A DNA stretch of 64,000 bases from Deltaproteobacteria bacterium (GTDB lineage Bacteria; Lernaellota; Lernaellaia; JACKCT01). The translations under genes were made by a program, and so were the position numbers. The stretch spans positions 15,897 through 79,896 of the forward strand of contig JADLEX010000094.1 in the NCBI GenBank assembly GCA_020845895.1, given 5' to 3'. Of this stretch, positions 1 through 64,000 are shown piece by piece; the stretch's first letter is position 1, and every line of letters begins with the position of its first letter. Under the pieces are notes generated by a model. That model did not search any database and was not told where the DNA came from. It worked only from the letters and a program-made list of their open reading frames with translations.

Positions 1-1164
1 TTCGAGCAGCAGGGCGTCGAGGATTATCAGGGCGGATACGAGGCGCCGGAGGATCGCGAGGAATTCGAATCGCCCATCACGAAAACCGAAACGCTGGCCG
101 AGCACCTCGAATGGCAGGTGCGCCTATCGGATGTCGACAATGCGATTCGCGGCATGGCGATCTATCTGGTGGGCGAGATCGACGACGACGGTTATCTCAA
201 GCGGCCGCTCGCCGAAATCGCCGAATCGCAGAAGTGGGACATCGACGACGTGGAGGAAGCGCTCGCGGTGATCCAGGAATTCGATCCGCCCGGCGTGGGC
301 GCGCGCGATCTGCGTGAATGCCTGCTCCTGCAACTGCGCCAGATGCCGGGCGACCATGCGAATCTGCGAAAGCTGGTCGAAAACCACCTGCACGATCTGG
401 AAACGCGCAATTACAACGCCATCATGAAGGCGATGGGCATCACCTCCGACGTCCTGTCCCGGTTGTTGCGCGAGATCGGCTGCCTCGAGCCCAAACCGGG
501 GCGACCCTTCGGCGGCAAGCCGGTGCAGCACATCGTGCCCGACATCTACGTCGTCAAGGTCGGCGACGACTACGAGGTGCTGCTCAACGACGACGGCCTG
601 CCCAAGCTGCGCGTATCGAACTACTACAAGGACATGCTGGCCGTGCGCGACGCGGCCACGTCGAAAAAGGAACGCGAGTACATTCACGAAAAGTTGCGCT
701 CCGCGATGTGGATGATCCGGTCGATCCACCAACGCCAGCGCACGATCTACAAGGTCACGCAGTCCATCGTGAAACGCCAGCGCGGCTTTTTCGACCGCGG
801 TGCGGTGGGACTCTCGCCGATGGTGCTCCGCGACGTCGCCGAGGACATCGAGATGCACGAGTCGACCGTGTCTCGCGCCACGACGAACAAGTACGTGCAC
901 ACGCCGCAGGGAATCCATGAACTGAAGTTTTTTTTCAATTCGGGCATCGACTCGTCGAGCGGCGACCAGATCGCGTCCGAAGCCGTGAAGCAGCACATCC
1001 ACAAGCTGATTTCCAGTGAGGACCCGAAGAAGCCGTTCTCGGATCAGGAGATCGTCACGATCCTGCTGAAAAAGCACGGGATCGTGATCGCGCGGCGCAC
1101 CGTCACCAAGTATCGCGAGTTGCTCGGAATCCTGTCGTCGAGCAAACGCCGACGCGTGCTATGA
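1..1164 (+). CDS. rpoN: RNA polymerase sigma-54 factor (5' end outside window)
   Basis: Frame open from base 1; HTH MHESTVSRATTNKY and RpoN box ARRTVTKYRE. Confidence 0.97.
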   Translation, partial: FEQQGVEDYQGGYEAPEDREEFESPITKTETLAEHLEWQVRLSDVDNAIRGMAIYLVGEIDDDGYLKRPLAEIAESQKWDIDDVEEALAVIQEFDPPGVGARDLRECLLLQLRQMPGDHANLRKLVENHLHDLETRNYNAIMKAMGITSDVLSRLLREIGCLEPKPGRPFGGKPVQHIVPDIYVVKVGDDYEVLLNDDGLPKLRVSNYYKDMLAVRDAATSKKEREYIHEKLRSAMWMIRSIHQRQRTIYKVTQSIVKRQRGFFDRGAVGLSPMVLRDVAEDIEMHESTVSRATTNKYVHTPQGIHELKFFFNSGIDSSSGDQIASEAVKQHIHKLISSEDPKKPFSDQEIVTILLKKHGIVIARRTVTKYRELLGILSSSKRRRVL

Positions 1165-1189
1165 CCACCCGGCAGGCCAGGAGAGATCC

Positions 1190-1513
1190 ATGAAATTTTC
1201 GGTGACTTTTCGGCACACGGAACCCACGGACGCGATCAAGGAGTATGCCGAACAGAAGCTCGGCAAAGTGAAAAAGTACCTCAACGAACCCATCGACGTG
1301 AACGTCGTCCTCAGCGTGGAAAAATTCCGGCACATCGCCGAGGCGTCGCTCACGGCCGACCGCCAGACGATCACCTGCCACGAGGAAACGCAGGACATGT
1401 ACAGCGCGATCGACGGGCTCGCCGACAAGCTGGAAGTTCAGGTCAAGAAGGCGAAGGGCCGGATGCATTCGCGTCGCGTCGCGGTCGCGGAAACCGAGGC
1501 GGAAACCGACTGA
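1190..1513 (+). CDS. hpf: Ribosome hibernation promoting factor (HPF/RaiA)
   Basis: MKFSVTFRH..T.AIKEYAEQKL..., DMYSAID.LADKLE.Q.KK; canonical position after rpoN. Confidence 0.93.
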   Translation: MKFSVTFRHTEPTDAIKEYAEQKLGKVKKYLNEPIDVNVVLSVEKFRHIAEASLTADRQTITCHEETQDMYSAIDGLADKLEVQVKKAKGRMHSRRVAVAETEAETD

Positions 1514-1584
1514 ACGTCCCGGCGCGGGGGTATCGTTCGCGCGGCGAACGATCCGGACCGACGGCGACGTCATGGAATCGAAAT

Positions 1585-2046
1585 ATGCGGATCGTGGAAT
1601 ATCTCTCACCGGGAGTGATCGCGCCGAGCCTCGCGGCCGGGGATCGTCGGGACGTCTTGCGCGAACTCGTGGAACTCGCCGGACGACAGGACCCTGACCT
1701 CGATCCGGCCGAGGCGTTTCGCGCGCTTTGGGAACGCGAACGTCTCGGCAGCACGGGTGTCGGCGATGGCGTGGCGATCCCGCACGCCAAGGTGCCGGGC
1801 CTGCGACGTATTCTCGCGGCGTTCGGCCGTTCGGTCGCCGGGATCGAGTTCGAGAGCATCGACGAGCGTCCCGCGCATTTGTTCTTTGCAATTCTGGCCC
1901 CGGACAATTCGGTCGGCGCGCACCTGTCGCTGCTGGCGCGCATCAGCAGGGTTTGTCAGACGCCGGGCGAGACCGAACGACTCATGGCGGCGGTTGACGC
2001 GACGGAGATTCGGCGCATCATCGACCTCGCCGATCAGAACGAGTGA
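1585..2046 (+). CDS. ptsN: PTS IIA-Ntr (nitrogen-regulatory EIIA)
   Basis: RERLGSTGVGDGVAIPHAK motif with the phospho-His. Confidence 0.92.
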   Translation: MRIVEYLSPGVIAPSLAAGDRRDVLRELVELAGRQDPDLDPAEAFRALWERERLGSTGVGDGVAIPHAKVPGLRRILAAFGRSVAGIEFESIDERPAHLFFAILAPDNSVGAHLSLLARISRVCQTPGETERLMAAVDATEIRRIIDLADQNE

Positions 2047-2056
2047 GGGGGACGCC

Positions 2057-3031
2057 GTGGCGTATATCCGCGTCGGCGAAATGCTGGAGCACGAGCAGGA
2101 CAACCTCGAGATGACGCTCATCACCGGGCAGGGCGGACTCGACAACAAGATCTACGTCCCGCACATCCAGAAGCCCGGCCTCGCCATGGCGGGGTACACC
2201 AAACACGTCGTCAACCACCGGATGCAGGTCTTCGGCAAGACCGAGATCAGCTATCTGCACGACCAGAAGCCCGCCGCGGCCCGCAAGATCCTCACCGCGT
2301 TTTTCGAAAAGGGCGTTTGTTGCTGCGTCGTGACGCGGTTTCAGAAAGTCCCCGAAGTCTTCGTGGAGCTGGCCGAATCGTCGAAAACGCCGGTGCTCAG
2401 GACGCGCTTGACCACGCAGGAGTTCATCAATCGCGCGACGCGGTTTCTCGAATCGCGGTTCGCGCGGCGCACCACCATGCACGGCGTGCTCGTCGATGTC
2501 TTCGGCGTCGGCGTGCTCATGCTCGGCAAGAGCGCCATCGGCAAGAGTGAATGCGCCCTCGATCTCATCCTCAAGGGCCATCGCCTCGTCGCCGACGACA
2601 TTGTCGAGCTCGCCCGCGGCGGACCCGATTCCATCAACGGGCGCGGCCCCCAGATCACCAAGTACCTCATGGAGATCCGCGGCCTCGGCATCATCAACAT
2701 CAAGGAGATGTTCGGCATCGGGGCGATTCGCGACAAGAAGAAGGTGCACCTGGTGGTGCGTCTCGTGGAGTGGAACGAAAACACCGAGTACGACCGCGTC
2801 GGCCTCGACGACCAGTTCTACCAGATCCTCGGCGTCGAGCTGCCGATGGTGACGATTCCCGTCCGTCCGGGCCGCAACCTCACCGCCATCGTGGAGGTCG
2901 CCGCGCGCAACCACCTGCTCAAGCTCGAAGGCTATCACGCGGCCAAGGAGTTTCAGGACGGATTGCTCGCGAAAATCGCGGGGCAGGAGGAGAAGGTCTC
3001 CGACGACGACGTGCTCGAGGAAGCGGAATGA
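2057..3031 (+). CDS. hprK: HPr kinase/phosphorylase
   Basis: HGVLVDVFGVGVL, P-loop GKSAIGKS, LVADD, MEIRGLGII, PVRPGRN; GTG start at 2057 inferred (track ORF begins upstream). Confidence 0.95.
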   Translation: MAYIRVGEMLEHEQDNLEMTLITGQGGLDNKIYVPHIQKPGLAMAGYTKHVVNHRMQVFGKTEISYLHDQKPAAARKILTAFFEKGVCCCVVTRFQKVPEVFVELAESSKTPVLRTRLTTQEFINRATRFLESRFARRTTMHGVLVDVFGVGVLMLGKSAIGKSECALDLILKGHRLVADDIVELARGGPDSINGRGPQITKYLMEIRGLGIINIKEMFGIGAIRDKKKVHLVVRLVEWNENTEYDRVGLDDQFYQILGVELPMVTIPVRPGRNLTAIVEVAARNHLLKLEGYHAAKEFQDGLLAKIAGQEEKVSDDDVLEEAE

Positions 3032-3900
3032 AAGACGTCTCGATCCTCATTCTGACCGGCATGTCGGGGTCGGGGAAAAGCATCGCGATCAAAGCGCTCG
3101 AGGACATCGGTTATTTCTGCATCGACAACATGCCGATCGCCCTATTGCCCAAGCTGCTGGAGCTTTCGGACACGGCGTCGGAATACACCCGCTATGCCCT
3201 GGTCATGGACAGCCGCGCGGCGAACTTCACGGACGAGTACGACCAGATCCGCAAGTCCTCGATCGACGCGGGCTATCCCATCCACACGGTTTTTCTCGAC
3301 GCGTCGGACGAGAGCCTCGTGAGACGGTTCTCCGAGACGCGTCGCCCGCATCCGCTCGACGCGACGGGCGACCTGATGGAGGCGATCCAGAACGAACGCG
3401 AGCGCCTCGCGCATCTGCGCGCCGCGGCCGACGACGTGATCGACACGTCGAGCCTGTCGGTGCACGATCTGCGCCGCGACCTGCAGGAGCGATTCGGACC
3501 CTCGGGCGACAAGTTTCCCCTGCGCATCACGTTTAAGAGCTTCGGCTACAAGTTCGGCGTGCCGACCGACGCCAACCTGATGTTCGACGTGCGCTTCCTG
3601 CCCAACCCCTACTTTGTTCCCGACCTCAAACCGTTCACCGGACGTGACGAAAAGGTCGCGGAATACGTCCTGAATCAGGACGTCACGAAACGTTTCGTCG
3701 ACACCGTCGCCGAGTTCCTGCGCTTCCTGTTGCCGTATTATGAGAAAGAAGGTAAGCACTACCTCACCGTCGCCATCGGCTGCACCGGGGGAGCCCACCG
3801 TTCCGTCGCGATCGTCGAACATCTGGCGAAGACCTTTCGGACGGGGAAACACCAGTCCACCGTGGTTCACCGGGATCTCAAACGATATCAGGAGCCCTGA
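3028..3900 (+). CDS. rapZ: RNase adapter RapZ (YvcJ family P-loop protein)
   Basis: TGMSGSGKS, GYFCIDNMP, SFGYKFG, DVRFLPNPY, GCTGGAHRSV; ATGA overlap with hprK. Confidence 0.95.
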   Translation: MKDVSILILTGMSGSGKSIAIKALEDIGYFCIDNMPIALLPKLLELSDTASEYTRYALVMDSRAANFTDEYDQIRKSSIDAGYPIHTVFLDASDESLVRRFSETRRPHPLDATGDLMEAIQNERERLAHLRAAADDVIDTSSLSVHDLRRDLQERFGPSGDKFPLRITFKSFGYKFGVPTDANLMFDVRFLPNPYFVPDLKPFTGRDEKVAEYVLNQDVTKRFVDTVAEFLRFLLPYYEKEGKHYLTVAIGCTGGAHRSVAIVEHLAKTFRTGKHQSTVVHRDLKRYQEP

Positions 3901-3945
3901 GCGGGACGCGCCGGGCGTTCGCGCGGCGCCGGGAGAGTTCGACGC

Positions 3946-4356
3946 ATGGTCGGCATGGTTGTTGTGGCCCACGGAATGTTGGCCCAGGAAATCATCAAGA
4001 CGACGAGCACGATCGAGGGCCGTCCCGTCGAACGCGCCATCGCCGTGGAAATCGACGCGCTGGAAGATCCGTCCGCGGTGGCCAAGCGCATCGACCACGC
4101 CGTTCGCGCGGTGGATGACGGCGACGGCGTCCTGATCCTGACGGACATGTTCGGCGGAACGCCGTCCAACGTCGCCCTGTCGCTGCTGGCCGAAGGGCGG
4201 ATCGAGGTCGTGAGCGGCCTGAACCTGCCGATGATGATGTATCTGGCGCACCACCGCGACGGCCTTTCGCTCGCGGAATTGGCCCGCTCCATCATCGAAG
4301 TGGGTCGCGAACACATCTCGCTCGCCAGCGAGTTCCTGAGCGATGGCGCACGATAA
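3946..4356 (+). CDS. PTS mannose/fructose-family EIIA
   Basis: VVVAHG, LILTDMFGGTPSN, SGLNLPM motifs. Confidence 0.92.
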   Translation: MVGMVVVAHGMLAQEIIKTTSTIEGRPVERAIAVEIDALEDPSAVAKRIDHAVRAVDDGDGVLILTDMFGGTPSNVALSLLAEGRIEVVSGLNLPMMMYLAHHRDGLSLAELARSIIEVGREHISLASEFLSDGAR

Positions 4357-4636
4357 AGACCCCGGGCTCACGGTCACTCGCGACGTTTTGGTGCGCAACA
4401 AGCAGGGCATTCACCTGCGCCCCGCGTCGAAGATCGTCAAGGCAATGGCCCGCTTCGAGTGCGAGATCTACCTGCACAAGGGCGATCGCGCGGCGAACGC
4501 GAAGAGCATCATGAGCGTGACCACGTTGATCGCGCCGAAAAACACCGTGCTGACGATCCGCGCGGTGGGTCCGGATGCCGAGGAAGCGAGCGCCGCGCTC
4601 GAAACGCTGTTCGTCGAAAAGTTCGGAGAGGAGTGA
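4343..4636 (+). CDS. ptsH: Phosphocarrier protein HPr
   Basis: GIHLRPA (His15) and NAKSIM (Ser46). Confidence 0.93.
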   Translation: MAHDKDPGLTVTRDVLVRNKQGIHLRPASKIVKAMARFECEIYLHKGDRAANAKSIMSVTTLIAPKNTVLTIRAVGPDAEEASAALETLFVEKFGEE

Positions 4637-6411
4637 TGAGCGACTCCGAGCTCGTCTGCCGGAAATTCAAGGGAAATGTCGGCGCGCCTGGCGTGATCGT
4701 CGGCCTCGCGTATTGCATCGACCGCGCGAAGCTGCGCGTCACGATGCGCCTCGTGCTCCCCGAGCTCGTCCTGCTCGAAAAATCCCGTGTCCACGACGCC
4801 ATCGAAAAGAGCCGCGCCCAGCTCGAAGCCGCGCTCGGACGCGATCTGCAGGAGGATCACCGGCTGATCCTCGAGGCGCACCTGGCCTGGCTCGCCGACG
4901 AGTACATGATCCAGGAAGTGCTCCGGCACATCGAAACCGACCGCATCAACGCCGAATGGGCCGTCAAGAAGCTCTTCGACGGGCTCAAGGCCACGCTCGC
5001 GGGCGAATCCGAACGCACGCGCATCGAGCGCACGCAGCTCTTCGACGAGGTCGCCCAACGCCTGATCCGCAACCTGATGGGCGTGCAGGACGAGAGCCTG
5101 GACGGCGTGCCTCCGGGCGTCGTCATCGTCTCGCACAACATCTCGCCCGGCGACATGGCCCATATCGACCGCGAGCGCGTGGTCGGGCTCGCGACCGATC
5201 TGGGCGGCCCGACGAGCCATTCGTCGATTCTCGCGCGCGGGATGGAACTGCCGACGGTGGTCGGCCTCGAGCACATCACGTCGCACGTCAAGACGGGCGA
5301 TGTGCTGATCCTCGACGCGCAGGACGGCCTCGTCTTCGTCCACCCGAGCCTCGAACTCATCGACGAATACCAAGAGAAGATCCGCAAGCGCGCAGCCCGC
5401 ACGGCCGAGCTGCTGGAAATGAAGGACCTGCCGTGCGTCACCGCGGACGGCGTCGCCGTCGGATTGCAGGTCAACATCGACCTTCCCGAGGAAATGCGCC
5501 TCGCGACGAACGTCGGCATCCGCGACATCGGCCTGTTCCGCACGGAATTCATTTTCCTCGCCAAGGGCGGTCCCGCCAGCGAGGACGAGCAGTACGAAAT
5601 CTACTCGCGACTTCTGCGGGAGGTCGGCCGCGACCACTACGCCACCATCCGTACGCTGGACATGGGTTACGACAAGGTGCTGCCCGAGTTGAACCAGCCG
5701 GGCGAATCGAATCCCGCCATGGGACTGCGCGCGATCCGGTTCTGCCTGCAACGCGAGGACATCTTCAAGGATCAGCTCCGCGCCATGCTGCGCGCGTCGG
5801 TGCACGGCAACCTTCGAATCATGGTCCCGATGATCTCGTGCCTGTCCGAACTGCGGCGCGCGAAGGGGATTCTGGAGGAAGTGCGTCAGGAGCTCGAACT
5901 CGAAGGGCGCGAGTTTTCCGATGACGTACGCCTGGGGATCATGATCGAGGTGCCCAGCGCCGTCATCATCGCGGACATCCTCGCGGCCGAGGTCGATTTC
6001 TTCAGCATCGGAACGAACGACTTGATCCAATACACCATGGCCATCGACCGCGAGAACGAAAACGTCGCTTATCTCTACAGCCCCATCCACCAGGCGATTC
6101 TGCGAATGATCAAGCAGACGGTGGACGCGGCGCGCGAGGCCCGGATCGAGGTCTCGATGTGCGGCGAAATGGCCGGCGACCTGCAGCTCACCATGCTGCT
6201 CATCGGCCTCGGAGTGGACAACCTTTCCATGAGCCCCGCGGCGACCCTGAAGGTCAAGGACCTCGTCCGGCGCATCGACATGGGTGAGGCGCGCGCACTG
6301 GCCGGGCGTGTGCTCGGCATGAAGACGCGACGCGAGATCATCGCCCTCGTCAAGGACACGATGCACACCCGGTTCCCCGTCGAATTTCGCGACCATTCCT
6401 GGACGATCTAG
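4636..6411 (+). CDS. ptsI: PTS enzyme I (PEP-protein phosphotransferase)
   Basis: GGPTSHSSILAR phospho-His, GLFRTEF, RTLDMG.DK, NPAMGLRAIR, GIMIEVP, SIGTNDLIQY; ATG at 4636 overlaps the ptsH stop. Confidence 0.96.
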   Translation: MSDSELVCRKFKGNVGAPGVIVGLAYCIDRAKLRVTMRLVLPELVLLEKSRVHDAIEKSRAQLEAALGRDLQEDHRLILEAHLAWLADEYMIQEVLRHIETDRINAEWAVKKLFDGLKATLAGESERTRIERTQLFDEVAQRLIRNLMGVQDESLDGVPPGVVIVSHNISPGDMAHIDRERVVGLATDLGGPTSHSSILARGMELPTVVGLEHITSHVKTGDVLILDAQDGLVFVHPSLELIDEYQEKIRKRAARTAELLEMKDLPCVTADGVAVGLQVNIDLPEEMRLATNVGIRDIGLFRTEFIFLAKGGPASEDEQYEIYSRLLREVGRDHYATIRTLDMGYDKVLPELNQPGESNPAMGLRAIRFCLQREDIFKDQLRAMLRASVHGNLRIMVPMISCLSELRRAKGILEEVRQELELEGREFSDDVRLGIMIEVPSAVIIADILAAEVDFFSIGTNDLIQYTMAIDRENENVAYLYSPIHQAILRMIKQTVDAAREARIEVSMCGEMAGDLQLTMLLIGLGVDNLSMSPAATLKVKDLVRRIDMGEARALAGRVLGMKTRREIIALVKDTMHTRFPVEFRDHSWTI

Positions 6412-6489
6412 GGTTCAGAGCGACGCGTTCGCTCGCTCATGCCGCGTCCCCGTTCGTGGGACGATCGGTCGGCGAGAACGGCCGCGTTT

Positions 6490-6635
6490 CATGACCGGTG
6501 GTCATGCTGATTATTTTCTCCAACAAAAACGAACTGTTACATGGTTATTGCGTTCTGAACCGCGGTCATGATAATGTGCGTTTGGGCATGGCGGAGTTAT
6601 CTTGACACGCAAAGCAGGAATGACCGGCGGTCACC
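6490..6635. promoter_or_regulatory. Three TGACC-N3-GGTCA palindromes in the AT-rich intergenic region upstream of a Xer-like recombinase
   Basis: CATGACC-GGT-GGTCATG (6490-6506, perfect); TCTGAAC-CGC-GGTCATG (6554-6570, degenerate left arm); AATGACC-GGC-GGTCACC (6619-6635). Confidence 0.6.
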
Positions 6636-6698
6636 ATGCGTTGGGATAACTCCCCGAGACCCGGTTGGCAAGGCCAAAATTCACCGGGAGCGAGTCGA

Positions 6699-7718
6699 AT
6701 GACGATCCAGTTGGCGGGGGCGGTCGAGCAGTTTCAGACGGCATGTCGATCGGAGCTCGGGCTCTCCGAAAAAACGGCGAGGGCGTACTCCTACGATCTC
6801 GCTCAGTTTGTCGATTTCACCCATGTCGCGAGCCTCTCCGATGTCGGCGTCGAGCGCATCCGCGCCTACGTCGAGGACCTCGAAAGTCGCCAGGATCTCA
6901 AACCGACGACCGTGCGTCGAAAGGTCATGACCCTCAAGGCGTTCTTCGGCTATTTCCGCGAACGGGGCGCGATCCCCGGCAATCCCGCGGATGAACTCGG
7001 CTACAAGCAGCAAATCCAGAAGACGCAGCCGCGCATTCTGAATTCGGGCGACCTCGTTCGCCTTCTGCAGTGCGTGGACGGCGAGGTCGAGCGTTATTCG
7101 GAGATGCTGCGCCCCGGTTGCGGTCGGCGTATTCGCCTGTTTCACGACAACGCGATTCGCGACCGGGCCATTATCGAGCTGCTGTTCTCCACGGCGATGC
7201 GCATCGGCGAACTCACCGAGCTCGACATCGAAGACGTGGACCTCGACCTTGGAACAATCCATGTCGAGGGAAAAGGCAATCGCGACCGGCATCTGGTGGT
7301 CGCGGGCGAAAAGACCCTGGCGGCCCTTCGCGAATACTGGAAGATCCGCCGACTGGCGAACGGCGGCTGCCCGGCGTTCTTCCTCAACCGCTGTCCCGGA
7401 CGGCTCTCGATCTTCGCCGTCGAGAATATGTTCGAACGAATCCGCAAGGCCGCGGGCATCCGCCGCCGGGTGACCCCCCACGCGCTCCGACATACGATGG
7501 CCACGATGCTGCTCAACAACGGCATGGCCATGGAACGAATCCGCGACATCCTCGGTCACAGCTCGCTCGTGACGACGCAGGTTTACGACGAGGTCGCTCC
7601 GCGTCGGCAAAAGAAGGTGCTGGATTTTCTCAACGAGGAACGACGTCTCGACGTCGGCGTCCTCGGTGAGGACGAAGCCGACGAACCGGTGTTGCCGGTG
7701 ATCGCGACGCGCGGATGA
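6699..7718 (+). CDS. XerC/XerD-like tyrosine recombinase
   Basis: Catalytic set R (TAMRIGEL), K (GKGNRDR), HxxR (TPHALRHTMAT), H (LGHSSL), Y (TTQVY); start at MTIQL after GGGAG. Confidence 0.9.
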   Translation: MTIQLAGAVEQFQTACRSELGLSEKTARAYSYDLAQFVDFTHVASLSDVGVERIRAYVEDLESRQDLKPTTVRRKVMTLKAFFGYFRERGAIPGNPADELGYKQQIQKTQPRILNSGDLVRLLQCVDGEVERYSEMLRPGCGRRIRLFHDNAIRDRAIIELLFSTAMRIGELTELDIEDVDLDLGTIHVEGKGNRDRHLVVAGEKTLAALREYWKIRRLANGGCPAFFLNRCPGRLSIFAVENMFERIRKAAGIRRRVTPHALRHTMATMLLNNGMAMERIRDILGHSSLVTTQVYDEVAPRRQKKVLDFLNEERRLDVGVLGEDEADEPVLPVIATRG

Positions 7719-7843
7719 AATCGGCGGGCGCCGATGACGCGGGGCGGGAATTGTCCAGAGACGAATTCTCGGCGGACAAATCCTTGCCAGACGAGACGTT
7801 GCGCGGCTAATTTGAAGCCGTGAAACCCCAAATCGGGCGAACA

Positions 7844-8359
7844 ATGACGAAGACTGTCATGGCGCGTGTCGTCCTGCTGATGGCGCTGTGCGCCGCGCTC
7901 GTCGCCGCCGGCGCGTGTTCGAAGAAGGCCGACGAGGACAAACCCCCCGCGCCATCGGTGCCCACGGAGGTTCCCGCCCCGGACGTTCCCATCTTCGAGC
8001 CCGCCGTCATGGACGCCCGCGAAGCGGGTCCCGGCGGGTATCGCCTCATGTACACGACGCACTCGCCGATGGAATCGGTCCTCAACTTCATCGAGACGCG
8101 TTGGGTCGAGCGGGGGTGGATCGCGGTCGCGAGCGTGCCCGAAAAGGAAACGCGAAAGATGCTCTACTTTCGCAAGGACCAGCGTCTCCTGATGGCCGTC
8201 GTGGAGTTGACGGGCGAAGACGGCGGATGCCGTTTCACCGTCATGGAGACCCTCGGCGAGAGCCCGCGCGGAAACGTGCTGACCGGGCCGGCCGAGGAAG
8301 GCGCACCCCCCGAAGCGCAGGGAGCGCCGGAAGGCGAGGCCGCGCCGTCCGGTCACTGA
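7844..8359 (+). CDS. Hypothetical lipoprotein
   Basis: Hydrophobic N-terminus with lipobox AAGA-C, then a Pro-rich linker. Confidence 0.65.
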   Translation: MTKTVMARVVLLMALCAALVAAGACSKKADEDKPPAPSVPTEVPAPDVPIFEPAVMDAREAGPGGYRLMYTTHSPMESVLNFIETRWVERGWIAVASVPEKETRKMLYFRKDQRLLMAVVELTGEDGGCRFTVMETLGESPRGNVLTGPAEEGAPPEAQGAPEGEAAPSGH

Positions 8360-8364
8360 CGCGC

Positions 8365-9363
8365 GTGCGTGTCGATCCGTTCATCCAGCAGGTTCTGAAA
8401 ACCGCGCGCCGCCACGAGATGTGGCGCGCCGGGGACATCGTGCTCGTCGCGCTGTCCGGCGGGCGCGATTCGGTGGCGCTCGTCCGCGCGCTCGGGTCGA
8501 TCGAGCGCCTGTGCGGCATCCGTGTCGTCGCGGGACACGTCGATCATGGTCTTCGCGACGGCAGCGCCGACGACGCGAAATGGGTCGATGCGTTGTGCGC
8601 CCGCGAGGGCATCCCGCATCAGCAGTCGAAGCTGGATGCCGGCGCCATCATGCGTTCGCCGCTCGGCATCGAGGCCGCGGCCCGCGAAGCCCGGCATGCG
8701 GCGCTGGAAACGATCGCCGACGATCTCGGCGCGACGAAGATCGCCACGGCGCACCATCGGGACGATCAGGCCGAGACGGTTCTGGAGCGTTTGACGCGCG
8801 GAGCGGGGACTCGGGGCTTGCGTGGGATCCTGCCCGTTAAGGGCCGGTGGATCCGACCTTTCCTCGAGGTCGACCGCGAACGCATCGCGAATTTCGCGGC
8901 CTCGAAACGGCTAAAATGGCGCGAGGACCCCACCAACGCCGACACGAATCTCGCGCGAAACGCGCTTCGCCACATCGTCCTTCCGGCGCTGCGGGAGATT
9001 CGGCCGGGTTGCGACGAGGTGCTGGCCCGTGCCGCCGAGATCGCCCGGCGCGAGGACGCGGCCCTGGACCGGGTCTTCCGCGACGTGCTCGCGTCCTGTG
9101 CGCGGCTCGAATCCGGCATCTGGGTCCTTTGCGTCGAGGCACTCTTGGCGACGGATATCGAACGCCGACGCGTGTTCTGGCACCGGTTTTTGTGGGAAAT
9201 CGGCTCGAATCGCGTGGATCTGGACCTCGCCGACGACCTGGAACGGCTCATTTTCGCGGATCACCGTCAGCCGGGATTCCCGATCGGGTCGGACTTTTTC
9301 GCCCGCCGGGAGAGCTTCGTCATCACGATCGCCCCCGCCAGGACAGCCGCTCGCGGAGCGTGA
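8365..9363 (+). CDS. tilS: tRNA(Ile)-lysidine synthetase
   Basis: VALSGGRDS, HVDHGLR, AHHRDDQAETVL, RPFL, WREDPTN; GTG start inferred. Confidence 0.93.
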   Translation: MRVDPFIQQVLKTARRHEMWRAGDIVLVALSGGRDSVALVRALGSIERLCGIRVVAGHVDHGLRDGSADDAKWVDALCAREGIPHQQSKLDAGAIMRSPLGIEAAAREARHAALETIADDLGATKIATAHHRDDQAETVLERLTRGAGTRGLRGILPVKGRWIRPFLEVDRERIANFAASKRLKWREDPTNADTNLARNALRHIVLPALREIRPGCDEVLARAAEIARREDAALDRVFRDVLASCARLESGIWVLCVEALLATDIERRRVFWHRFLWEIGSNRVDLDLADDLERLIFADHRQPGFPIGSDFFARRESFVITIAPARTAARGA

Positions 9364-9474
9364 TCGTCGCGTTCGGTGGTCCCGATCGGATGATTTTCAT
9401 CATCAATCCGCATTTTCATTTTAACAACCGTCGGTTTCCGCCGATAACTCCATTTGACGAATGGGGAGCTTGTC

Positions 9475-10653
9475 ATGCTGGTCGTTCGCGATTGGTTTCC
9501 GGAAGAAAACTGGCTCAAGACCATGGAAAAACACTGGAAATCCCAGCCGGTGATCGTGGCCGTGGACGACGTGGTCGAGGACCTGTGGGCGCTGGACGCC
9601 CTGCTTGAAAACGACGGTTACAACGATGTGAGCCTCGTCGACGACTACACCCGCGCCATGGACCGCATCCGGTCGCAGAATCCCGACCTGCTGATGGTGT
9701 CCCTGTCGGCGTTCTGCGGGCGGGGGATCGAACTGATCGACCAGATCGCCCGTGACCCCTACCTCAAGGGCATCCCCCTCGTCGCGCTGTCGTCGTCCTC
9801 GGACAACGGCCTGCGCGCCAAAGCCTCGGCCCTGGGAGTGCTCGAGATCCTGCCCAAGCCCTACGACGCGGTGGAAACCTCCCTTCGGCTGCGCAACGTG
9901 CTGCGCGTCAAGGCGTTTCAGGACTTCCTGCAGGACGAAAACCGCATCGTCGAGGACCTCGTCCAAAACCGCACAAAGCTGCTTGTCCGCACCCGACTCG
10001 AGGTCATCCAGCGCCTCGCCAAGGCGGCGGAGTTCCGCGACAACGAAACCGGTCGCCACGTCATCCGCGTGGGGCTGTATTCGGCGCTCATGGGGCGCGG
10101 GCTCGGGCTGCCGCAGGACCAGGTGGACATGCTCGCCCACACGGCCCCCATGCACGACCTCGGCAAGATCGGCATCCGCGACGGCATCCTGCTCAAGGCC
10201 GGCAAGCTCACCGCCGAGGAATGGGACACCATGAAGACGCACACCCTCATCGGCTACGAGATGCTGATGGAACGCACGGCCACGCCCGCCGACGTCCGCT
10301 CCGTGCTCGGTGCGAAGTCCGAACACCTCGACGACAACCACTTGATTCGCACCTCGGCGATGATCGCGCTGACGCACCACGAGCATCTCGACGGCACCGG
10401 CTACCCCTTCGGACTTCGCGCCTACGAAATCCCGCTCGAAGGCCGTATCGTCGCGATTGCCGACGTCTATGACGCGCTCCAGTCCGAGCGCCCCTACAAG
10501 CGCGCGTTCCCCATGGAGAAGTGCCTCCAGATCCTGCGCGAATCCTCGGGCACGCACGTCGATCCGATGATCCTCGAGGTCTTCATGGAACATCTCGACG
10601 ACGTTCGCCGCATACAGGACGAGTACGCCGAACCGCTCGGTGAGGCCGTCTGA
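9475..10653 (+). CDS. Receiver-like domain plus HD-GYP c-di-GMP phosphodiesterase
   Basis: PMHDLGKIG, HHEHLDGTGYP, IADVYDAL.SERPYK; N-terminal REC fold (VAVDD...KPY); RBS GGGGAG before 9475. Confidence 0.9.
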   Translation: MLVVRDWFPEENWLKTMEKHWKSQPVIVAVDDVVEDLWALDALLENDGYNDVSLVDDYTRAMDRIRSQNPDLLMVSLSAFCGRGIELIDQIARDPYLKGIPLVALSSSSDNGLRAKASALGVLEILPKPYDAVETSLRLRNVLRVKAFQDFLQDENRIVEDLVQNRTKLLVRTRLEVIQRLAKAAEFRDNETGRHVIRVGLYSALMGRGLGLPQDQVDMLAHTAPMHDLGKIGIRDGILLKAGKLTAEEWDTMKTHTLIGYEMLMERTATPADVRSVLGAKSEHLDDNHLIRTSAMIALTHHEHLDGTGYPFGLRAYEIPLEGRIVAIADVYDALQSERPYKRAFPMEKCLQILRESSGTHVDPMILEVFMEHLDDVRRIQDEYAEPLGEAV

Positions 10654-10741
10654 GCGCGGTTTCCGCTCCCCATTGATCCCGGCCATATCGTCGCGAACAT
10701 TCCTGCGCCAAAATGTCACATTTCCCGGATTGGGGGGCGGC

Positions 10742-11311
10742 ATGACGGCGTGGATCGAATTCCAGGAAGGCGGACACGGCGGACCGGAGACGGAGCGTGC
10801 GCTGGACAACGTCCGACTGCGTCGCGGCAAGGTCGCGAACGTGTTTCGCGCGCAGGGTCTTCTGCCGCACACCATCGCCCCGCATCTCGATCTCTACACC
10901 GCGTTGATGTTCGGCCCGGGCCCGCTTTCGCGGGAGGATCGGGAACTCGTCGCCGTCGTCGTGTCGAGTTTCAACGACTGCGAGTACTGCGTGGCGCATC
11001 ATTCGGAGGCGCTGCGCGGTTCGTGGCGCAACGACGAGCGCGTTCGCACGGCGGCGCGCGACTTCCGCCGTCTGCCTCTGCCGCGCAAGACGCAGCTTCT
11101 GCTCGAATACGCCGAGCAGCTCACGCACAAGCCGTTTTCGATGGATGTCTCGCTGATCGACGAACTGCGCGAGGCCGGGGCGGGCGACGACGAGATCCTT
11201 CAGGTCAATCTGATCACCGCGTATTTCAACTTCGTCAATCGCGTGGCACTCGGTCTCGGCGTGACGCACACCGACGAAGAGGTGTCGGGGTATCTCGACG
11301 AAGAGCGGTAA
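10742..11311 (+). CDS. AhpD/CMD-family peroxidase-related protein
   Basis: RELVAVVVSSFNDCEYCVAHH (CxYC..HH), AYFNFVNRVA. Confidence 0.88.
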   Translation: MTAWIEFQEGGHGGPETERALDNVRLRRGKVANVFRAQGLLPHTIAPHLDLYTALMFGPGPLSREDRELVAVVVSSFNDCEYCVAHHSEALRGSWRNDERVRTAARDFRRLPLPRKTQLLLEYAEQLTHKPFSMDVSLIDELREAGAGDDEILQVNLITAYFNFVNRVALGLGVTHTDEEVSGYLDEER

Positions 11312-11344
11312 CGCCCGCCGCACTTGGCCCCGCCCCGGTCTTCG

Positions 11345-11373
11345 TTGACGCTGCGCGGGATTTCCCCTAGGTT
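11345..11373 (+). promoter_or_regulatory. Sigma-70-type promoter for the TlpA/beta-barrel operon
   Basis: TTGACG-N17-TAGGTT. Confidence 0.5.
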
Positions 11374-11418
11374 TTTCGCACTCCATCTCCACCCGCGCGG
11401 GGCGGTTCGGGGGCTCGG

Positions 11419-11928
11419 ATGCGATCGTTTTCTTTGCGGATTTTCATCGGCCTGTTCGGGATTTTCGTGCTGGTTTCGGTCGCGGCCGCGGCCGGAGGAA
11501 AAGCCCCCGCGTTTTCGCTCAAGGACGCGTCGGGCAAGAGCTACGCCCTGGCCGATTACGCCGACAAAAAGGCCGTGCTCATGACGTTTTGGGCGAGCTG
11601 GTGCAAGCCGTGTTTGCTCGAAATGCCCATGATGGAAAAGATCTACCAGCAATACAAAGACCAGGGCTTCGAGATCCTGTCCATCAACACCGACACGGCG
11701 TCGGGCGTGCCCAAGGCCAAGCAGATCGTGGAGCGCAAGGCCGTCACCTATCCCGTTCTCTACGACACCGACTCCAACGTGACGGGAATCTACAACCAAC
11801 AGGGCGCGTTCCCGTACACCGTGCTCATCAACGCGGCGGGCGAGATCGTGTACACGCACAAGGGATTCACGCCGGGCGACGAAAAGGAACTCGACGAGAA
11901 GATCCGCGCGGCGATCGGCGCGAAGTGA
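11419..11928 (+). CDS. TlpA/ResA-family exported thioredoxin-like disulfide reductase
   Basis: Signal peptide, APAFSLKD, FWASWCKPC, cis-Pro region AFPYTVLI. Confidence 0.9.
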   Translation: MRSFSLRIFIGLFGIFVLVSVAAAAGGKAPAFSLKDASGKSYALADYADKKAVLMTFWASWCKPCLLEMPMMEKIYQQYKDQGFEILSINTDTASGVPKAKQIVERKAVTYPVLYDTDSNVTGIYNQQGAFPYTVLINAAGEIVYTHKGFTPGDEKELDEKIRAAIGAK

Positions 11929-11929
11929 C

Positions 11930-13519
11930 ATGCGTGGCCGTACCGTCATCGTCCTCGTGGCGTGCATCGCCCTATCGGTCGGCGCCGCCGATGCGTTCGA
12001 GTGGCAAACCCCTGTCACCGACTCGTTCAACATCCTGAACAGCGCGAAATTTCTCTACGACCAGACCGCCGTGGACGAGGACGAGCGCTTCGGCGCGTGG
12101 ATCAACCGCCTGAACCTCACGGCGATCAAGGGTCCGTTCACGGCCGGGGTGCGTTACGACACCGAGTTCTATTTCGAGAAGGAACAATACGCACTCAAGT
12201 ACCTGCTCGAAAAGGCGTACGTGCAGTACCAGGACGGCATGTGGTTCGCGCGGGCGGGCGACTTCTACAACCGCATGGGCAGCGGCCTCGTTTTGTCGCT
12301 CACCAAGCGCGACGAATTCGGCCAGGACAACACGGTGCGCGGCGGCGTCGGCCAGTGGAGCGCCCGGGACGGTTACGTGGAGCTGCGCGCGCTGGGCGGC
12401 TTCGTCAACGAGGGCGACGACCTGTATTTCGAGCCCGCCCGAACGCGCGAAGAAGAGCCGGGCTTCGACGAGGAAGACACGGTGTACGGCGGGCAGATGG
12501 TCGCCGGCGTGCCGCGGTGGGGATTCGTTTCGGCCCGTTACGCCGGAGGAACACTTCGCTACGACGAGTCGCTGGGCGCGACGGCGCAGGAAGAGGACGA
12601 CCCCTACCACGTGTTCGGCGTCGGCGCCGAGTGGCTGCAATTCGGCGGGCACGGTTCGTTCGCGGGCGAATATGCGTGGTATGAGTTGACCGACCAGAAG
12701 AAGGCCGTCGAGGACGTGGAGACCGAAGGCCGCGCGGCCTACGCGAGCCTGAACCTCAACTTCGGCCCGGTCACCTTCATCGGCGAGGGGCAGGACTATT
12801 TTCGATTCGCGTATCCGCACTGCGAGCCGCCGATTCTGGAGTTCGAAAAGCAGACCTTCGGGCACCTGCCCGATCGCACCGACATTCTCGGCGCTCGCGG
12901 GTTTCTCGAGGTCGAGGTTCCGGTGATCGACGTTTCGGTGTTCGGCAACTACTACCGCGCCGACCGGCACAATGCCGCGCCGGGCGATCTCGCCGCGCAC
13001 TACGAGGCCGAGGACCTGGAGCAGTGGGTCGAGCACTCGTACGGCGGCGTTGAAAAGCAGTTCGCGAACGGCGCGTACGTGATGGGCAGCGGCGGTTACC
13101 GCGAGGAGCCCGAGGGCCGATGGCTGCACGGCGAGTTCGACGCGGGCGCGCCCGTGGCCGCCGAACACGAACTCACCATCGAGTCGCGCTGGAAGGACTT
13201 TTCCGGCATGGCGATTTATATGGGCACCGAGTACGGTTCTTACTCGGTCGCGCCGACATGGAACTGGGCGTCGCGACTGTCGGTGACGGGCCGGTACGAG
13301 CACTCGGACGAGCCGCTGTCGTCCGGGTCCGGACTCTCGCGCGAGACCAAGGACGATCCCGAGTTCTGGTCGGGCGAGGCGACGATCACGGCGGGCACGC
13401 ACGTCGATGTCACGCTGTTCTATGGGCGCATCAAGGGCGGGCTCGTCTGTTCGGGCGGCGTATGCCGCGAGGTCCCGCCCTTCGACGGCGCGCGGGCCGA
13501 TCTGACACTGAAATTCTAG
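11930..13519 (+). CDS. Probable outer-membrane beta-barrel protein (DUF6029-like)
   Basis: Signal peptide, alternating aromatic strands, terminal Phe, C-terminal GGLVCSGGVCREVPPFDG; family name from memory. Confidence 0.65.
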   Translation: MRGRTVIVLVACIALSVGAADAFEWQTPVTDSFNILNSAKFLYDQTAVDEDERFGAWINRLNLTAIKGPFTAGVRYDTEFYFEKEQYALKYLLEKAYVQYQDGMWFARAGDFYNRMGSGLVLSLTKRDEFGQDNTVRGGVGQWSARDGYVELRALGGFVNEGDDLYFEPARTREEEPGFDEEDTVYGGQMVAGVPRWGFVSARYAGGTLRYDESLGATAQEEDDPYHVFGVGAEWLQFGGHGSFAGEYAWYELTDQKKAVEDVETEGRAAYASLNLNFGPVTFIGEGQDYFRFAYPHCEPPILEFEKQTFGHLPDRTDILGARGFLEVEVPVIDVSVFGNYYRADRHNAAPGDLAAHYEAEDLEQWVEHSYGGVEKQFANGAYVMGSGGYREEPEGRWLHGEFDAGAPVAAEHELTIESRWKDFSGMAIYMGTEYGSYSVAPTWNWASRLSVTGRYEHSDEPLSSGSGLSRETKDDPEFWSGEATITAGTHVDVTLFYGRIKGGLVCSGGVCREVPPFDGARADLTLKF

Positions 13520-13544
13520 GCCGAGAACTTATTTGGAGTGAATC

Positions 13545-14297
13545 ATGACCATGCGTTTTGCGAACAAGGTCGTGGTGGTGACGGGCGCGAGCCGGGGCAT
13601 CGGGCGCGAGGTGGCGCTGCGTTTCGCCGCCGAGGGCGCGAAGGTCGTGTTGGTCAGCCGCAAGCTCGACGCGCTCGAGACCGTCGCGGGCGAGATCCGC
13701 GCGGCGGGCGGCGAGGCGGCGGCCGTCGCTTGCCACGTCGGCGAGGTCGCGAAGATCCCCGAGGCGGTCGCGGCGATCAAAGCCGCGTATGGGCGCATCG
13801 ACGTGCTCGTGAACAACGCGGCGACCAACCCCATCTTCGGGCCGTCGCTCTTCGCCGAGGAATCGGCCTTCGACAAGATCTTCGCCGTCAACGTGAAAGG
13901 TCCGTTCTTTTTGTGCAAGGAAACTTTGCCGACGTTTCAGGAGCAGGGCGGCGGCGTGATCGTCAACATCGCGTCCACGGCGGGGCTTGTTCCCATGCCG
14001 GGGCTCGGCGTGTACTCGGTCAGCAAGTCGGCGCTCATCGGCCTCGGCAAAATGCTTGCGTCCGAGTGGGCGCCGTTTCACGTGCGCGTCAACACGGTCT
14101 GCCCGGGCCTCATCAAGACGAAGTTCTCGCAGGCGCTGTGGGGCACCGACGAGATCCTGAGTCAGGTGATTGCCATGCAAAAGGTCCAGCGCCTCGGCCG
14201 GCCCGAGGACGTGGCCGGGGCGGTGCTCTTTCTCGCCTCCGACGACTCGGCGTTCATGACCGGACAGACCATGGTCGTCGACGGCGGCGTGCTGTAG
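13545..14297 (+). CDS. Short-chain dehydrogenase/reductase
   Basis: TGASRGIG, NNAA, YSVSK, RVNTVCPG, GQTMVVDGG. Confidence 0.93.
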   Translation: MTMRFANKVVVVTGASRGIGREVALRFAAEGAKVVLVSRKLDALETVAGEIRAAGGEAAAVACHVGEVAKIPEAVAAIKAAYGRIDVLVNNAATNPIFGPSLFAEESAFDKIFAVNVKGPFFLCKETLPTFQEQGGGVIVNIASTAGLVPMPGLGVYSVSKSALIGLGKMLASEWAPFHVRVNTVCPGLIKTKFSQALWGTDEILSQVIAMQKVQRLGRPEDVAGAVLFLASDDSAFMTGQTMVVDGGVL

Positions 14298-14311
14298 GGC
14301 CGCGCGGCGCG

Positions 14312-15823
14312 ATGCACCGACACGAAACCGACATCGACCGAATCCGCCGGGAATGCCGCGACTTCCTGCGGCAGCACTCCCTGCTCACGTGGTATCACCG
14401 CACGCAGGGCTCGACGAAAGACACCACCGGCGTGTACGCCGAGCACGAGCACCTCTTCACCTCCGAGACATTGGCGGTCGTCGTCGCGGCGATGAACGCT
14501 TCGAGCGAGGGCCCGGAGCGCCGGGCGCTCGAGTACCTGCACGCGTACCTGATGCAGGAAACGATCTACGCCGAGACGCCGGAGCTCGACGACGCGATCG
14601 GGAATTTTCTCGGCAACGCCGTCTTCCTCATCGACGGGCAGGAGTACGACTTTCAGGAGCTTTCCTCGCTGCTCGGCCGCGAACCCGACCCCGCGCGTCG
14701 CGCCGATCTCTCGCACGCCGCCACGCCGATTCTGCGCGACCTGCAGCCGCGAATGATCGAGAAGATCCGACGGCACGAAGAGCTGGCGCGCTCCTTCGGA
14801 CTTCCGGGATATATCGAATTGTCGGAGCGATTGCGCGCGACGTCGTTCGCAACGCTCGCGGAACAGGCCCGCGCGTTTCTCGACGACACGCACGCCGCGA
14901 TGCACCGCCTGCTCGAGTGGGCCGTGCCGCGCCGACTGGGGATTGCCGTGACCGGGCTGCGCCGTCCGGATTTGCCCGCGCTGCTTCGCCATCCCCGCGC
15001 CGATGCGTTCTTTCCTCGCGAGGGCATCGTCGCGGTGATGGACCGGTTCCTCGACCAGCTCGGCATCGACCCGGGCGTGGTCATCATCGACGATGAGGAC
15101 CGACCGAAAAAGAACCCGCGCGCGGCATGTTTTCCCATCGACGTGCCCGGTGACGTGCGCATCTCGATCAAGCCGGGCGGCGGGCTCGAAGACTACACGA
15201 CCTGGTTTCACGAAATGGGCCACGCGATGCACTTCGCGCACACGGCGACACCCGTCTTCGAGTTTCAACAGCTCGGGCCGAGCGCCGTCAGCGAGGCGTT
15301 CGCGTTCCTGTTCGAATCGGTGTTCGAATCGCGATATTTTCTGCGCGAGGAGATGGGGCTCTCGGTCGAAGCCGTCGAGGAGACCGCGCGCCACGGCGCG
15401 TTCGTCAAGCTCTACATGGTCCGCCGACATTGCGCGAAGCTGCTCTACGAACTCGACCTGTTCGGCGGGGTCATGGACCCGCGCGACTCGTACCGCCGCC
15501 ATCTGTCGCGCGCCTACGGTATCGACCTGACCGCCGAGGACGCCGAGCGATTCCTGCTCGACATGGACGATTTTTTCTACTGCGCCGACTACCTGCGGGC
15601 ATGGTTTCTCGAATCGCAACTCGAACGCGCGCTCACCTCGCGATTTGGCGAGCGTTGGTATCGAACCGTCGAGGCCGGGACGTTTCTGAAGGATCTGTGG
15701 AGCCGCGGTTCACGCGAAACGGCGGAGGAGATCGCGGCGAGCATCGGCGACCACGGCGTCACGCCGCACGCGCTGGTGGCACGGTTGACGTCGGCCGCGG
15801 CCGAGGGTGGGATCGGCGAATGA
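14312..15823 (+). CDS. M3-like zinc oligopeptidase
   Basis: FHEMGHAMH (HExxH), downstream SEAFAF third ligand, KNPRAACF; ATG at 14312. Confidence 0.75.
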   Translation: MHRHETDIDRIRRECRDFLRQHSLLTWYHRTQGSTKDTTGVYAEHEHLFTSETLAVVVAAMNASSEGPERRALEYLHAYLMQETIYAETPELDDAIGNFLGNAVFLIDGQEYDFQELSSLLGREPDPARRADLSHAATPILRDLQPRMIEKIRRHEELARSFGLPGYIELSERLRATSFATLAEQARAFLDDTHAAMHRLLEWAVPRRLGIAVTGLRRPDLPALLRHPRADAFFPREGIVAVMDRFLDQLGIDPGVVIIDDEDRPKKNPRAACFPIDVPGDVRISIKPGGGLEDYTTWFHEMGHAMHFAHTATPVFEFQQLGPSAVSEAFAFLFESVFESRYFLREEMGLSVEAVEETARHGAFVKLYMVRRHCAKLLYELDLFGGVMDPRDSYRRHLSRAYGIDLTAEDAERFLLDMDDFFYCADYLRAWFLESQLERALTSRFGERWYRTVEAGTFLKDLWSRGSRETAEEIAASIGDHGVTPHALVARLTSAAAEGGIGE

Positions 15824-16242
15824 GCCCCGTGAAACTCCCTCCGCCGTGCATGGAATTCCTCAACTCGGAACTGATCGAGGCCGGCGAGGGGCGGGCGCGA
15901 ATCCGCTTCGTTCCGGACGAACGCATGGAAAATCCGTACGGCGTTATCCAGGGCGGTATCCTCGCGGCGATGCTCGACAACACCATCGGCCCGGCGGTCG
16001 CGTTCACGCACCCCGACCGCGCGTCGTCAACGATCCATCTCGCCGTGAACTTCCTTCGGTCCGTGCGCGCGGGTGAGGTCATCGTCGGTACCGCCGAGGT
16101 CGTGAAGAGCGGCCGCCGCCAGGTGTACGTCGAAGCGCAGCTCGAACGTGAGAGCGACGGCGCGCTGCTCGTGCGTGCGTCGGCGACCAACGTTTTCATG
16201 GACCTGCCGGACGGCGGCGGGAAGCCGCCCGCGAATATGTGA
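15820..16242 (+). CDS. PaaI-family hotdog thioesterase
   Basis: NPYGVIQGGILAAMLD, TIHLAVNFLR; ATGA overlap. Confidence 0.85.
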   Translation: MSPVKLPPPCMEFLNSELIEAGEGRARIRFVPDERMENPYGVIQGGILAAMLDNTIGPAVAFTHPDRASSTIHLAVNFLRSVRAGEVIVGTAEVVKSGRRQVYVEAQLERESDGALLVRASATNVFMDLPDGGGKPPANM

Positions 16243-16275
16243 AGAAACCCGCACGAATCGGCTATCGCGCGCGCA

Positions 16276-16291
16276 ATTGATGCGCGTCAAT
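16276..16291. promoter_or_regulatory. FNR/DNR/HcpR-type operator
   Basis: ATTGA-TGCGCG-TCAAT, i.e. TTGAT-N4-GTCAA (one mismatch to TTGAT-N4-ATCAA), about 80 nt upstream of the DUF438 gene. Confidence 0.65.
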
Positions 16292-16371
16292 GCGACAATT
16301 CCCATTCGCGCGAAAATGCCCACGTCAACCTCGAAGCCCGAGACGGGCGGAATTCAAACAGCGGAGAAGCC

Positions 16372-17631
16372 ATGAGCGAACTCATCAACAACCGCGAACA
16401 CCGCATCGAAACGATGAAGACCGTCATCCGCCACCTGCACGCGGGAAAGCCCGCCGATGAAGTGCGCGGCATGCTGCGCGACCTGGTGCGCGAGACCGAC
16501 GCGACCGAGATCGCCGCGATGGAGCAATCGCTGATCGGCGACGGCATGCAGATCGAGGAAGTGAAGTCGATGTGCGACCTGCACTCCGCCGTGCTGCGCG
16601 AGGTGATGGTCGAGCGTCAGGAGGCCGTGCTCGTCCCCGGCCACCCGGTGCACACGTTCAGGGCGGAAAACGACGCCTTGCGCGGCGTGATCGGGCGGAT
16701 GCGCGAGATTCAGCAGCGCATCGTGGACAGCCCCGACGACGCCCCCGTGGATGCTCAACTCATCGCGTCGTGGCGTGGCGCGGCGAACGAACTGGCTGAC
16801 GTCGAGAAGCATTACGCACGCAAGGAAAACCTGCTGTTTTCGTTCCTCGAGGGCCACGGCATCACCGGTCCCTCGAAGGTGATGTGGGCGAAAGACGACG
16901 ATGTGCGCGCGCTGGTGAAGAACCTCCACGAAGCCCTGCGTGCGGGCGAAGCCACCCTCGCCGAATGGAAGCTCGTCGTCTGGGGCGTCGCCGAACCGAC
17001 GCTCGCGGCGATGGAGGAGATGTTCTTCAAGGAAGAGAACATCCTGTTCCCGCTCTCGATGTCCACGCTGACCGACGACGAGTGGGGGCAGGTGTACGCG
17101 CAGTCGCCGGAATACGGCTGGTGCCTCGTCGCACCCGAAAGCGGATACACGCCGCCCGAACCGAAGCACCCCGATCAGGTGCATCAGGTGCCCGCGGGCA
17201 AGTCGATCACGTTCCCCTCGGGGCATCTCACGTTCGAGCAGTTGCTCGGCCTCTTCATTGCGCTGCCCGTCGATCTGACCTTCGTCGATGCCGACGACCG
17301 TGTGCGTTTCTTCTCGGAAGGACCCGACCGCGTCTTCGCGCGCAGCCGTGCGATCATCGGGCGGCTCGTGCAGCACTGCCATCCGCCCAAGAGCGTCGAC
17401 ATGGTCGAGCGCATCCTGCACGACTTCAAATCCGGGACGCAGAGCGTTGCCGAGTTTTGGATCGAAATGCACGGGAAATTCGTCCACATTCGCTATTTCG
17501 CGGTGCGCGACGAGAAGGGGGCCTATCAGGGCACGCTCGAAGTCACGCAGGACCTCACGCGGCTTCGCGCTCTGACGGGAGAGCGCCGGCTGCTGCAATA
17601 CGACAGCGCTCCCGCCGGGAGTCCGTCATGA
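16372..17631 (+). CDS. DUF438 / hemerythrin / PAS-domain protein
   Basis: MCDLHSAV, GHPVHTF.AEN, HYARKENLLF, KEENILFP, C-terminal PAS with RLVQHCHPPKS. Confidence 0.85.
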   Translation: MSELINNREHRIETMKTVIRHLHAGKPADEVRGMLRDLVRETDATEIAAMEQSLIGDGMQIEEVKSMCDLHSAVLREVMVERQEAVLVPGHPVHTFRAENDALRGVIGRMREIQQRIVDSPDDAPVDAQLIASWRGAANELADVEKHYARKENLLFSFLEGHGITGPSKVMWAKDDDVRALVKNLHEALRAGEATLAEWKLVVWGVAEPTLAAMEEMFFKEENILFPLSMSTLTDDEWGQVYAQSPEYGWCLVAPESGYTPPEPKHPDQVHQVPAGKSITFPSGHLTFEQLLGLFIALPVDLTFVDADDRVRFFSEGPDRVFARSRAIIGRLVQHCHPPKSVDMVERILHDFKSGTQSVAEFWIEMHGKFVHIRYFAVRDEKGAYQGTLEVTQDLTRLRALTGERRLLQYDSAPAGSPS

Positions 17632-18164
17632 ACGCGGCGCGCAGTGAAATTCTCGCGACGACCCGAGTGGGCGCGCTGCTCGACGCCTATCCCGAACTCG
17701 AAGCGGAACTGCTCGACATCTCGCCCGCGTTCTCGAAGCTGAAAAACCCCATCCTGCGCAAGACGGTCGCCAAGGTCGCGACGCTGCGCATGGCGGCGGA
17801 GATGGCCGGCGTGCCGGTCGGCGAACTCGTGAACCGGCTGCGTCGCGCGGCCGGGCAGGGCGAGACGACGGTCGAATCGGCCGCGCCCGTGGATGACGAC
17901 GCGACGTGGATCGCCGCCGTGCGCGAGGTGCATCGCTTCGACGCCGAGGAGATGCTGTCGCGCGGCGAGCACCCGCTGGAGCCGGCGATCGACCGTGCTG
18001 CGTCGCTCCAGGCCGGCGAGGCGATCGTCGTCGCAAGCCCGTTCCGCCCCGATCCGCTGATCGACGCCTTCCGCAAGAAGGGCTATCGCGTGGCGTGCCG
18101 TCAGGTCGAAGCGTCGGCTTTTGAGACGTGGATCTCGCCCAAGGGAACGAATGGCGCGGGCTGA
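17628..18164 (+). CDS. DUF1858-domain protein with C-terminal DUF2249-like domain
   Basis: TRVGALLDAYPEL...FSKLKNPILRKTVAKVATL; C-terminal PFRPDPLID; ATGA overlap. Confidence 0.75.
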   Translation: MNAARSEILATTRVGALLDAYPELEAELLDISPAFSKLKNPILRKTVAKVATLRMAAEMAGVPVGELVNRLRRAAGQGETTVESAAPVDDDATWIAAVREVHRFDAEEMLSRGEHPLEPAIDRAASLQAGEAIVVASPFRPDPLIDAFRKKGYRVACRQVEASAFETWISPKGTNGAG

Positions 18165-18186
18165 AACGGAAAGAACAATAAAATGT

Positions 18187-18215
18187 TTGACACGGGGTGA
18201 ATATGGTGAGATATT
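18187..18215 (+). promoter_or_regulatory. Sigma-70 promoter for the subtilase operon
   Basis: TTGACA-N17-GATATT, followed by RBS AAGGAGG before ATG 18236. Confidence 0.65.
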
Positions 18216-18235
18216 GGTGAAAAGGAGGAACGATC

Positions 18236-18811
18236 ATGAAATCAAGGCTGGCGCGACGAGCTAGGGTTCGGTTCATCTGCCTTGTCAGTTTCCTTCTTCT
18301 CAACTCATCTCTCGCGCTGACCCAAGCGCAGGATCAGGCAATTCCCGCCCTGACGCGCGACCCCGAAATTCTGGCGCGTCTCGACGATGCCGCGCCGAAT
18401 GCCCACCACGCCGAGGCGGCCTATTATTCCGAGAAGATTTTCGATGTGAACGGTAATTTTTACCGCGACGACGTGGAAGGCGCACTCTGGGGATCGGACG
18501 AAAGCGGCGAGCCGCAAAGGTTGGATGACGCCCGGACAACGGATGGCGGCTTCGAGTTCATTCACGTTGCGGGGACTGATCCCATTGCCGACGAAAAAGG
18601 GAGAGTACGGATATCGCGCGTTCACGGCGTTGACGCCGGCGGACTCGCAGCGCTGGACCGCAAGGGACTACGAGTCGTTTCTCCGCGAGTCAGGTCTTTC
18701 CGAAGACGAAATCGCGCGACGTGTTCAGAACTTCAACCGCCCGACCCCGAATGGATTCACAGCGGATTCCGACAACTCGCCGTTGATGCCAGAATTCCTG
18801 GCCGAACTTGA
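18236..18811 (+). other. N-terminal (signal peptide and pro-region) part of a frameshifted subtilase gene
   Basis: Strong promoter and RBS, Sec-type signal (MKSRLARR...SLALTQA-QD); protein-like until ...ADEKG near 18600, where plausible coding continues in the next frame. Confidence 0.6.
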
Positions 18812-20942
18812 GAAGATGCCACTCGACGAGCCCGTTCGAGTGATGATCCGCCTGAAGTATCAGCCGGAACTCTCCCTTCCGCGACCCGATCTGACCTACG
18901 ACGAGGATTATCCGGAATTTGCTCTCGAAATGGAGCTTCGCCGCGCGGAAGCCATCGACGACCGTATCGCGGAGATGGACTCGCTCCAACAGGATCTCGT
19001 CGAGGAGCTTCTCGCATCCGGTGCCGAGGACATCGTTCAGTTGTGGATCATCAACGCGGTCGCGGCGACTGCGTGCGTCGAGACTATCCTTAGCGTTAAG
19101 GAGAGGCATGATATCGAGGCTATATCCGAATATTCCGAGGCAGTAAACGATTCAACCGTCGTAAAACCAACATGGGTGCGAACCAATACCCATGGCGAAA
19201 TGTTTCGAGACTATGATTTTGACGGCTCAAGATATTCGAGTCGAGGATTTAGCAGAATTACAGTCGGTGTATTGGAGTCCGCGTTTTTCGAAACCGATCA
19301 TGATGCTTTTATGGACAATCAGTCGGCTAGTAGAATTTTTGGTAAAGTAAACTGTAATTGCATTGTGCCAGTCGAGGGCACCTTCTGCCAAGATTGGGTT
19401 CTCGAACCCGACGACGGTTGCATTTTAAACGGTCCATATTGTTTTGACGATCATCGCGACTACTGTTTCTTGGAATCACCCCCAGTGCCAGAAAACAGTT
19501 CAGATTATGTTAGATACGTAAAAGACAATTTTCATGCTACGTCCGTAATGGGGATCATAGGCGCCGACTGCTTGGACAGCCAATGTTCTGCTTGGGGTGG
19601 AGACGTCGACGAGCAGGCGAAACATTCCGGCGTCGCTCCGGAAGTAGGATTAGTAAGCATTAACAGGGGAAATGGCGAAGAAAGTTTCGCGGCTGCCGTG
19701 GAAAAGATGATAAAGCTAAAGTTGGATATAGCTAATATCTCCGCAGGTTACACAGGAGGGACGTATGCTCCTTGCCCTGACGCGTTTCATGCTACTGGGC
19801 GAGATCCAGTATCGCTGGCTGCAAATAACGCATATAGAGATGGCATCTTCTTTGTAGCGTCAGCGGGAAACCACAATCCAGACGGCGATACAACAACTAG
19901 TTCCGAAGATTGCATTAATGGACCACCTATCTACTCATGGGCTTGCAGTGTGCGAGCTCCGGCCACAGCGGCAGGTGTTTTGGCCGTTGGTGCGTTTGAT
20001 TCATTTTTGGAATTTCCTTGGTGGCAGTTCGATACTTCTGGATTCGCAAAATCGTATAGTTCTCGAGGTCCGACTTATGATCGACGTGTTAAGCCAGATA
20101 TCATGGCCCCCACAGATATAGCCTGTCTGCCAAGGTTCGACGATCCTCACCGGTTTTATGATTGCGAATCGCCGTTCGACGATACCGAGCTCGGGGGAAC
20201 GAGTGCTGCCGCTCCGGTTGTCGCGGGAGCGGCAGCGGATTTGAAAGACTGGATGATTTATAACTGGGACGCGGCCACCGCAAATGACCCCGGGCGTATT
20301 TTCGCTAATATTATCAATTTTGGCGACCGGATCGATACCGGTGGACCCATGCAGTTCAGCAACACATATGGCGCAGGTCGCATTCGTTTGCGTCTTCCCA
20401 CAATTTCGGGTCTTGACACACCATGGTCGTATCGAACCTATCGCTTGAGTTTTGTCGGTGCCGGGCAATCCTACACGCTACCCTTGGGACCTAACGCCAC
20501 GACAAGCCCGATCCCCGCTAAGGCAAAACTGATCAAGGTAGCCGCATGGTGGTTCGAGCCGGAATTGGAGGCCACACCACTATCCAGCGCGCAACCGTCT
20601 CGTTTCGAGATGTGTCTTCGAAATACTGATACGATGGAAACTCATTGTGCACAATCGTACGTACCGTTGGGAGGATCGACGCTGTTGCAGGATCAAAAAA
20701 TGCATTTGATTCTCGATTCGGTTGGAAACAGTTTTCCAGCGTTCGATTCTGGGCATCCATGGAGTCTTATTTTGACCAATACTTATATGAAGTCCAGTTT
20801 TGATATTCGACAAGTGTTTCTCACGTATTTCTGGGAGGATTCCGATCGCGATGATCTTGATTGCGCACCATGCCACGATATCCGAGGTCCTGCCAGGTGT
20901 CAATGTGATTTTCAAAACAATCGGTATCTATTTTTCAAGTGA
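18525..20942 (+). CDS. S8 subtilisin-like serine protease (catalytic and Cys-rich part; probably joined to 18236 by a frameshift)
   Basis: ITVGVLES (Glu at the Asp position), FHATSVMG (His), FVASAGN (oxyanion Asn), GGTSAAAPVVAG (Ser). Confidence 0.85.
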   Translation: MTPGQRMAASSSFTLRGLIPLPTKKGEYGYRAFTALTPADSQRWTARDYESFLRESGLSEDEIARRVQNFNRPTPNGFTADSDNSPLMPEFLAELEKMPLDEPVRVMIRLKYQPELSLPRPDLTYDEDYPEFALEMELRRAEAIDDRIAEMDSLQQDLVEELLASGAEDIVQLWIINAVAATACVETILSVKERHDIEAISEYSEAVNDSTVVKPTWVRTNTHGEMFRDYDFDGSRYSSRGFSRITVGVLESAFFETDHDAFMDNQSASRIFGKVNCNCIVPVEGTFCQDWVLEPDDGCILNGPYCFDDHRDYCFLESPPVPENSSDYVRYVKDNFHATSVMGIIGADCLDSQCSAWGGDVDEQAKHSGVAPEVGLVSINRGNGEESFAAAVEKMIKLKLDIANISAGYTGGTYAPCPDAFHATGRDPVSLAANNAYRDGIFFVASAGNHNPDGDTTTSSEDCINGPPIYSWACSVRAPATAAGVLAVGAFDSFLEFPWWQFDTSGFAKSYSSRGPTYDRRVKPDIMAPTDIACLPRFDDPHRFYDCESPFDDTELGGTSAAAPVVAGAAADLKDWMIYNWDAATANDPGRIFANIINFGDRIDTGGPMQFSNTYGAGRIRLRLPTISGLDTPWSYRTYRLSFVGAGQSYTLPLGPNATTSPIPAKAKLIKVAAWWFEPELEATPLSSAQPSRFEMCLRNTDTMETHCAQSYVPLGGSTLLQDQKMHLILDSVGNSFPAFDSGHPWSLILTNTYMKSSFDIRQVFLTYFWEDSDRDDLDCAPCHDIRGPARCQCDFQNNRYLFFK

Positions 20943-20950
20943 GGTGTGCA

Positions 20951-21670
20951 ATGAATGCAAAACCATTGCAGTCGGCGACGACAATATGTATTATTATAAT
21001 TATGGCACTTGCATGTGAAGTCCAGAATCGCGGGTCGCGGGATGCCGAAACGGATGCCGAACGAGATGTGGACATAGAGGTTCGACATTTTCAGAGTGAC
21101 GATGAATCGTGTGAGGCGCTCGGTTATCCGAATTTCCGAAATCAAGCAACTACTGTGAACGTATGCTTGGAGTCTCTCGACGACTCCGATAATCGTGCGT
21201 GCTTCGACGGACACAACACCGGATCAATTCTTTCATGTCGAACGAACGACCCGGCGCAAGAACGATACTCGATGAGTATTTTCAAGAGCCAAAGTGATAT
21301 CGATGAATGTGATTACGCCGGACAGAGTTATTCTGTGTTTGTAGATGCGAACTTCAATTCGGAGGACGTCGTTTCGCTCGTCGAACTCTGCCACTCCTGC
21401 CGCCTCGACATCTGTCAAGTGGAATTCACGGAGTCTCGCATTGAATTCGCGGCGGTCGCCTTGGACTGCCCCGTGCTGCAGGACCCTGGGACGGACGACA
21501 AGTCGCGGCCCGCAGCGAAGGCGTTTCCGGAAGGGAACCCGAGTAATCACGTTCATGCGGTTCGAATTCCGAAGTCCGACCTGCCGATCCACGTGACGAT
21601 CTACACCCAGGAACCGGAGACGGAGGAGGCGTGCTGGTACCCGGACGTACCGCCGCTGCCGGCATCATGA
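20951..21670 (+). CDS. Cys-rich hypothetical lipoprotein
   Basis: RBS GAGGTG, lipobox MALA-C, many Cys; abuts the S8 stop. Confidence 0.6.
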   Translation: MNAKPLQSATTICIIIIMALACEVQNRGSRDAETDAERDVDIEVRHFQSDDESCEALGYPNFRNQATTVNVCLESLDDSDNRACFDGHNTGSILSCRTNDPAQERYSMSIFKSQSDIDECDYAGQSYSVFVDANFNSEDVVSLVELCHSCRLDICQVEFTESRIEFAAVALDCPVLQDPGTDDKSRPAAKAFPEGNPSNHVHAVRIPKSDLPIHVTIYTQEPETEEACWYPDVPPLPAS

Positions 21671-22236
21671 CGCGCCGCCGAGTCGTTTGGTCGCTCGCCG
21701 CGATGCTGATGCTCGCAGCCTTCATCGCGGGTGCGTTGGCGATGGCGATGGGGACCGGCCGATCGGCGACACCGACGGCGGATAGCGGCGTCGAGAGCGC
21801 GATCGTGGCGCGCGTGAACGGTGTGCCGATCACGATTGCCGAACTGGAGCGCGCGATGGCCGCACTTCGGGAATCGTCGCGTGGGAATAATTTCGCCGCG
21901 TGGCGCGCCCGTGTGCTGGATTCCCTCATCAACGCTGAACTGTTTCGGCAGGCTGCGCGAGCCCGCGATGGCGACGATACCGCGCCGCCGGAAGCCGTGC
22001 GCGACGCGATCGAAGACGCCCGGGCCGAGAGCTTCGCTCAACCCTCGAACGCAAAGGAAGCGGGCGTCGATTTGTCAGCCGGCCATTTCGTCGATCGGGA
22101 CGAATACAAGCGCGACCTGAGTGTCACGCGCGAAACGGCCCGCCGGTATCGCGAGCGTGTCGAGGCGCTGCGCCGGAGTGCAAACCTCGAGGTCGATGAG
22201 ACCGCTCTGGCAGCGGCGGGTATCCGTCCGAGATGA
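21667..22236 (+). CDS. SurA/PrsA N-terminal-domain chaperone-like protein without a parvulin domain
   Basis: TM/signal, then IVARVNGVPIT..EL, VLDSLINAELFRQAA, and C-terminal ERVEALRRSANLEV. Confidence 0.65.
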   Translation: MTRRRVVWSLAAMLMLAAFIAGALAMAMGTGRSATPTADSGVESAIVARVNGVPITIAELERAMAALRESSRGNNFAAWRARVLDSLINAELFRQAARARDGDDTAPPEAVRDAIEDARAESFAQPSNAKEAGVDLSAGHFVDRDEYKRDLSVTRETARRYRERVEALRRSANLEVDETALAAAGIRPR

Positions 22237-22303
22237 TCGTCCGCGCGCTTGCGTTTTCGGGGGTGCGTGCGTAAAACCTCGGCCGAGGGGGTCGGGCCTG
22301 ACC

Positions 22304-22621
22304 ATGAAGCGCGTTTGCACGGCGTGTCACGCCGTTTCCGACATCGATGGCGACACGTGTCCGCGCTGCGGCGGAAACGCCGTCACGCTCGACGCGTGGC
22401 GCAACTTGCGCGCGCAGATTCCGCCGGCGGGCGCACCCTCTCCCGCGTCGCCTAATCCGACCGAAGCCACGACCGTTCGGCTTTCGATGTCGAAGCCGTC
22501 GGGGCGCGGCGAGGCCGAGCGCGGCGACGGCACGGCATTCGTGCTTGGAATGTTCCTGTCCTTCCTGTGTTTCGCCATCGCGTTCATCACGGTCTACGTC
22601 GTCATCGACTGGATCGGGTGA
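22304..22621 (+). CDS. Small zinc-ribbon protein with a C-terminal membrane anchor
   Basis: CTAC...CPRCG, Pro-rich linker, hydrophobic C-terminus FVLGMFLSFLCFAIAFITVYVVI. Confidence 0.6.
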   Translation: MKRVCTACHAVSDIDGDTCPRCGGNAVTLDAWRNLRAQIPPAGAPSPASPNPTEATTVRLSMSKPSGRGEAERGDGTAFVLGMFLSFLCFAIAFITVYVVIDWIG

Positions 22622-22730
22622 ACGCCAGACGGCAGTTTCAGACACCTTCCCGGCATTCCTTTCCTCTGAGAACCTTCGCGCACTCCAAAATAATCTCAAT
22701 AAATCCAGCAGCTTAGGTTCGCATTCCACT

Positions 22731-22746
22731 CGGCATCCGAATTGCT
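22731..22746 (+). promoter_or_regulatory. Sigma-54 (-24/-12) promoter of flgB
   Basis: CGGCATCCGAATTGCT: GG(22732-33)-N10-GC(22744-45) with TTGC; preceded by an AT-rich tract. Confidence 0.75.
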
Positions 22747-22770
22747 TTGTTCCGGGCCGGAGGTGAGTTC

Positions 22771-23187
22771 ATGGGGATCGAGAGTTTTCTGTTCGACAGT
22801 CCCGTCTACCGCGCGCTGGAGCGGAATCTGGAGTTCCAGACCAAGCGCATGGAAGCGGCCAGTTCGAACATCGCGAATATGGATACACCGGACTACCGAG
22901 CTGTCGAGGTCTCCTTCGAGCAGCGACTCTCGACGGAAATTCGCCGAGTGAACCCCGAGATCCCCGTCTCCACGAATCCCCGGCACTTCGGTCTCTCCCT
23001 CATGGCCGACCGCCCCGTCGCGATCACCGAATCGAGCGACCGGTCGATGCGCGTGGACGGCAACACGGTGGACATGGATCAGGAACTGATGTCCCTCGCG
23101 ACCGCCCAACTCGAATACTCCGCTTCCGTCACGGGCCTTTCGCGCAAGTACAGCCTTCTCGCCACAGCCATCCAGAGCCGGTTCTAG
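22771..23187 (+). CDS. flgB: Flagellar basal-body rod protein FlgB
   Basis: SSNIANMDTPDYR, RVDGNTVDMDQE..LA..QLEY; RBS GGAGGTG. Confidence 0.88.
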   Translation: MGIESFLFDSPVYRALERNLEFQTKRMEAASSNIANMDTPDYRAVEVSFEQRLSTEIRRVNPEIPVSTNPRHFGLSLMADRPVAITESSDRSMRVDGNTVDMDQELMSLATAQLEYSASVTGLSRKYSLLATAIQSRF

Positions 23188-23273
23188 CCGGTCCCCGTGC
23201 CCTCGTTCCTGCCCGGCGGCCCTTTTGCGTCCGCGGGCCAAATCTGTTAACACGTCGGCGGCCAGAAAAAGGG

Positions 23274-24275
23274 GTGCGCGGCGTGCGTGCGAATCGGAAA
23301 ACCGATCGGCGGATTTGCGTGGCGATGGCGCTGGTCGGCGCGGTCGCGGCGCTCGCGTTCGCCCTGGCGGCGTGCAAGCTCGGCCCGTCCGAAACCGCGC
23401 CGACCTTCGCCGAGGGTGTGCTCGTCACCGTGAACGGCGAGGCCATCACCGTGGACGACTTCCACGCCGCCTTCGCCAAGGCATCGAAAGGCAAGTCCGG
23501 AGTGCCCGACGACCCGCCCACGCAGCTCACGATCAAGGGCTTGTTCCTCTCGGAACTCGTGGACAAGAAACTTCTCGAGCAGCAGGCCGCAACGCTCGGG
23601 ATCGCCGTGACCGATTCGGAGATCCAAGAGCGCGTGACGAAACTCGCCGCCGATTATCCCGCCGGCGAATTCGAGAAAATGATGGCGGATCGCCAGGTGG
23701 ACGCGGCCGGGCTTCGTGCGCAAGTGGCCGGTCAGATCCTCGTCGATCGCATTGTGGAAAAGGCGATCGCGCCATCGGTGCAGATCTCGCCGTCCGAAGT
23801 CGAGGCCGACTACATCTACCATCAGGACGAATACCGCGAGCCCGAACGCGTGCGCGCGAGCCAGATCCTCGTCAAGACCGAGGTCGAGGCCGAAGGACTG
23901 GTCGCGCAGCTTTACGCCGGGGGCGATTTTGCCCAGCTCGCCCGCGAACGCTCCATCGCCCCCGAGGCGCAGACCGGCGGCGATCTGGGCTTTTTCGGCG
24001 AGGGCGAGATGCCCGAGGCCATCAGCCAGGCCGCGTTCAACATGGCGGTCGGGCAGACCTCGGGCGTGTTGCGCACGCCGTTCGGATTCCACATCATCCG
24101 CCTCACCGACCGCCGGCCCGAGCACAATATCGCCTTCGAGACGGTGCGCGATCGGATCGCCGAGAAAATCCGGCAGAAAAAAGCGCAGGACGGCCTGCAA
24201 AGCTATCTCGAAAAGGTGCGCGCCGCGGCCGAGATCCGTTACAATCAGGCGCTCATCACGGAGATGTCATTTTGA
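23274..24275 (+). CDS. Parvulin-type peptidyl-prolyl isomerase (PrsA/SurA-like lipoprotein)
   Basis: Lipobox LAA-C, ERVRASQILV, GDFAQLARERS, GGDLGFF, TPFGFHII; start may be ATG 23325. Confidence 0.88.
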   Translation: MRGVRANRKTDRRICVAMALVGAVAALAFALAACKLGPSETAPTFAEGVLVTVNGEAITVDDFHAAFAKASKGKSGVPDDPPTQLTIKGLFLSELVDKKLLEQQAATLGIAVTDSEIQERVTKLAADYPAGEFEKMMADRQVDAAGLRAQVAGQILVDRIVEKAIAPSVQISPSEVEADYIYHQDEYREPERVRASQILVKTEVEAEGLVAQLYAGGDFAQLARERSIAPEAQTGGDLGFFGEGEMPEAISQAAFNMAVGQTSGVLRTPFGFHIIRLTDRRPEHNIAFETVRDRIAEKIRQKKAQDGLQSYLEKVRAAAEIRYNQALITEMSF

Positions 24276-25267
24276 ATCGCTTCGTTGCCATTCTCCTCGC
24301 AATCGCGGTCGCGCTCGTCGCGACGGTCGCCGACGCCGAGGTCGTCAACCGAATCGCGGCTATCGTCGACGACGAAATCATCACCGTGTGGCAGGTCGAG
24401 CGCGAGTCCCGCCCGGTCGTTGCGGCCTATCTGGCCGCGTCGGAAGAGGACACCGCCGAACAGCGCGCCGCGCGCGTGAGCGAGATCAAAGCCGACATCA
24501 TGCGCCGGATGATTGAAAACATTCTGCTCGAACGCGAAGTCGCCCGCTTGGGATTTCCGGTCGAGGAAGCGGATATCGACAAGTACATCGACCGCATTCT
24601 CGCGGGTAACCGCATGACGCGCGAGCAGCTCTCCGAGACGCTGGCGCGCGAGGGCAAAACGCTCGACGACATGCGCGACCAGATCCGAAAGCAGATCATG
24701 CGCGAGCGCTACGTGAGTTTCCGCATGAAGGATCGCATCGCCGTCTCCGAGGACGAGGCCCGCTCCTACTATCAAGCGAATCCGGATCAGTTCGTGGACG
24801 ACACGCGGATCACGCTCGCGGAGATCCGTTTCAACCTGCCGCCCGACGCCGATCCCGAGGCCGTGCGCGGCATCTTCGACCTCTCGGCGCAGACCTACGA
24901 GAACCTGCTCACGGGTGCGGACTTCGAACAGACGGCGAAGACCGTGTCGCAGGGGCCGACGGCGAAAAACGGCGGATTTCTGGGCTCGTTCCTCATGAGC
25001 AAGGACCTCAAGCCCACCTACCAGCGCGCCGCGGAGACCCTGGAGCCCGGGCAGATTTCCACCGTTTATCGCGATACGGTGGGTTTCTTCATTCTCAAAT
25101 GCCTGGAACGCACGGCGTCGGGCACGCGACCGTTCGAGGACGTGCGCGAGCAGATCGAGATGAAGTTGCGCAAGGACCTGTCCGAGCGCGAGATGCGCAA
25201 GCTCGCGCAGGAGCTCTACAAGAAGAGCTTCGTCGACATCAAGGTCAAGGAGTTTCCGGGAAACTGA
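24272..25267 (+). CDS. surA: Periplasmic chaperone SurA-like PPIase
   Basis: AEVVNRIAAIVDDEIIT, ADFEQTAK..SQGPTA.NGGFLG; TTG start overlapping the upstream stop; followed by pdxA. Confidence 0.82.
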   Translation: MNRFVAILLAIAVALVATVADAEVVNRIAAIVDDEIITVWQVERESRPVVAAYLAASEEDTAEQRAARVSEIKADIMRRMIENILLEREVARLGFPVEEADIDKYIDRILAGNRMTREQLSETLAREGKTLDDMRDQIRKQIMRERYVSFRMKDRIAVSEDEARSYYQANPDQFVDDTRITLAEIRFNLPPDADPEAVRGIFDLSAQTYENLLTGADFEQTAKTVSQGPTAKNGGFLGSFLMSKDLKPTYQRAAETLEPGQISTVYRDTVGFFILKCLERTASGTRPFEDVREQIEMKLRKDLSEREMRKLAQELYKKSFVDIKVKEFPGN

Positions 25268-25282
25268 TCGCCCGGCCACGCG

Positions 25283-26245
25283 ATGGGCACCGACGACAAA
25301 TTCTCGATCGCCATCACGATGGGGGATCCGCTCGGTATCGGTCCCGAAGTGATCGCGAAGTCGCTGCACATCGCCGAGGCCATCGCGCGACCCGTCCTCA
25401 TCGGCATTCCCGACATTCTCCGAGACGCTATTCGCAAATACAGTGACGAGTCCGTCGCGGTACGCGCCGACGAGTTCTCGATCGTGGCGCCCGAAAGTCC
25501 CACGGGCGATTCCCCCGCGGCGCGCGGAAGATTGCAGGCCGAGTGCATCGAGATCGCCGTGGCCATGACGATGCGGGGCGAGACCGCGGCGATCGTCACC
25601 GCGCCGAGCAGCAAGGCGAAATTCGACGCGGCGGGCGTGGACGTCCCCGGCCAGACCGAGCTGATCGCCCGTCTGTGCGGCGCCGAGACGCCCGTGATGA
25701 TGTTGGCCGGGAAAAAACTGCGCGTCGTTCCCCTCACGACGCACTGCCCCGTCGTAGAGGTTCCTTCCCGTCTCTCGATCGAAATGATCGTGCGACAACT
25801 GCGCGTGATCGACGCGGACCTTCGGCGCTGGTTCGGCATCGGTCGGGCGCGCATCGCGCTCACGGGTCTGAATCCGCACGCGGGGGAGGGCGGTTTATTC
25901 GGGCGCGAGGAGATCGAGATTCTCGCACCCGCGGCAGCCCTCGCGCGCAGCGAAGGCATCGACGTCACCGACCCGCAGCCGGCGGACACCGCGTTCCACT
26001 TCGCGGTGCGCGGCCGGCACGATGTCGTCGTCGCGCCCACGCACGATCAAGCGCTCATTCCGCTCAAGCTCCTGCACTTCGACGACGGCGTGAACCTGAC
26101 GCTCGGCCTGCCGTTTCCGCGTACGTCTCCCGACCACGGCACCGCACCCGACATTGCCGGACGAGGAATTGCGAATCCCGCGAGCATGATCGCCGCCATC
26201 CATACGGCGGTGGCGATGGCGCGGCGAGGTTCACCGGGACGGTGA
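25283..26245 (+). CDS. pdxA: 4-hydroxythreonine-4-phosphate dehydrogenase
   Basis: ITMGDPLGIGPE, PGQTE, TTHCP, GLNPHAGE, HDQALIP, RTSPDHGTA.DIAG. Confidence 0.95.
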   Translation: MGTDDKFSIAITMGDPLGIGPEVIAKSLHIAEAIARPVLIGIPDILRDAIRKYSDESVAVRADEFSIVAPESPTGDSPAARGRLQAECIEIAVAMTMRGETAAIVTAPSSKAKFDAAGVDVPGQTELIARLCGAETPVMMLAGKKLRVVPLTTHCPVVEVPSRLSIEMIVRQLRVIDADLRRWFGIGRARIALTGLNPHAGEGGLFGREEIEILAPAAALARSEGIDVTDPQPADTAFHFAVRGRHDVVVAPTHDQALIPLKLLHFDDGVNLTLGLPFPRTSPDHGTAPDIAGRGIANPASMIAAIHTAVAMARRGSPGR

Positions 26246-26395
26246 ACCCGACCATCGCCAACCCCAAACGGGTCAAAAATATGGACCGATCAGGCAGTTA
26301 ATCGGTCATGTTTTCGTGCCGATTTCATCGTTCGGCACGCTCCCTCCACCGCGCGAGTGTGCTATAAGACGGCGCTCTCGGGGGGCGTCGTCGGG

Positions 26396-29301
<2,906 letters not shown>

Positions 29302-29305
<4 letters not shown>

Positions 29306-30471
29306 GCGGTGAGCGATGCGAACGCGCTCGCGACGGCGGCCATGTCGTCGTCGGTGTGACCGGCGCACGCGGTGAGGCGGATGCGGCTCGTGCCTCGCGG
29401 CACCGTGGGGGGGCGGATCGCCCGAGCGAGCACGCCGCGATCGAAGAGCCGTTGCGACGCGTCGAGGGCATCGGCTTCCGCTCCGATGACAAAGGGCACG
29501 ACCGCGCCGGAGACCTCGGGCCGTGCATGGCCGGTCGACTCCACGAGGTCGGCGAGTTCACCCGCACGTCCGCGCACGCGCGAGGCGAGATCCGAACCCT
29601 CGGCGCGAATGATGCGCAGCGCTTCGTGCGCCGCGCCGACCGCAGCGGGCGGCAACGCGGTCGAAAAGATCGCGCTGCGGGCGTGGTTGATGAGCGCATC
29701 GCGAAGCGCGGCGCTGCCGGCGACGAACGCGCCGAACGATCCGAACGCCTTGCCGAAGGTGCCGACCACGAGATCCACGCGCTCGATCAGGCCGAGCGAC
29801 GCCGCAAGGCCGCGCCCGTCGCCGACCACGCCGAGCGCGTGCGCTTCGTCGAGAGCCAGCGCGGCATCGTGGCGCTCGCAGATCTCCACGAGCGCGGCGA
29901 GATCGGGCGCATCGCCGTCCATGGAAAAAATCGTCTCGGTGATGACCATCGCCATCCGGTAACGCGACCGGTGTTCGGCGAGGAGCGCGTCGAGCTGCGC
30001 GAGGTCGCAGTGCCGATAAATCATTCGCGTCGCGCGCGACAGGCGGCAGCCGTCGATCAGGCTCGCGTGGTTCAGTTCGTCCGATAGCACCAGGTCGCCG
30101 TCGTCGCAAAGCGCCGGGATGAAACCCGTGTTGGCGTGGTAGCCGGACCCGAAGAGCAGCGCGGTGTCCGTGCCCAGCCACTCGGCGAGGTCGTGTTCGA
30201 GGGCGACATAGGACGGCGGATTGCCCGTGACGAGGCGGCTTGCTCCCGCGCCCGCGCCCTCATCGCTCGCGGCGCGTGAGGCGGCGGCCGTCACGCGCTC
30301 ATCACGCGACAGGGCGAGGTAGTCGTTGCCGCACAGGTTGACGAGTTCGCGCCCATCGAGCGCGACGCGGGGTCCCGGCGGCGACTGGAGCGCGAGGAGT
30401 TCGCGGTGAAGTCCGGCGCGCCACGTCCGCCTGGACAGCTCGTCAAGACGCTGTTGCAGAGACGAATTCAA
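29302..30471 (-). CDS. bioF: 8-amino-7-oxononanoate synthase
   Basis: [47 protein letters not shown] (PLP Lys), AIRPPTVP. Confidence 0.93.
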
Positions 30472-31540
30472 CGCGCGTCACCGATTCCGTCGCGGCAGGG
30501 GTCGGCCGCGTCGCGTCGACCGCGCCATGACCGTGCGATTCGCACGGGCGGATGCGCAATCCCAGTTCCTCGATCATGGCATGATCGGCGGTCGCGCCGC
30601 GCCCTTTGGTGGTGAGGTAATCGCCGATCATCATGCCCGACGCACCCGCGCGAAAGATTTCTTTTTGGTCGTCGCCGAGGTTCACTTCGCGTCCGCCGCA
30701 CACGAGCACCTGTTTTGTCGGCAGAATGTGGCGCGCGAGGGCGATGATCTTGAGTGCGTCGCGGGAAGACAGCTCGCGGAATTCGGCGAACGGCGTGCCG
30801 GGTCGAGGATTTAAGTAGTTGATCGGCACGGAATCGACGTCGATGTCGCGCAAAAGCATGAGCAGTTCGACGCGCTGCGCCCACGTCTCGCCCATGCCGA
30901 AGATTCCGCCCGAGCACACGAACATACCCTGGCGCTTGGCGGCTTTCACCGATTCGACGTTCACCGAATACGGTCGCGTCGTGCACACTTCGCCGTAATG
31001 GCTCTCGGCGGTTTCGAGATTGTGGTGGAACATGGACATGCCGGCCTCGCGGAGCTGCGCGAGTTCGTCGTCGCCCACCACTCCCAGCGATCCGCACGGC
31101 GCGAGACCGGTTTCGCGAATGATGTCGGGAATCACCGACTTGAGTACTTCGAGTTCCGTCGTGCGAATCTTCTTGCCGGCAACCACCGTCGAAAACTCGC
31201 GCGCGCCCAGCGCTTTGGCCCGGTGCGCGGCTTCGAGGATCTTCTCACGACCGATGAACGCGTATTCGGGCGTCTCGGTCTCGTAGTGCGCCGACTGCGC
31301 GCAGAACTTGCAGTCTTCGCCGCAGTGGCCCGACTTGGCGTTGACGATCGCGCACAGCGTGACCTCGTCGCCGCGATGGGCACGGCGCAGCTTTTCGGCG
31401 CCGTCGAGCAGCGCCTCGAACGACTCGTCGTCGGGCGTGAAAATCAGCGCCAGGGCCTCATCGGCCGTCAAGGGGCGCTCGGCCGCGGTCGCGGACAGTC
31501 GGCGGATTTCGTCGGCGTACGGGATTTCGTCGGCGGACAT
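30443..31540 (-). CDS. bioB: Biotin synthase
   Basis: NAKSGHCGEDCKFCAQS radical-SAM motif, HHNLET, CSGGIFGMGE, GDYLTT. Confidence 0.95.
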   Translation of the reverse strand: MSADEIPYADEIRRLSATAAERPLTADEALALIFTPDDESFEALLDGAEKLRRAHRGDEVTLCAIVNAKSGHCGEDCKFCAQSAHYETETPEYAFIGREKILEAAHRAKALGAREFSTVVAGKKIRTTELEVLKSVIPDIIRETGLAPCGSLGVVGDDELAQLREAGMSMFHHNLETAESHYGEVCTTRPYSVNVESVKAAKRQGMFVCSGGIFGMGETWAQRVELLMLLRDIDVDSVPINYLNPRPGTPFAEFRELSSRDALKIIALARHILPTKQVLVCGGREVNLGDDQKEIFRAGASGMMIGDYLTTKGRGATADHAMIEELGLRIRPCESHGHGAVDATRPTPAATESVTRVEFVSATAS

Positions 31541-31553
31541 CCGGGGTCTCCGG

Positions 31554-31862
31554 TCAGTGGAGTTTGAACGGCTCGCCGGCGGGACCCAAATCGATCTCGC
31601 CGCACTGCTTCTCGAAACGCGCGATCTGGTCGCGGAGCGTCAGCAACAGGCGCTTCGCATTTTTCGGCGACAGGATTGTACGGCTGTTCATGCTCGCCGT
31701 CGGTCGGCCGGGTTGCAGAAAGAACGTGTCGATCACGAACTCCGAGTCGTTGTGGTTGACGGCGCAGATATTGGCATACTGGCCGCCCGCGAGCCGCTCG
31801 TCCACCTTGAGTTCGATCTTGACGACCTGCGGTTTGGGTTTCTCTTCGGTTTCATCGCTCAT
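31554..31862 (-). CDS. DUF3467-family protein
   Basis: GQYANI..VNH..SEFVIDTFF.QPG, SRTILSPKNAKRLL. Confidence 0.8.
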   Translation of the reverse strand: MSDETEEKPKPQVVKIELKVDERLAGGQYANICAVNHNDSEFVIDTFFLQPGRPTASMNSRTILSPKNAKRLLLTLRDQIARFEKQCGEIDLGPAGEPFKLH

Positions 31863-31901
31863 GATGGCATCCCGTCGGGGTGATTGGTCGATGGTCTGTG
31901 G

Positions 31902-32120
31902 TCAGCGCGTTCGCCGGTCGAGCTCGGCCTCGAGCGCCGCGCGATTCGTGCTGATGTACGTCTCGAGTTCCTCGGCCGTGACGCCCAAATCGCGGAGCGT
32001 GGCCTTGACGATGTCATCCGCCCCACCGATACGCCGCGCCCCGCTTCGTTCCAGCGTCAGAACGAACAGGGCCGCCCCCTCGATCGAACGGTTGGGCTTA
32101 TAGTCTTTTCCGATCGTCAT
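31902..32120 (-). CDS. Small hypothetical protein (72 aa)
   Basis: Co-oriented ORF filling the gap between jag and the DUF3467 gene; helical composition. Confidence 0.5.
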   Translation of the reverse strand: MTIGKDYKPNRSIEGAALFVLTLERSGARRIGGADDIVKATLRDLGVTAEELETYISTNRAALEAELDRRTR

Positions 32121-32880
32121 CGCGCGCGTCGCTCTTGAGGAAAACTTGTACCCGCTTTCGGTCGCCGTCGCCGATACTGCGCGTCGTGACGAGTTCGTCG
32201 TCTCGCAGCGTGGTGTGGACGATGCGGCGATCGAACGCGGTCAACGGCCGCGTCAACTGCGGACGACCGTTTTTCTTCACCTTCTCGGCGAGCGACAGCG
32301 CGTCGTCTTCGAGCCGCGCGGCCTTGCGGTCGCGGTAGTTCTCGGAATCGACGACGATGCGGCCGATCTTCGGGTTGCGCCGGGCGGTGATGCGATTGAT
32401 GAGGTATTGCAGCGCGTCGAGCGTCTCGCCGTGGCGACCGATGAACAGCCCGGACCCGTTGCTCGCCACCGACAGCACCAGACGGTCCGTTTCGCGGCGT
32501 ACCTCGACCGCGACATCGGGATCGAGGTGACGGCACAGTGCGGCGAGCTCTTCCGCGGGGTCGTAGTTCGGATCGATGACGACATGACGCGTCGCCGATT
32601 CGTCGTCCCCGTCGTCCTCGAATGGCGCCGATTCCTCGCCCGACGCTTCGATCGCGCCGTTCTCATCCGCGACCGGTTCGGCGTCGGCCGGCCCGGGCGC
32701 CTCGGGAGGAGCGCCCTTCGTCACGCGCACGCGGGCCTTGCGCGTGGTCATTCCGAGCGTCGTTTTCGGCTCCTGAACGACTTCCACGCGGACCTCGTCG
32801 GGCGAGGTTCCCAGCTGGCGGCAGGCGTCGGCCACCGCTTCGTCGATCGTGGCGGCTTCCGTTTCGATCGTGATCTTCAT
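32098..32880 (-). CDS. jag: Jag/EloR (KhpB) RNA-binding protein
   Basis: Jag N-terminus, KH FIGRHGETLDALQYL, R3H RRIVH, TRSIGDG. Confidence 0.93.
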   Translation of the reverse strand: MKITIETEAATIDEAVADACRQLGTSPDEVRVEVVQEPKTTLGMTTRKARVRVTKGAPPEAPGPADAEPVADENGAIEASGEESAPFEDDGDDESATRHVVIDPNYDPAEELAALCRHLDPDVAVEVRRETDRLVLSVASNGSGLFIGRHGETLDALQYLINRITARRNPKIGRIVVDSENYRDRKAARLEDDALSLAEKVKKNGRPQLTRPLTAFDRRIVHTTLRDDELVTTRSIGDGDRKRVQVFLKSDARDDDRKRL

Positions 32881-32911
32881 CGTCGCCTCGTTCGCGACGC
32901 GCTTGAACGCG

Positions 32912-34612
32912 TCACGCGGCCTTGGCCACCGGCTTCGGCGGCGCGCCCGGGGTCAGCCCGGTCTTGTTCATGTAAAACTGCTGGGCGATCGTCAGGATGT
33001 TGCTGACCAGCCAGTACAGAACCAGGCCGGATGGAAAACTCAGGAACATGAACGTGAAAACCACCGGCATCAGCATCATCATCTTCTGCTGGATCGGGTC
33101 GGCCGACGACGGGGTCATCTTTTGCGTGATGACCATCGTCGCGCCCATGATGATCGGGGTGACGTAGTAGGGGTCGGGAGCGGAGAGATCCTGAATCCAC
33201 CACGCGAAAGGCGCGTGACGCAGTTCGATCGTCCCGTAGAGCGCCCGGTAGAACGCGAGAAAGACCGGAAGCTGGAGCAGCAACGGCAGACAACCCGACG
33301 CCGGATTGACGTTGTGCGCCTTGTAGAGCGCCATCATCTCCTGATTGAGGCGCTCGCGATCTTCCTTGTGTTTCTCGCGAAGCTCCTGCATGAGCGGCGC
33401 GAGCGCCGACATCGCCTTCATCGATTTGTACGACTTGTACGTGAGCGGATACATCAGCACCTTGACGATGATCGTGGTGATGATGATTGCGATGCCCCAA
33501 TTTCCCGTCCAGCCGTAGAGCAGCTGAAGGAAGCGCACGAGGAGTTTCGCGATGGCCGAGAACCATCCGAAGTCGATGGCCCGGTCGAAGCCGTGGCCCG
33601 CGGCGATCAGGACGTCCTCGCCCTTGGGTCCGAAGTACGCATGGAAATCGAAGGTGGCCTCGCCGCCGGGCGCAATGGTTGTTTCGGGCAGCGTCAGGAT
33701 GGCGACGATCGGGTCGGTCGGATTCTGCGGCCCAAGCACCTGCACCTGCGTGGTCTCGGAAACGCCCGGCGCGACGGCCGATAGAAAATAGACGTTTTCG
33801 AACCCGGACCACATGACGTTGCCGGGATGCTGCACGCCCGCGGCTTTGTCGAGGGGCTTGGTCTCGAGGCTGCCGCCCACGAAGGCGGCGAACTGCGTGA
33901 TATTGAGATTCGGTTTGAAGAAGCTGCTCTTCTCCACCTTGAATTCGTGAAAGAGCGACATCGACAGGCGACCCTGCGCCGACGCCGCGCCCAGGCTTTT
34001 GATCGTGACCTTCAGATCGACCCGGTACTTGTCGAAGTCGGGCGTGTACGCCTTCGTGATGCGAAAGCCCGCGGGGTCGTCGCGCTCGAAGACGATGCCG
34101 TCCGGCGCATTGCGCACGATTCGGTAGGTGTCCTTTTCGGCTATCGTGGGACCCGAGCCGACCCAGTACGTACTCATCGGCAGGCGACCGGTGCTCTGCG
34201 TTTGGATCAGGTCGAGGGGCTCGCCCTTGGGACCGGCCACGTCGTTGAAGCTTTTGAGTTTCCAGGACGCCACGCGGCCGCCGACGTTGCTGAACGCGGC
34301 CGCGACCTTGTCGTCGTCGATCGCGATGGGCGGGAGAACGGGGGCCAGATCGATCGGCGGGGCTGCCTCCGCGGGCGCGCCGTTCGCGGTCGCGGTGAGC
34401 GGATCGTTCGGTGTCGTCCCGGGAGGCGTCGAGGCAAGCGTCCCCGGTGTCGCCGAGCTTCCCGCCGGTGCGGTCATCGCGGGCGTCGCGGTCGCGACGG
34501 CCTGTGTCGCGGTCTCGTCCAACTCGGCGGGTTCGTCCTTGGGCGACAGATAGCTCCACCCCACGAGAATCACGAAAATCAGAATCATCCCGATGACAAA
34601 GTCGCGATCCAT
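32912..34612 (-). CDS. yidC: Membrane protein insertase YidC
   Basis: IDFGWF, GNWGIAII, KSYKSM, NPASGCLPLLLQLPVF, WIQDLSAPDPYY, GLVLYW. Confidence 0.97.
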   Translation of the reverse strand: MDRDFVIGMILIFVILVGWSYLSPKDEPAELDETATQAVATATPAMTAPAGSSATPGTLASTPPGTTPNDPLTATANGAPAEAAPPIDLAPVLPPIAIDDDKVAAAFSNVGGRVASWKLKSFNDVAGPKGEPLDLIQTQSTGRLPMSTYWVGSGPTIAEKDTYRIVRNAPDGIVFERDDPAGFRITKAYTPDFDKYRVDLKVTIKSLGAASAQGRLSMSLFHEFKVEKSSFFKPNLNITQFAAFVGGSLETKPLDKAAGVQHPGNVMWSGFENVYFLSAVAPGVSETTQVQVLGPQNPTDPIVAILTLPETTIAPGGEATFDFHAYFGPKGEDVLIAAGHGFDRAIDFGWFSAIAKLLVRFLQLLYGWTGNWGIAIIITTIIVKVLMYPLTYKSYKSMKAMSALAPLMQELREKHKEDRERLNQEMMALYKAHNVNPASGCLPLLLQLPVFLAFYRALYGTIELRHAPFAWWIQDLSAPDPYYVTPIIMGATMVITQKMTPSSADPIQQKMMMLMPVVFTFMFLSFPSGLVLYWLVSNILTIAQQFYMNKTGLTPGAPPKPVAKAA

Positions 34613-34629
34613 CGACGAATCCTGTTCGA

Positions 34630-34899
34630 TTACGGCCGCGGCGCGGGGTCAAACCCGCCGCGTGCGAAGGGATGGCAGCGCAGGAGCCGCCAAAGCGTCA
34701 GGAGAAAAGCCCGCGGAATCGAATGCGAGGCGAAGCAATCGCGGGCGTAGTCGGAACACGTCGGTTCGAAGCGGCATGCCGCGGGCAGCCAGGGCGAGAC
34801 CGCCAGCTTATACAGACGCAGGACCGCCAGAGCCGTTCGGCGGGCGGGTCGGGGCGTCGCCCGAACCGCCGCGTGGGGTTCGCAGCAGGAACGGGGCAT
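34630..34899 (-). CDS. yidD: Membrane protein insertion efficiency factor YidD
   Basis: YKLAVSP, CRFEPTCSDY, RLLRCHPF..GGFDP; start uncertain. Confidence 0.88.
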   Translation of the reverse strand: MPRSCCEPHAAVRATPRPARRTALAVLRLYKLAVSPWLPAACRFEPTCSDYARDCFASHSIPRAFLLTLWRLLRCHPFARGGFDPAPRP

Positions 34900-35242
34900 G
34901 GCGGAAGAGTCGATCAAAATTGCTCTCCACATCGGCGAGAACGCGAAGCGCCGCTGCATCCCGCACGATCACGACGATGTCGTAACCCGGAGCAAGGAGG
35001 TGGCGGTGCGTGCGATAATACTCGCGAATCAGGCGCTTGGCACGATTGCGCCGAACCGCCTTGCCCGATTGCCGGCTGAGCGTCAGACCGACTCGGGGCC
35101 ATGCCCGGCGGCCGCGGTCCACGAGCACCGTGAAATCCGGCGTGCGAAACCGTTTGCCGCGACGCCCGACGCGCAGAAAATCGCGCCGGTCGAGCAGACG
35201 CGAGGCCTTGGGAAACCGCTGCCCCGTCGGCTTCGCATCCAT
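34808..35242 (-). CDS. rnpA: Ribonuclease P protein component
   Basis: RL..R.DF, RVGLTLSR..GKAVRRNRAKRLIRE, DIVVI. Confidence 0.92.
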   Translation of the reverse strand: MDAKPTGQRFPKASRLLDRRDFLRVGRRGKRFRTPDFTVLVDRGRRAWPRVGLTLSRQSGKAVRRNRAKRLIREYYRTHRHLLAPGYDIVVIVRDAAALRVLADVESNFDRLFRHAPFLLRTPRGGSGDAPTRPPNGSGGPASV

Positions 35243-35252
35243 CGCCGCGTCA

Positions 35253-35411
35253 TCAGCCCCGCGCCTTGGTCTTGAACACCGGGGCGAGAACCTTGCGGCC
35301 CTTGGCCCGTCGCGACTTGAGCACGGCGCGGCCCCAACGCGTGGCCATCCGATGACGGAAGCCGTGCGTGCGAACCCGCTTCAGGTTGCGCGGTTGATAA
35401 GTCTGTTTCAT
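35253..35411 (-). CDS. rpmH: 50S ribosomal protein L34 (not in the ORF track, 52 aa)
   Basis: Hand translation [52 protein letters not shown]; RBS GAGGTG. Confidence 0.97.
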
Positions 35412-35526
35412 GGCGTCACCTCAAAAAAACCCGGCCCCGATCCTCGGGATATTCTCTCGTATCCCGGCGGAATTCGTGGGGCAAGTGTTGAAGATCTCGT
35501 AAGAATCCGCGTCGCAAAGGCCGCCT

Positions 35527-35555
35527 TGTGTAGCCAAAACGCCCCCGCTTGTCAA
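35527..35555 (-). promoter_or_regulatory. Sigma-70 promoter of the rpmH operon
   Basis: Minus strand TTGACA-N17-TACACA. Confidence 0.5.
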
Positions 35556-35705
35556 CCGCGACTCCCCGTTTGCGATCGGGGATCGAATATGGGACTTGCC
35601 TGCGCCGACGAGGCCGGGCGCCGGGCCAAGTTGTCACGCACCAACCCGTCCGATATAAGGGCAATGTTCGGCCGGGGGGCGGACGTCTTCGAAAGGACCA
35701 TCGCC

Positions 35706-37061
35706 ATGTACGCATCGCGGATCCATCGCGCAGCGCTCGTCGTGTTATTGGGGCTCGCACTCCTTTTCGCTCTTGTTCCGGTCGCTCGGGCGGATTCGGC
35801 CGGCGACGCTCTTTACGCGAAAGTTCAGAAGTCGCTGGGCGCGGTGAATACGGCGACCTATCAGCTCACGCTGCAAAACCGCGTCGGGTCGAAGATGCGA
35901 CCCAAGGAAGTCATCCAGTGCAAGACGACGCGCGAGGGCAAGCTGTATCTGAAGTGGACGGGCGACGCGAACAAGAATCGCGAGCTGATCTACAAGCCCG
36001 GCTGGAACAACGACAAGCTGTGGGTGAAGGAAGGCGGTGCGCTCGACTTCGCGGCGGTCGCGGTGGCTTTCGACGACCCGATCGTGAAATCCGATTACGT
36101 GCGTTCGCTGGACGTGCTCATTTTCGATCGCCTCGCGAAGGTGATCGCCGAATGGAAGTCGGCGGGGGTCGCGACCGTCGAGCCGGACGGCCAGACGCTT
36201 CGCATCACGGCGTCGGGGCAGGGCGTGTCGCTCATCACGCCGGACGCCGCGGGGCTCCCAACGAAAATCGTCGTCAAGGACGCCAAAGACCAGATCGTCG
36301 AGGAGTACGTCATTTCGAGCATGAATGCCTCGGCGCAGCTCGGCGACGCGGACTTCGACGTGAAGAACGCGGCCTACGGATTTCCGGGGTTTTCGTCGGA
36401 CGGAATCCATATCGATGCCGAGCGCATGAAGGCGACGCTCGACAAAAAGTACGGGGCGGCGAACCACTACACATGCCGCATGGAGAAGAAGGAGCGCATC
36501 GCCGGCAAGCTGCAGGAAAAGCAGACCATGGAGGTCAAGTTCCGCAAACCCGGCGACATCTACATGAAGTGGGCCAAGGGACCGCACGAGGGGCGGCAGA
36601 TGCTCTACCGCGTGGGCAAGGACGATAAGATCACGGTGAAAGAGGCCGGGATTCTGGGCATCGCCACCGTGAAAATCGACCCCAACGGCTCGCTGGTCAA
36701 AGCCGATACCAATCACCCCCTGACCGAACTCGACATGGGTTTCACCATCGGGATGATCTACCAGCAACTCTCCAAGGGCCAGAAAAACGGCGACATCAAG
36801 CTGAAATTCAAGGGCGTCGAGAACATCGGGGGCAAGCCGGCCTACGTCGTCGAATCCTGGTTCCAAAACGCCGAGACGCAGGGCTATTACGCTCCGCACT
36901 CCATCAACTGGCATGACAAGGCAACCGGCCTGCCGGTGAAGACGGCCTCCTTCGAGGCCAACGGCGATCTGCGCGAGGAGTTTCTCTGGACGAACATCAA
37001 GTTCAACCCCGGCCTCACCGACGCGGATTGGGACCCGGCGAACCCCGAATACGGGTTCTAA
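35706..37061 (+). CDS. Exported protein with two tandem DUF1571/LolA-like domains
   Basis: Signal peptide; two repeats (YLKWTGDANKNRELIY / YMKWAKGPHEGRQMLY; LGDADFDVKNAAYGF / LTDADWDPANPEYGF). Confidence 0.75.
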   Translation: MYASRIHRAALVVLLGLALLFALVPVARADSAGDALYAKVQKSLGAVNTATYQLTLQNRVGSKMRPKEVIQCKTTREGKLYLKWTGDANKNRELIYKPGWNNDKLWVKEGGALDFAAVAVAFDDPIVKSDYVRSLDVLIFDRLAKVIAEWKSAGVATVEPDGQTLRITASGQGVSLITPDAAGLPTKIVVKDAKDQIVEEYVISSMNASAQLGDADFDVKNAAYGFPGFSSDGIHIDAERMKATLDKKYGAANHYTCRMEKKERIAGKLQEKQTMEVKFRKPGDIYMKWAKGPHEGRQMLYRVGKDDKITVKEAGILGIATVKIDPNGSLVKADTNHPLTELDMGFTIGMIYQQLSKGQKNGDIKLKFKGVENIGGKPAYVVESWFQNAETQGYYAPHSINWHDKATGLPVKTASFEANGDLREEFLWTNIKFNPGLTDADWDPANPEYGF

Positions 37062-37135
37062 AGCCGCTTCCCGACTAGCGCGCGGATCTCGCGCCCGGAA
37101 TTTTCCCCGTCGGTTCAGACGAGGAAAAATCCTTC

Positions 37136-37166
37136 TCGAAATATTTCGACTGTGGTATAGATCACA
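37136..37166. promoter_or_regulatory. Perfect 14-bp palindrome abutting a CRP-like box upstream of the diguanylate cyclase
   Basis: TCGAAATATTTCGA (37136-49) and TGTGG-TATAGA-TCACA (37151-66; one mismatch to TGTGA-N6-TCACA). Confidence 0.55.
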
Positions 37167-37241
37167 CAATAACCTTGCGAATGCATTTTTCGCCATGTTG
37201 GGGATGGCGCGTCGATCCGGTATTCCCCGGGCGCCGCGCGG

Positions 37242-39929
37242 ATGGATGCGGCGATGATTCCGAGCGACGGGATAGCGGCGGACGTGTCCGCAATTCCGGA
37301 AACCGGCGGACGTGAAAATGTCGACCGGGCGGGTTCGCCCTCGTCCACGCTTTCGTTTTTCCCGTTCAGCGACATTCTCGATCTGGGACGCGACGGCCTG
37401 TGCGTCATCGTCGGCGGAATCCTTCGTCATGTGAACACGTCACTCGTCGAGATGCTGGAGACCACGGCGGCGGCGATGCTCGGACGGCCCTTTCTCGATT
37501 TCGTCGATCCCGCCCATGCGGCCGCGCTCGACGAGCTGTATCGACGCCACGTCGGCGGGACGCGCGACATCGGGCTCGTCGAGTCGATGCTCGTGCGCGC
37601 CGACGGAACGAAGGTGCCGGTCGAGATCGACGGCGGCGTTATCGAGATCGGCGAGGAGAGGGCCGAGGTCGTCGTGCTGCGCGACCTGCGGGACGACGAG
37701 GCGCGCACCACGGCGCTGCTGGAAAGCGAGCGGCGTTATCGCGTTCTCGTCGAACACTCCCGCGATCTCATCGGCATCCTCGACGGCGGACGGTTGCAGT
37801 ATGTGAACCGGGCCGGACGGCGCATGCTCGCCACGACGAACGCCGCCGGCGACCACGTCGACTTCGTCGAGCGGATTCATCCGGGCGACCGGCCGTCGTG
37901 GCGATCCGCGATCGAATCGGCCGCGACGCGGGATGAGATCGCGGATCTGGAAATTCGCCTGCCCGGCAAGAACCGACGAGATCTCTATTTCGACGTGTCG
38001 CTCATTCCGATGGTGCTGGCGGGCCGGCACGTGCTTCAACTCGTAGCCCGCGACGTGACGGAGCGGCGCAAGGTGCGCGAGGCGGTCGTGCGCAAGGATC
38101 GCCTCCTGCGCGAAATGATCCGGGCCGCCAAGGACGCGGTCGTGATGATCGACGCCGATGGGCTCATCCAGATTTTCAACCCCGCCGCCGAGAAGATGTT
38201 CGGCTGGGGCGCCGCGCAGGCGATCGGCAAGCCGGTCACGATGCTCCTGCCTCCCGCGATTCGCCGCCGCCACGAGCGCGCCGTGCGCGATTTCTTCCGC
38301 GATGGGGGCGGTCACGGTCTGATGAACGCCACGTCCGAACTGCACACCCGGACGGTGGACGGACGGGACATCGACATCGAGCTGTCGCTATCGTCCGGCT
38401 TTGTCGGCGGCGCCGGATTCGTGATGGCCCTGGTGCGCGACGTGACGGAACGCAAACGCGTCGTCCGTGCGCTCGAAGAAAGCGAAGAGAGGTTCCGGGC
38501 GCTCTTCGAGCACGTGCAGGACGTCGTGCTCCTGCACAAGATCGACCGCAACGGATTTCCGGGGCGGATCCTCGAAGTCAACGAGGCGACGTGCCGCCTG
38601 TTGGGATATTCGCGCGATGAACTCCTTCGCATTTCCCCGCTCGACATCCACGCGAAGCCCGCGGGTGGTGCGGCGAAGATGCGGGAGGTGATGGACGAGC
38701 TGCGCGATCGTCAAACGGCGATTTTCGAGCGCGATCAGATCGCAAAGGACGGTCGCCGGGTCCCCGTCGAGATCTGCGCGAGTCGCTTCGAGATGAACGG
38801 CCGCGCGACGGTGCTGTGGGTGGCGCGCGACATCACCGAACGCAAGAAAATCGAGACGATCATGCGGCGCACGCAGTCCGATCTCGAGGACAAAATCCAC
38901 GAGCGCACGGCGGAATTGCGTCGCGCATACCGGTTTCTCGAAGAGCAGTATCAGCAGCGATTGCAGGTTGAGCAGGAACTCACCGAGAGCGAGCGGATGC
39001 TCTCGACGTTGATGGGCAACCTGCCCGGCATGGCATATCGCTGTCGCCCGGAATCGCCGTGGACGATGGAATTCGTGAGCGAGGGGTGCGTGGATTTAAC
39101 CGGATTCGCCGCCGAGGATCTGACAAGTCGGACGCCCTATGTGCGTCTGATCCATCCCGAGGACTTCGTCGAGATCCGGCGAATTGTCGCGAGCGCGCTG
39201 CTCGAAAAGAAGACGTTTCGCTTCGTTTACCGCATCCAGACGTCATCGGGCGCGGAGAAGTGGGTGTGGGAGCAGGGCCGCCCGATTCTCGACTCGATCG
39301 GACGCATTTCGTCGGTCGAGGGCTTCGTTACCGACATCACGGAGCGCAAGCGCGCCGAGGAGCAGTTGCGATTGCTGGCGACGCGCGATCATCTGACCGG
39401 GCTGTTCAATCGCCGGCATTTCTGGGAACTGCTCGTCAAGCGGGTGGACGAATCCCGCATCGACAGCCGACGCCTGAGCGTCGGCATCGCCGATCTGGAC
39501 GGGTTCAAGCAGATCAACGACGTCTTCGGCCATCGCGCGGGCGACGACGTGCTCAAGAACTTCGGCGAGATCGTCCGGCGCGAACTGCGTCCGATGGATT
39601 TCGCATGTCGTTACGGCGGAGATGAATTCTGTCTCGTCTTCCCGGATTCCGGTGCACGGCAGGCGGTGGTGTGCGCCGAGCGTATCCGGCGGCGGTTCGG
39701 CCAGGAGCAGGTCGTCGTCGGAGTCGAACAACAGCATCACGCGTCCGTGTCGATCGGGATCGTCGAACTCGCATCGCACCACAATACGGCGCAGGACCTC
39801 GTCGATCACGCCGACCGTGTTCTGTATATCGCGAAGCAGGCGGGGAAGAATCGCACGATCGACGGTCACGACTTTCCCGAGGCGCACGTCCCCATGCTGC
39901 CCGCTCGCCGGGACACGCCGAATTCGTGA
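37242..39929 (+). CDS. Multi-PAS diguanylate cyclase
   Basis: Several PAS/PAC repeats (RDVTERK), RDHLTGLFNRR, DLDGFKQINDVFGH..GD, I-site RPMD, RYGGDEF; start uncertain. Confidence 0.93.
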   Translation: MDAAMIPSDGIAADVSAIPETGGRENVDRAGSPSSTLSFFPFSDILDLGRDGLCVIVGGILRHVNTSLVEMLETTAAAMLGRPFLDFVDPAHAAALDELYRRHVGGTRDIGLVESMLVRADGTKVPVEIDGGVIEIGEERAEVVVLRDLRDDEARTTALLESERRYRVLVEHSRDLIGILDGGRLQYVNRAGRRMLATTNAAGDHVDFVERIHPGDRPSWRSAIESAATRDEIADLEIRLPGKNRRDLYFDVSLIPMVLAGRHVLQLVARDVTERRKVREAVVRKDRLLREMIRAAKDAVVMIDADGLIQIFNPAAEKMFGWGAAQAIGKPVTMLLPPAIRRRHERAVRDFFRDGGGHGLMNATSELHTRTVDGRDIDIELSLSSGFVGGAGFVMALVRDVTERKRVVRALEESEERFRALFEHVQDVVLLHKIDRNGFPGRILEVNEATCRLLGYSRDELLRISPLDIHAKPAGGAAKMREVMDELRDRQTAIFERDQIAKDGRRVPVEICASRFEMNGRATVLWVARDITERKKIETIMRRTQSDLEDKIHERTAELRRAYRFLEEQYQQRLQVEQELTESERMLSTLMGNLPGMAYRCRPESPWTMEFVSEGCVDLTGFAAEDLTSRTPYVRLIHPEDFVEIRRIVASALLEKKTFRFVYRIQTSSGAEKWVWEQGRPILDSIGRISSVEGFVTDITERKRAEEQLRLLATRDHLTGLFNRRHFWELLVKRVDESRIDSRRLSVGIADLDGFKQINDVFGHRAGDDVLKNFGEIVRRELRPMDFACRYGGDEFCLVFPDSGARQAVVCAERIRRRFGQEQVVVGVEQQHHASVSIGIVELASHHNTAQDLVDHADRVLYIAKQAGKNRTIDGHDFPEAHVPMLPARRDTPNS

Positions 39930-40043
39930 TACGGATGTTGCAAATTCATTGATTCGCCGTAACATGCCGCGCGATTTGGCGTCGCGCTCTCCCGTGTTCG
40001 CGGCGTGTATGCGTACGACTTTTATGGACGAGGAGATCAGGTC

Positions 40044-40925
40044 ATGAAGGTGGCGGTGACGGGGGCGGCGGGATTTCTGGGCTCGCACGTCGCGGACGTG
40101 CTGGAAAAAGACGGTTTCGAGGTCGTGCGTCTCGACAAGGACGCCGACGCCGCGCGCCGCATCGTCGCGGCCGATCTGCTCTCGCCGGACGCGCTGAAAG
40201 CGGCGCTCGGCGGTGTCGAGGGCGTCTGCCATTTTGCGGCGGTCGGAGACGTTTATCTCGCGTTCGAGAATCCTCCGCTCGCGGCCACGATCAATGCCAC
40301 GGGCACCGCGAACATGCTCGAAGCGGCGAAGGCCGTCGGTGTCAAGAAGTTCGTCTACATCTCCACGTGGGAAGTTTACGGCGAGCCCGAGTATCAGCCG
40401 ATGGATGAGAAGCACCCGTGCCGGCCCGATCATCCCTACAACATCACCAAGCTCGCGGGGGAACATCTGGCGATGGCGTACGACCGGCTCAAGGGCGTGC
40501 CCGCGGTCGCGCTGCGCATCGGCACCGCCTTCGGCACCCGCATGCGCTCCAATTCGGTCTTCTCGATCTTCATCCGCAAGGGCATGAAGGGCGAGCCGAT
40601 CACGATCAAGGGCACGGGCGAACAGGGCCGCGAGTTCGTGCACGCCTTCGATATCGGCCGCGCGTGTGCGCTCGTGCTGCGCTCCGACCTGCGCGGCGAG
40701 GTTTTCAACATCACCGGCACCGAGTTCGTGTCGATCAAACGTCTGGCCGAGCTCGTGAGCGCGAAGTTCCCGACCGAGATCAAATTCGAAGAGGCCCGGG
40801 CGGGAGACATCGCGCCGGCCAAGGTCTCGACCGAAAAGGCGCGCAAGCTGCTCGGCTGGCAGCCCGAGGTGGCGTTCGAGCAGGGGCTCGCCGGGATCAT
40901 CGAGGAAGCGATCGCCAAAGCGTGA
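40044..40925 (+). CDS. NAD-dependent epimerase/dehydratase
   Basis: VTGAAGFLG, YNITK (YxxxK), GEQGREFVH. Confidence 0.92.
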   Translation: MKVAVTGAAGFLGSHVADVLEKDGFEVVRLDKDADAARRIVAADLLSPDALKAALGGVEGVCHFAAVGDVYLAFENPPLAATINATGTANMLEAAKAVGVKKFVYISTWEVYGEPEYQPMDEKHPCRPDHPYNITKLAGEHLAMAYDRLKGVPAVALRIGTAFGTRMRSNSVFSIFIRKGMKGEPITIKGTGEQGREFVHAFDIGRACALVLRSDLRGEVFNITGTEFVSIKRLAELVSAKFPTEIKFEEARAGDIAPAKVSTEKARKLLGWQPEVAFEQGLAGIIEEAIAKA

Positions 40926-40985
40926 ACGCGCCCGGTCGAGGCGTTTGACCGGAGCGGAGCAAGGCGGCGGGTTTCGGAGGGGATC

Positions 40986-41444
40986 ATGTCGGAGTCGCCG
41001 TTCGTCCTGACGAGTGAACTGATTTTCCGGCAGCGCGTCTTCGCCGCGATCTTCATCGTCTTTTTCATGATTCTCACGCTCGAACTCATCCGCCGCCGCG
41101 CGCTCAAGGAGCGCTATGCGATCCTGTGGGTCGTGGCGGCCTTCGTCCTGCTGCCCATGGTCCTGTCGCCCTCCATCGTGAGCAGCGTGTCCCGTCTCAT
41201 CGGCGTCAACTACCCGCCGTCGGCGATCCTGCTCACGGGCATTCTCTTCCTCACGCTCATCGTGCTGCACTTTTCGGTGGCGCTCTCGCGTTTCAAGTCG
41301 AACGAGGAGAAGCTGGTGCTGCGGATCATCGAGCAGGATCAGGATCTGTCGCAGCTTCGGCAGAGAATCCGCGTGATCGAACACCGGATCGATCAGGCGA
41401 ACCCCGGCGCGCCGCCGAAAGACGACGCGCCGACGCGGGATTGA
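40986..41444 (+). CDS. DUF2304-family membrane protein
   Basis: LELIRRRALKERYAILW, LIGVNYPP, C-terminal coiled coil. Confidence 0.8.
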   Translation: MSESPFVLTSELIFRQRVFAAIFIVFFMILTLELIRRRALKERYAILWVVAAFVLLPMVLSPSIVSSVSRLIGVNYPPSAILLTGILFLTLIVLHFSVALSRFKSNEEKLVLRIIEQDQDLSQLRQRIRVIEHRIDQANPGAPPKDDAPTRD

Positions 41445-41454
41445 TTGCGCGTCG

Positions 41455-42504
41455 TCAGGGAATTTGCCGCGGGCCGACCAGCCGCCACCACGCCGACAGG
41501 AGAGGGTTGAGAATGCGATCGGCGAGCGACGTGCCGAGACCCTCGAATTCGAGCTTCACGCTGATGTGAGCCTTCAGAACGCGCGCGGCGTTCGGATTCG
41601 CCATCGCCGTCCGGCGCCGAGCGGCGACCCACGCGCGGAACTCGCCCGACATCGCTTCGCGCATCGCGCGCCATTTCGCTCCGGCGAGTCCTCCGCGAGC
41701 GAGCTGGAGCAACACGGCGATTTCCATCGCCGCGAAAAACGGCGCAAGCCGTACCATCCACGACCACGGGAAGTACGAGCCGACGAACGCCCAGCGATTG
41801 CGTTCGAGGTATCGGAACTTGTCGGCGCTTTTGGAAAACGTGTAGTCGTGATCGATCATTGACGCCGGGACGACGAGGTTTTCTCCACCCGCGAGACGCA
41901 CCCGCCAACCCAGGTCCTGGTCCTCCACATAAAGGAAAAACGTCTCGTCGAATCCTCCGAGGGCGCTGAAGTCGGCCACGCGCATGACGAACGCGCATCC
42001 GCTGCACGTCGCGCACGCGAAGGGCTCGCGGTCCACGTACGCCGTGGGATCGCGACCGTAGCCGTCGGTGAAGCCGAAGCCGAGCAGGTGAACGCGGTTG
42101 CCCGCGCTGTTCACGCGCCGACCATCGTCCATCAGGATCAGCGGTTGGACGCACATCGCGCCGGGCGTGTTCTCCAGGGCCGAAAGAAGGGGCGAGAGCC
42201 AGCCGCGCCGCACGCGCGTGTCGGGATTGAGCACGGCGACGTGGGTGCAACCGAGTTCCGCCGCGCGGGCCACGCCGAGATTCACCCCCGCGCCGAAGCC
42301 CCCGTTTCGACCGGATTCGACGAGTACGACATCCGATCGTTCGGCGCGAAGCCACTCGACGGTGCCGTCGCGCGAGTCGTTGTCCACGACGATGATGTCG
42401 CGCGCGAGATCGTGCTCACCATCCGCGTCGAGCGACGCGAGCAGGTTCGGCAACGCCTCGCGCGAACGATAGGCCACGGTGACGATCGCAACGCGAACGG
42501 GCAT
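41455..42504 (-). CDS. Glycosyltransferase family 2
   Basis: IIVVDNDSRDGT, NGGFGAGVN, LNPDT, GGFDETFFLYVEDQDL. Confidence 0.9.
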   Translation of the reverse strand: MPVRVAIVTVAYRSREALPNLLASLDADGEHDLARDIIVVDNDSRDGTVEWLRAERSDVVLVESGRNGGFGAGVNLGVARAAELGCTHVAVLNPDTRVRRGWLSPLLSALENTPGAMCVQPLILMDDGRRVNSAGNRVHLLGFGFTDGYGRDPTAYVDREPFACATCSGCAFVMRVADFSALGGFDETFFLYVEDQDLGWRVRLAGGENLVVPASMIDHDYTFSKSADKFRYLERNRWAFVGSYFPWSWMVRLAPFFAAMEIAVLLQLARGGLAGAKWRAMREAMSGEFRAWVAARRRTAMANPNAARVLKAHISVKLEFEGLGTSLADRILNPLLSAWWRLVGPRQIP

Positions 42505-42614
42505 CGTTTCGGCGGCGGCAAGCTGCGAATTGGCGTGCAAGGAAGCGACTCCTTAACTGGCCGCATCTCTACCGCAACGAACGTGTCGTGCCTAGTCGTA
42601 CACTCCGCCACGAG

Positions 42615-43088
42615 TCACCCGAGTCGGGTGAACAACTCCACGCACCACGCATACGCCTTCGCGTAAATTGATTCCGATTTCGATTCACGGGGTCCGGCAA
42701 CGTTGAGCACCTCGAATCGCCCCGCGTGAACCCACGCGACGGCCTCGTCGATGGCGGGCGTCCGGGCGAGATCGACAACGAGGCACGGCTTCACGAGCCG
42801 TCGCGCCACCTCGATCGTGTAGGCGGTGCCGCCCGTCGGCGCGCCCATCGTCAGGACCAGCGTCGCGTCGGCGTCGCGCACATTCCACCGCGTGCGTTCG
42901 TCATATTCGGCGCTCGGCGTTTCGCGCAGCGGATAGCGAGCGGGAATCGGACCGTCCTCGGCGCGTCGCCCGGCCGGGCACCATCCGCCGCAGGCGAGAC
43001 CGACGGTGAGGGCGCCGTCGAGCGCGGCTCGGTCCACGCCGGTCTGGCCGCCGGAGACGATCGTCAATCGGGACGGGCGTGTGGACAT
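42615..43088 (-). CDS. SLOG-superfamily putative molybdenum-carrier-like protein
   Basis: IVSGGQTGVDRAALD, GGWCPAGRRAEDG, RTRWNVRDADATL, LNVAGPRES. Confidence 0.82.
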   Translation of the reverse strand: MSTRPSRLTIVSGGQTGVDRAALDGALTVGLACGGWCPAGRRAEDGPIPARYPLRETPSAEYDERTRWNVRDADATLVLTMGAPTGGTAYTIEVARRLVKPCLVVDLARTPAIDEAVAWVHAGRFEVLNVAGPRESKSESIYAKAYAWCVELFTRLG

Positions 43089-43147
43089 GCGTCGCGCTTG
43101 GGCTCCATCATTGCAACGACTTTGGGAACCGGGCGCGGGAGTGAAAC

Positions 43148-44110
43148 ATGAAAGCCATCTGGTTGGAAGACGGTCGGGCCGCGTGGCGCGACGTGCCGGA
43201 GCCCGAGCGTCGCCCGGGTTGGGATGTCGTGCAGGTAAGCGCGGTCGGCGTGTGCAACACCGATCTCGAGCTTACGCGCGGCTATATGAACTTTCGCGGC
43301 GTTCCCGGTCATGAGTTCGTCGGGCGCGTCGTTTCGGATGATTCGCCCCTCGCGGGGCGGCGCGTGGTCGGCGAGATCAACACGGGATGCGGTCGGTGCG
43401 CGGCGTGCCTCGCGGGATGGGCGCGCCATTGCGCGGAGCGCGGCGTGCTGGGCATCCTGAACCTACCGGGTGCTTTCGCGGAACGAATCGCGCTGCCGCG
43501 CGGCAACCTGAAGCCGATTCCCGATTCTCTTGACGACGAGCGAGCGGTCTTTATCGAGCCGCTGGCGGCGGCGCTGCGTCTGTCGGAGCAGGGACTTCTG
43601 ACGGCGGGCACGCGCACGCTGCTCGTCGGCGACGGCAAGCTCGCGCAGCTCGTCGCGCGGGTCCTCGCCCTGCACGGCGCACGCACCACGGTGCTCGGCC
43701 GCCACGCGCGCAAACTCGATCTGCTCGCGCCGTGGGTGAACGTAATCGCGAGGGATGCCCAGCGCGTTGCGCCCGCGTCGTTCGATCTCGTGATCGAAGC
43801 GTCGGGTTCGCCCGCGGGTATGGCGGCGGCGCTCGCGACCGTGCGCCCGATGGGCACGATCGTCGTGAAGAGCACCTGCGCGGGACGTATCGACCTCGAT
43901 CTCAGTCGGTGCGTCGTCGATGAAGTCCGCCTGGTCGGTTCGCGTTGCGGCCCCTTCGAGCCCGCCATCGACCTGCTGGCGCGGGGCCTCGTCGATCCGT
44001 CACCGCTCATCGACGCGCGATTCGACTTTCGCGAAACGATCGAAGCCCTGCGTCACGCGGCGACGCCGGGCGTGCTCAAGGTCGTCGTGCGTTTCCCCGC
44101 TTCGCCCTAA
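43148..44110 (+). CDS. Zinc-dependent alcohol dehydrogenase (MDR family)
   Basis: GVCNTD, GHEFVG, CGRCAAC...HC structural Zn site, GDGKLA. Confidence 0.9.
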   Translation: MKAIWLEDGRAAWRDVPEPERRPGWDVVQVSAVGVCNTDLELTRGYMNFRGVPGHEFVGRVVSDDSPLAGRRVVGEINTGCGRCAACLAGWARHCAERGVLGILNLPGAFAERIALPRGNLKPIPDSLDDERAVFIEPLAAALRLSEQGLLTAGTRTLLVGDGKLAQLVARVLALHGARTTVLGRHARKLDLLAPWVNVIARDAQRVAPASFDLVIEASGSPAGMAAALATVRPMGTIVVKSTCAGRIDLDLSRCVVDEVRLVGSRCGPFEPAIDLLARGLVDPSPLIDARFDFRETIEALRHAATPGVLKVVVRFPASP

Positions 44111-44151
44111 GAGCCGTCGCCAAAGCGCGACTTCGTGATTCGCAGATCCCG

Positions 44152-44217
44152 CATGTGGCACAGCCGCCCTCGGCTGTGCAGTTCTTGGCGCACAGCCGAG
44201 GGCGGCTGTGCCACATG
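44152..44217. repeat. REP doublet (REPIN-like): perfect 28-bp inverted repeat, each unit itself a hairpin
   Basis: CATGTGGCACAGCCGCCCTCGGCTGTGC (44152-79), 10-nt spacer, exact reverse complement (44190-217); lies between convergent genes. Confidence 0.8.
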
Positions 44218-44241
44218 AACTGCCCGAGTCGAGCAGCGCCG

Positions 44242-45015
44242 CTAAAACGTCAGCCTGACAACGCGCCACGCGATCGTCGCGGCGATGAACGCGACCATCG
44301 CGACGAGCCACGCCGCATCTCGATACCCGACTCGCGGCGCATCCATGCGCGTGCGTTTTGTCGACGCGCCGAATCCGCGAGCTTCTAGCGCGACTGCCAT
44401 GCCGTCCGCCTGACGCAGAGCCGCGATGAGCACGGGCGCGACGATGGCGGCGTAGGCGCGCATGCGGGCTGCCCATCCGCCGCGATCGACGTCGAGCCCG
44501 CGCGATCGCTGCGCTTCGGCCACGATGCCCGCGTTTTCGAGAAAAAGGGGCGTGAGCCGGAACGCGAGCGAGAGGGCGAAGGCGACGCGATACGGCAGTC
44601 CGAGCCGCTCCATGCCGTACGACACGTCCTCGATGCGCGTCGAGGTGAGATAAACGATGGCCGCCGTGAGAAACGCCACGAGGCGCAGACCCATGCCGAG
44701 TCCGTAAGCAAGGGTCTCGCGCGATGGCGCGAAGGGGCCGAACACGAAGTAGGGCGTATCCGCGCCGCGACGAAAGGCCGTCCACAGCGCCAGCGTGACG
44801 ACGAGAAAAACGGCGACAAGCCCGCGCGCGCGCCACAGATTCGCCCCCGCGCCGGTGGCGACGCCGACCGCGACGAAGATCGCCCAGATGGCGAGCATGG
44901 GCACGGGATCTTCCACGATGAGCGGCGGCGCGCATGCGAGTCCAAAGACCAGCAGGCGCGTGGAGGGATGCAGCCGCCCGAGCGACGTGTCATCGGAGCG
45001 GAAGAACGCGCTCAT
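44242..45015 (-). CDS. ecfT: ECF transporter transmembrane component T
   Basis: LHPSTRL, LAFRLTP, EAQRSRG, ALEARGF (ARG motifs). Confidence 0.88.
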   Translation of the reverse strand: MSAFFRSDDTSLGRLHPSTRLLVFGLACAPPLIVEDPVPMLAIWAIFVAVGVATGAGANLWRARGLVAVFLVVTLALWTAFRRGADTPYFVFGPFAPSRETLAYGLGMGLRLVAFLTAAIVYLTSTRIEDVSYGMERLGLPYRVAFALSLAFRLTPLFLENAGIVAEAQRSRGLDVDRGGWAARMRAYAAIVAPVLIAALRQADGMAVALEARGFGASTKRTRMDAPRVGYRDAAWLVAMVAFIAATIAWRVVRLTF

Positions 45016-46685
45016 GCCCGCTCCAACCGCGCCGCGAGCGAATCGACGGTGAGCGCGCGCGTGCCCATCCGGTGCGCGAGTCGGACGATCGACGGCGCGA
45101 CGAGGCGCGAGGCGCGACATGCGGCGTCGTCGGTCAGCACGCCGAACGGGTCGCCGTCCGCCACGATGCGCCCGTCGGCCATGGCGATGATGCGCGTCGC
45201 AAACGCCGCCGCGTGGGCGAGGGCGTGCGTGATGACGAGGACGGCGTGGCCCGCGTCCACGAGACGCGCGAGCGTCGCCATCATCCGCTCCTGCTCCGGG
45301 GCGTCGAGGCCGGTCGTCGGTTCATCGAGGATCAGGAGGCGCGGACGGCACGCCAGCACGCTTGCGAGGGCGAGGCGCTTGCGTTCGCCCTTGGTCATCG
45401 CGAAAGGATCGCGCCCGCCCGCGTCGGTGAGGCCCGCAATCGCGAGCGCCTCGTCCACGCGCCGCGCGATCTCATCCGGCGCGAGACGCTGATGACGCGG
45501 ACCGAAGGCGACCTCCTCGGCCGCCGTCGCGCAGAAGAGCTGGTGATCGGGATTCTGAAAGACGAGCCCGACCGCGCCGGGGCGCTCGTGCGCCGCGAGC
45601 GATGCGACCTCGCGACCGCCGACCCGCACCTGTCCCGCCCGTGGGCGGAGAATGCCGGCGAGCAGCTTGACGAGCGTTGTCTTGCCGCATCCGTTCGCGC
45701 CCACGAGCGCAACGAGCTCGCCCGCGCGGATCTCCAGATCGACGTCGCGCACCGCTGACTGATCGGCCCGATAGCCGAAGGTCAGACCCGTCGCGCGGAC
45801 CATCATGTCGCCGGTCGTGGGGAGCCGGTCGACGGAGGTCGATGTCGCGCGGAATCCCGAGGTTGCGAGCACGTCGCAAGCCGATTCGACGGAATCGGGT
45901 CGCTCGGCAAGCCCCAACCGTGCAAACAGATCGGCGAGCGGCGGCGGCGACGCACCGCAGGCGCGAACGCGTTCGGGATCGGTCCACATTTCTTCGGCCG
46001 TCATGACGGCGTGGACGCGCCCGTCCTTCATCGCGACGATCAGATCGGCATGGCCGAGCGACTCCAGGTCGTGCGTGACGTGAAGGACGGTTCGGAGTTC
46101 GGTCGCGAACGCCCGTACAATCCCGACGATCGCGGCGGCGGATTCGGGGTCGAGGTCGGTGGTGGGTTCGTCCAGGGCGAGGATCGGCGTTTCCGCGGCC
46201 AGCACACTGGCCAGCGCGAGGCGCTGCTTCTGCCCGCCCGAGAGCGACGCCGGCTCGCGCTCACGCAGGTCCCACAGGTCCATGCGCGTCAGCCACTCGC
46301 GCACGCGCGTCGCGATGACGGCGGGATCGAGGCCGCGGCTTTCGAGCGCGAAAGCCGCCTCGCGCAGCACGCTCGACGAAAAGAGCTGCGTCTCGAAGTC
46401 CTGAAAGACGATCCCCACGGTTGCGGAGAGCTCGGCGACGGTCCTGTCGGCGATGTCCTCGCCGAAAAGTCGCACCGCCCCGCGCCACTCGCCCTTGCGA
46501 AACGTCGGAACGATGCGGTTGAGGGTTTGCGTGAGCGTGGATTTTCCCGCGCCGTTGTGCCCGATGACACCGATGACGCCGCCAGCGGGCAGGGCGAGCC
46601 GGATGTCGCGCAGCGCGGGTGCGTCGGCGCGGCGATCGCGGAACAGTTCGATGTCGAATTCGGCGGCGGGGGAGTCGGGTTTCAC
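45012..46685 (-). CDS. ecfA: ECF transporter fused dual ATPase (A-A')
   Basis: Two ABC domains: GHNGAGKST/LSGGQKQR/LDEPT and [26 protein letters not shown]; GTG start inferred. Confidence 0.88.
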   Translation of the reverse strand: MKPDSPAAEFDIELFRDRRADAPALRDIRLALPAGGVIGVIGHNGAGKSTLTQTLNRIVPTFRKGEWRGAVRLFGEDIADRTVAELSATVGIVFQDFETQLFSSSVLREAAFALESRGLDPAVIATRVREWLTRMDLWDLREREPASLSGGQKQRLALASVLAAETPILALDEPTTDLDPESAAAIVGIVRAFATELRTVLHVTHDLESLGHADLIVAMKDGRVHAVMTAEEMWTDPERVRACGASPPPLADLFARLGLAERPDSVESACDVLATSGFRATSTSVDRLPTTGDMMVRATGLTFGYRADQSAVRDVDLEIRAGELVALVGANGCGKTTLVKLLAGILRPRAGQVRVGGREVASLAAHERPGAVGLVFQNPDHQLFCATAAEEVAFGPRHQRLAPDEIARRVDEALAIAGLTDAGGRDPFAMTKGERKRLALASVLACRPRLLILDEPTTGLDAPEQERMMATLARLVDAGHAVLVITHALAHAAAFATRIIAMADGRIVADGDPFGVLTDDAACRASRLVAPSIVRLAHRMGTRALTVDSLAARLERA

Positions 46686-46702
46686 GAAAGTGCGTTCCTG
46701 CT

Positions 46703-47488
46703 CTAAAGCAGCGCGCAGCCGACGAGCATGACGACCAGGAACGGCGCCACGCCCGCGCCGATGGCGGCGGTTCCCGTAACCCCGGCGAAGCCCGCCGCGC
46801 CGAACGACGCGTCGAGCGCACCGAAGGCGATGGCGTCGCCGACCGCGAACGCGGCGAGGGCCCCGGCCACGGCGAGGATCGCGCCGACGCCACGTCGCCC
46901 GGACGGAGGCGGCGCGAGGTCCATCACGTCGTGCCAGACGAGTCCCGCCCGTTCGACGCGGGGATAGAGCAACGCGACCAGCGGCAACGCGAGCGCCAGC
47001 GAACTGAGCAGGTTGTTGACGAGAATGATGTTGCCGAGCGCGGCAAACGGCGCGAGCCCGAGCAGGTCCACGCCCCAGCCGATCGCCGACGCGATGGCGA
47101 AGCAACCGGCAACCATCGCCGCCGCAACGAGCAGCCAGTCGGCCCGGCCGCCCTCGCCGGGGCGCGCATGGCCGCGAAAAGCCCGCCAAATCGAATAGGG
47201 CAGGTAGCCGTAGAGGAAGTTGCCGACGAACCCGAAAAAGCTGCCCGGTCCGAACATCCCGCCGAGAAAATCCGCGACGAGGTTGCCGATCGCCGCGCCC
47301 CACGCCGCCGCCGGACCGAATAGCAGGGACATGAGCACGGGCACCGCCGCGCCCGGGCGCACCTCGGTGAGGCCCGGCACCAGGACCGCGATCTTGAACG
47401 GCAACAGCACCGCGACATAACACGCCGCGCAAACCGCCGTCAGGACGACCATCCGGGTGGACTTCCACATGGTGAGCAGTTCGCGCAC
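46703..47488 (-). CDS. ECF substrate-binding S component (QueT-like)
   Basis: MWKSTRMVVLTAV, TEVRP...LLFGPAAAWGAAIGNL.AD; cotranscribed with ecfA/ecfT; substrate unproven. Confidence 0.7.
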   Translation of the reverse strand: MRELLTMWKSTRMVVLTAVCAACYVAVLLPFKIAVLVPGLTEVRPGAAVPVLMSLLFGPAAAWGAAIGNLVADFLGGMFGPGSFFGFVGNFLYGYLPYSIWRAFRGHARPGEGGRADWLLVAAAMVAGCFAIASAIGWGVDLLGLAPFAALGNIILVNNLLSSLALALPLVALLYPRVERAGLVWHDVMDLAPPPSGRRGVGAILAVAGALAAFAVGDAIAFGALDASFGAAGFAGVTGTAAIGAGVAPFLVVMLVGCALL

Positions 47489-47706
47489 GGCGACCTCCGC
47501 GGGGTGTGGCGAGGGGCGGGACCACGGGGAAATTCTCACCGCGTCTCCGCCGCGTCAAGCTGGAATGCCCGCGCGGTTGCGACATTGCTCCATCGCGCCG
47601 CCGGCTCCTCCAGACTGCACGAAATCGTCACCGGCGCGCGAAGATTGTGGCAAATTGTGCACAAAAGCGGAGAATCCCGGTGAACATGCCAAATTGGGGC
47701 AGGCTG

Positions 47707-47735
47707 TTCACGCGGATGTCACACATTCGTCACAC
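47707..47735 (+). promoter_or_regulatory. Pho box upstream of phoB-pstSCAB-phoU
   Basis: 11-bp-spaced direct repeats TTCACGC (47707), GTCACAC (47718), GTCACAC (47729), followed by a TTTAAG -10-like element. Confidence 0.7.
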
Positions 47736-47782
47736 GAGTCGTTTTTAAGAGCGCGCGTGACGAGCACGTTCAGAAGGACACC

Positions 47783-48490
47783 ATGACGACCCAAATCCTG
47801 ATCATCGAGGACGAAGCCGACCTCGTCGCCAATTTGGAATACAACCTTCAAAAGGAAGGTTACCGTACGCGCTCGGCGCTGAACGGCAAGGCGGGGCTCG
47901 ACCTGGTCGGCCACGGACCGACCCCGGACCTCGTGCTCCTCGATTTGATGCTGCCGGATGTACCGGGGACCGAGGTCTGCCGCCAGATCCGCAATCACGA
48001 AAAGACGAAGAACACACCCGTGATTTTCCTCACGGCCAAGGGTGACGAAATCGACCGCATCGTCGGATTCGAGATCGGGGCCGACGACTACATGACCAAG
48101 CCGTTCAGCGTGCGCGAACTCGTTCTGCGCATTCGCGCCGTGCTGCGTCGCACGCAGGTCGATGAACTGCCCGAGGGCGAGCAGATCCGATTCGGGCGGC
48201 TCGTGATCGATCGCGGCGCGCACCGAGCGTGGGTGGGCGAGGAAGAAGTGGCGCTGACGGCGCTGGAATTCCGTCTCCTCACGACGTTTTTGTCGCGCAA
48301 GGGTCGGGTGCAGACCCGCGAAAAACTTCTCGACGACGTGTGGGGAATCCAGGCGGACGTGACGACGCGCACCGTGGACACGCACGTGAAACGATTGCGG
48401 CAGAAGCTCGGGGATCTCGGCGCGTACATCGAGACGATACGCGGGGTCGGGTACAGGTTCTGTACGACCCCGGACGACATCAAGGTTTGA
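47783..48490 (+). CDS. phoB: PhoB-like OmpR-family response regulator
   Basis: [46 protein letters not shown]; precedes the pst operon. Confidence 0.88.
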
Positions 48491-48542
48491 TTTTCGGTTT
48501 GACCTTCACCCGTTCCAGATTCGGACATTCAAGGAGTTGCCC

Positions 48543-49658
<1,116 letters not shown>

Positions 49659-49680
49659 GGCGCGCTCCGCACCGCATTCC

Positions 49681-50583
49681 ATGGCTGACCAGTCCGCATT
49701 CCAGAATCGCCGCACATGGACGGAGACCCTGATCGAACGGGGTCTCTTCCTGTGCGGCGTCGTGTCGGTCGTCACGACCTTCGGTATCGTCGCGATTCTG
49801 GGATACGAGTCCTACGGGTTTTTTCGCGAAGTGCGCCTGCGGGACTTTTTGTTCGACACGCAGTGGACGCCGCTGTTTTTCACGAAACGATTCGGCATTT
49901 GGCCGCTCGTGTCGGGAACGGTCCTGACGACGGCGATCGCGATCGTCGTCGCGCTCCCCTTCGGTCTTCTCGCGGCGATCTACCTGAGCGAATTCGCCAA
50001 CGAGCGGTCGCGCCGCATCGTCAAACCCGCAATCGAGATTCTCGCCGGCGTCCCCACGATCGTGTACGGATACTTCGCGCTCGTTTTCGTCACGCCGCTC
50101 CTGCAAAAAATCGTGCCCGACCTGGCTGGATTCAACTCCCTGTCGCCGGGCATCGTGATGGGTGTGATGATCATCCCGCTCATCTCTTCGCTCTCCGAGG
50201 ACGCCCTTTACTCGGTACCGATGAGCCTGCGCGAGGGGGCTTACGCGCTGGGCGCGGGTAAGCTGCCGACGATCTTTCGCGTAGTGATTCCCGCGGCGCT
50301 CTCGGGCATCGCCGCCGCTGTCACCCTCGCGGTGTCGCGCGCGGTGGGCGAGACGATGATCATGGCCATCGCGGCGGGCCAGCAGCCGCGCCTGACCCTC
50401 GACCCCCGCGTTCAGATCGAGACCATGACCGCGTACATCGTGCAGGTGGCGCTCGGCGACACGCCGCACGGCACGCTTGCGTATCAGACGATCTTCGTCG
50501 TCGGCGCGTGTCTGTTCCTCATGACGCTCGGCATGAACATGCTCAGCCAGCGTCTGGCGCGCCGGTATCGGAGGAAGAACTGA
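49681..50583 (+). CDS. pstC: Phosphate ABC permease
   Basis: [30 protein letters not shown]. Confidence 0.93.
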
Positions 50584-51437
50584 TGCAGGGCGCCCGGCGG
50601 GGAAAACTTGCGGAGCAGGTGTTTCGGTGGGTCTGCCTTGTCGCCATGACGTTGCCGCTCATCGTGCTGGCCGTGCTCATCATCGACGTGGCGCGCGACG
50701 GCGCGGAGCGGATCGGGTGGGATTTTCTGACCAGCTACCCGTCGCGCAACCCCGAAAACGCGGGAATCCTCCCGGCGCTCGTCGGCAGCCTCGTCGTTGT
50801 TGCGCTCACGGCGCTCCTTGCGCTGCCCATCGGGGTCGGCGCGGCGGTCTATCTCGAGGAATACGGAAAGCGCAGCTTTTGGGCGAACCTCATTGAAGTG
50901 AACATCGCGAACCTCGCCGGCGTGCCGTCGATCATTTACGGCCTGCTTGGCCTCGGCCTGTTCGTGCGCGCGTTCGGATTCGGCCGCAGCGTGATCGCGG
51001 GCGCGGGAACGCTCGCGCTGCTCGTGTTGCCGGTCGTCATCCTTTCCACGCGCGAGGCGCTCGCGACGGTGCCCAACGCCCTGCGCGAGGGCGCGCTGGC
51101 GCTGGGCGCGACGAAATGGCAGACCACGCGGCGGGTGGTGTTACCGATGGCGTTTCCCGGAATTCTGACCGGGACGATTCTGTCGGTGGCTCGCGCGCTG
51201 GGCGAAACCGCCCCGCTCATCACGATTGGCGCTCTGACCTACGTGCCGTTTCTGCCCGACGGGCTGCGTTCGCCGTTCACGGCGCTGCCGATCCAGATCT
51301 TCAACTGGGTGTCGAGGCCGCAAAAGGGATTCGTCACTAACGCGGCAGCGGGTATTCTGGTCCTGCTCGTCATTCTGCTCTTGCTCAACGGAATCGCGAT
51401 CTACCTGCGGAATCGTTTTCAGAAGCGTGTGTATTAG
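50583..51437 (+). CDS. pstA: Phosphate ABC permease
   Basis: [32 protein letters not shown]. Confidence 0.93.
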
Positions 51438-51501
51438 CTAAAGTCCGTTTTTCGTCGCCCGGCCTTTGCGGTCGTGAATACGCGACGACTGGAGTCTGAC
51501 G

Positions 51502-52272
51502 GTGTCCGCGGTCAACGGCGCCATATTTCGTGTGCGGGATCTGAATGCCTGGTACGGGCCCCAGCACACCTTGAAGTCGATCACCATCGACGTGCCCGAC
51601 AATCGGGTCACGGAGGTGATCGGTCCATCGGGTTGCGGCAAGTCCACGTTCATCCGCTGCCTCAACCGCATGCACGAACTTATCGACGGCGCGCGCGTCG
51701 AAGGCGAGGTCGTGTATGGCGGCGTCAACATCTACGGTCGCGAAGTCGATCCTGTGTTGCTGCGCCGACGTGTCGGGATGGTGTTTCAGAAACCCAATCC
51801 CTTCCCGACCATGACCGTGCGCGACAATGTGCTCGCGGGCCTTCGTCTAACGGGTGCGCTGAAGCGGTCGGACGCGGCCGATCTGGTGGAGCGCGCCCTG
51901 CGGCAGGCGGCGCTTTGGGACGAGGTGAAGGACTACCTCGACAAGGCCGGATCGGGTCTATCGGGCGGACAGCAGCAGCGTCTGTGCATCGCGCGGGCGC
52001 TGGCGGTCGATCCCGAGGTCATCCTGATGGACGAGCCGTGCTCGGCGCTCGATCCGATCGCCACGGCGCGCATCGAGGAGCTGATCCACCAGCTTCGCGA
52101 GAACTACACGATCGTCATCGTCACGCACAACATGCAGCAGGCCGGGCGCGTGTCCGACCAGACCGCGTTTTTTCTCATGGGCGAACTGATCGAATTCACG
52201 GACACGAACGTGCTGTTCCGATCGCCGAGCGACCGCCGGACCGAGGAATACATCACGGGCAAGTTCGGTTGA
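51502..52272 (+). CDS. pstB: Phosphate ABC ATPase
   Basis: [51 protein letters not shown]. Confidence 0.96.
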
Positions 52273-52301
52273 CGCCTTCGCGCGCGCCGCGCGCGAGGGA
52301 T

Positions 52302-53012
52302 ATGGAGACGCCGGGAGAGATGGAGAAGACGCACACCGACAGCGCTTACGAGCGGGAACTGCACGACCTGCGCGAGACACTGCTGCGCATGGCGGGGCTT
52401 TGCGAGGAGATGATCGCCGACGCGATCCGCTCCATCGTCGAGCGCAATTCCGAACTCGCGCGGGAGACCATTGAGCGAGACTTCGAGGTCAATCGCGCCG
52501 AGGTGCAGGTGGACGAACTCGTCTTCCTGGTCCTCGCCAAGCGCCAGCCGGTCGCGAAGGACCTGCGTTTCACGACGCAGGCCATCAAGATGGCCAACGA
52601 TCTCGAGCGAATCGGCGACCTCGCGGTGAATATCTGCGAGCGCGCGCTCTTGCTCAATCTCGAGCCGCAGCTCAAGCCGTATCAGGACATTCCGAAGATG
52701 GCCGATATCGTCATGTCCATGGTGCGCGAGTCGATCGACGCCTTCGTGAAAGAAGACGCCGACCTCGCGGAGCAGATCATGGAGCGCGACGATGAGGTCG
52801 ACGACCTCTACCATGTCATCATCCGCGATCTGCTGGCGATCATGCTCAAGAATCCGGACGCGGTGGAACGCGGGATTCACATCCAGTCGATCGCGAAGTT
52901 TCTGGAGCGCATGGCCGACCACAGCACGAACCTATGCGAGCAGGTCGTGTTTCTGGTCAAGGGCAAGGACGTGCGTCAGATCGACGGGCTCGAAAAGGTC
53001 CGCAAGGGTTAG
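52302..53012 (+). CDS. phoU: Phosphate signalling protein PhoU
   Basis: RQPVAKDLR, DLERIGDLAVNI, LERMADHSTN; start 52302 or 52320. Confidence 0.95.
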   Translation: METPGEMEKTHTDSAYERELHDLRETLLRMAGLCEEMIADAIRSIVERNSELARETIERDFEVNRAEVQVDELVFLVLAKRQPVAKDLRFTTQAIKMANDLERIGDLAVNICERALLLNLEPQLKPYQDIPKMADIVMSMVRESIDAFVKEDADLAEQIMERDDEVDDLYHVIIRDLLAIMLKNPDAVERGIHIQSIAKFLERMADHSTNLCEQVVFLVKGKDVRQIDGLEKVRKG

Positions 53013-54199
53013 AGTTTACCCATTCTCGCAGGCGTCGCGATCCGTCCGATGTGCAGGCGCACCCTCACGCCGCCGTGCAGCATGGGGAAGGCGGCGTCGT
53101 AGCGCAGCCGCATCGCCTTCCACATGGCTTCGTCGGCGGTGAGCACGCCGAAGCGCCAACCGACGAAGCGCTCGCGCAAAACGTCGCCCGCCTTGGAATA
53201 GAGTGTTCCGAGCGAACCCGGCGAACCGACGCGACTACCAAAGGGCGGGTTGAAGGAGACGAGTCCCGGCTCGCGCGGGGGCGACAGGCGGTGGATCGGC
53301 ACGTGTCGTACCTCCACTTGCGAGGCGAGCCCGGCGCGGTCGAGATTGCCATGGGCGGCGGCGGCGGCCGACGCGTTCGCGTCCGCGCCGACGATGGGGG
53401 CGCGAAGCATATCCCGCGCGTTCGCCACGGCTTCTTCGCGCAGACTCGACCAGAGCTTCGCGTCGAAGTCCGCGAAGTCCATGAACGCGAAATCCCGATC
53501 GGCGCCCGGGGCGCGACGAAGCGCCCACAGAGCCGCTTCGAGCACCAGCGTGCCCGCACCGCACATGGGATCAACGAAAGGCTCGGCCGGATCGAACCCC
53601 GCATACCGCAGCATCGCCGCGGCCATGGTCTCACGCAGGGGTGCGAGGGCGGTTTCGCGCCGATGCCCGCGCCGGTGGAGCAGATCGCCCGAGGTGTCGA
53701 GCGAGATCGTGCAGGTGTTCTGGTCGAACCGCGCGAGGACGAGTACCGGCGCGCGACCGGGCTTGGGTTCTCCCAAACGCTCGCCGATGGTGTCCGAAAC
53801 GACGCTTTCGATCTTCTTGCGGATGTTCAGCTTGGACCCGTGGCTCGCGGCACGCACTTCGATGGGTGTGCCCGGAGCCAGCCAATCGACCCACGGAATG
53901 CGCCGGACCTTGCGCGCGAGTTCGGGAAACGACATCGCGACGAACTCGCCGACACGCATGAGCACACGTCCCGCGGTGCGCAGCCACAGATTCGCGCGAT
54001 AGAGGTCGCGCGACGTGCCGAGGAACTCGACCCCGCCGTGCACGGCGCGCAGCGGCTCGACGCCGATTTCGCCCATTTCGTCGTACAATGCCGGCTCGAT
54101 GCCCGGCGCGCACATCGCGAACAGGTCGAATCGGCGCTCACCCTGCGGGCGAACACCGGTGGGTTGCGAATTGTTGACGCGCCGGGGATTCGAGGGCAT
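53009..54199 (-). CDS. THUMP-domain SAM-dependent RNA methyltransferase (RlmL/TrmG10-like)
   Basis: ANLWLRTAGRV, LHRRGHR...APLRETMAAAML, DPMCGAGT, NPPFG. Confidence 0.87.
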   Translation of the reverse strand: MPSNPRRVNNSQPTGVRPQGERRFDLFAMCAPGIEPALYDEMGEIGVEPLRAVHGGVEFLGTSRDLYRANLWLRTAGRVLMRVGEFVAMSFPELARKVRRIPWVDWLAPGTPIEVRAASHGSKLNIRKKIESVVSDTIGERLGEPKPGRAPVLVLARFDQNTCTISLDTSGDLLHRRGHRRETALAPLRETMAAAMLRYAGFDPAEPFVDPMCGAGTLVLEAALWALRRAPGADRDFAFMDFADFDAKLWSSLREEAVANARDMLRAPIVGADANASAAAAAHGNLDRAGLASQVEVRHVPIHRLSPPREPGLVSFNPPFGSRVGSPGSLGTLYSKAGDVLRERFVGWRFGVLTADEAMWKAMRLRYDAAFPMLHGGVRVRLHIGRIATPARMGKL

Positions 54200-54225
54200 G
54201 AAAGGGCGCCTGCCGAGGAAAATGA

Positions 54226-56220
54226 ATGGACCGATATCGACTGATCGACACCTATACGCCGAGGGGCGACCAGCCACAAGCCATCGCGGAGCTGGTTGAG
54301 GGCGTCGGGCGCGGCGAGAAGCACCAGGTACTGTTGGGCGTGACGGGCAGCGGGAAAACGCTCACGGTCGCGAACGTCATCGCGCAAAGCGGCCGGCCCG
54401 CGCTGGTACTGGCGCACAACAAGACCCTCGCCGCCCAACTCTTCTCCGAGTTTCGGGAGCTCTTTCCCGACAACGCGGTGGAGTATTTCGTCAGCTATTA
54501 CGACTATTACCAGCCCGAGGCGTATATCCCACGCTCGGATACCTACATCGAAAAAGACAGCTCGGTGAACGAGCGCATCGACCGGCTGCGTCACTCCGCC
54601 ACACGATCGCTGCTGACGCGCCGCGACGTCATCATCGTGGCGTCGGTCTCGTGCATCTACGGCCTCGGCAGCCCGCACGAATACAACAAGATGCTCGTGG
54701 TCGTGAACAAGGGCGACCGCATGGACCGCGACCAGCTCATGCGCCGTCTAATCGAGATGCAGTACACGCGCAACGACATCGACTTTTTTCGCGGCACGTT
54801 TCGCGCGCGGGGCGATGTGCTCGAGATCTTTCCCGCCTACGAAGACGAAAAGGCGATCCGCATCGAGTTTTTCGACGAGGACGTGGAACGCATCGCCGAG
54901 ATCGACCCGCTGCGCGGCAAGGTGATCCGCGACCTTCCCCGCATCGGGATATTTCCAAACAGCCACTACGTCGCCGACCGCCCGACCATCGAGCGAGCCA
55001 TCGCGGATATCCGCGCGGAGCTCAAGGAACGCTGCGAGCAGCTCCTGTCGCTGGGCAAGCTGCTGGAGGAACAACGCCTGCGGGAGAAGACGCTCTACGA
55101 CATCGAAATGCTCGCGCAGCTCGGCTACTGCTCGGGCGTCGAAAACTACAGCCGCCACCTCGATGGCCGCGAGGCCGGCTCGCCGCCGTGGACGCTCCTC
55201 GATTACTTCCCGTCCGATTTTCTGACGTTCATCGACGAGTCGCATCAGACCGTTCCGCAGCTCAACGCCATGTACAACGGCGATCGCTCGCGCAAGACCG
55301 TGCTGGTGGAATACGGCTTCCGCCTGCCGTCGGCGCTCGACAATCGTCCGCTGCGTTTCGAGGAAATCCAGCAGCGATTCGGTCAGATCGTGTATGTCTC
55401 GGCGACGCCCGCCGCGTGGGAGCTCGAGAAGGCGGGCGGAGTGGTGGTGGAGCAGATCATCCGTCCGACGGGGCTGATGGACCCTCGCGTCGAGGTCCGG
55501 CCCGCGGGAAATCAGGTGGACGACCTGCTCGACGAGATCAAAGCCCGCATCGACAAGAACGAGCGCGTGCTCGTGACGACGTTGACCAAGCGGATGGCCG
55601 AGGATCTGACGACCTACTATCAGGATCTCGGGCTGCCCGTCCGCTACCTGCACAGGGAGATCGACACGCTCGAACGTGTCGCGATTCTGCGCGATCTGCG
55701 CCTCGGCGAATTCGCGGTGCTCGTCGGCATCAACCTGCTGCGCGAGGGCCTCGACTTGCCCGAGGTCTCGCTCGTCGCGATCCTCGACGCCGACAAGGAA
55801 GGGTTTCTGCGCTCCACGACGAGCCTCCTGCAGACTATCGGCCGTGCCGCGCGCAACGTGAACGGCACGGTGATCCTCTATGCGGATCGCATGACGGCCA
55901 GCATGAGCACGGCGCTTGACGAGACCAATCGTCGCCGCGAGACGCAGCGCCGGTACAACACGGACAACGGCATCACGCCCGAGTCGATCGTGAAGGGCGT
56001 CTCGAACGCGCTGCTGGCGATCTACGACAAGGACTACGTGACCGTGCCGACGCTCAGGCCCGAGGACGACGACCAGATCGTGCCTGCGCACATTCCGATG
56101 ATGGTCGAATCGCTGCGCCGCCAGATGAAAGCGGCGGCGAAGAGCCTCGACTTTGAGCGCGCGGCCGAGTTGCGCGATCAGATCAAGCGGCTGGAGGAGC
56201 GCGAGATCGTCGGGCTCTAA
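54226..56220 (+). CDS. uvrB: Excinuclease ABC subunit B
   Basis: [44 protein letters not shown]-terminal [12 protein letters not shown]. Confidence 0.98.
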
Positions 56221-56250
56221 ATCTCACTTCCGGTCCTATCACTCCGCCTA

Positions 56251-56285
56251 TTGCCTTCTCGGCCACATATAGATATATTGCTATA
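56251..56285 (+). promoter_or_regulatory. Sigma-70 promoter with an overlapping ArsR-type operator
   Basis: TTGCCT(56251)-N17-TATATT(56274); inverted repeat TATAG-N8-CTATA (56268-85) spans the -10. Confidence 0.65.
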
Positions 56286-56297
56286 CAAGAGGTGGTC

Positions 56298-56633
56298 ATG
56301 GCGACCGACATGCTTCCCCAGTTCGACTTCGCGCCCTTTACGAACCGCCAGTGCGACGGCATCGCCGAGCTGCTCAAGGCGGTGGGGCACCCGGTGCGTC
56401 TTCGTGTGATCGACACGCTCGCGCGCGGTGAGATCTGCGTGGGCGATCTGGCGCTGGCGATCGGCGAGAAACAGGCGATCGTGTCGCAGCAGCTCAAGAT
56501 CCTGCGCATGGTGGGGCTCGTGAAGACCGAGCGGCGGGCTGGCAAGGCGTTCTACCGGCTCAACAACCAACACCTCTACGACCTGCTTTCGTGCATGCAC
56601 CGATGCGCGTGTTCGCAGTTTCCGGAGGAGTGA
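56298..56633 (+). CDS. ArsR/SmtB-family transcriptional repressor, Cys-rich
   Basis: KAVGHPVRL, EICVGDL, VSQQLKILR..GLV..ER.G...YRL, C-terminal SCMHRCAC. Confidence 0.9.
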   Translation: MATDMLPQFDFAPFTNRQCDGIAELLKAVGHPVRLRVIDTLARGEICVGDLALAIGEKQAIVSQQLKILRMVGLVKTERRAGKAFYRLNNQHLYDLLSCMHRCACSQFPEE

Positions 56634-56640
56634 GAAACCG

Positions 56641-56826
56641 ATGTCCGTGAACGACCTGTGGATTGTGGGCTTCCTCGTCTTCTGGATTCTGCTCCAGACG
56701 GTGATTCTGCCCAAACTGGGCGTGCCCACCTGAGCGAGCAACGCCTGTCGTCTGGATGACGGCAAAAAGCCCAAAGCGCGCGAATCCGAAAACGTCGAAA
56801 ACGCCCCCGGCCCGGAGGGAGGGTGA
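56641..56826 (+). CDS. Putative membrane-anchored small selenoprotein (61 aa, Sec at codon 31)
   Basis: MSVNDLWIVGFLVFWILLQTVILPKLGVPT-UGA(56731)-ASNACRLDDGKKPKARESENVENAPGPEGG-stop; hairpin 12 nt after the UGA; readthrough stop lies 3 nt before the next ATG. Confidence 0.7.
56746..56764 (+). other. Putative bacterial SECIS element 1
   Basis: UGUCGUC-[UGGAU]-GACGGCA (7 bp, one G:U) starting 12 nt after the UGA; G in the apical loop. Confidence 0.62.
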
Positions 56827-56829
56827 GTC

Positions 56830-57033
56830 ATGCCGATTTACGTCTATCGTTGCCGCGTCTGCGGCGAACAGTTCGATAAGCTCGTTTCGATCGGGGCCGC
56901 GAGCCAGCCCCAGACCTGCCCGCAATGCGGCGCGTTCGACGCGCAGAAGCAGATCGCCGCGCCCAGCGCGGTGCCGTCCGCGAAAGGCGGCGGATGCTCC
57001 TCGCCCGCGGGCGGCGGATTCACCTGAGGTTGA
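56830..57033 (+). CDS. FmdB-family zinc-ribbon protein, probably a selenoprotein ending ...GGGFT-U-G (otherwise stops at 57027)
   Basis: [12 protein letters not shown]...CPQCG zinc ribbon; [22 protein letters not shown]; hairpin 12 nt after the first TGA. Confidence 0.75.
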
Positions 57034-57039
57034 GGGGTG

Positions 57040-57056
57040 GGCCGCCGTGTGCGGCC
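57040..57056 (+). other. Putative bacterial SECIS element 2 (alternatively a terminator-like hairpin between convergent genes)
   Basis: GGCCGC-[CGUGU]-GCGGCC, 12 nt after UGA 57025-27; no U-tract on either strand. Confidence 0.5.
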
Positions 57057-57060
57057 GGAT

Positions 57061-58530
57061 TCACTTCTTCGGGTATTCGTCGACGATGATGCTGACGAGG
57101 TTGCGCGCCGAGACCGCCTCGCCTTCCATGCCGAGCCCGGGCAGAACCGCCTTGCCTGTGTAAAAGACGGACTTGTGCGGCGTGCGGTTGTGGAGCAGGG
57201 CGACGCCGAGTTTGTCGTCGTCGATGTTCTGCGACCATGCCTCGGCCCGCTCGATGCGATACAGCTCGTAACTTTCTTTCTTCGCGACGAAATCCGTGAA
57301 GTCGTCGAGAAACGGCATCAGTTCGCGCAGTGCGGCGTGAATGCGTTCGCAGAGCATGTCCGCTGTGCGCTCTTCCATCACACCGTTTTGCGGGCGGATC
57401 TTGATGCGGGCCGCGAGCAGGCGCTTGCCGATCGGCGCGAGGGCCTCGTCGTCCGGCGCGGAGAGGCTGATCATGATGAGGTTGTCGTCGATCAGTTCGT
57501 GCCGGGGGTCCTGAACGAGAATGACGTTCGGCCCCATCCCAACCGGCACCACATTCGCGTCGATGCCGACGTAAAGCACGAAATCGTGCCGGCCGGGGGG
57601 AGGCAGCTCAAGCTTTTCCTTGAAGTCCGACTTCAGGTGCTTGGGCGACCACGCCTTGAAGAACTCTTCCGGGTTGTCGCAGACGGCAATCGCCTTCGTC
57701 TTGATCGGTTCCTTCTGGTCGGCGAACTTGATCTCGGTGTACTTGCCGAACTCGATGTGCTCGATGGCCGGCGTGCGGTGGCACACGCCCCGATACGCCG
57801 AGATGCGCTCGCGGTAGAGCGTTTCGAGAACCTTGATGCCGCCTTCGACCTGGAAGATGCCGTTGTTGGTGAGTCCGAGCAGGTTCGCGGCGTAAGCCAG
57901 GTTCGGAGCGTCGGGATATACCGGCGATAGATACTGCACCTGACCGTCTACAAACGTCCGCGCCTCGGGCGACAGTTCGTAGCGGTCCAGGAACTCGCCG
58001 TAATCCGTGCGGATCGCCTCTTTGTAGAGGTCCGAGACGTTCGCGAGCGCTTTCTTCGCGGCGCGTCCCTCGCCCCAGGTGGACGGTGGATAGACCACGT
58101 CGTTGACGAAGAACCCGCGGATGACCTGCGCGTAGCGGTCGACGTCGCTGATGAGCGAGACGACCTTGCCCGACTCCTTGGGAAATTCAAGCGAGACGGT
58201 GCGGAACAGCTCGTCGCGCGACTGCGGGAGATCGACCCGGCGCGCGGGCGTGACGATCTGAAAACCGGGCTCCGCCATCAGAAAGCGTTTCTTGTCGAGG
58301 AACGGAATGCCGAGCTCGGTGAAGATTTCGGAAAAAATCTGGCCCTTGCCGAAACCGAAGAACATGCCGGGAAAACGGCGAAGTCGATACTCACCGATTC
58401 GTTTCACATGCGCCTGCGCCTCGACGTCCGCGATCAGCACGTTGTACCCGCGCTTGACGAGCAACGCGCCCGCGATGAGCCCGGACAAGTCCGAGCCCAA
58501 AATCGTGACGTCGAAGAGCATCCCGATCAT
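57061..58530 (-). CDS. FAD/NAD(P)-binding oxidoreductase (phytoene-dehydrogenase-like fold)
   Basis: FDVTILGSDLSGLIAGALLVKRGYNVLIAD Rossmann start, FQVEGG, C-terminal PGLGMEG; TGATG overlap with purM. Confidence 0.7.
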   Translation of the reverse strand: MIGMLFDVTILGSDLSGLIAGALLVKRGYNVLIADVEAQAHVKRIGEYRLRRFPGMFFGFGKGQIFSEIFTELGIPFLDKKRFLMAEPGFQIVTPARRVDLPQSRDELFRTVSLEFPKESGKVVSLISDVDRYAQVIRGFFVNDVVYPPSTWGEGRAAKKALANVSDLYKEAIRTDYGEFLDRYELSPEARTFVDGQVQYLSPVYPDAPNLAYAANLLGLTNNGIFQVEGGIKVLETLYRERISAYRGVCHRTPAIEHIEFGKYTEIKFADQKEPIKTKAIAVCDNPEEFFKAWSPKHLKSDFKEKLELPPPGRHDFVLYVGIDANVVPVGMGPNVILVQDPRHELIDDNLIMISLSAPDDEALAPIGKRLLAARIKIRPQNGVMEERTADMLCERIHAALRELMPFLDDFTDFVAKKESYELYRIERAEAWSQNIDDDKLGVALLHNRTPHKSVFYTGKAVLPGLGMEGEAVSARNLVSIIVDEYPKK

Positions 58531-59591
58531 CAGCCGACCACCTCGACGGCGGGGGATTCCCGGTCCTCGCGCGCGACGATTTCGCCGATCACCCACGCGC
58601 GTTCCTGCAGGCCCGAAAGCCGGATCAGGATGTTCTCGACCTCATCCTCCGGGCAGACGATCGCGAGCCCGATGCCCATGTTGAACGTGCGCCACATCTC
58701 GGCGTCGTCGATGCCGCCCGCGCGGCGAAGCGTCTCGAAGACACCCGGCGCTTCCCACGATCCGCGCTGGAAACGCACGGCCGCGCGCTCGGGTAGGATG
58801 CGCGGCACATTTTCGAGCAGACCGCCGCCCGTGATGTGCGCGACGCCCTTGATCGCGAAATTGCGCGTCAGGTTGCGCAGCGTTTTCGCATAGATGCGCG
58901 TGGGCGTCAGCAGTTCTTCGCCGACGGTCCCGCGGAATCCTTCGATGCGGTCGTCGACTGTAAGCCCGAGCTGCTCAAAAACGATCTTGCGCGCCAGCGA
59001 ATAGCCGTTGGAGTGAAGGCCGGTGCTCGCCACGCCGATCACGCGGTCGCCTTCGGCGATGCCGCTGCCGTCGATCAGCACGTCGCGGTCCACCACGCCC
59101 ACGGCGAAACCCGCGAGGTCGAACTCCCCCGCCGGGTAGAAGTCGGGCATTTCCGCCGTTTCGCCTCCGACCAGCGCGCAGCCCGCTTCCTTGCACCCCT
59201 CGGCGATGCCCTTGATCACCGAGGCGGCGGCCTGCGGTTCGAGCTTGCCGCAGGCGAAATAGTCAAGGAAAAACAGCGGTTCCGCCCCGCAGGTGATCAC
59301 ATCGTTCACGCACATTGCCACGAGGTCGATGCCGACCGTGTCTAGGCGGCCCGTCATGAATGCGATCTTGAGCTTGGTGCCCACGCCGTCGGTGCCCGAG
59401 ACGAGCAGCGGATTTTTGTAATTCAGCGTATTCAGGGCGAAAAGCGACGCAAATCCGCCGATGTCGGCCTTGACCTCGGGCCGAAAGGTGGAACGCACAT
59501 AGGGCTTGATGAGGCGCACCAACTCGTTTCCGGCGTCGATATCGACCCCGGCATCGCGATAAGACCGAAACACCTTGGTATTCAATACAAT
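58530..59591 (-). CDS. purM: Phosphoribosylformylglycinamidine cyclo-ligase (AIR synthetase)
   Basis: SYRDAGVDIDAG, SGTDGVGTKL, IDLVAMCVND, GGETAEMP, GLHSNGYSL, AHITGGG, TFNMGIG; start uncertain. Confidence 0.97.
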   Translation of the reverse strand: MVLNTKVFRSYRDAGVDIDAGNELVRLIKPYVRSTFRPEVKADIGGFASLFALNTLNYKNPLLVSGTDGVGTKLKIAFMTGRLDTVGIDLVAMCVNDVITCGAEPLFFLDYFACGKLEPQAAASVIKGIAEGCKEAGCALVGGETAEMPDFYPAGEFDLAGFAVGVVDRDVLIDGSGIAEGDRVIGVASTGLHSNGYSLARKIVFEQLGLTVDDRIEGFRGTVGEELLTPTRIYAKTLRNLTRNFAIKGVAHITGGGLLENVPRILPERAAVRFQRGSWEAPGVFETLRRAGGIDDAEMWRTFNMGIGLAIVCPEDEVENILIRLSGLQERAWVIGEIVAREDRESPAVEVVG

Positions 59592-59643
59592 CCTCAACGT
59601 GAAGGGCAGGCGGCCCCAATTGCCGAAACCGCCAAGGCCAACG

Positions 59644-59671
59644 ATCTTAGGGAGCGGTCCCGAAAAGTCAA
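59644..59671 (-). promoter_or_regulatory. Possible sigma-70 promoter of purM
   Basis: Minus strand TTGACT-N16-TAAGAT. Confidence 0.45.
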
Positions 59672-59756
59672 ACGCGGCGGGGGCATTTTTGCGCCTTCAC
59701 CCACGACATCCGGGCGACGTTCGCCGCACGGATTCGCACGTTCGACGAATCACCGT

Positions 59757-60413
59757 TCAGCGTTTCGGAAACCGGTAGTGCCCGATGATTATCCACGCGA
59801 ACAGGACGTTTTCGAGGCGCGGTCCCGCGCCGATGTTGTGGACGACGGCGGGCGTGACGCCGTCCGACGTGTCGTCGGTCAGCACCCCAATGTGCGTGAG
59901 CCCGTTGTCGAGCCGCCACGCGACCACGTCGCCTGGGGCGTAATCCGTCGGTTTGTCGGTGATCGGAAGCGAAAAGCCGCGGCGCGCGAAAAACGCCATG
60001 AGATTCGGCACGCGGCGGTGATCGATATGGGGATCGGGGCGCGGCCCGGGCCACGAGTTGGGATACGCCCCCGGCGCGGCGCGCAAGTCGTCGTGAACGA
60101 GCTTTTGCAGGTCGTGCCCCAGCGCACGGAAAATCCGCACGACCTCATCCGTGCACACGCCGCGATCGGGCGCGACGTCGCCGCCGGGAAACGGGATCTT
60201 CACATACGCGCCGTCGTACACGACCTCGTGACGTAGTCGCTCGCGCGCGGCCTCGACGATGCGCGCGGCGGTGTCGTCGGGTACGGCGAGTCGCGTCGGC
60301 GAAGCGGGGACAGGGGTCGGAGTCGGTTCCTGCGCGAATGGACGGTCACACGCCATCAAGGCCATCGTTACCGCGAGTGCGATCGCAAACGAATGCCGCT
60401 CGCCCGGGCTCAC
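59757..60413 (-). CDS. DUF1287 (YijF)-family exported protein
   Basis: YDGAY..IPFPGGDV..DRGVCTD, IDHRRVPNL, GDVVAW, THIG, VHNIGAG; signal/lipobox LMA-C. Confidence 0.85.
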   Translation of the reverse strand: MSPGERHSFAIALAVTMALMACDRPFAQEPTPTPVPASPTRLAVPDDTAARIVEAARERLRHEVVYDGAYVKIPFPGGDVAPDRGVCTDEVVRIFRALGHDLQKLVHDDLRAAPGAYPNSWPGPRPDPHIDHRRVPNLMAFFARRGFSLPITDKPTDYAPGDVVAWRLDNGLTHIGVLTDDTSDGVTPAVVHNIGAGPRLENVLFAWIIIGHYRFPKR

Positions 60414-60910
60414 AAATTTTTTCCTCCGATACGCACGATGAGTTCCACGCGCGCCGCCTGCTCCTGCGCGCCCTGCAATTCCTTGAGGATCCGTCGCCGC
60501 TCGTCCGCGTCGATACGCCCGTCGCGAAGCGCGTCCTCGACGATCCGCTGTACGTCGCCGGCTTCCGCGCCCAGACGCAACACCTCACGCAGCAGTCCCT
60601 CGTGCTCGGTGGGGAGACCGGACTCACGCACAAGCCGGTACCCCGCACGGCTCGCCGACCAACGCAGCGCCTCGACCGCAAGATCGGCGTGCCCGGCGTC
60701 CTGCAACGCGCGCCGGATCACGTCGAGCCGGTCGACCGGATTGAGCCGCCCCGCGCCGGAGAGCGACTCGGGGTCTTCCTGCCATTGCGCCACCGTCGAA
60801 TATCCGAGATTCAGCTCCGACGCGAAATGCTTGATGCCCAGCGGTTCGAACATGCGTTGCAACACGCGCCAGGACGGTTCGTCGAGGCGATCTTTTGGGG
60901 TCGTCGACAT
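60410..60910 (-). CDS. Phage regulatory CII-like (186-type) protein
   Basis: N-terminal HTH-like IKHFASELNLGYSTVAQW, NPVDRL, C-terminal EAGDV...ALRDGRIDADE..RILKE; family from memory. Confidence 0.65.
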   Translation of the reverse strand: MSTTPKDRLDEPSWRVLQRMFEPLGIKHFASELNLGYSTVAQWQEDPESLSGAGRLNPVDRLDVIRRALQDAGHADLAVEALRWSASRAGYRLVRESGLPTEHEGLLREVLRLGAEAGDVQRIVEDALRDGRIDADERRRILKELQGAQEQAARVELIVRIGGKNL

Positions 60911-61061
60911 CGTGCGCTCCGAATTTGATCGACGCCGTTGTAGCACCAAAGCGGATGTGAGGGCACAGCCGTATTCGCTGCGCCGGTCGCACGCCCGGGC
61001 GACGGGGACCCTGGCTGCCGGCGGTCGCCGATTGTTTGCCCGACGGACGATGCTGTATGCA

Positions 61062-61083
61062 AATAACCGTTTAAACGGTTATT
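61062..61083. promoter_or_regulatory. Perfect 22-bp palindrome upstream of the CII-like gene
   Basis: AATAACCGTTTAAACGGTTATT is its own reverse complement; AT-rich patch. Confidence 0.7.
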
Positions 61084-61168
61084 CGGTTACACCAATTGAT
61101 CGCCGGGGATTGGCCGGTCGGGAGATCGATTTCTGGTTGTCGCGGGGTCAGGTCTCGCCGGTCGCCGC

Positions 61169-61987
61169 TCAGAGCCCCGCCACGGTCACGGTCAACGTGG
61201 CCGCGTATCCGGCCCCATCGGGGCTCACCGCCGGCAGTGGCGGTACGGAGCCCGGCGTCACACCGTCGCTGAGGTTCGTCGTGTCCTTCTGCCCGCGCGC
61301 GTCGTAGGGGGCGGTGGCGTACACCGTCTCTGTCGCGTCTTCGGGAAAGTAGAGCTGCGACGTGGCTTCGAGCATCCCTGTCAGATGCACCTTGAAATGG
61401 ATGTGCGTGGTGCGACCGGGGTACCAACCCGGGTAGATCGTCATGAAACGCACGCGGCCATCCGCACCGGTGATCTGCGTTCCGCGCAGAAAGGTCAGCC
61501 CCGAGGTGTCGACCCCGCCGAGCTGGCCGAGGTAGCCGGAGTACACGCCATCGGCGTCGCAATGCCAGATGTCCACGGCGATGTCCTTGATCGGCTCGCA
61601 ATCCGACGCACGCTGAAGCAACAGGGTGAGCGAAAGCGCCGCCCCTGGTTTTCCCTCGGTGACGTCCTCACGGATCATGTCGAGATCGAGGAAGTAGGGG
61701 CCTTCCGTTTCCTCGGGATAAACGGTGCACGTGTTGCCGGCGTCATCGTTTCCGGCGTCGTCATCATCGGTCGAACCCGCGTCGTCGTCCGTCGCGTCGT
61801 CGTTCGACGCCGAGCCCTTCGGTGAGTCGTCGTCCCCGCCCCCGCCCCCGCAATGCACCGCCAATGCCGCCGCGGCCGCGACGCTGAGCGTGCCGGCGAG
61901 AAACGTCCTGCGCGTCGCGCGGTGGAAATCCGCCGTCGACTCGAAAGGACTCAAGGATTTTTCGTCGATCCGATCCGCATCGCCCAC
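61169..61987 (-). CDS. Intradiol ring-cleavage dioxygenase-like protein with a Tat/lipoprotein signal
   Basis: TRRTFL...AVH-C, Asp-rich linker, TEGPY, DIWHCDADGVY, TIYPGWYPGRTTHIH; GTG start after GGAGG inferred. Confidence 0.85.
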   Translation of the reverse strand: MGDADRIDEKSLSPFESTADFHRATRRTFLAGTLSVAAAAALAVHCGGGGGDDDSPKGSASNDDATDDDAGSTDDDDAGNDDAGNTCTVYPEETEGPYFLDLDMIREDVTEGKPGAALSLTLLLQRASDCEPIKDIAVDIWHCDADGVYSGYLGQLGGVDTSGLTFLRGTQITGADGRVRFMTIYPGWYPGRTTHIHFKVHLTGMLEATSQLYFPEDATETVYATAPYDARGQKDTTNLSDGVTPGSVPPLPAVSPDGAGYAATLTVTVAGL

Positions 61988-62130
61988 GTTCACCTCCGCC
62001 GCGAGATTCGTGGAGGGAATATTGTTCGGAGATCTCGGGGCGCCGAAATGACGGACGTCAGGCGAATGCATGCTCGCCCGCGGACGGATTCCCACTGCGT
62101 GGGAAAGCTCGCGCGAAGCAGGTTCGTCGC

Positions 62131-62160
62131 TTGACACGCAAACGGGCGTTCTGCTATGAA
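62131..62160 (+). promoter_or_regulatory. Sigma-70 promoter for tRNA-Asp
   Basis: TTGACA-N18-TATGAA with extended TG. Confidence 0.55.
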
Positions 62161-62202
62161 ACGCTCCGTCGTCCGTCGAGGTTTTCGCCGAAACGGCGGC
62201 AT

Positions 62203-62276
<74 letters not shown>

Positions 62277-62284
62277 TCCCGAAG

Positions 62285-62316
62285 AAGCCCGCAACCGATT
62301 GACGTTGCGGGCTTTT
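62285..62316 (+). terminator. Rho-independent terminator after the tRNA
   Basis: AAGCCCGCAAC-N8-GTTGCGGGCTT followed by TT. Confidence 0.75.
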
Positions 62317-62347
62317 CCATTTTCCGCCGATGCGCGCACTCCCGAAT

Positions 62348-62366
62348 GTGACCCAAACGTGACCAA
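62348..62366. repeat. Tandem GTGACC(C)AA direct repeat, possible integrase arm-type site
   Basis: GTGACCCAAAC GTGACCAA, 11-bp period, just past the tRNA terminator. Confidence 0.45.
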
Positions 62367-62509
62367 GGAGCCTTTCTCCAGATGCACAGGAACGTCTCCT
62401 GGATGGCGACGCGCGTGGGCGATCGTCGCGCTTCCTTGACCCTTCCTGTCACGCGGCGGGAGTATAAGTGGGCAGGTAACCTTCGCCCCATCAACGGGGA
62501 GAAATAATC

Positions 62510-63508
62510 ATGAGCTTCGGATTTGACGCTAGGCGAAAGCAAGCGGTTTTCCGCCAAACGCTTAGCACGGCGGCCCGGACACCGACCGACGACAAAATGA
62601 GGCGCAACAGACATCTGCTTGCCCACGGGTGCGAAGAAGAGAATCTCATGCCCTGCTTGCGTGGTCCGGGTGGCGCAACCGACTTCTTCGGCAAGCGCAG
62701 CATCGAATGGTGGAATGACCCTGAGCGGACCGGCGACAGAGCGGGTGCGGCTCCGACGCGCAACCTAGCGAGCTCGCAGGTCGCCTGCGTGAACTTCCTC
62801 CTACCGCTCGCCTCCATTCCCGATGCACTCTTGGAAGTGCTGCGTGCCATCGACTCCGACGTCATCGAAGTCGTGCCCATCGTCGACTGGGACGGGAACT
62901 CGTCACCCGTCGAGTTCGAATGGATCGGATGGAGAAAGCCGCTGGAAGGCGGCCAGTTTATTCGTGGCAAGTACAAAACCAGCGCCGATGCAGTGATCGT
63001 CGCGCGCACTCCGAGTGGACAGCGTGCCTACGTGTTCGAGTGGAAGTATAGCGAGAAGTACAAGGGAGAGCCGCTCCATGGCAACGACGACACGCGACGC
63101 GGTTGGTACGCGGCCCGCTTCGCCGCGCCGACCTCCGCGTTCATCGGCGCCGCACCCCTCGACGACTTCCTCTTCGAGCCGTGCTACCAGATCATGCGCC
63201 TGCTGCTGCTCGCCGACCGCATGATGGAAGAAGGCGTCACGCGGGACCTGCGCGTCGACGAGGCGCGGGTCGTCGTGGCCTGCCCCGCCGCCAACGACGA
63301 CTATCGGCGCATCGTGAAGAAGACGCAGCTCGCGCGGCGCTTCCCACATCTGGACATGGTGGAGGAAGTCGTCCGGGCGACACTCAAGGAGCCGGGGCGG
63401 TTCTCCATCGTCGCGCAGGAGAACCTCGTCGCCACGCTACGGGCGTCTACGCTCGCGCCGAGTCTTGCGTTCTGGCTGGACTACCATCGGGAGCGCTACG
63501 GCTGGTGA
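62510..63508 (+). CDS. PD-(D/E)xK restriction-endonuclease-like protein (PGN_0703-like)
   Basis: NLASSQVACVNF, TSAD...YVFEWKYSE (D...ExK), YQIMR.LLLA; family name from memory. Confidence 0.7.
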   Translation: MSFGFDARRKQAVFRQTLSTAARTPTDDKMRRNRHLLAHGCEEENLMPCLRGPGGATDFFGKRSIEWWNDPERTGDRAGAAPTRNLASSQVACVNFLLPLASIPDALLEVLRAIDSDVIEVVPIVDWDGNSSPVEFEWIGWRKPLEGGQFIRGKYKTSADAVIVARTPSGQRAYVFEWKYSEKYKGEPLHGNDDTRRGWYAARFAAPTSAFIGAAPLDDFLFEPCYQIMRLLLLADRMMEEGVTRDLRVDEARVVVACPAANDDYRRIVKKTQLARRFPHLDMVEEVVRATLKEPGRFSIVAQENLVATLRASTLAPSLAFWLDYHRERYGW

Positions 63509-63522
63509 GTGGCGATAGTGGG

Positions 63523-64000
63523 TCAGCCGCGCCCCGGCACCCTCGTCGCCTCGGGAAACGGCACGACGACTCCCCCCTCGAGCGCGACGCGGAAACCGCT
63601 GCCGAGCGCCTCGACGGCGTCGCGCGTCGCGGTCGGGTACAGGTGGCTGTACCGCTCGGTCATCTGAACCGTCGCATGGCCGAGCAGTTCCTGGACGACG
63701 CGCAGGGGCGTTCCCCTCATCACGAGCTGCGACGCGAACGAGTGCCTGAGGTCGTGGAAGCGGATGCGTTTCAAGTCGGCCCGCTTTATGACGCGCGCGA
63801 ACGGTTTCCTATGGCTGTTGCAGGTCAAGGTGTCGTCGATCCCCGACAGAAAGACCCGCCCATTCGGGTCTTTCCCTCGGCGGTGGCGCGCCAGAACGTC
63901 GGCGAGGAAGGCGTTGATCGGGACGTAGCGATTCCGCCCGCTCTTCGTCGACCCCTCGCAGCCGCGCCAAATCGCCCGCCGGATCAGTACGATACCGCGC
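63523..64000 (-). mobile_element. int: Phage/ICE-type tyrosine integrase, C-terminal part (5' end outside window)
   Basis: Frame open to the edge: STKSGRNRYVP, RFHDLRHSFASQLV, QELLGHATVQMTERYSH. Confidence 0.92.

Follow-up and report, generated by a model that had tools for sequence, protein, structure and literature searches.

A candidate ArsR-linked operon predicted to encode two small selenoproteins, a membrane peptide and an FmdB-family zinc-ribbon protein, recurs in uncultured bacteria

A review of 2026 tabulates 119 selenoprotein families and subfamilies, and connects C-terminal selenocysteine (Sec, U) proteins, as well as Sec transport proteins, mostly with the handling of metals or metalloids. 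Among the described systems closest to the locus studied here is the Tso system ('three selenoprotein operon'), in which several small selenoprotein genes accompany an ArsR-family regulator, TsoR (Haft & Tolstoy 2025; NF045707, NF045694/5, NF045708). Other ArsR-family repressors, such as BigR and SqrR, sense persulfide, and FmdB-family selenoproteins (TIGR02605) with the motif CxxU/UxxU were predicted in the GOS metagenome (Zhang & Gladyshev 2008).

In this study, we analyzed a stretch of 64 kb of DNA (the window) for which a preliminary description had proposed an undescribed system, an ArsR-controlled operon of two tandem selenoproteins. All of the sequence elements listed in that description were found in place, and their coordinates are collected in Table 1. 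The claim of novelty held only in part. Neither type of Sec protein occurs among the 119 families of the 2026 review, and neither the membrane nor the FmdB Sec protein matched any NCBIfam selenoprotein model; however, Tso/TsoR is a precedent for an ArsR-regulated operon with multiple selenoproteins, and thus the present system does not represent a new category.

Table 1. Coordinates of the predicted features of the operon in the window
Feature	Position	Strand	Details
Sigma-70-like promoter	56251..56279	+	-35 TTGCCT 56251-56256; 17-nt spacer; -10 TATATT 56274-56279
Operator-like inverted repeat	56268..56285	.	18 bp; TATAG-ATATATTG-CTATA; overlaps -10 hexamer
arsR	56298..56633	+	ATG 56298; TGA 56631-56633; 111 aa; C-terminal C99-M-H-R-C103-A-C105
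Membrane selenoprotein gene (tmU)	56641..56826	+	61 codons; in-frame TGA 56731-56733; stop TGA 56824-56826; begins 7 nt past arsR
SECIS-like hairpin 1	56746..56764	+	UGUCGUC-UGGAU-GACGGCA; 7 bp; loop UGGAU; -9.0 kcal/mol
FmdB selenoprotein gene (fmdB-U)	56830..57033	+	67 codons; UGA 57025-57027; GGT; stop TGA 57031-57033; begins 3 nt past membrane-gene stop
SECIS-like hairpin 2	57040..57056	+	GGCCGC-CGUGU-GCGGCC; 6 bp; loop CGUGU; -10.9 kcal/mol; 3' UTR, past stop

The operon is predicted to be tricistronic and autoregulated, in the order arsR, tmU and fmdB-U, a reading that forms part of the favored explanation given below and shares its likelihood. The three genes are tightly packed, with intergenic gaps of 7 nt (arsR/tmU) and 3 nt (tmU/fmdB-U), one predicted promoter and no predicted terminator. 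This promoter was the only promoter-like site in positions 56100-57300, where shuffled sequences would be expected to give 0.2, and a TTGAC-type -35 and a TATAxT -10 element were present at the equivalent position 5' of arsR in 13 related loci. The overlap between a TTGCCT-N17-TATATT promoter and a TATAG-N8-CTATA repeat, as first reported, was confirmed; the repeat had a single match in the 64 kb, and none of 100 shuffles gave any. Its core, ATAG-N-TATAT-NN-CTAT, was found again over the -10 element 5' of orthologous arsR genes, including one (L044) that lies beside DsrE2, and ArsR would be expected to bind this putative operator. A convergent downstream gene (57061-58530) for a CrtD-like oxidoreductase of 489 aa was considered as a further member of the module and rejected: a 98% identical copy occurs in each of the two closest relatives, and the other lineages have no counterpart. 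An Rfam search of the window returned only a tRNA-Asp.

The neighborhood search that had been proposed for arsR, the membrane-U gene and fmdB gave a positive result. The order arsR plus membrane-U gene recurs in about ten distinct uncultured bacterial lineages, usually together with FmdB-U, and the complete order arsR/membrane-U/FmdB-U is kept in L001, L002, L004, L005, L010, L011, L014, L037 and L039. The ArsR proteins of the recurring loci are only 53-69% identical, and the flanking genes are different. Two loci, L006 and L007, carry a DUF6132-type Sec protein in place of FmdB (PF19628 with U read as C: 24.1 for L006 against a cut-off of 23.2, and a weaker 17.7 for L007), whereas the window itself contains no DUF6132 gene. 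Another locus, L110, has arsR and fmdB-U, and the membrane ORF is absent. The description of the operon as two tandem selenoproteins is supported with regard to gene order, with the corrections that the third gene can be exchanged for DUF6132-U and that the C-terminal Sec of FmdB was also observed outside the operon (in all four unlinked genes sampled).

The ArsR protein matched NF033788 (79.7 bits, cut-off 55) and the winged-helix core of PF01022 (E = 2.8e-10; 40.3 against 22). Its relatives in the PDB are BigR, SmtB, NmtR, SqrR and CzrA, the closest being BigR 3PQJ (63.8 bits, E = 1.4e-16). Assignment to either the BigR or the TsoR group was rejected, because both equivalog cut-offs were missed (64.6 bits against 155 for BigR, NF040642, and 35.8 bits against 115 for TsoR). 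The repressor had been called Cys-rich on account of EICV and a C-terminal CMHRCAC; both are present, but the Cys of EICV is not conserved (EQSV in L004, ERNV in L005) and was discarded as a sensor residue. The conserved pair is C99-x3-C103, both residues of which were conserved at a level of at least 90% across 31 ArsR homologues, and these are the conserved sensor candidates. C105 is present in the close clade (CMHRCAC) and lost in remoter operon-bearing relatives, which retain CxxxC only. In the alignment, C105 corresponds to the sensing Cys108 of BigR (alpha5), and the alpha2 sensing Cys of BigR is replaced by Asp.

The genomic context of related repressors offers some indication of the signal. 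Related ArsR genes with the same CxxxC adjoin PhsA/PsrA-like reductases of the thiosulfate/polysulfide type (PhsA-like at 458-461 bits), DsrE2-like carriers and octaheme tetrathionate reductases (TIGR04315, 588 bits). In the close relative L002, a divergently transcribed TauE/SafE exporter gene lies upstream of arsR. With respect to the redox, sulfur or metalloid function proposed in the preliminary description, the neighbors of related ArsR genes would thus favor sulfur, although a C-terminus with three Cys (CMHRCAC) would be equally well suited to an S3 site for As(III), Cd or Hg.

A single TM helix is predicted at the N-terminus of the membrane protein, where residues 6-24 show strong hydrophobicity (Kyte-Doolittle 19-residue mean of 2.25); the helix is followed by T-U-ASNA-C (Cys codon 56746-56748) and a charged tail. 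Past the in-frame UGA the frame is open for a further 30 codons, and in all 12 membrane-U lineages it stays open for 21-36 codons with an invariant Cys at +5. The 12 distinct Sec loci have the common motif ..LP[KR]xG[VI]xT-UGA-x4-C, and 14 distinct Cys homologues (20 loci) have ..G[IV][PS]T-C-x4-C, in which a Cys is aligned with the UGA of the T-U-x4-C Sec forms. Comparison of the window with L001 past this UGA revealed synonymous changes and an in-frame codon indel. Neither Pfam nor NCBIfam contains a family for the peptide in its Sec or Cys form, and a word-indexed protein search with U read as C returned no matches, in a database that evidently does not hold such short or truncated products. 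Cys-type peptides are found next to thioredoxin, a CcdA-thioredoxin fusion and DUF302.

The FmdB protein contains an intact ribbon, CxxC-x18-CxxC (C8-xx-C11 and C30-xx-C33), and a Gly/Ser-rich tail with Cys56, and is predicted to end in ...GGGFT-U-G with Sec as residue 66 of 67. It was above the cut-offs of TIGR02605 (59.8 bits versus 31.3) and PF09723 (58.2 versus 34.4). Ten ArsR-linked loci and three unlinked genes share the conserved tail F[TS]-UGA-[G/A](x0-2)-stop; L112, the fourth of the unlinked genes, has GGG-UGA-RIK-stop. Variation past the UGA is synonymous (GGT/GGC, GCG/GCA, and GCG-AGT-TGC versus GCA-AGC-TGC). A tail Cys is located 8-13 residues ahead of the penultimate Sec, with the exception of L037 and L039, which have U-A-S-C. 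The codon at this site is TGA in all 14 FmdB genes that have the tail, compared with 53 TGA, 32 TAA and 14 TAG among 99 unrelated FmdB-like genes. An IMG/VR scan for FmdB genes yielded phage-type FmdB-like proteins without this tail, and the IMG/VR genes served solely as controls for how often each stop codon and a hairpin occur. No clear homologue with a Cys aligned to the tail Sec was found for FmdB; the C-termini observed were Cys-rich but comparable only loosely (e.g., ...CSMCG). Apart from the protein of the window itself, a word-indexed protein search with FmdB found one close cluster only, again in a database evidently without short or truncated products, and a plasmid tblastn search for G-F-T termini gave N-terminal ribbon matches only. 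Among the 146 nearest FmdB cluster representatives, 58 stop exactly at ...F[ST] and 47 more at similar Gly-rich ends. The Sec tail of FmdB is probably truncated widely in current annotation.

Both hairpins satisfy the published bSECIS criteria (loop of 3-9 nt, stem of 4-16 bp, a G within the first two nucleotides of the loop, UGA-loop distance of 16-37 nt, and MFE of -7.5 kcal/mol or below). The two stems begin 12 nt past the UGA, and the apical loops begin at 19 nt (hairpin 1) and 18 nt (hairpin 2). Folding z-scores of whole segments were unremarkable (-0.6 to -1.5), relaxed hairpin rules were satisfied by 12.8% of the UGA triplets in the window, and a strict SECIS model found a hairpin in 7 of 138 long TGA-ended ORFs, only one of which had a spacing of 16-20. 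Given the weak z-scores and the rates at which hairpins follow UGA by chance, the observation in one sequence is no more than suggestive. The Sec machinery was not seen in the 64-kb window, where we found no selA, selB, selD or tRNA-Sec, a single tRNA (Asp), and no Sel domain in any of 20 large ORFs scanned.

Comparison among loci provided much stronger evidence. A counterpart of hairpin 1 is present in all 12 membrane-U loci with differing stem sequences, and the FmdB-U hairpin was observed in 14 of 14 genes by inspection and 12 of 14 by formal rules, against a background of 5-13%. The latter has a conserved loop, CGUG[CU], and a covarying stem in which 86.9% of cells are paired, with two-sided changes in 21 cells and in five of the six pairs. 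In the membrane-gene stem, 81% of cells are paired and four of the seven pairs have changed on both sides. For both stems, none of 500 shuffles reached the observed covariation score, and every slid control was far lower. The distance between the FmdB-U hairpin and the UGA is constant even though the extension varies from 1 to 3 codons, and the Cys forms of the membrane peptide have no consistent hairpin. Also in favor of Sec decoding, the UGA that closes arsR in this operon is an ordinary stop. The possibility that hairpin 2 is an intrinsic terminator was also rejected, as a T-run is absent, no terminator is predicted, the UGA distance is fixed and the loop is conserved. Comparison (gene order, covariation, frame conservation and Cys homologues) was decisive in raising the Sec reading above chance, and both small proteins very probably carry Sec. 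The reported pair of tightly packed small genes, each with a UGA and a hairpin at +12, is thus corroborated by the bSECIS fit, the covariation and the conserved downstream frame.

The best explanation of the locus, which we regard as probable rather than assured, is that a BigR-like repressor responsive to sulfur (or a soft metalloid) controls a selenol/thiol relay. As conservation suggests, an ArsR dimer would occupy the 18-bp repeat over the -10 element and repress its own promoter. The signal would then be sensed by the C-terminal thiols C99-x3-C103, together with C105 in this clade, and the most likely inducers would be reactive sulfur species (persulfide, polysulfide, thiosulfate or tetrathionate-derived sulfane sulfur). 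Upon translation, comparative sequence analysis predicts that one UGA in each downstream gene is read as Sec, directed by a SECIS hairpin with its loop at 18-19 nt. The first product would be a single-pass membrane peptide, N-out/C-in, with the U-x4-C selenol/thiol dyad at the cytoplasmic face, and the second a soluble zinc-ribbon protein with a flexible tail, in which a Cys lies 8-13 residues before the penultimate Sec (F-T-U-G-COOH). In the last and least certain step, which is suggested by neighborhood association, the membrane peptide and FmdB-U may act together at the membrane as a selenol/thiol relay that binds, reduces or transfers sulfane sulfur, or a soft electrophile of similar chemistry, and thioredoxin-type proteins may recycle the two.

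Instead of sulfur, the target may be a metal or metalloid of the soft type, namely As(III), Hg(II), Cd(II) or Se/Te species, with the same architecture and Sec decoding; this appears unlikely, yet it deserves attention. C99/C103/C105 would then constitute an S3 site, and the role of metal ligand or chaperone would fall to the U-x4-C peptide and to the Sec tail, comparable to the cytoplasmic MerT Cys pair that passes Hg to MerA. ArsR/SmtB is a metalloregulator family, and the three C-terminal Cys of the close clade would agree with such a site; however, the remoter operon-bearing relatives have lost C105 and retain CxxxC alone. Also in favor of metals, other FmdB-U genes have a metal repressor of the CsoR type and a CMD/AhpD-like protein as neighbors, DUF302 occurs beside the Cys-type peptides, and the 2026 review ties C-terminal Sec and Sec transport proteins mostly to metals and metalloids. 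On the other hand, none of about 20 operon loci contains an As, Hg or Cd resistance gene, and related ArsR genes neighbor sulfur-compound oxidoreductases and carriers.

It is quite improbable that the operon is chiefly a gauge of selenium availability, in which ORF completion and the translational coupling of fmdB-U depend on Sec-tRNA supply and the proteins are by-products or regulators of Se metabolism. Two Sec codons do lie within about 130 codons of a regulator-led operon, and the Shine-Dalgarno sequence of FmdB (GGAGGGAGGG) falls within the final codons of the membrane ORF, which would be reached only after Sec insertion. However, the membrane ORF is missing from L110, where arsR and fmdB-U are both present, implying that translational coupling is not required. 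One FmdB-U gene adjoins a NifS-like cysteine (or selenocysteine) desulfurase/lyase and NifU, whereas selenium-metabolism genes are absent from all operon loci. Moreover, the U-x4-C dyad is strongly conserved and Cys-only homologues are found in thioredoxin contexts, which points to a chemical role of the residue. Least probable of all is that both UGAs are plain stops, yielding a 30-aa membrane peptide and a 65-aa FmdB with hairpins that act as mRNA-stability, termination or regulatory structures: gene callers give exactly such truncated products, and the weak z-scores, the frequency of post-UGA hairpins in GC-rich DNA and the Sec machinery not being seen in the window agree with them, but the open frame past the first UGA with its invariant Cys, the Cys codons at the UGA position in 14 distinct homologues, the in-frame indel and synonymous changes past the UGAs, the fixed hairpin distance, the covariation of both stems, the lack of a T-tract or predicted terminator and the exclusive use of TGA in tailed FmdB genes all speak against it.

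The wider consequences would be as follows. First, confirmation would enlarge the prokaryotic selenoproteome by two or three families, all of them outside the 119 of the 2026 review. Second, if the reading holds, the missing C-terminal Sec of FmdB is a systematic annotation error. Third, the FmdB/Zn_ribbon_8 family has so far had a speculative 'regulatory' label, for which a redox-active or ligand-carrying Sec tail offers a concrete hypothesis; should the relay exist, it would be the first mechanistic handle on this long-uncharacterized family. Finally, the CxxxC motif and the ATAG-N-TATAT-NN-CTAT operator may define an ArsR subfamily linked to inorganic sulfur metabolism, which is open to standard assays. 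A broader proposal can be put forward only tentatively and with some doubt: penultimate-Sec FmdB proteins (annotated 2-4 residues short across many phyla) and LPKLGVxT-[U/C]-x4-C membrane peptides, perhaps together with Sec DUF6132, might be two unrecognized widespread selenoprotein classes that, with a new BigR-like sensor based on an intrahelical CxxxC, form a Se-dependent relay at the cytoplasmic membrane, acting on sulfane sulfur or soft electrophiles.

Small membrane peptides with Cys motifs are known, such as the FeoB-associated Cys-rich membrane protein, and MerT and MerE, which carry Cys pairs on the cytoplasmic side. They share with the present peptide a single N-terminal TM helix, directly behind which come a Cys-type motif in the cytoplasm and a charged tail, and a Sec form of MerT has been catalogued (2026 review). 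However, no sequence or HMM similarity to them was detected, the motif LPKLGV-x-T-[U/C]-x4-C is distinct, and the neighbors are thioredoxin, CcdA, DUF302 and ArsR rather than mer or feo genes. The FmdB tail resembles the C-terminal-Sec families 'UXX-star', 'KCU-star' and SaoC, which likewise have Sec 1-3 residues from the C-terminus, a flexible tail and a SECIS element partly or wholly past the stop; such extensions are readily overlooked in annotation because they are very short. The FmdB-U protein did not match the C-terminal-Sec models NF041114, NF041211, NF033934 and NF040734, and it differs from those families in that the tail is attached to a zinc ribbon and the partner Cys is 8-13 residues upstream instead of adjacent (except in L037 and L039). 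Mammalian thioredoxin reductase, which ends in -G-C-U-G-COOH, is a further protein with such a C-terminal Sec. The GOS FmdB proteins belong to the same zinc-ribbon family (TIGR02605/PF09723) and are also predicted selenoproteins, but in them Sec replaces a zinc-ligand Cys of CxxC, whereas here the four ribbon Cys are intact, Sec is penultimate and the SECIS element is in the 3' UTR.

At the level of the whole operon, the Tso system shares with the present locus an ArsR-family regulator and several small selenoprotein genes, and TsoA, like the membrane peptide, has a short U...C motif (LULAxC). In comparison via NCBIfam models and the 2026 review, the Tso models (A, B, C, X and Y) gave no match to either small protein at E <= 1; here T-U-x4-C follows a TM helix, and there are two Sec proteins of other folds instead of three. 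BigR and SqrR share the winged-helix core, the alpha5 Cys, an AT-rich operator over the promoter (putative in the present locus) and a link to sulfur genes including TauE. Nevertheless, the conserved Cys pair of our repressor is intrahelical (C99-x3-C103) and the alpha2 Cys has become Asp, and its presumed targets are tiny Sec proteins, whereas BigR regulates a persulfide dioxygenase operon.

In the window, a compact plus-strand unit was bounded by uvrB and a convergent gene for a CrtD-like FAD/NAD oxidoreductase. The preliminary description of this unit, i.e., a promoter overlapped by a repeat, an ArsR gene and two UGA-containing genes each with a hairpin at +12, was accurate in every particular and position, as the promoter, repeat, genes, UGA codons and hairpins were all found as described. 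The promoter was the sole one predicted within 56100-57300, a region in which no intrinsic terminator was predicted, and the inverted repeat occurred once in 64 kb and in none of 100 shuffles. The membrane ORF was translated as MSVNDLWIVGFLVFWILLQTVILPKLGVPT-UGA-ASNACRLDDGKKPKARESENVENAPGPEGG-stop, with strong hydrophobicity at residues 6-24, and the FmdB gene ended with ...GGGFT-UGA-GGU-UGA.

Features of the arsR operon in the window and of the DUF6132-type genes in two related loci
Feature	Coordinates	Strand	Details
uvrB	54226-56220	+	upstream flank
Sigma-70-like promoter TTGCCT-17-TATATT	56251-56279	+	predicted
Inverted repeat TATAG-N8-CTATA	56268-56285		overlaps -10
arsR, 111-aa ArsR/SmtB protein	56298-56633	+	NF033788, 79.7 bits vs cut-off 55
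Membrane ORF	starts 56641	+	gap of seven bases after arsR
Hairpin 1	56746-56764		7 bp, loop UGGAU, -9.0 kcal/mol; stem begins 12 nt after membrane-ORF UGA
FmdB/Zn_ribbon_8 gene	56830-57033	+	gap of three bases after membrane ORF
Hairpin 2	57040-57056		6 bp, loop CGUGU, -10.9 kcal/mol; stem begins 12 nt after FmdB UGA
CrtD-like FAD/NAD oxidoreductase gene	57061-58530	-	convergent, downstream flank
DUF6132-type UGA gene	L006:3492-3716		...C-Y-S-G-G-U..., hairpin after UGA
DUF6132-type UGA gene	L007:3462-3656		...C-Q-A-G-G-T-U..., hairpin after UGA

Elsewhere in the window (GC content 63.8%), no Sec machinery was found within the 64 kb. The only tRNA gene, tRNA-Asp (62202-62279), was followed by a PD-(D/E)XK/REase-ARP nuclease gene (62510-63505), an arrangement that could be the border of an integrated element; a gene for a tyrosine recombinase occupied 6636-7715. 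Genes at 35037-37058, 1757-3028, 4459-6408 and 16372-17628 together encode a DUF1571 protein, HPr kinase, PTS enzyme I and a DUF438-hemerythrin-PAS protein, which offer taxonomic and physiological clues to the source; DUF1571, a Planctomycete-associated family, hints at Planctomycetota.

By itself, the window sequence exceeded chance only partly. Segment folding z-scores ranged from -0.6 to -1.5, and under relaxed rules a suitably spaced hairpin followed 12.8% of the UGA triplets across the GC-rich window (64% GC). Both hairpins satisfied the published bSECIS model, which specifies a loop of 3-9 nt, a stem of 4-16 bp, G within the first two loop positions, a spacing of 16-37 nt and MFE <= -7.5 kcal/mol (PMC13188914); bSECIS-type hairpins followed 7 of 138 long TGA-terminated window ORFs, and only one at a spacing of 16-20. 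The case for putative selenoproteins rests on comparison with other sequences, not on the window alone.

We traced ArsR homologues to their contigs and scanned species-representative genomes; the related loci (designated L) derive from MAGs. The order arsR, 30-aa ORF and Zn_ribbon_8 was present in L001, L002, L004 and L005, whose ArsR proteins were 95%, 91%, 69% and 67% identical to that of the window, respectively, and the genome scan revealed further operons in L010, L011, L014, L037 and L039. The gene-neighbourhood search proposed in the preliminary description thus recovered the gene order, with the complete trio in these nine loci. The trio did not hold in L006 and L007 (ArsR 53-54% identical), where the third gene encoded a two-TM DUF6132-type protein (PF19628 score 24.1 bits in L006) with an in-frame UGA in the context C-x-x-G-G-(x)-U, nor in L110, which contained uvrB, arsR and the UGA-containing FmdB gene without the membrane ORF. 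Therefore, judging from gene content, most loci have the ArsR subfamily plus the membrane peptide as a stable core, with an exchangeable second putative Sec protein. The upstream flank varied (uvrB in the window and L001, TauE/SafE and gltX in L002, unrelated genes elsewhere), and the 489-aa downstream CrtD-like gene was rejected as an operon member because it was confined to the two closest relatives. The gene downstream of the operon in L002 was 98% identical to its window counterpart and the upstream gene differed (TauE/SafE, L002:1955-2770 (-), vs uvrB), which points to a rearrangement breakpoint at the arsR promoter. In L081, a Candidatus Eisenbacteria MAG, a Sec-type membrane peptide (L081:4020-4230) lay directly 3' of a TlpA-like thioredoxin gene and 5' of an L,D-transpeptidase-like gene, approximately 1.3 kb from an ArsR match and not adjacent to it.

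Twelve distinct Sec-type genes for the membrane peptide shared the pattern ...Q-x-x-[IV]-L-P-[KR]-x-G-[VI]-x-T-UGA-x4-C, with no variation at Q, L, P, G, T, the Cys or the position of the UGA; the tail was variable and charged. The frame remained open for 21-36 codons past the UGA in all twelve; between the window and L001, this segment differed by four synonymous changes, three replacement changes, one of which altered two bases of the same codon, and the insertion of one codon in frame. In all twelve genes a hairpin with GG or GU in its loop began at or just 3' of the conserved Cys codon, and stem sequences differed (e.g., UGUCGUC/GACGGCA, GCCGCCC/GGGCGGC, UGCGAUC/GAUCGCA, AUCUCC/GGAGAU and GGCCCGC/GCGGGCC). 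When the sequences were aligned without gaps from the UGA, 81% of cells were paired and four of seven pairs had changed on both sides, and none of 500 shuffles attained this covariation. In a metagenome scan with the peptide pattern ending in Cys, 14 distinct sequences from 20 loci read ...LP[KR][LF]G[IV][PS]T-C-x4-C, with ...T-C-C-C in three. By sequence, the two forms are a textbook Cys/Sec pair, and neither matched a Pfam or NCBIfam family. In the Cys forms, the hairpin was not consistently placed and folding at similar GC was weaker (mean -8.5 vs -12.9 kcal/mol for Sec forms). One Cys-type peptide (L092:2558-2650) had a 6-bp hairpin (CUCCCG/CGGGAG) shortly past the Cys motif, which may be a relic of Sec-to-Cys replacement. 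Neighbours of the Cys forms included thioredoxin (L089, L091, L093, L095 and L097, the last also with a CcdA-thioredoxin fusion), DUF302 (L095 and L105), ArsR with a small ferredoxin (L099 and L100) and ECF sigma/anti-sigma pairs.

Ten ArsR-linked FmdB genes ended with [G/P/R/K]-F-[TS]-UGA, followed by Gly/Ala, GGH or ASC and a stop. Codons past the UGA varied synonymously (GGT/GGC, GCG/GCA and, between L037 and L039, GCG-AGT-TGC vs GCA-AGC-TGC). Regardless of extension length, the hairpin began about 12-15 nt past the UGA, with an apical loop (CGUG[CU] or CGGGC) 16-19 nt from it and no 3' T-tract. Its stem covaried (86.9% of cells paired, 21 changed on both sides); this covariation was not attained in any of 500 shuffles, and slid controls gave 31-64% pairing. 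A conserved Cys preceded the putative Sec by 8-13 residues, with a downstream U-x-x-C instead in L037 and L039. Four further FmdB genes, taken from the relatives returned by the HMMER search below, were read at the DNA level, and of these only that of L110 adjoined arsR. In all four the UGA was followed by a short extension, with a hairpin at the same place: besides L110, these were L109:2001-2192 (Vicinamibacteria; ...RFT-UGA-GCC-UGA, adjoining FTCD), L111:2001-2195 (...HFT-UGA-GGA-UAA, adjoining a NifS-like desulfurase and NifU) and L112:141-338 (...GGG-UGA-RIK-UAA, adjoining a thioredoxin-like protein). Thus, TGA was used at the tail in 14 of 14 genes of this type, and the stop past the Sec was itself UGA in twelve. 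For comparison, viral contigs provided 99 unrelated FmdB-like genes, which stopped at TGA (53), TAA (32) or TAG (14); of 59 that ended in TGA, only 3 had any qualifying hairpin. Cluster representatives searched exhaustively with HMMER gave 1172 FmdB relatives at E <= 0.001. The best 150 included 146 short proteins (P0046-P0193), of which 105 ended with F[ST] (58), F[GRK] (21) or a Gly-rich stretch (26), which suggests that a Sec tail has been truncated on a large scale in public annotation. No convincing Cys homologue aligned to the Sec was found among these nearest representatives. The two top-scoring ribbon matches, P0044 (1407 aa) and P0045 (761 aa), matched over 19 and 8 zinc-ribbon stretches, respectively, and another ArsR-free FmdB gene, assigned to the UGA-tail type from a place lacking DNA sequence, was flanked by genes for a CMD/AhpD-like protein and a CsoR-type repressor.

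The closest solved structure to the window ArsR was BigR (3PQJ, E = 1.4e-16), followed by SmtB, NmtR and SqrR. The alpha5 sensing Cys of BigR aligned with C105 of the C-terminal CMHRCAC, whereas its alpha2 sensing Cys corresponded to Asp. Assignment as a BigR (64.6 bits vs cut-off 155) or TsoR (35.8 bits vs cut-off 115) equivalog was rejected. Among 31 homologues, C99 and C103 were at least 90% conserved and C105 was restricted to the closer clade; neither the 'EICV' Cys originally noted nor the N-terminal C19 was conserved. Upstream regions of 13 orthologous loci shared a TTGAC-type -35 and a core ATAG-N-TATAT-NN-CTAT over the -10, which contains the window repeat, and this motif also preceded an ArsR adjoining a DsrE2-like gene in L044. 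Elsewhere, genes of this subfamily were followed by Tat-signal molybdoenzymes closest to thiosulfate reductase PhsA (458-461 bits, short of the equivalog threshold), by DsrE2-like sulfur carriers or, in L045 (689-3148) and L050, by cytochromes of the octaheme tetrathionate reductase family (TIGR04315, 588 bits), for which the 2026 review lists GenBank-annotated Sec forms; in L002, the TauE/SafE exporter gene was divergent from arsR, followed by gltX. These neighbours point, tentatively, to inorganic sulfur species as the ArsR signal; a thiophilic metal or metalloid is also possible.

Sequence and comparison together establish a unit with one predicted promoter, three tightly packed genes, a conserved operator-like repeat and, for each of two putative Sec codons, a SECIS-type element. 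Both the membrane ORF and the FmdB gene are very probably Sec-decoded. ArsR would repress its own operon at the inverted repeat, and we consider such autoregulation likely; release would occur via modification or ligation of C99/C103 (and perhaps C105). The membrane peptide is predicted to be N-out/C-in because of Arg/Lys-rich residues past the helix, which would place the U-x4-C dyad on the cytoplasmic side, and the flexible C...U tail of the zinc-ribbon protein could provide a second selenol/thiol centre. Both proteins might pass on or detoxify sulfane sulfur (or a soft electrophile of similar kind), with recycling by thioredoxin-type reductants, a relay function in which our confidence is rather low.

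Among the 119 families and subfamilies of prokaryotic selenoproteins inventoried in 2026, FmdB is present solely in a form with Sec within the ribbon (CxxU/UxxU), and neither a membrane peptide of this type nor a Sec form of DUF6132 is listed. Conceptual precedents are the Tso 'three selenoprotein operon', to which NCBIfam assigns an ArsR-type regulator, TsoR, and, for the penultimate Sec of FmdB, the C-terminal-Sec 'star' families. None of the NCBIfam models of Tso and 'star' families matched the operon proteins. Thus, this ArsR-associated operon would be of a known type, composed of selenoprotein families that appear to be undescribed, one of which may be mentioned in the text of Haft & Tolstoy 2025.

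Follow-up and report, generated by a model that had tools for sequence, protein, structure and literature searches.

A small single-pass membrane protein as a likely member of a widespread, previously unannotated selenoprotein family

Comparative analysis of a 64-kb stretch of bacterial DNA, referred to here as the window, indicated that an apparent gene of 30 codons very likely codes for only the first half of a membrane protein of 61 residues that crosses the membrane once. The in-frame UGA at 56731, where the apparent gene ends, very probably encodes selenocysteine (Sec), and the gene belongs to a widespread family that has not been annotated before. The Sec machinery of the source organism and the incorporation of selenium remain unconfirmed, and there are no biochemical data. 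Taken as a whole, these small membrane proteins are likely to constitute a genuine selenoprotein family, of unknown function. The features of the locus are listed below.

56251 to 56279, forward strand: sigma-70-like promoter match before arsR, TTGCCT-17-TATATT (consensus match only, 9 of 12 positions; weak evidence)
56292 to 56633, forward strand: gene for an ArsR/SmtB-family transcription factor, 113 aa (NF033788, 79.6 bits against a cutoff of 55; PF01022)
56624 to 56630, forward strand: Shine-Dalgarno-like GGAGGAG, read from the sequence; ATG 56641 lies 10 nt downstream
56641 to 56826, forward strand: full frame of the proposed 61-residue selenoprotein, true stop included, MSVNDLWIVGFLVFWILLQTVILPKLGVPT-U-ASNACRLDDGKKPKARESENVENAPGPEGG (frame and family evidence)
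56656 to 56712, forward strand: hydrophobic stretch of residues 6-24 (LWIVGFLVFWILLQTVILP), read from the sequence as a single transmembrane helix
56701 to 56730, forward strand: family signature VILPKLGVPT (alignment A4 of 28 sequences)
56731 to 56733, forward strand: in-frame UGA, proposed codon of Sec31 (first stop always TGA in the family; aligns with TGC, Cys, in homologues)
56746 to 56748, forward strand: codon of Cys36 (TGT), candidate partner of the U-x4-C motif (Cys at +5 kept in the U-x4-C subgroup and the Cys forms)
56746 to 56764, forward strand: bSECIS-like hairpin with a 7-bp stem and apical loop UGGAU, 19 nt from UGA to loop, -9.0 kcal/mol
56824 to 56826, forward strand: TGA that truly ends the extended frame; the fmdB ATG at 56830 follows after 3 nt
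56830 to 57027, forward strand: gene for an FmdB-family zinc ribbon, 65 aa, CxxC...CxxC (TIGR02605, 59.9 bits against a cutoff of 31.3; PF09723)

As read from the window, ATG 56641 opens 30 codons (MSVNDLWIVGFLVFWILLQTVILPKLGVPT) ahead of TGA 56731-56733, and the same frame continues past this TGA for 30 further open codons (ASNACRLDDGKKPKARESENVENAPGPEGG), up to TGA 56824-56826. The Shine-Dalgarno sequence of fmdB, GGAGGGAGGG (56814-56823), sits within the tail of the extended frame, and the arrangement of stop and fmdB was the same in a close relative (L081). An earlier examination of the DNA without database searches, termed here the sequence-only reading, had described a ribosome-binding site, a 30-codon open frame ending at TGA 56731, a 30-codon extension, a 3-nt gap to the next ATG, and a 7-bp hairpin with a G-containing loop of 5 nt beginning 12 nt past the TGA; all of these held. 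The length of the open frame past the UGA was considered as evidence and dropped, as the +1 frame was open too (median 42 codons) in this GC-rich DNA.

Metagenome contigs were scanned with the 61-residue product, yielding 66 loci (L081-L146). At all 66, the sequence (V/I)LPKLGV-x-T was followed by a stop, and the stop was always TGA; overall, the motif (V/I)LPKLGVxT-TGA was kept at about 80 related loci. TGA came first at every locus (67/67); with duplicates removed, this held for 62/62 distinct contexts. At the second stop, the distinct contexts were divided between TGA (37), TAG (14) and TAA (10), such that 61% were TGA. Some 31 different tail types were represented among the family contexts, and thus the conserved TGA does not reflect one inherited event. 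The base following the UGA varied across distinct contexts (G 42, A 12, C 7, T 1). The counts of stop codons here, and of substitutions below, draw on related sequences, so probabilities quoted from them overstate independence.

Substitution patterns were then used to assess the tail. Mismatches were tallied by codon position over 245 pairs of related sequences. Upstream of the UGA, the counts for positions 1, 2 and 3 were 734, 257 and 1676; from the UGA to the second stop, they were 963, 793 and 1622; and in the 60 nt past the second stop, they were 1050, 1051 and 1032. The third-position bias thus persisted in frame 0 as far as the second stop and was flat beyond it. The tail therefore evolves as coding sequence in frame 0, although it is less constrained than the helix. 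Comparison of the tail in the window with that of the 89%-identical L081 showed three replacements, an in-frame indel of 3 nt and four synonymous changes, all at third positions. One of these synonymous changes, TGT to TGC, gives the hairpin a C-G pair in place of U·G.

Homologues with Cys at the UGA position were recovered by profile search. A single-sequence protein search had found no match, and this result, together with metagenome matches that were all TGA, had suggested that Cys homologues did not exist; the profile search overturned that reading. A phmmer search of 1.84 billion representative proteins with the 30-residue N-terminal part gave 10 matches, all of which (10/10) terminated exactly one residue before the UGA position. 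A profile built from 28 family members (alignment A4) retrieved 3613 proteins at E<=1. Family proteins pooled from several searches, including the phmmer and profile searches, were classified by the residue following the T. Among the 129 so classified, 85 stopped at the T, 18 continued with 'W', 25 with Cys and 1 with another residue. The Cys forms mostly read ...LPKLG(V/I)PT-C-(M/L)-S-G-(A/S)-C.... In the one Cys form checked in DNA (L155), a genuine TGC codon occupied the UGA position. In the only 'W' form for which DNA was read (L154), the codon was TGA, translated under the wrong genetic code. About 80% of the 129 retrieved members would be Sec forms, a proportion to be read in the knowledge that the search profile was itself built from Sec forms.

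Within the 28-sequence alignment A4, residues L23, P24, K25, G27, V28 and T30 were invariant, as was the Sec/Cys position. The partner Cys was less constant. Conservation of Cys at +5 (U-x4-C) was limited to one large subgroup and the Cys forms, and in the latter C-x4-C was nearly invariant (alignment A5). Elsewhere in the family the Cys lay between +6 and +17 or at the C-terminus, except that the nine loci of one subgroup had no Cys past the UGA. Given this subgroup and the poor conservation of the tail, a fixed intramolecular Se-S pair cannot be universal in the family.

The hairpin in the window, UGUCGUC-UGGAU-GACGGCA, begins 12 nt past the UGA and forms seven pairs, one of them G-U. Taken alone, it was not significant (best hairpin p=0.10 against shuffles; z=0.18 for the 76-nt fold), and its significance rests instead on comparative family data. 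Published constraints for bacterial SECIS (bSECIS) elements comprise a loop of 3-9 nt with a G among its first two positions, a stem of 4-16 bp, a distance of 16-37 nt from the UGA, and an energy <= -7.5 kcal/mol (PMC13188914). The window hairpin satisfied all four, as did 53/63 distinct family sequences, the window included. By comparison, 9.7% of dinucleotide shuffles and 8.5% of 2107 other positions in the same loci passed. The filter was our own implementation of the published constraints, allowing perfect stems only, and not bSECISearch itself; under this strict filter, 10/63 family sequences failed.

A perfect hairpin of >=5 bp followed the UGA in 58/60 distinct sequences, and in 52 of these 58 the apical loop began 18-23 nt past the UGA. 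Across the 60 distinct sequences, the loops were GGC (15) or GGU (11), and nearly all the remainder contained G. Stems varied by subgroup, for example GCGUCG/CGACGC, CCUCGGCC/GGCCGGGG and GCCCCC/GGGGGC. Pairing was possible in 90.5% of the stem cells of the largest subgroup, against 30-60% when the partner column was slid, and compensatory double changes were seen in 3/8 stem pairs. A distant relative (L152) had the same UGGAU loop as the window on a near-identical stem. RNAalifold returned no consensus over all 60 sequences, because the register of the hairpin shifts among subgroups. An Rfam search of the window gave no SECIS-type match and no Rfam element nearby. Of four distinct Cys forms with DNA available, the hairpin was absent in two, weak in one and strong in one (L159). 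The strong hairpin in L159 means that the hairpin signal could partly reflect peptide coding or recent Sec-to-Cys conversion.

One alternative is that translation really stops at the UGA and yields a membrane peptide of 30 residues, with the hairpin and open frame representing regulatory RNA or chance in GC-rich DNA. In its favour, databases hold the family only as fragments of 29-53 residues, long open frames are common in such DNA, as the +1 frame illustrates, and the window hairpin is not significant by itself. Against it stand the TGA in every one of the 62 distinct contexts, compared with 61% at the second stop, and the frame-0 substitution bias, which lasts to the second stop and is gone after it. 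Cys homologues, moreover, cross the position via TGC into a conserved x4-C. Nor does the hairpin resemble a terminator: no T-run was found at the window hairpin, and there is no terminator-like site there. Termination at this UGA is thus considered very unlikely.

A second alternative is that the UGA is read through without Sec, by near-cognate insertion of Trp, Cys or Gly, or under a reassigned code. Leaky UGA stops do exist in bacteria, and the 'W' forms made by gene callers arose via code 4. However, UGA is an ordinary stop in the window, where arsR and fmdB each terminate with TGA, and 37/61 second stops in the family are TGA, which indicates the standard code. The base following the UGA is variable, the hairpin fits the bSECIS model in both position and G-containing loop, and homologues place Cys, the residue that usually stands in for Sec, at this position. 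Together, these observations leave almost no room for read-through without Sec.

The inference of a selenoprotein made in the sequence-only reading is thus supported by comparative evidence. Homologues keep both the UGA and coding sequence beyond it, and homologues of exactly the PT-C-xxxx-C form that it had suggested looking for were found, with a real TGC codon. The SECIS comparison it had proposed was also positive, in that the hairpin fits the published bSECIS constraints. Its 'UxxxxC redox motif' held only in part, since the U-x4-C spacing is confined to one large subgroup. It had been unable to assign the protein to a family, and this stands, with no match in Pfam or NCBIfam. It had also pointed to selA, selB, selD and tRNA-Sec genes as a check; none was seen in the 64-kb window, the only part of the genome covered.

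Sec machinery was sought in the window and in the retrieved loci, using E. coli SelA, SelB and SelD sequences as probes and ARAGORN for tRNA-Sec. In this low-power test, selA, selB, selD and tRNA-Sec were found neither in the 64-kb window nor in any retrieved locus. Screening of the 64-kb window for other UGA-split genes gave only same-frame adjacent genes and shadow frames, none convincing. On the 611-kb contig of another family member (L147), gene calling had placed a 41-residue gene at a distance of 3 kb from the small gene; its frame, interrupted by TGA (FG-U-IL-C), stays open into the called gene that follows. Joined across the TGA, the two matched positions 2-172 of 173 of NF040769, 'SelL-related redox protein' (111.7 bits, E 2.9e-32, cutoff 120). 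This second UGA-split redox gene, with a U-x-x-C site, offers an independent though indirect sign of Sec use in a family host, its score falling just under the cutoff.

It might also be supposed that the selenoprotein family is genuine but that the window gene is a non-functional relic, its host having lost the Sec machinery or making only the truncated peptide. The absence of sel genes and tRNA-Sec from the window, and of any other evident UGA-split gene in its 64 kb, would agree with this. Against it, 64 kb is much too short for sel genes to be expected, and the window shows no damage to the frame, to the hairpin or to the 3-nt junction with fmdB. All three are also kept in L081, where the changes in the tail are synonymous apart from the replacements given above, with an in-frame indel. 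A relic is accordingly judged most improbable, and a functional selenoprotein gene remains the favoured reading.

An AlphaFold2 model of a Cys-form homologue contained a single helix at residues 2-24 (pLDDT about 90) and a tail of low confidence. The N-terminus is short and acidic, basic residues follow the helix, and the tail is charged. By the positive-inside rule, the acidic N-terminus and the basic residues past the helix imply an N-out, C-in orientation, which would put Sec31 and Cys36 on the cytoplasmic side, at the membrane surface; both the orientation and this placement are inferences.

Gene contexts were counted over 82 family loci. The most frequent neighbours were a YgaP-like transmembrane protein (PF11127; 34/82), a PG0541-family P-II-like protein with a Cys-rich C-terminus (33/82) and an AcrB-family RND permease (at least 20/82). 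These were followed by DUF302 (15/82), FmdB zinc ribbons (11/82), ArsR (10/82), and rhodanese or MBL-rhodanese proteins (persulfide dioxygenase-like), sometimes with TauE (10/82). Further neighbours included thioredoxin/TlpA-like redoxins, OsmC, an ECF sigma/anti-sigma pair, Usp and TPMT/TehB-like methyltransferases. With X denoting the small gene, the contexts RND-YgaP_TM-X, Usp-X-DUF302 and X-thioredoxin-YgaP_TM were common to Sec and Cys forms. The theme of these neighbourhoods would seem to be thiol, reactive-sulfur, chalcogen or soft-metal stress at the membrane, although this is inferred from gene neighbourhoods only.

A mode of expression can be proposed from the established bacterial Sec pathway. 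Ribosomes would start at ATG 56641, the hairpin at 56746-56764 would recruit SelB with Sec-tRNASec, and selenocysteine would be inserted at UGA 56731. Translation would then continue to UGA 56824, 3 nt ahead of fmdB; with its stop so placed, the gene is probably translationally coupled to fmdB in an arsR-X-fmdB operon. The predicted protein would have an acidic N-terminus, a helix at about residues 6-24, an LPKLGVxT turn at the membrane surface bearing Sec31, and a disordered, charged tail with Cys36. The resulting membrane-tethered selenol/thiol pair (U31-ASNA-C36) may form a selenenylsulfide, carry sulfane sulfur or bind a soft metal. Putative partners are YgaP-like transmembrane proteins, RND pumps, rhodanese, persulfide dioxygenase, TauE, DUF302 and thioredoxins, and in the window an ArsR-type sensor would control the small protein. 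This redox, sulfur or metal role is likewise inferred from gene neighbourhoods alone, and the function itself is untested.

A bolder reading may be entertained, though it is unlikely to be correct. Here the small protein would be a selenium-bearing accessory subunit that provides a selenol ligand, at the inner membrane face, to a YgaP-like protein with an RND pump or to a TauE transporter, and in the arsR-X-fmdB cassette the decoding of Sec would act as a gate on the translation of the coupled fmdB. The gating is suggested because a stop at 56733 leaves a 96-nt gap, while read-through ends 3 nt before fmdB. Were this reading true, export or sensing of reactive sulfur, selenium or soft metals would depend on selenium.

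Profile and literature resources were examined for the selenoprotein family. Searches of Pfam-A and NCBIfam release 20 gave no relevant match for the window product, five other Sec forms or three Cys forms; the sole listed HMM matches were at chance level (ATP synthase subunit B; about 12 bits at E about 0.1, cutoff 183). The selenoprotein models covered by these searches included TsoA/TsoY, MerT-like, SO_0444, UXX-star and the hypothetical DG/DW/DF families. Nothing like the small protein is listed in a 2026 inventory of 119 prokaryotic selenoprotein families (PMC13188914). The family motif was not found in the searchable literature or in the GOS supplementary sequences, and a PDB profile search and a plasmid tblastn search returned nothing relevant. 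Selenoprotein prediction works from Sec/Cys pairs found in annotated proteins and requires a minimum ORF length, and this reliance would explain how a 60-residue protein with 29-residue stub entries was overlooked.

Comparison with known systems showed partial likenesses only. With the UxxC/CxxU thiol-oxidoreductase selenoproteins (Sec thioredoxin, Prx-like, DsbA-like and SelL-related), the small protein shares UGA recoding, a hairpin just downstream, Sec/Cys homologue pairs, a nearby partner Cys and redox-type neighbours (SelL-related in L147). It differs from them in its size of about 45-75 residues, in having no HMM match, in its spacer of x4 or more rather than x2, and in lacking a thioredoxin fold, being modelled as a helix with a low-confidence tail. 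Two listed membrane selenoproteins (PMC13188914) have been linked to metal handling, namely a putative mercuric transport protein of MerT-like type (PF02411) and a Cu/Zn efflux transporter of the SO_0444 family (NF033936). They have in common with the small protein a Sec or Cys in a membrane protein and ArsR, efflux or metal contexts. These transporters, however, are multi-pass and carry C/SxxU or UxC, whereas the small protein is single-pass and matches neither model.

Among small membrane proteins, the eukaryotic SELENOK and SELENOS are single-pass, with a disordered, charged, Gly/Pro-containing tail that carries Sec right beside the C-terminus; they belong to the ER membrane, and their SECIS lies in the 3'-UTR. 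The likeness is in form only, as no homology was detected and Sec in the small protein lies at the end of the helix. AcrZ, a micro-protein with one transmembrane segment, has genetic ties to an AcrB-family pump and carries no Sec/Cys site. A comparable arrangement, RND-YgaP_TM-(PG0541-like)-X, was present in roughly 34 loci and in both Sec and Cys forms, but the small protein has no Pfam match, AcrZ included, and an association with the pump has not been shown. Finally, TsoA, the 'LULAxC motif selenoprotein' (NF045695), belongs to the Tso operon with the ArsR-type regulator TsoR (NF045707; Haft & Tolstoy 2025 as cited in PMC13188914). Both systems place a short U...C motif in a selenoprotein gene adjoining an ArsR/SmtB regulator, and the window ArsR is weakly TsoR-like; the small protein, however, does not match NF045695.

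If confirmed, the family would be one more beyond the roughly 119 catalogued prokaryotic selenoprotein families (PMC13188914), and of an unusual type: about 60 residues, a single membrane pass and mostly in the Sec form. It would also mark a blind spot in annotation, where thousands of database entries are stubs of 29-53 residues or code-4 'W' mistranslations. The YgaP-like, DUF302, PG0541-like and FmdB neighbours are poorly understood, and a reactive Sec site may provide a handle on sulfur, selenium or metal stress at the membrane.

The genes flanking the small gene in the window were characterised further. The sigma-70-like match at 56251-56279 could possibly be the promoter of the arsR-X-fmdB operon, on no more than a weak consensus match. 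The ArsR has a Cys-rich C-terminus, and its gene ends in an ordinary TGA 7 nt ahead of the small gene. It scored 64.5 bits against the BigR model, under the cutoff of 155, and 35.7 bits against the TsoR model, far under the cutoff of 115, and therefore was given no subfamily. Exact-sequence look-ups of the window ArsR and FmdB found neither on record. Synteny anchored on uvrB in reference genomes gave a best UvrB identity of about 65% and no locus at which arsR-X-fmdB was kept; with identity no higher than this, the source organism has no close sequenced relative among the reference genomes. The CxxC motifs of the window FmdB are CRVC and CPQC, and the arsR-X-fmdB cassette is also present in the distant relative L152.

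The small gene, which encodes the proposed selenoprotein, is flanked in the window by three features:

56251-56279, promoter-like site
56292-56633, ArsR-family gene with five cysteines (C21, C49, C101/C105/C107)
56830-57027, FmdB gene

The last three cysteines of the ArsR-family protein fall within a C-terminal CMHRCACS. Its top-scoring comparison was with BigR, a persulfide/sulfite sensor, at 64.5 bits and below the cutoff; the score against TsoR was weak. The FmdB-type zinc ribbon was a recurrent direct neighbour of the small gene (11 of 82 loci), with FmdB genes also present at loci L081, L121, L152 and L154. The window's FmdB protein carries CxxC/CxxC plus a tail rich in Gly and Cys, and Sec-containing members of the FmdB family (UxxU) are listed in the GOS study and PMC13188914.

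A different gene order was found at RND-linked loci:

L095:3490-3774, RND-linked arrangement
L126:3315-3509, RND-linked arrangement
about 33 loci, similar arrangement

Here a YgaP-like transmembrane protein with a conserved Cys-Pro is followed by a PG0541-family P-II-like protein and then by the small gene, the PG0541-family stop preceding the small gene's ATG by one codon. The P-II-like protein bears CxxCxxC at its C-terminus (…CAYCKACERNMKMIQWGVEEVV), and it is possible that these cysteines partner the subgroup of small proteins lacking a tail Cys. Beside RND-linked copies, a GWxTD-domain protein (PF20094) of roughly 490 residues was encoded convergently at 20 loci or more:

L102-L139, downstream of the small gene, minus strand, GWxTD-domain gene

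The likelier explanation of this adjacency is lineage synteny, not a tie in function.

Another family locus, L147, held a second UGA-split gene 3 kb away from the small gene:

L147:2779-3318, minus strand, second UGA-split gene

A 41-aa ORF terminates at TGA (FG-U-IL-C), and the frame runs on into a called AhpC-TSA_2 gene. The joined product matched NF040769 ('SelL-related redox protein') end to end at 111.7 bits, under the cutoff of 120, and is likely a selenoprotein. At this locus a DUF302-OsmC-SelL-like gene cluster faces a group comprising ECF sigma, anti-sigma, thioredoxin and the small gene.

Family proteins with other residues at the Sec position were also recovered:

L154:1629-1826, and proteins P0022, P0024, P0026, P0029 and others, 'W' forms
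L159:1266-1439, Cys form (…PT-C-MANSC…), also at L160 and L161

The 'W' forms were full-length proteins in public protein sets. The gene caller had used a UGA=Trp code on an ordinary bacterial contig, so that at least one of them also shows 'W' where its true TGA stop lies. The L159 Cys form retains a strong 8-bp hairpin, 19 nt 3′ of the TGC, conceivably a relic of recent Sec-to-Cys conversion.

Two placements of the small gene were unusual. It lies immediately upstream of cydA (cytochrome bd subunit I) at L086 (1107-1283) and L089, and directly follows the rpsD-rpoA-rplQ ribosomal cluster at L113 (3992-4129) and L116.

Follow-up and report, generated by a model that had tools for sequence, protein, structure and literature searches.

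A predicted penultimate Sec in the flexible tail of an FmdB-type zinc-ribbon protein, encoded beside a predicted membrane selenoprotein

Sec-containing forms of the FmdB family have been predicted from Global Ocean Sampling (GOS) data, with the Sec placed in the CxxC of the zinc ribbon (Zhang and Gladyshev 2008, PMC2398784); only 2 such sequences were reported, with 807 Cys homologues counted (PMC2398784), and elsewhere the form is given as U/CxxU (PMC9312934) or as UxxU, with 2 Sec residues (PMC13188914). Sec near the C-terminus is known in bacteria from the “star” families, namely, KCU-star (NF033934), UXX-star (NF041114 and NF041211), GUXX-star (NF041212), and UXPK-star (NF047649) (PMC13188914). 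In the SECIS of Escherichia coli, a distance of 11 nt separates the UGA from the upper stem-loop, whose loop contains G23 and U24 (PMC8659212). Here we examine a 64-kb stretch of DNA (the window) in which the annotated stop codon of an FmdB gene, UGA 57025-57027, is very likely decoded as Sec, giving a 67-residue protein that would be served by a SECIS in the 3' UTR and is encoded in a three-gene cluster.

This protein and the GOS selenoproteins belong to the same family (TIGR02605/COG2331 zinc ribbon), and both are predicted bacterial selenoproteins; however, the GOS Sec replaces a ribbon Cys, whereas here it would be penultimate in a disordered tail, and the GOS form numbered only 2 sequences, whereas the tail form makes up the majority of the closest homologues that we examined. 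The initial annotation had mentioned Sec forms of FmdB from selenoproteome surveys; these have been predicted with Sec in a CxxU/UxxU ribbon, which is another form than the tail Sec. With the “star” families the protein would share a Sec one to three residues from the C-terminus, truncation by automatic annotation, and a SECIS in the 3' UTR, where it must lie when the Sec is so close to the end; nevertheless, the sequences are unrelated, and both the FmdB domain (zinc ribbon) and the motif are different. Among eukaryotic proteins, thioredoxin reductase (-G-C-U-G), SELENOS, and SELENOK have a flexible Gly-rich tail in which Sec is the penultimate or antepenultimate residue, along with an upstream Cys able to form a selenenylsulfide. 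They are unrelated proteins that depend on the eukaryotic SECIS/SBP2 machinery, and the likeness is no more than an analogy.

The features of the FmdB gene are the following.

56830..57033, plus strand: predicted FmdB-type zinc-ribbon selenoprotein, 67 aa (ORF, profile matches, AlphaFold2)
57025..57027, plus strand: UGA predicted to be read as Sec (U66), annotated as a stop (TGA in tail-class homologues and in the lineage)
57028..57033, plus strand: Gly codon GGU (G67) and putative true stop UGA (synonymous-only change in the lineage)
57034..57039, plus strand: 6-nt spacer GGGGTG (length kept, sequence free in the lineage)
57040..57056, plus strand: candidate SECIS hairpin, wholly in the 3' UTR, GGCCGC / CGUGU / GCGGCC (sequence, RNAfold, family comparison)

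The ORF runs for 65 codons from the ATG at 56830 up to the first TGA (56830-57024), and its last five codons, GGC GGC GGA TTC ACC, encode G-G-G-F-T. Its product is matched by TIGR02605 (E = 2e-16, 59.8 bits against a cutoff of 31.3) and by PF09723 (Zn_ribbon_8; E = 8e-16, 58.2 bits against a cutoff of 34.4). Members of the FmdB family are recognized by two CxxC motifs that closely follow the initiator Met, are separated by about 17-19 residues, and precede a degenerate low-complexity tail; here C8-x2-C11 and C30-x2-C33 supply the four Cys residues of a zinc ribbon spanning residues 1-41 and are followed by a tail rich in A, S, and G. All four ribbon Cys residues are encoded by TGC codons, and the UGA is located in the tail, which carries C56 and would end in G-G-G-F-T-U-G if the UGA is recoded. 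AlphaFold2 places three beta strands within residues 3-41 (pLDDT about 67-76), and in its model the tail is disordered (pLDDT about 50, without secondary structure). The likeness to the mammalian thioredoxin reductase tail that the initial annotation had drawn holds for a Gly-rich tail with an upstream Cys and fails in its particulars, as the tail is not GCUG but ends in -G-F-T-U-G, and its Cys lies 10 positions upstream (C56...U66), whereas that of thioredoxin reductase adjoins the Sec. The Cys-Sec spacing of SELENOS is nearer to these 10 positions than that of thioredoxin reductase. A profile search found no oxidoreductase domain in the FmdB protein, and the resemblance of its tail to thioredoxin reductase would be functional at most.

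The initial annotation had described TGA-GGT-TGA followed by a hairpin, and the sequence agrees with this base for base: TGA 57025-57027, GGT 57028-57030, and TGA 57031-57033 precede the spacer and a hairpin whose stem arms, at 57040-57045 (GGCCGC) and 57051-57056 (GCGGCC), enclose the loop CGTGT (57046-57050). RNAfold likewise recovers the hairpin on folding of this region (-26.4 kcal/mol for 54 nt, z = -2.7). The hairpin begins 12 nt after the first TGA and 6 nt after the second and has G at loop position 2 and U at position 3; numbered from the U of the UGA, the loop reads C22 G23 U24 G25 U26, which places G23/U24 as they have been reported in the SECIS of E. coli (PMC8659212). Like the fdhF/fdnG elements of E. 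coli, it lies directly 3' of the UGA with its upper stem 11-12 nt on and presents G23 and U24 in the apical loop, but it lacks the bulged U17, the window stem being a perfect 6-bp GC helix, and it is untranslated rather than in-frame. To our knowledge, a bulged U17 is not demanded by general bacterial SECIS descriptors. In Rfam, a search of the locus at E <= 10 returned no SECIS family and one sub-threshold match, to an unrelated sRNA, and the whole window at gathering thresholds returned only a tRNA-Asp.

Taking these elements together, we infer that Sec is inserted in vivo at UGA 57025-57027 (U66), to be followed by Gly (G67) and termination at UGA 57031-57033. The recoding would be driven by the SelB-type SECIS, which stands wholly within the 3' UTR at 12 nt from the UGA, and the second UGA would not be recoded because, at only 6 nt from the stem, it is probably too close. 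C56 and U66 would most likely be paired, forming a reversible selenenylsulfide or else binding a soft metal or metalloid.

The strongest competitor of Sec insertion, which we nonetheless regard as improbable, is that UGA 57025 is a real stop, that the protein ends in ...GGGFT, that the hairpin is a terminator or an mRNA-stabilizing stem-loop which the two convergent genes share, and that the second TGA is due to chance or serves as a back-up. The local arrangement offers some ground for this: the two genes that flank the hairpin are indeed convergent, with the minus-strand stop at 57061-57063 only 4 nt away from it, and chance produces a stop-X-stop arrangement often enough. As neither a second stop one codon past the first nor a hairpin between convergent genes is unusual, the window motif by itself is within the reach of chance, and it is the comparative data that lift it above this. 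A scan of all TGAs in the window, on either strand, for SECIS-like hairpins matched 16 sites, among which only 57025 comes after a high-GC3 coding frame (GC3 0.85). On the minus strand, another TGA with a hairpin (22077) has a weak coding context. Two same-frame TGA junctions in the window, at 40923 and 26243, were considered as candidates and rejected as ordinary adjacent genes. Against the terminator reading, the hairpin has no T run, and a simple scan of 56100-57300 for intrinsic terminators found 0 sites.

The comparison that bears most directly on the real-stop reading covers 153 homologous loci, and it supports the proposal of the initial annotation that readthrough yields a penultimate Sec on a Gly-rich tail with an upstream Cys. 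A tail class was set from protein sequence alone, as proteins of <=90 aa with the last Cys 2-11 residues before an end in F[TSGRK], GG, TG, KG, ST, or PT, and the stop codon test is therefore non-circular. The first stop is TGA in 34/34 tail-class homologues versus 58/111 other FmdB homologues, which use all three stop codons (Fisher p = 1.8e-8), and a second stop follows within <=4 codons in 32/34 of the tail class versus 10/58 of the others (Fisher p = 1e-13). Across 38 loci, all with TGA as the first stop, the second stop is TGA in 18, TAG in 14, and TAA in 6, a contrast that the real-stop reading leaves unexplained, and the extension after the UGA comprises 1-7 codons. In 35 of these 38 loci the extension opens with Ala (13), Gly (13), or Ser (9), every GCN and every GGN codon being in use, and in L087-L094 the sequence U-S-[IL]-R is kept despite the synonymous changes AGC/AGT, ATC/ATT, TTG/CTT, and CGC/CGT. 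Such wobble-only variation around conserved residues indicates translation past the UGA, and it speaks against a real stop. The resulting tail motif can be written as C-x(2-10)-[GF]-[TSG]-U-[AGS].

The hairpin behaves in the same manner. A stem of 5-9 bp starting 11-15 nt after the TGA is present at 26/28 candidate loci versus 5/52 controls (p = 7e-14), and all 25 aligned sequences have a G at loop position 2. Stem pairing amounts to 83.5%, versus 52.5% in shuffled and 35-46% in slid alignments, percentages that are biased towards structure as the hairpins were anchored by hand for the covariation count; the stem covariation score is 0.818 versus 0.223, with 0/500 shuffles reaching 0.818. Loop position 3 falls at nt 22-29 across the family, with a mode of 24, and at exactly 24 in the window. 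A distance from the UGA that is fixed across phyla, together with an invariant loop G, is again at odds with a stem-loop that merely separates convergent genes.

At the protein level, the real-stop reading can point to the fact that every public annotation ends such proteins at F[TS]. Ends in F[TSGRK] account for 79/146 short homologues among the best of 1172 matches in a representative library and for 106/119 of the best of 3139 profile matches; 0/396 retrieved proteins carry U. An alignment for F-[ST]-C-G or F-[ST]-U-G ends, suggested by the initial annotation, gave a divided answer: the F[TS] ends all stop at TGA, but no homologue ending in F[TS]-C-x was found among the 146 short proteins from the best of 1172 matches or among the best 119 of 3139, which also favors a real stop. 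The case that the initial annotation had named as a refutation, FT/FS ends lacking both a Cys equivalent and a conserved double TGA, thus seemed at first to be at hand. We nonetheless rejected F[TS] as a natural C-terminus, since the DNA shows a universal TGA and a nearby second stop of any of the three types, here 1-4 codons on, along with a SECIS-type hairpin at a fixed distance. To judge from these features, the F[TS] ends are annotation truncations, and most of the closest public FmdB entries appear to be truncated selenoproteins.

A Cys equivalent of the UGA does exist in two proteins, P0201 and L030, which align a Cys with the UGA of L020, a relative outside the window lineage. P0201 is about 65% identical to the L020 protein in a gap-free alignment of equal length, and L030 is about 61% identical (the two ranging over 61-66%). 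The codon at the position of the L020 TGA is TGC in P0201, and the tails read GCGPGCGCVH in P0201, GCGPACRCVH in L030, and GCGPGFT-U-AR in L020, the first two being of another, Cys/His-rich type and the aligned region being of low complexity.

The window lineage, comprising four distinct sequences (the window, L001, L086, and L159; identity to the window of 85-89%, measured for L001 and L086), shows the same pattern on a smaller scale. TGA-GGY-TGA is kept throughout, with the first TGA invariant (4/4) and the codon between the stops changing only synonymously (GGT/GGC/GGT/GGC), and the 6 nt after the second stop are fully variable in sequence (GGGGTG, CCGGGA, TCCGCC, and GATTCC) and fixed in length; the single synonymous site is the sole direct sign of translation beyond the UGA within this lineage. 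The hairpin is kept while its 3' flank varies, and in L159 a 13-nt insertion shifts the stop of the convergent gene away from it. The hairpin thus holds its position relative to the FmdB UGA rather than to the opposite gene, contrary to what a structure belonging to the convergent pair would show.

The FmdB gene is the last of the cluster, in which it would be preceded by an ArsR/SmtB-type regulator and a membrane selenoprotein, as follows.

56251..56279, plus strand: sigma-70-like promoter match TTGCCT-17-TATATT ahead of the ArsR gene (consensus scan)
56298..56633, plus strand: ArsR/SmtB-family metalloregulator, 111 aa from ATG, first gene of the cluster (NF033788, PF01022)
56641..56826, plus strand: predicted small single-pass membrane selenoprotein, 61 aa, MSVNDLWIVGFLVFWILLQTVILPKLGVPT-U-ASNAC-RLDDGKK... 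(conserved TGA, Cys-form homologues)
56731..56733, plus strand: UGA predicted to be read as Sec (U31) in the membrane protein (conserved UGA, Cys-form homologues)
56746..56764, plus strand: candidate SECIS hairpin inside the membrane-protein coding region, UGUCGUC/GACGGCA, loop UGGAU (sequence)

The promoter match, 1 where 0.2 were expected in the consensus scan, is at most a possible operon promoter. The regulator is matched by NF033788 (E = 1.1e-22, 79.6 bits against a cutoff of 55) and also by PF01022 (HTH_5); a GTG start at 56292 is open as well. The same ArsR gene precedes the selenoprotein pair in L001, L086, and L159 too, and in L045 an ArsR gene is found upstream of the FmdB gene.

The membrane protein is annotated as 30 aa, with the real stop at TGA 56824-56826, 3 nt before the FmdB ATG. 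Its UGA at 56731-56733 is followed after 12 nt by a hairpin with a 7-bp stem (56746-56752 with 56758-56764) and a 5-nt loop, so the spacing and loop size that the initial annotation had likened to those of the upstream gene are the same in both. This hairpin is kept in the lineage with one stem change, U.G to C-G, and a Ser residue encoded beyond the TGA has switched codon family (AGC to TCG). The TGA with a Cys five residues later (GVPT-U-x4-C) is kept in L016, L019, L034, L049, and L061 and in the window lineage, while 65/73 full-length database homologues have C-x4-C at the Sec site; a further 47 matches are truncated forms of <40 aa (the listed ones have 29 aa), of which most end in GVPT. 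By these alignments the membrane protein is a bona fide Sec/Cys family, independent of FmdB. Its gene adjoins the FmdB-Sec gene in six lineages versus 0 control loci; the Cys-form genes L162-L165 are not adjacent to FmdB genes, and an all-against-all BLAST of the neighbours of FmdB-Sec genes recovered no conserved ones beyond those that are lineage specific. We propose that the two selenoproteins probably work together. The U-x4-C of the membrane protein would lie just past its helix, with the Lys/Asp/Glu-rich tail that follows taken to be cytoplasmic.

A second alternative, less probable still than the real stop, grants the insertion of Sec but regards the tail as the core of a modified or cleaved ribosomal peptide, with the zinc ribbon as its leader or recognition domain. 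The TIGR02605 family description likens low-complexity Cys-containing tails to bacteriocin precursors, which is a point for it. A “selenobacteriocin” family with an SGUG motif is also on record (PMC13188914). On the other hand, no modification enzyme, protease, or exporter occurs as a conserved neighbour, the sole recurrent partner being the small membrane selenoprotein, and the FmdB-Sec gene, besides being widespread, occurs in one copy and in surroundings of the housekeeping type (uvrB and purM, for example). Least probable of all is that the UGA is read as Trp, Cys, or Arg, by a near-cognate tRNA or a lineage-specific reassignment, with the hairpin as a generic readthrough stimulator: Trp in two and Gly in one of the membrane-protein homologues at the Sec/Cys position do indicate that other residues or sequencing errors occur, but the loop geometry (G23/U24) and the 11-15-nt spacing are those of SelB binding, TGA is an ordinary stop of most neighbouring genes in the window, and Cys, the usual replacement of Sec, occupies the homologous sites.

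Returning to Sec as the favored reading, tRNA-Sec, selA, selB, and selD were not found within the 64-kb window, nor were SelA, SelB, or SelD motifs in any of its frames, and we infer the capacity of the host for Sec insertion from the neighbouring selenoprotein gene alone. A search of NCBIfam with 13 FmdB-Sec sequences, U being written as C (E <= 1 for nine and E <= 0.1 for four), gave no match among these 13 to the “star” models NF033934, NF041114, NF041211, NF041212, and NF047649, and more generally the NCBIfam selenoprotein and “star” models have no match to the FmdB-Sec or the membrane-protein family. The tail-Sec form of FmdB and the membrane-protein family are new in that they stand outside both NCBIfam 20.0 and the 119-family inventory of May 2026, the families of Haft and Tolstoy 2025 (mSystems) being compared via the review table and the NCBIfam models alone.

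The FmdB-Sec form and the second family beside it are found in Acidobacteriota, Chloroflexota, Desulfobacterota, Nitrospirota, KSB1, Bacteroidota, and Bacillota. Thus, in at least seven bacterial phyla a feature of the FmdB family has very probably been overlooked, leaving many entries short by two to five residues, and the selenoproteome gains a widespread Sec form together with a second family. The case also exposes a blind spot, as selenoprotein finders that use a coding extension or a Cys alignment would miss a Sec 2-5 residues from a low-complexity end. The parallel with the tails of thioredoxin reductase, SELENOS, and SELENOK suggests that a terminal Sec on a flexible arm came into use convergently. 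More speculatively, the two selenoproteins might form a membrane-anchored Sec/Cys relay of reducing equivalents or of a soft metal or metalloid, under an ArsR-type sensor, and FmdB proteins in general might be tail-mediated thiol/selenol carriers, of which the Cys/His-rich non-Sec tails would be the sulfur version. The conserved Cys...Sec tail and its membrane selenoprotein partner would, in any event, provide a concrete redox or metal hypothesis for the FmdB proteins.

The FmdB gene starts at ATG 56830 and stays open for 65 codons, the last of which (GGC GGC GGA TTC ACC) encode G-G-G-F-T; there follow TGA (57025-57027), GGT, a second TGA (57031-57033), six bases (GGGGTG) and a perfect hairpin (GGCCGC/CGUGU/GCGGCC), exactly as described in the initial annotation, which had proposed a penultimate selenocysteine (Sec) and a matching SECIS element. 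RNAfold recovers the hairpin (-26.4 kcal/mol for 54 nt, z = -2.7). The protein is a clear FmdB/Zn_ribbon_8 member by its profile matches (TIGR02605, 59.8 bits versus a cutoff of 31.3; PF09723, 58.2 bits), with CxxC motifs at residues 8-11 and 30-33 and a tail Cys nine residues before the end of the 65-aa form. The AlphaFold2 model (116 homologues) has three moderately confident beta strands between residues 3 and 41 and leaves the tail from residue 42 without secondary structure (pLDDT ~50). Taken alone, the window motif is not above chance, because a stop-X-stop arrangement is common and so is a hairpin between convergent genes. The features of the region are as follows.

56641-56826, + strand: putative membrane selenoprotein gene; 30-codon open reading frame, TGA 56731, 30 further codons, stop 56824-56826
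56830-57033, + strand: FmdB-Sec gene; 67 aa with UGA 57025 read as Sec
57040-57056: hairpin 3' of the FmdB gene
57061-58596, - strand: convergent gene, its stop at 57061, 4 nt beyond the hairpin

At the protein level, ...GFT gives the impression of being the natural C-terminus of the family. A phmmer search of 1.84 billion representatives, with the 65-aa protein as query, returned 1172 matches (E < 1e-3); among the 146 short top matches (best of the 1172), an F[TSGRK] end is seen in 79, of which 73 have a Cys 5-11 residues from the end like the window protein, and none ends in F[TS]-C-x. Likewise, the ends inspected in the best 119 of 3139 FmdB profile matches are F[TSGR] in 106 cases, and none carries a Cys extension beyond the tail end. 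The initial annotation had held that FT or FS ends with neither a Cys equivalent nor a conserved double TGA would refute its proposal; FT- or FS-type ends are what the proteins present, but the impression is overturned by the DNA past the annotated stops, which we read in 80 loci of GTDB representative genomes and 73 metagenome loci. To avoid circularity, homologues were classed by protein sequence alone, the tail class comprising those of ≤90 aa with the last Cys 2-11 residues before the end and a terminal F[TSGRK], GG, TG, KG, ST or PT. The stop is TGA in 34/34 tail-class loci versus 58/111 other FmdB homologues (Fisher p = 1.8e-8), and, in TGA-ending loci, a second stop lies ≤4 codons on in 32/34 versus 10/58 (Fisher p = 1e-13). 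All 38 distinct candidate loci have TGA as the first stop, the second being TGA (18), TAG (14) or TAA (6); the residue following TGA is Ala in 13, Gly in 13 and Ser in 9, with all four GCN and all four GGN codons represented. A soil-metagenome group (L087-L094) maintains ...CAP[ST]GG(G)-TGA-Ser-[Ile/Leu]-Arg-stop with synonymous changes past the TGA (AGC/AGT, ATC/ATT, TTG/CTT, CGC/CGT), which is, at the level of codons, the signature of a translated extension and not of untranslated post-stop sequence.

Several homologous loci show unusual tails. A metagenomic homologue (L095:1501-1700) ends ...GGGGGYIRPT-TGA-GSGC-stop, with a CGUGA hairpin loop; its sole tail Cys follows the putative Sec instead of preceding it. 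L092, a close relative of the CAPTGG-U-SIR group, shows 97% identity across 61 residues before running on to 95 aa with an unrelated tail, probably through a frameshift or assembly error just 5' of the tail-Cys codon. In a deltaproteobacterial MAG (L017:2690-2830), a 126-nt in-frame insertion in the FmdB tail directly before the TGA, with a TTTACC repeat on its flanks and hairpins inside, yields the original ...RFT, 42 extra codons, ...GFT-TGA-GGT-TAA and then the SECIS. The insertion resembles a small mobile element or repeat that the disordered tail can accommodate.

Under identical criteria, a 5-9 bp stem beginning 11-15 nt past the TGA is present in 26/28 candidates versus 5/52 controls (p = 7e-14). 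The stems vary freely among lineages (GGCCGC, GCGGGGC, CACCGGU, UGCAGCC, GAGAGC, GGGGGU, GCGGAUA), and the loops (GGUCC, GGUUC, CGUGC, CGUGG, CGGGU and similar) have an invariant G at position 2 in an ungapped alignment of 25 sequences. The eight stem pairs are 83.5% paired, versus 52.5% when shuffled and 35-46% with the partner column slid, percentages that lean towards structure because the anchoring was the analyst's choice, a bias from which the case-control count is free; the covariation score is 0.818 versus 0.223, reached by 0/500 shuffles. When nucleotides are numbered from the U of UGA, the third loop position lies between nt 22 and 29 (most often at 24), and the window loop reads C22 G23 U24 G25 U26. 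In the Escherichia coli SECIS, 11 nt separate the upper stem-loop from the UGA, the apical loop carries G23/U24 and U17 is bulged (PMC8659212); the window element agrees save for the bulged U17, which is absent. By position, loop and covariation, as judged from sequence, the FmdB hairpin is a SECIS element, although Rfam models give no match at the FmdB locus.

An unlikely alternative is that the hairpin is a terminator common to the two convergent genes, between whose stops it lies. A terminator scan at the FmdB locus turned up no stem with a T run after it, and a shared terminator has no need to hold register with the FmdB UGA. The window and three related loci (L001, L086 and L159; FmdB identity to the window 89% for L001 and 85% for L086) offer four distinct sequences in which TGA-GGY-TGA is constant, the synonymous third Gly base excepted. 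The next six bases all differ (GGGGTG, CCGGGA, TCCGCC, GATTCC) and are always six; the hairpin is retained, varying in one outer stem base and loop position 5, while its 3' flank is variable, a 13-nt insertion in L159 separating it from the convergent gene's stop. The constant spacing and this insertion indicate that the hairpin keeps its register to the FmdB UGA rather than to the gene on the opposite strand. Together, the TGA, second-stop, extension and hairpin comparisons support the proposed tail Sec and SECIS, and UGA 57025 very probably encodes Sec.

The convergent gene, next to FmdB throughout the lineage, encodes a ~490-510-aa FAD/NAD-binding protein with only distant similarity to the carotenoid desaturase CrtD (68 bits versus a cutoff of 550) and no assigned family. 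ArsR, the membrane selenoprotein, FmdB-Sec and this 489-aa oxidoreductase-like gene form a conserved block. A comparison of L001:1-2804 with window 53009-56633 and L159:1-2805 shows that its upstream neighbors differ: the window and L159 have RlmL and UvrB, L001 has gltX and a TauE/SafE-type exporter; hence, the block seems to move as a unit.

The like spacing claimed for the upstream gene is borne out: TGA 56731-56733 is followed by 12 nt and a 7-bp stem with a 5-nt loop (UGGAU), an in-frame SECIS within the gene's own coding region. The gene stops 3 nt ahead of the FmdB ATG, which is preceded by GGAGG, and its 61-aa product crosses the membrane once (...ILPKLGVPT-U-ASNAC-RLDDGKKPK...). Both the TGA and the Cys five residues on are kept in L016, L019, L034, L049, L061 and the window lineage (including L086 and L159), with a Ser codon family switch (AGC to TCG) past the TGA in the lineage; the gene adjoins FmdB-Sec in every such locus and is absent from all control loci. 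A profile search found 832 relatives; among the 120 listed, ...G[VI]PT-C-MSGA-C occurs in 65 of 73 full-length members, and 47 are truncated (<40 aa; 29 aa where given), mostly ending GVPT. This is a textbook Sec/Cys family, which appears to be undescribed; Pfam and NCBIfam models give no match and the family has no name. None of the Cys-form genes looked up adjoins an FmdB gene. No tRNA-Sec or sel genes lie within the 64-kb window, and this same-operon selenoprotein with its 12-nt spacing is the best available evidence for UGA-as-Sec decoding in this organism. Elsewhere, at 22077 (- strand), open frames of 83 and 157 codons (GC3 0.73) flank a TGA that has a weak SECIS-like hairpin; since ORFs overlap there on both strands, this is likely to be a chance occurrence.

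Thin but real evidence for Cys counterparts comes from low-complexity sequence in relatives of L020 (Thermoanaerobaculia), outside the window lineage. The L020 protein ends GCGPGFT-TGA-AR; its database homologue P0201, 65% identical without gaps (both 70 residues), ends GCGPGCGCVH with TGC aligned to the TGA, and its gene has a long terminator-like hairpin directly 3' of the stop. L030 (61% identity to L020) ends GCGPACRCVH and likewise has Cys where L020 has the TGA. Cys/His-rich ends (...CACH, ...CGCH, ...CSSCH) with Cys 2-4 residues from the terminus are found in many non-Sec FmdB homologues and may be sulfur counterparts of the Cys...Sec tail. Such types recur, along with ...GMCGMN(FN) and ...MCGLD, in L012, L036, L039, L044, L048, L057, L060, L070, L071, L078, L081, L083 and others, GMCGMN repeatedly in Acidobacteriota and Planctomycetota.

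We propose that, most likely, with the ribosome positioned at UGA 57025, a SelB-Sec-tRNA complex would bind the 3'-UTR hairpin; Sec66 would be inserted, Gly67 added and the chain released at UGA 57031, this second UGA presumably being too close to the stem (6 nt) for recoding. Untranslated bacterial SECIS elements do function, both for recombinant thioredoxin reductase in E. coli and in the natural "star" families. The mature protein would be a zinc ribbon with a flexible arm bearing C56 and U66, which, by likeness to TrxR, SELENOS and SELENOK, might form a selenenylsulfide or bind soft metals. The membrane selenoprotein's U-x4-C could lie at the cytoplasmic face, and this partner, with the operon's ArsR/SmtB regulator (NF033788, 79.6 bits), would suggest a role in metal, metalloid or sulfur stress.

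The prediction of FmdB selenoproteins dates from 2008 and drew on two GOS reads, in which Sec lies in the CxxC of the zinc ribbon (PMC2398784); later reviews list U/CxxU and UxxU. The initial annotation mentioned Sec forms of FmdB from surveys, but those place Sec in the ribbon and not the tail; the window protein falls outside that definition since all four ribbon Cys are TGC codons. Neither the tail-Sec form nor the GVPT-U family is among the 119 prokaryotic selenoprotein families inventoried in May 2026, and none of 396 database proteins retrieved contains a U residue. The C-terminal "star" families (KCU, UXX, GUXX, UXPK) share the working mode of the tail-Sec form; NCBIfam "star" models match none of 13 FmdB-Sec sequences, the families of Haft and Tolstoy (2025) being compared through a review table and these models. 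Carriers include Chloroflexota, Acidobacteriota, Desulfobacterota, Nitrospirota, KSB1, Bacteroidota and Bacillota. The mechanism is not new and falls within the bacterial SECIS-dependent selenoproteins; tail-Sec FmdB is a widespread and apparently undescribed Sec form with a partner selenoprotein.
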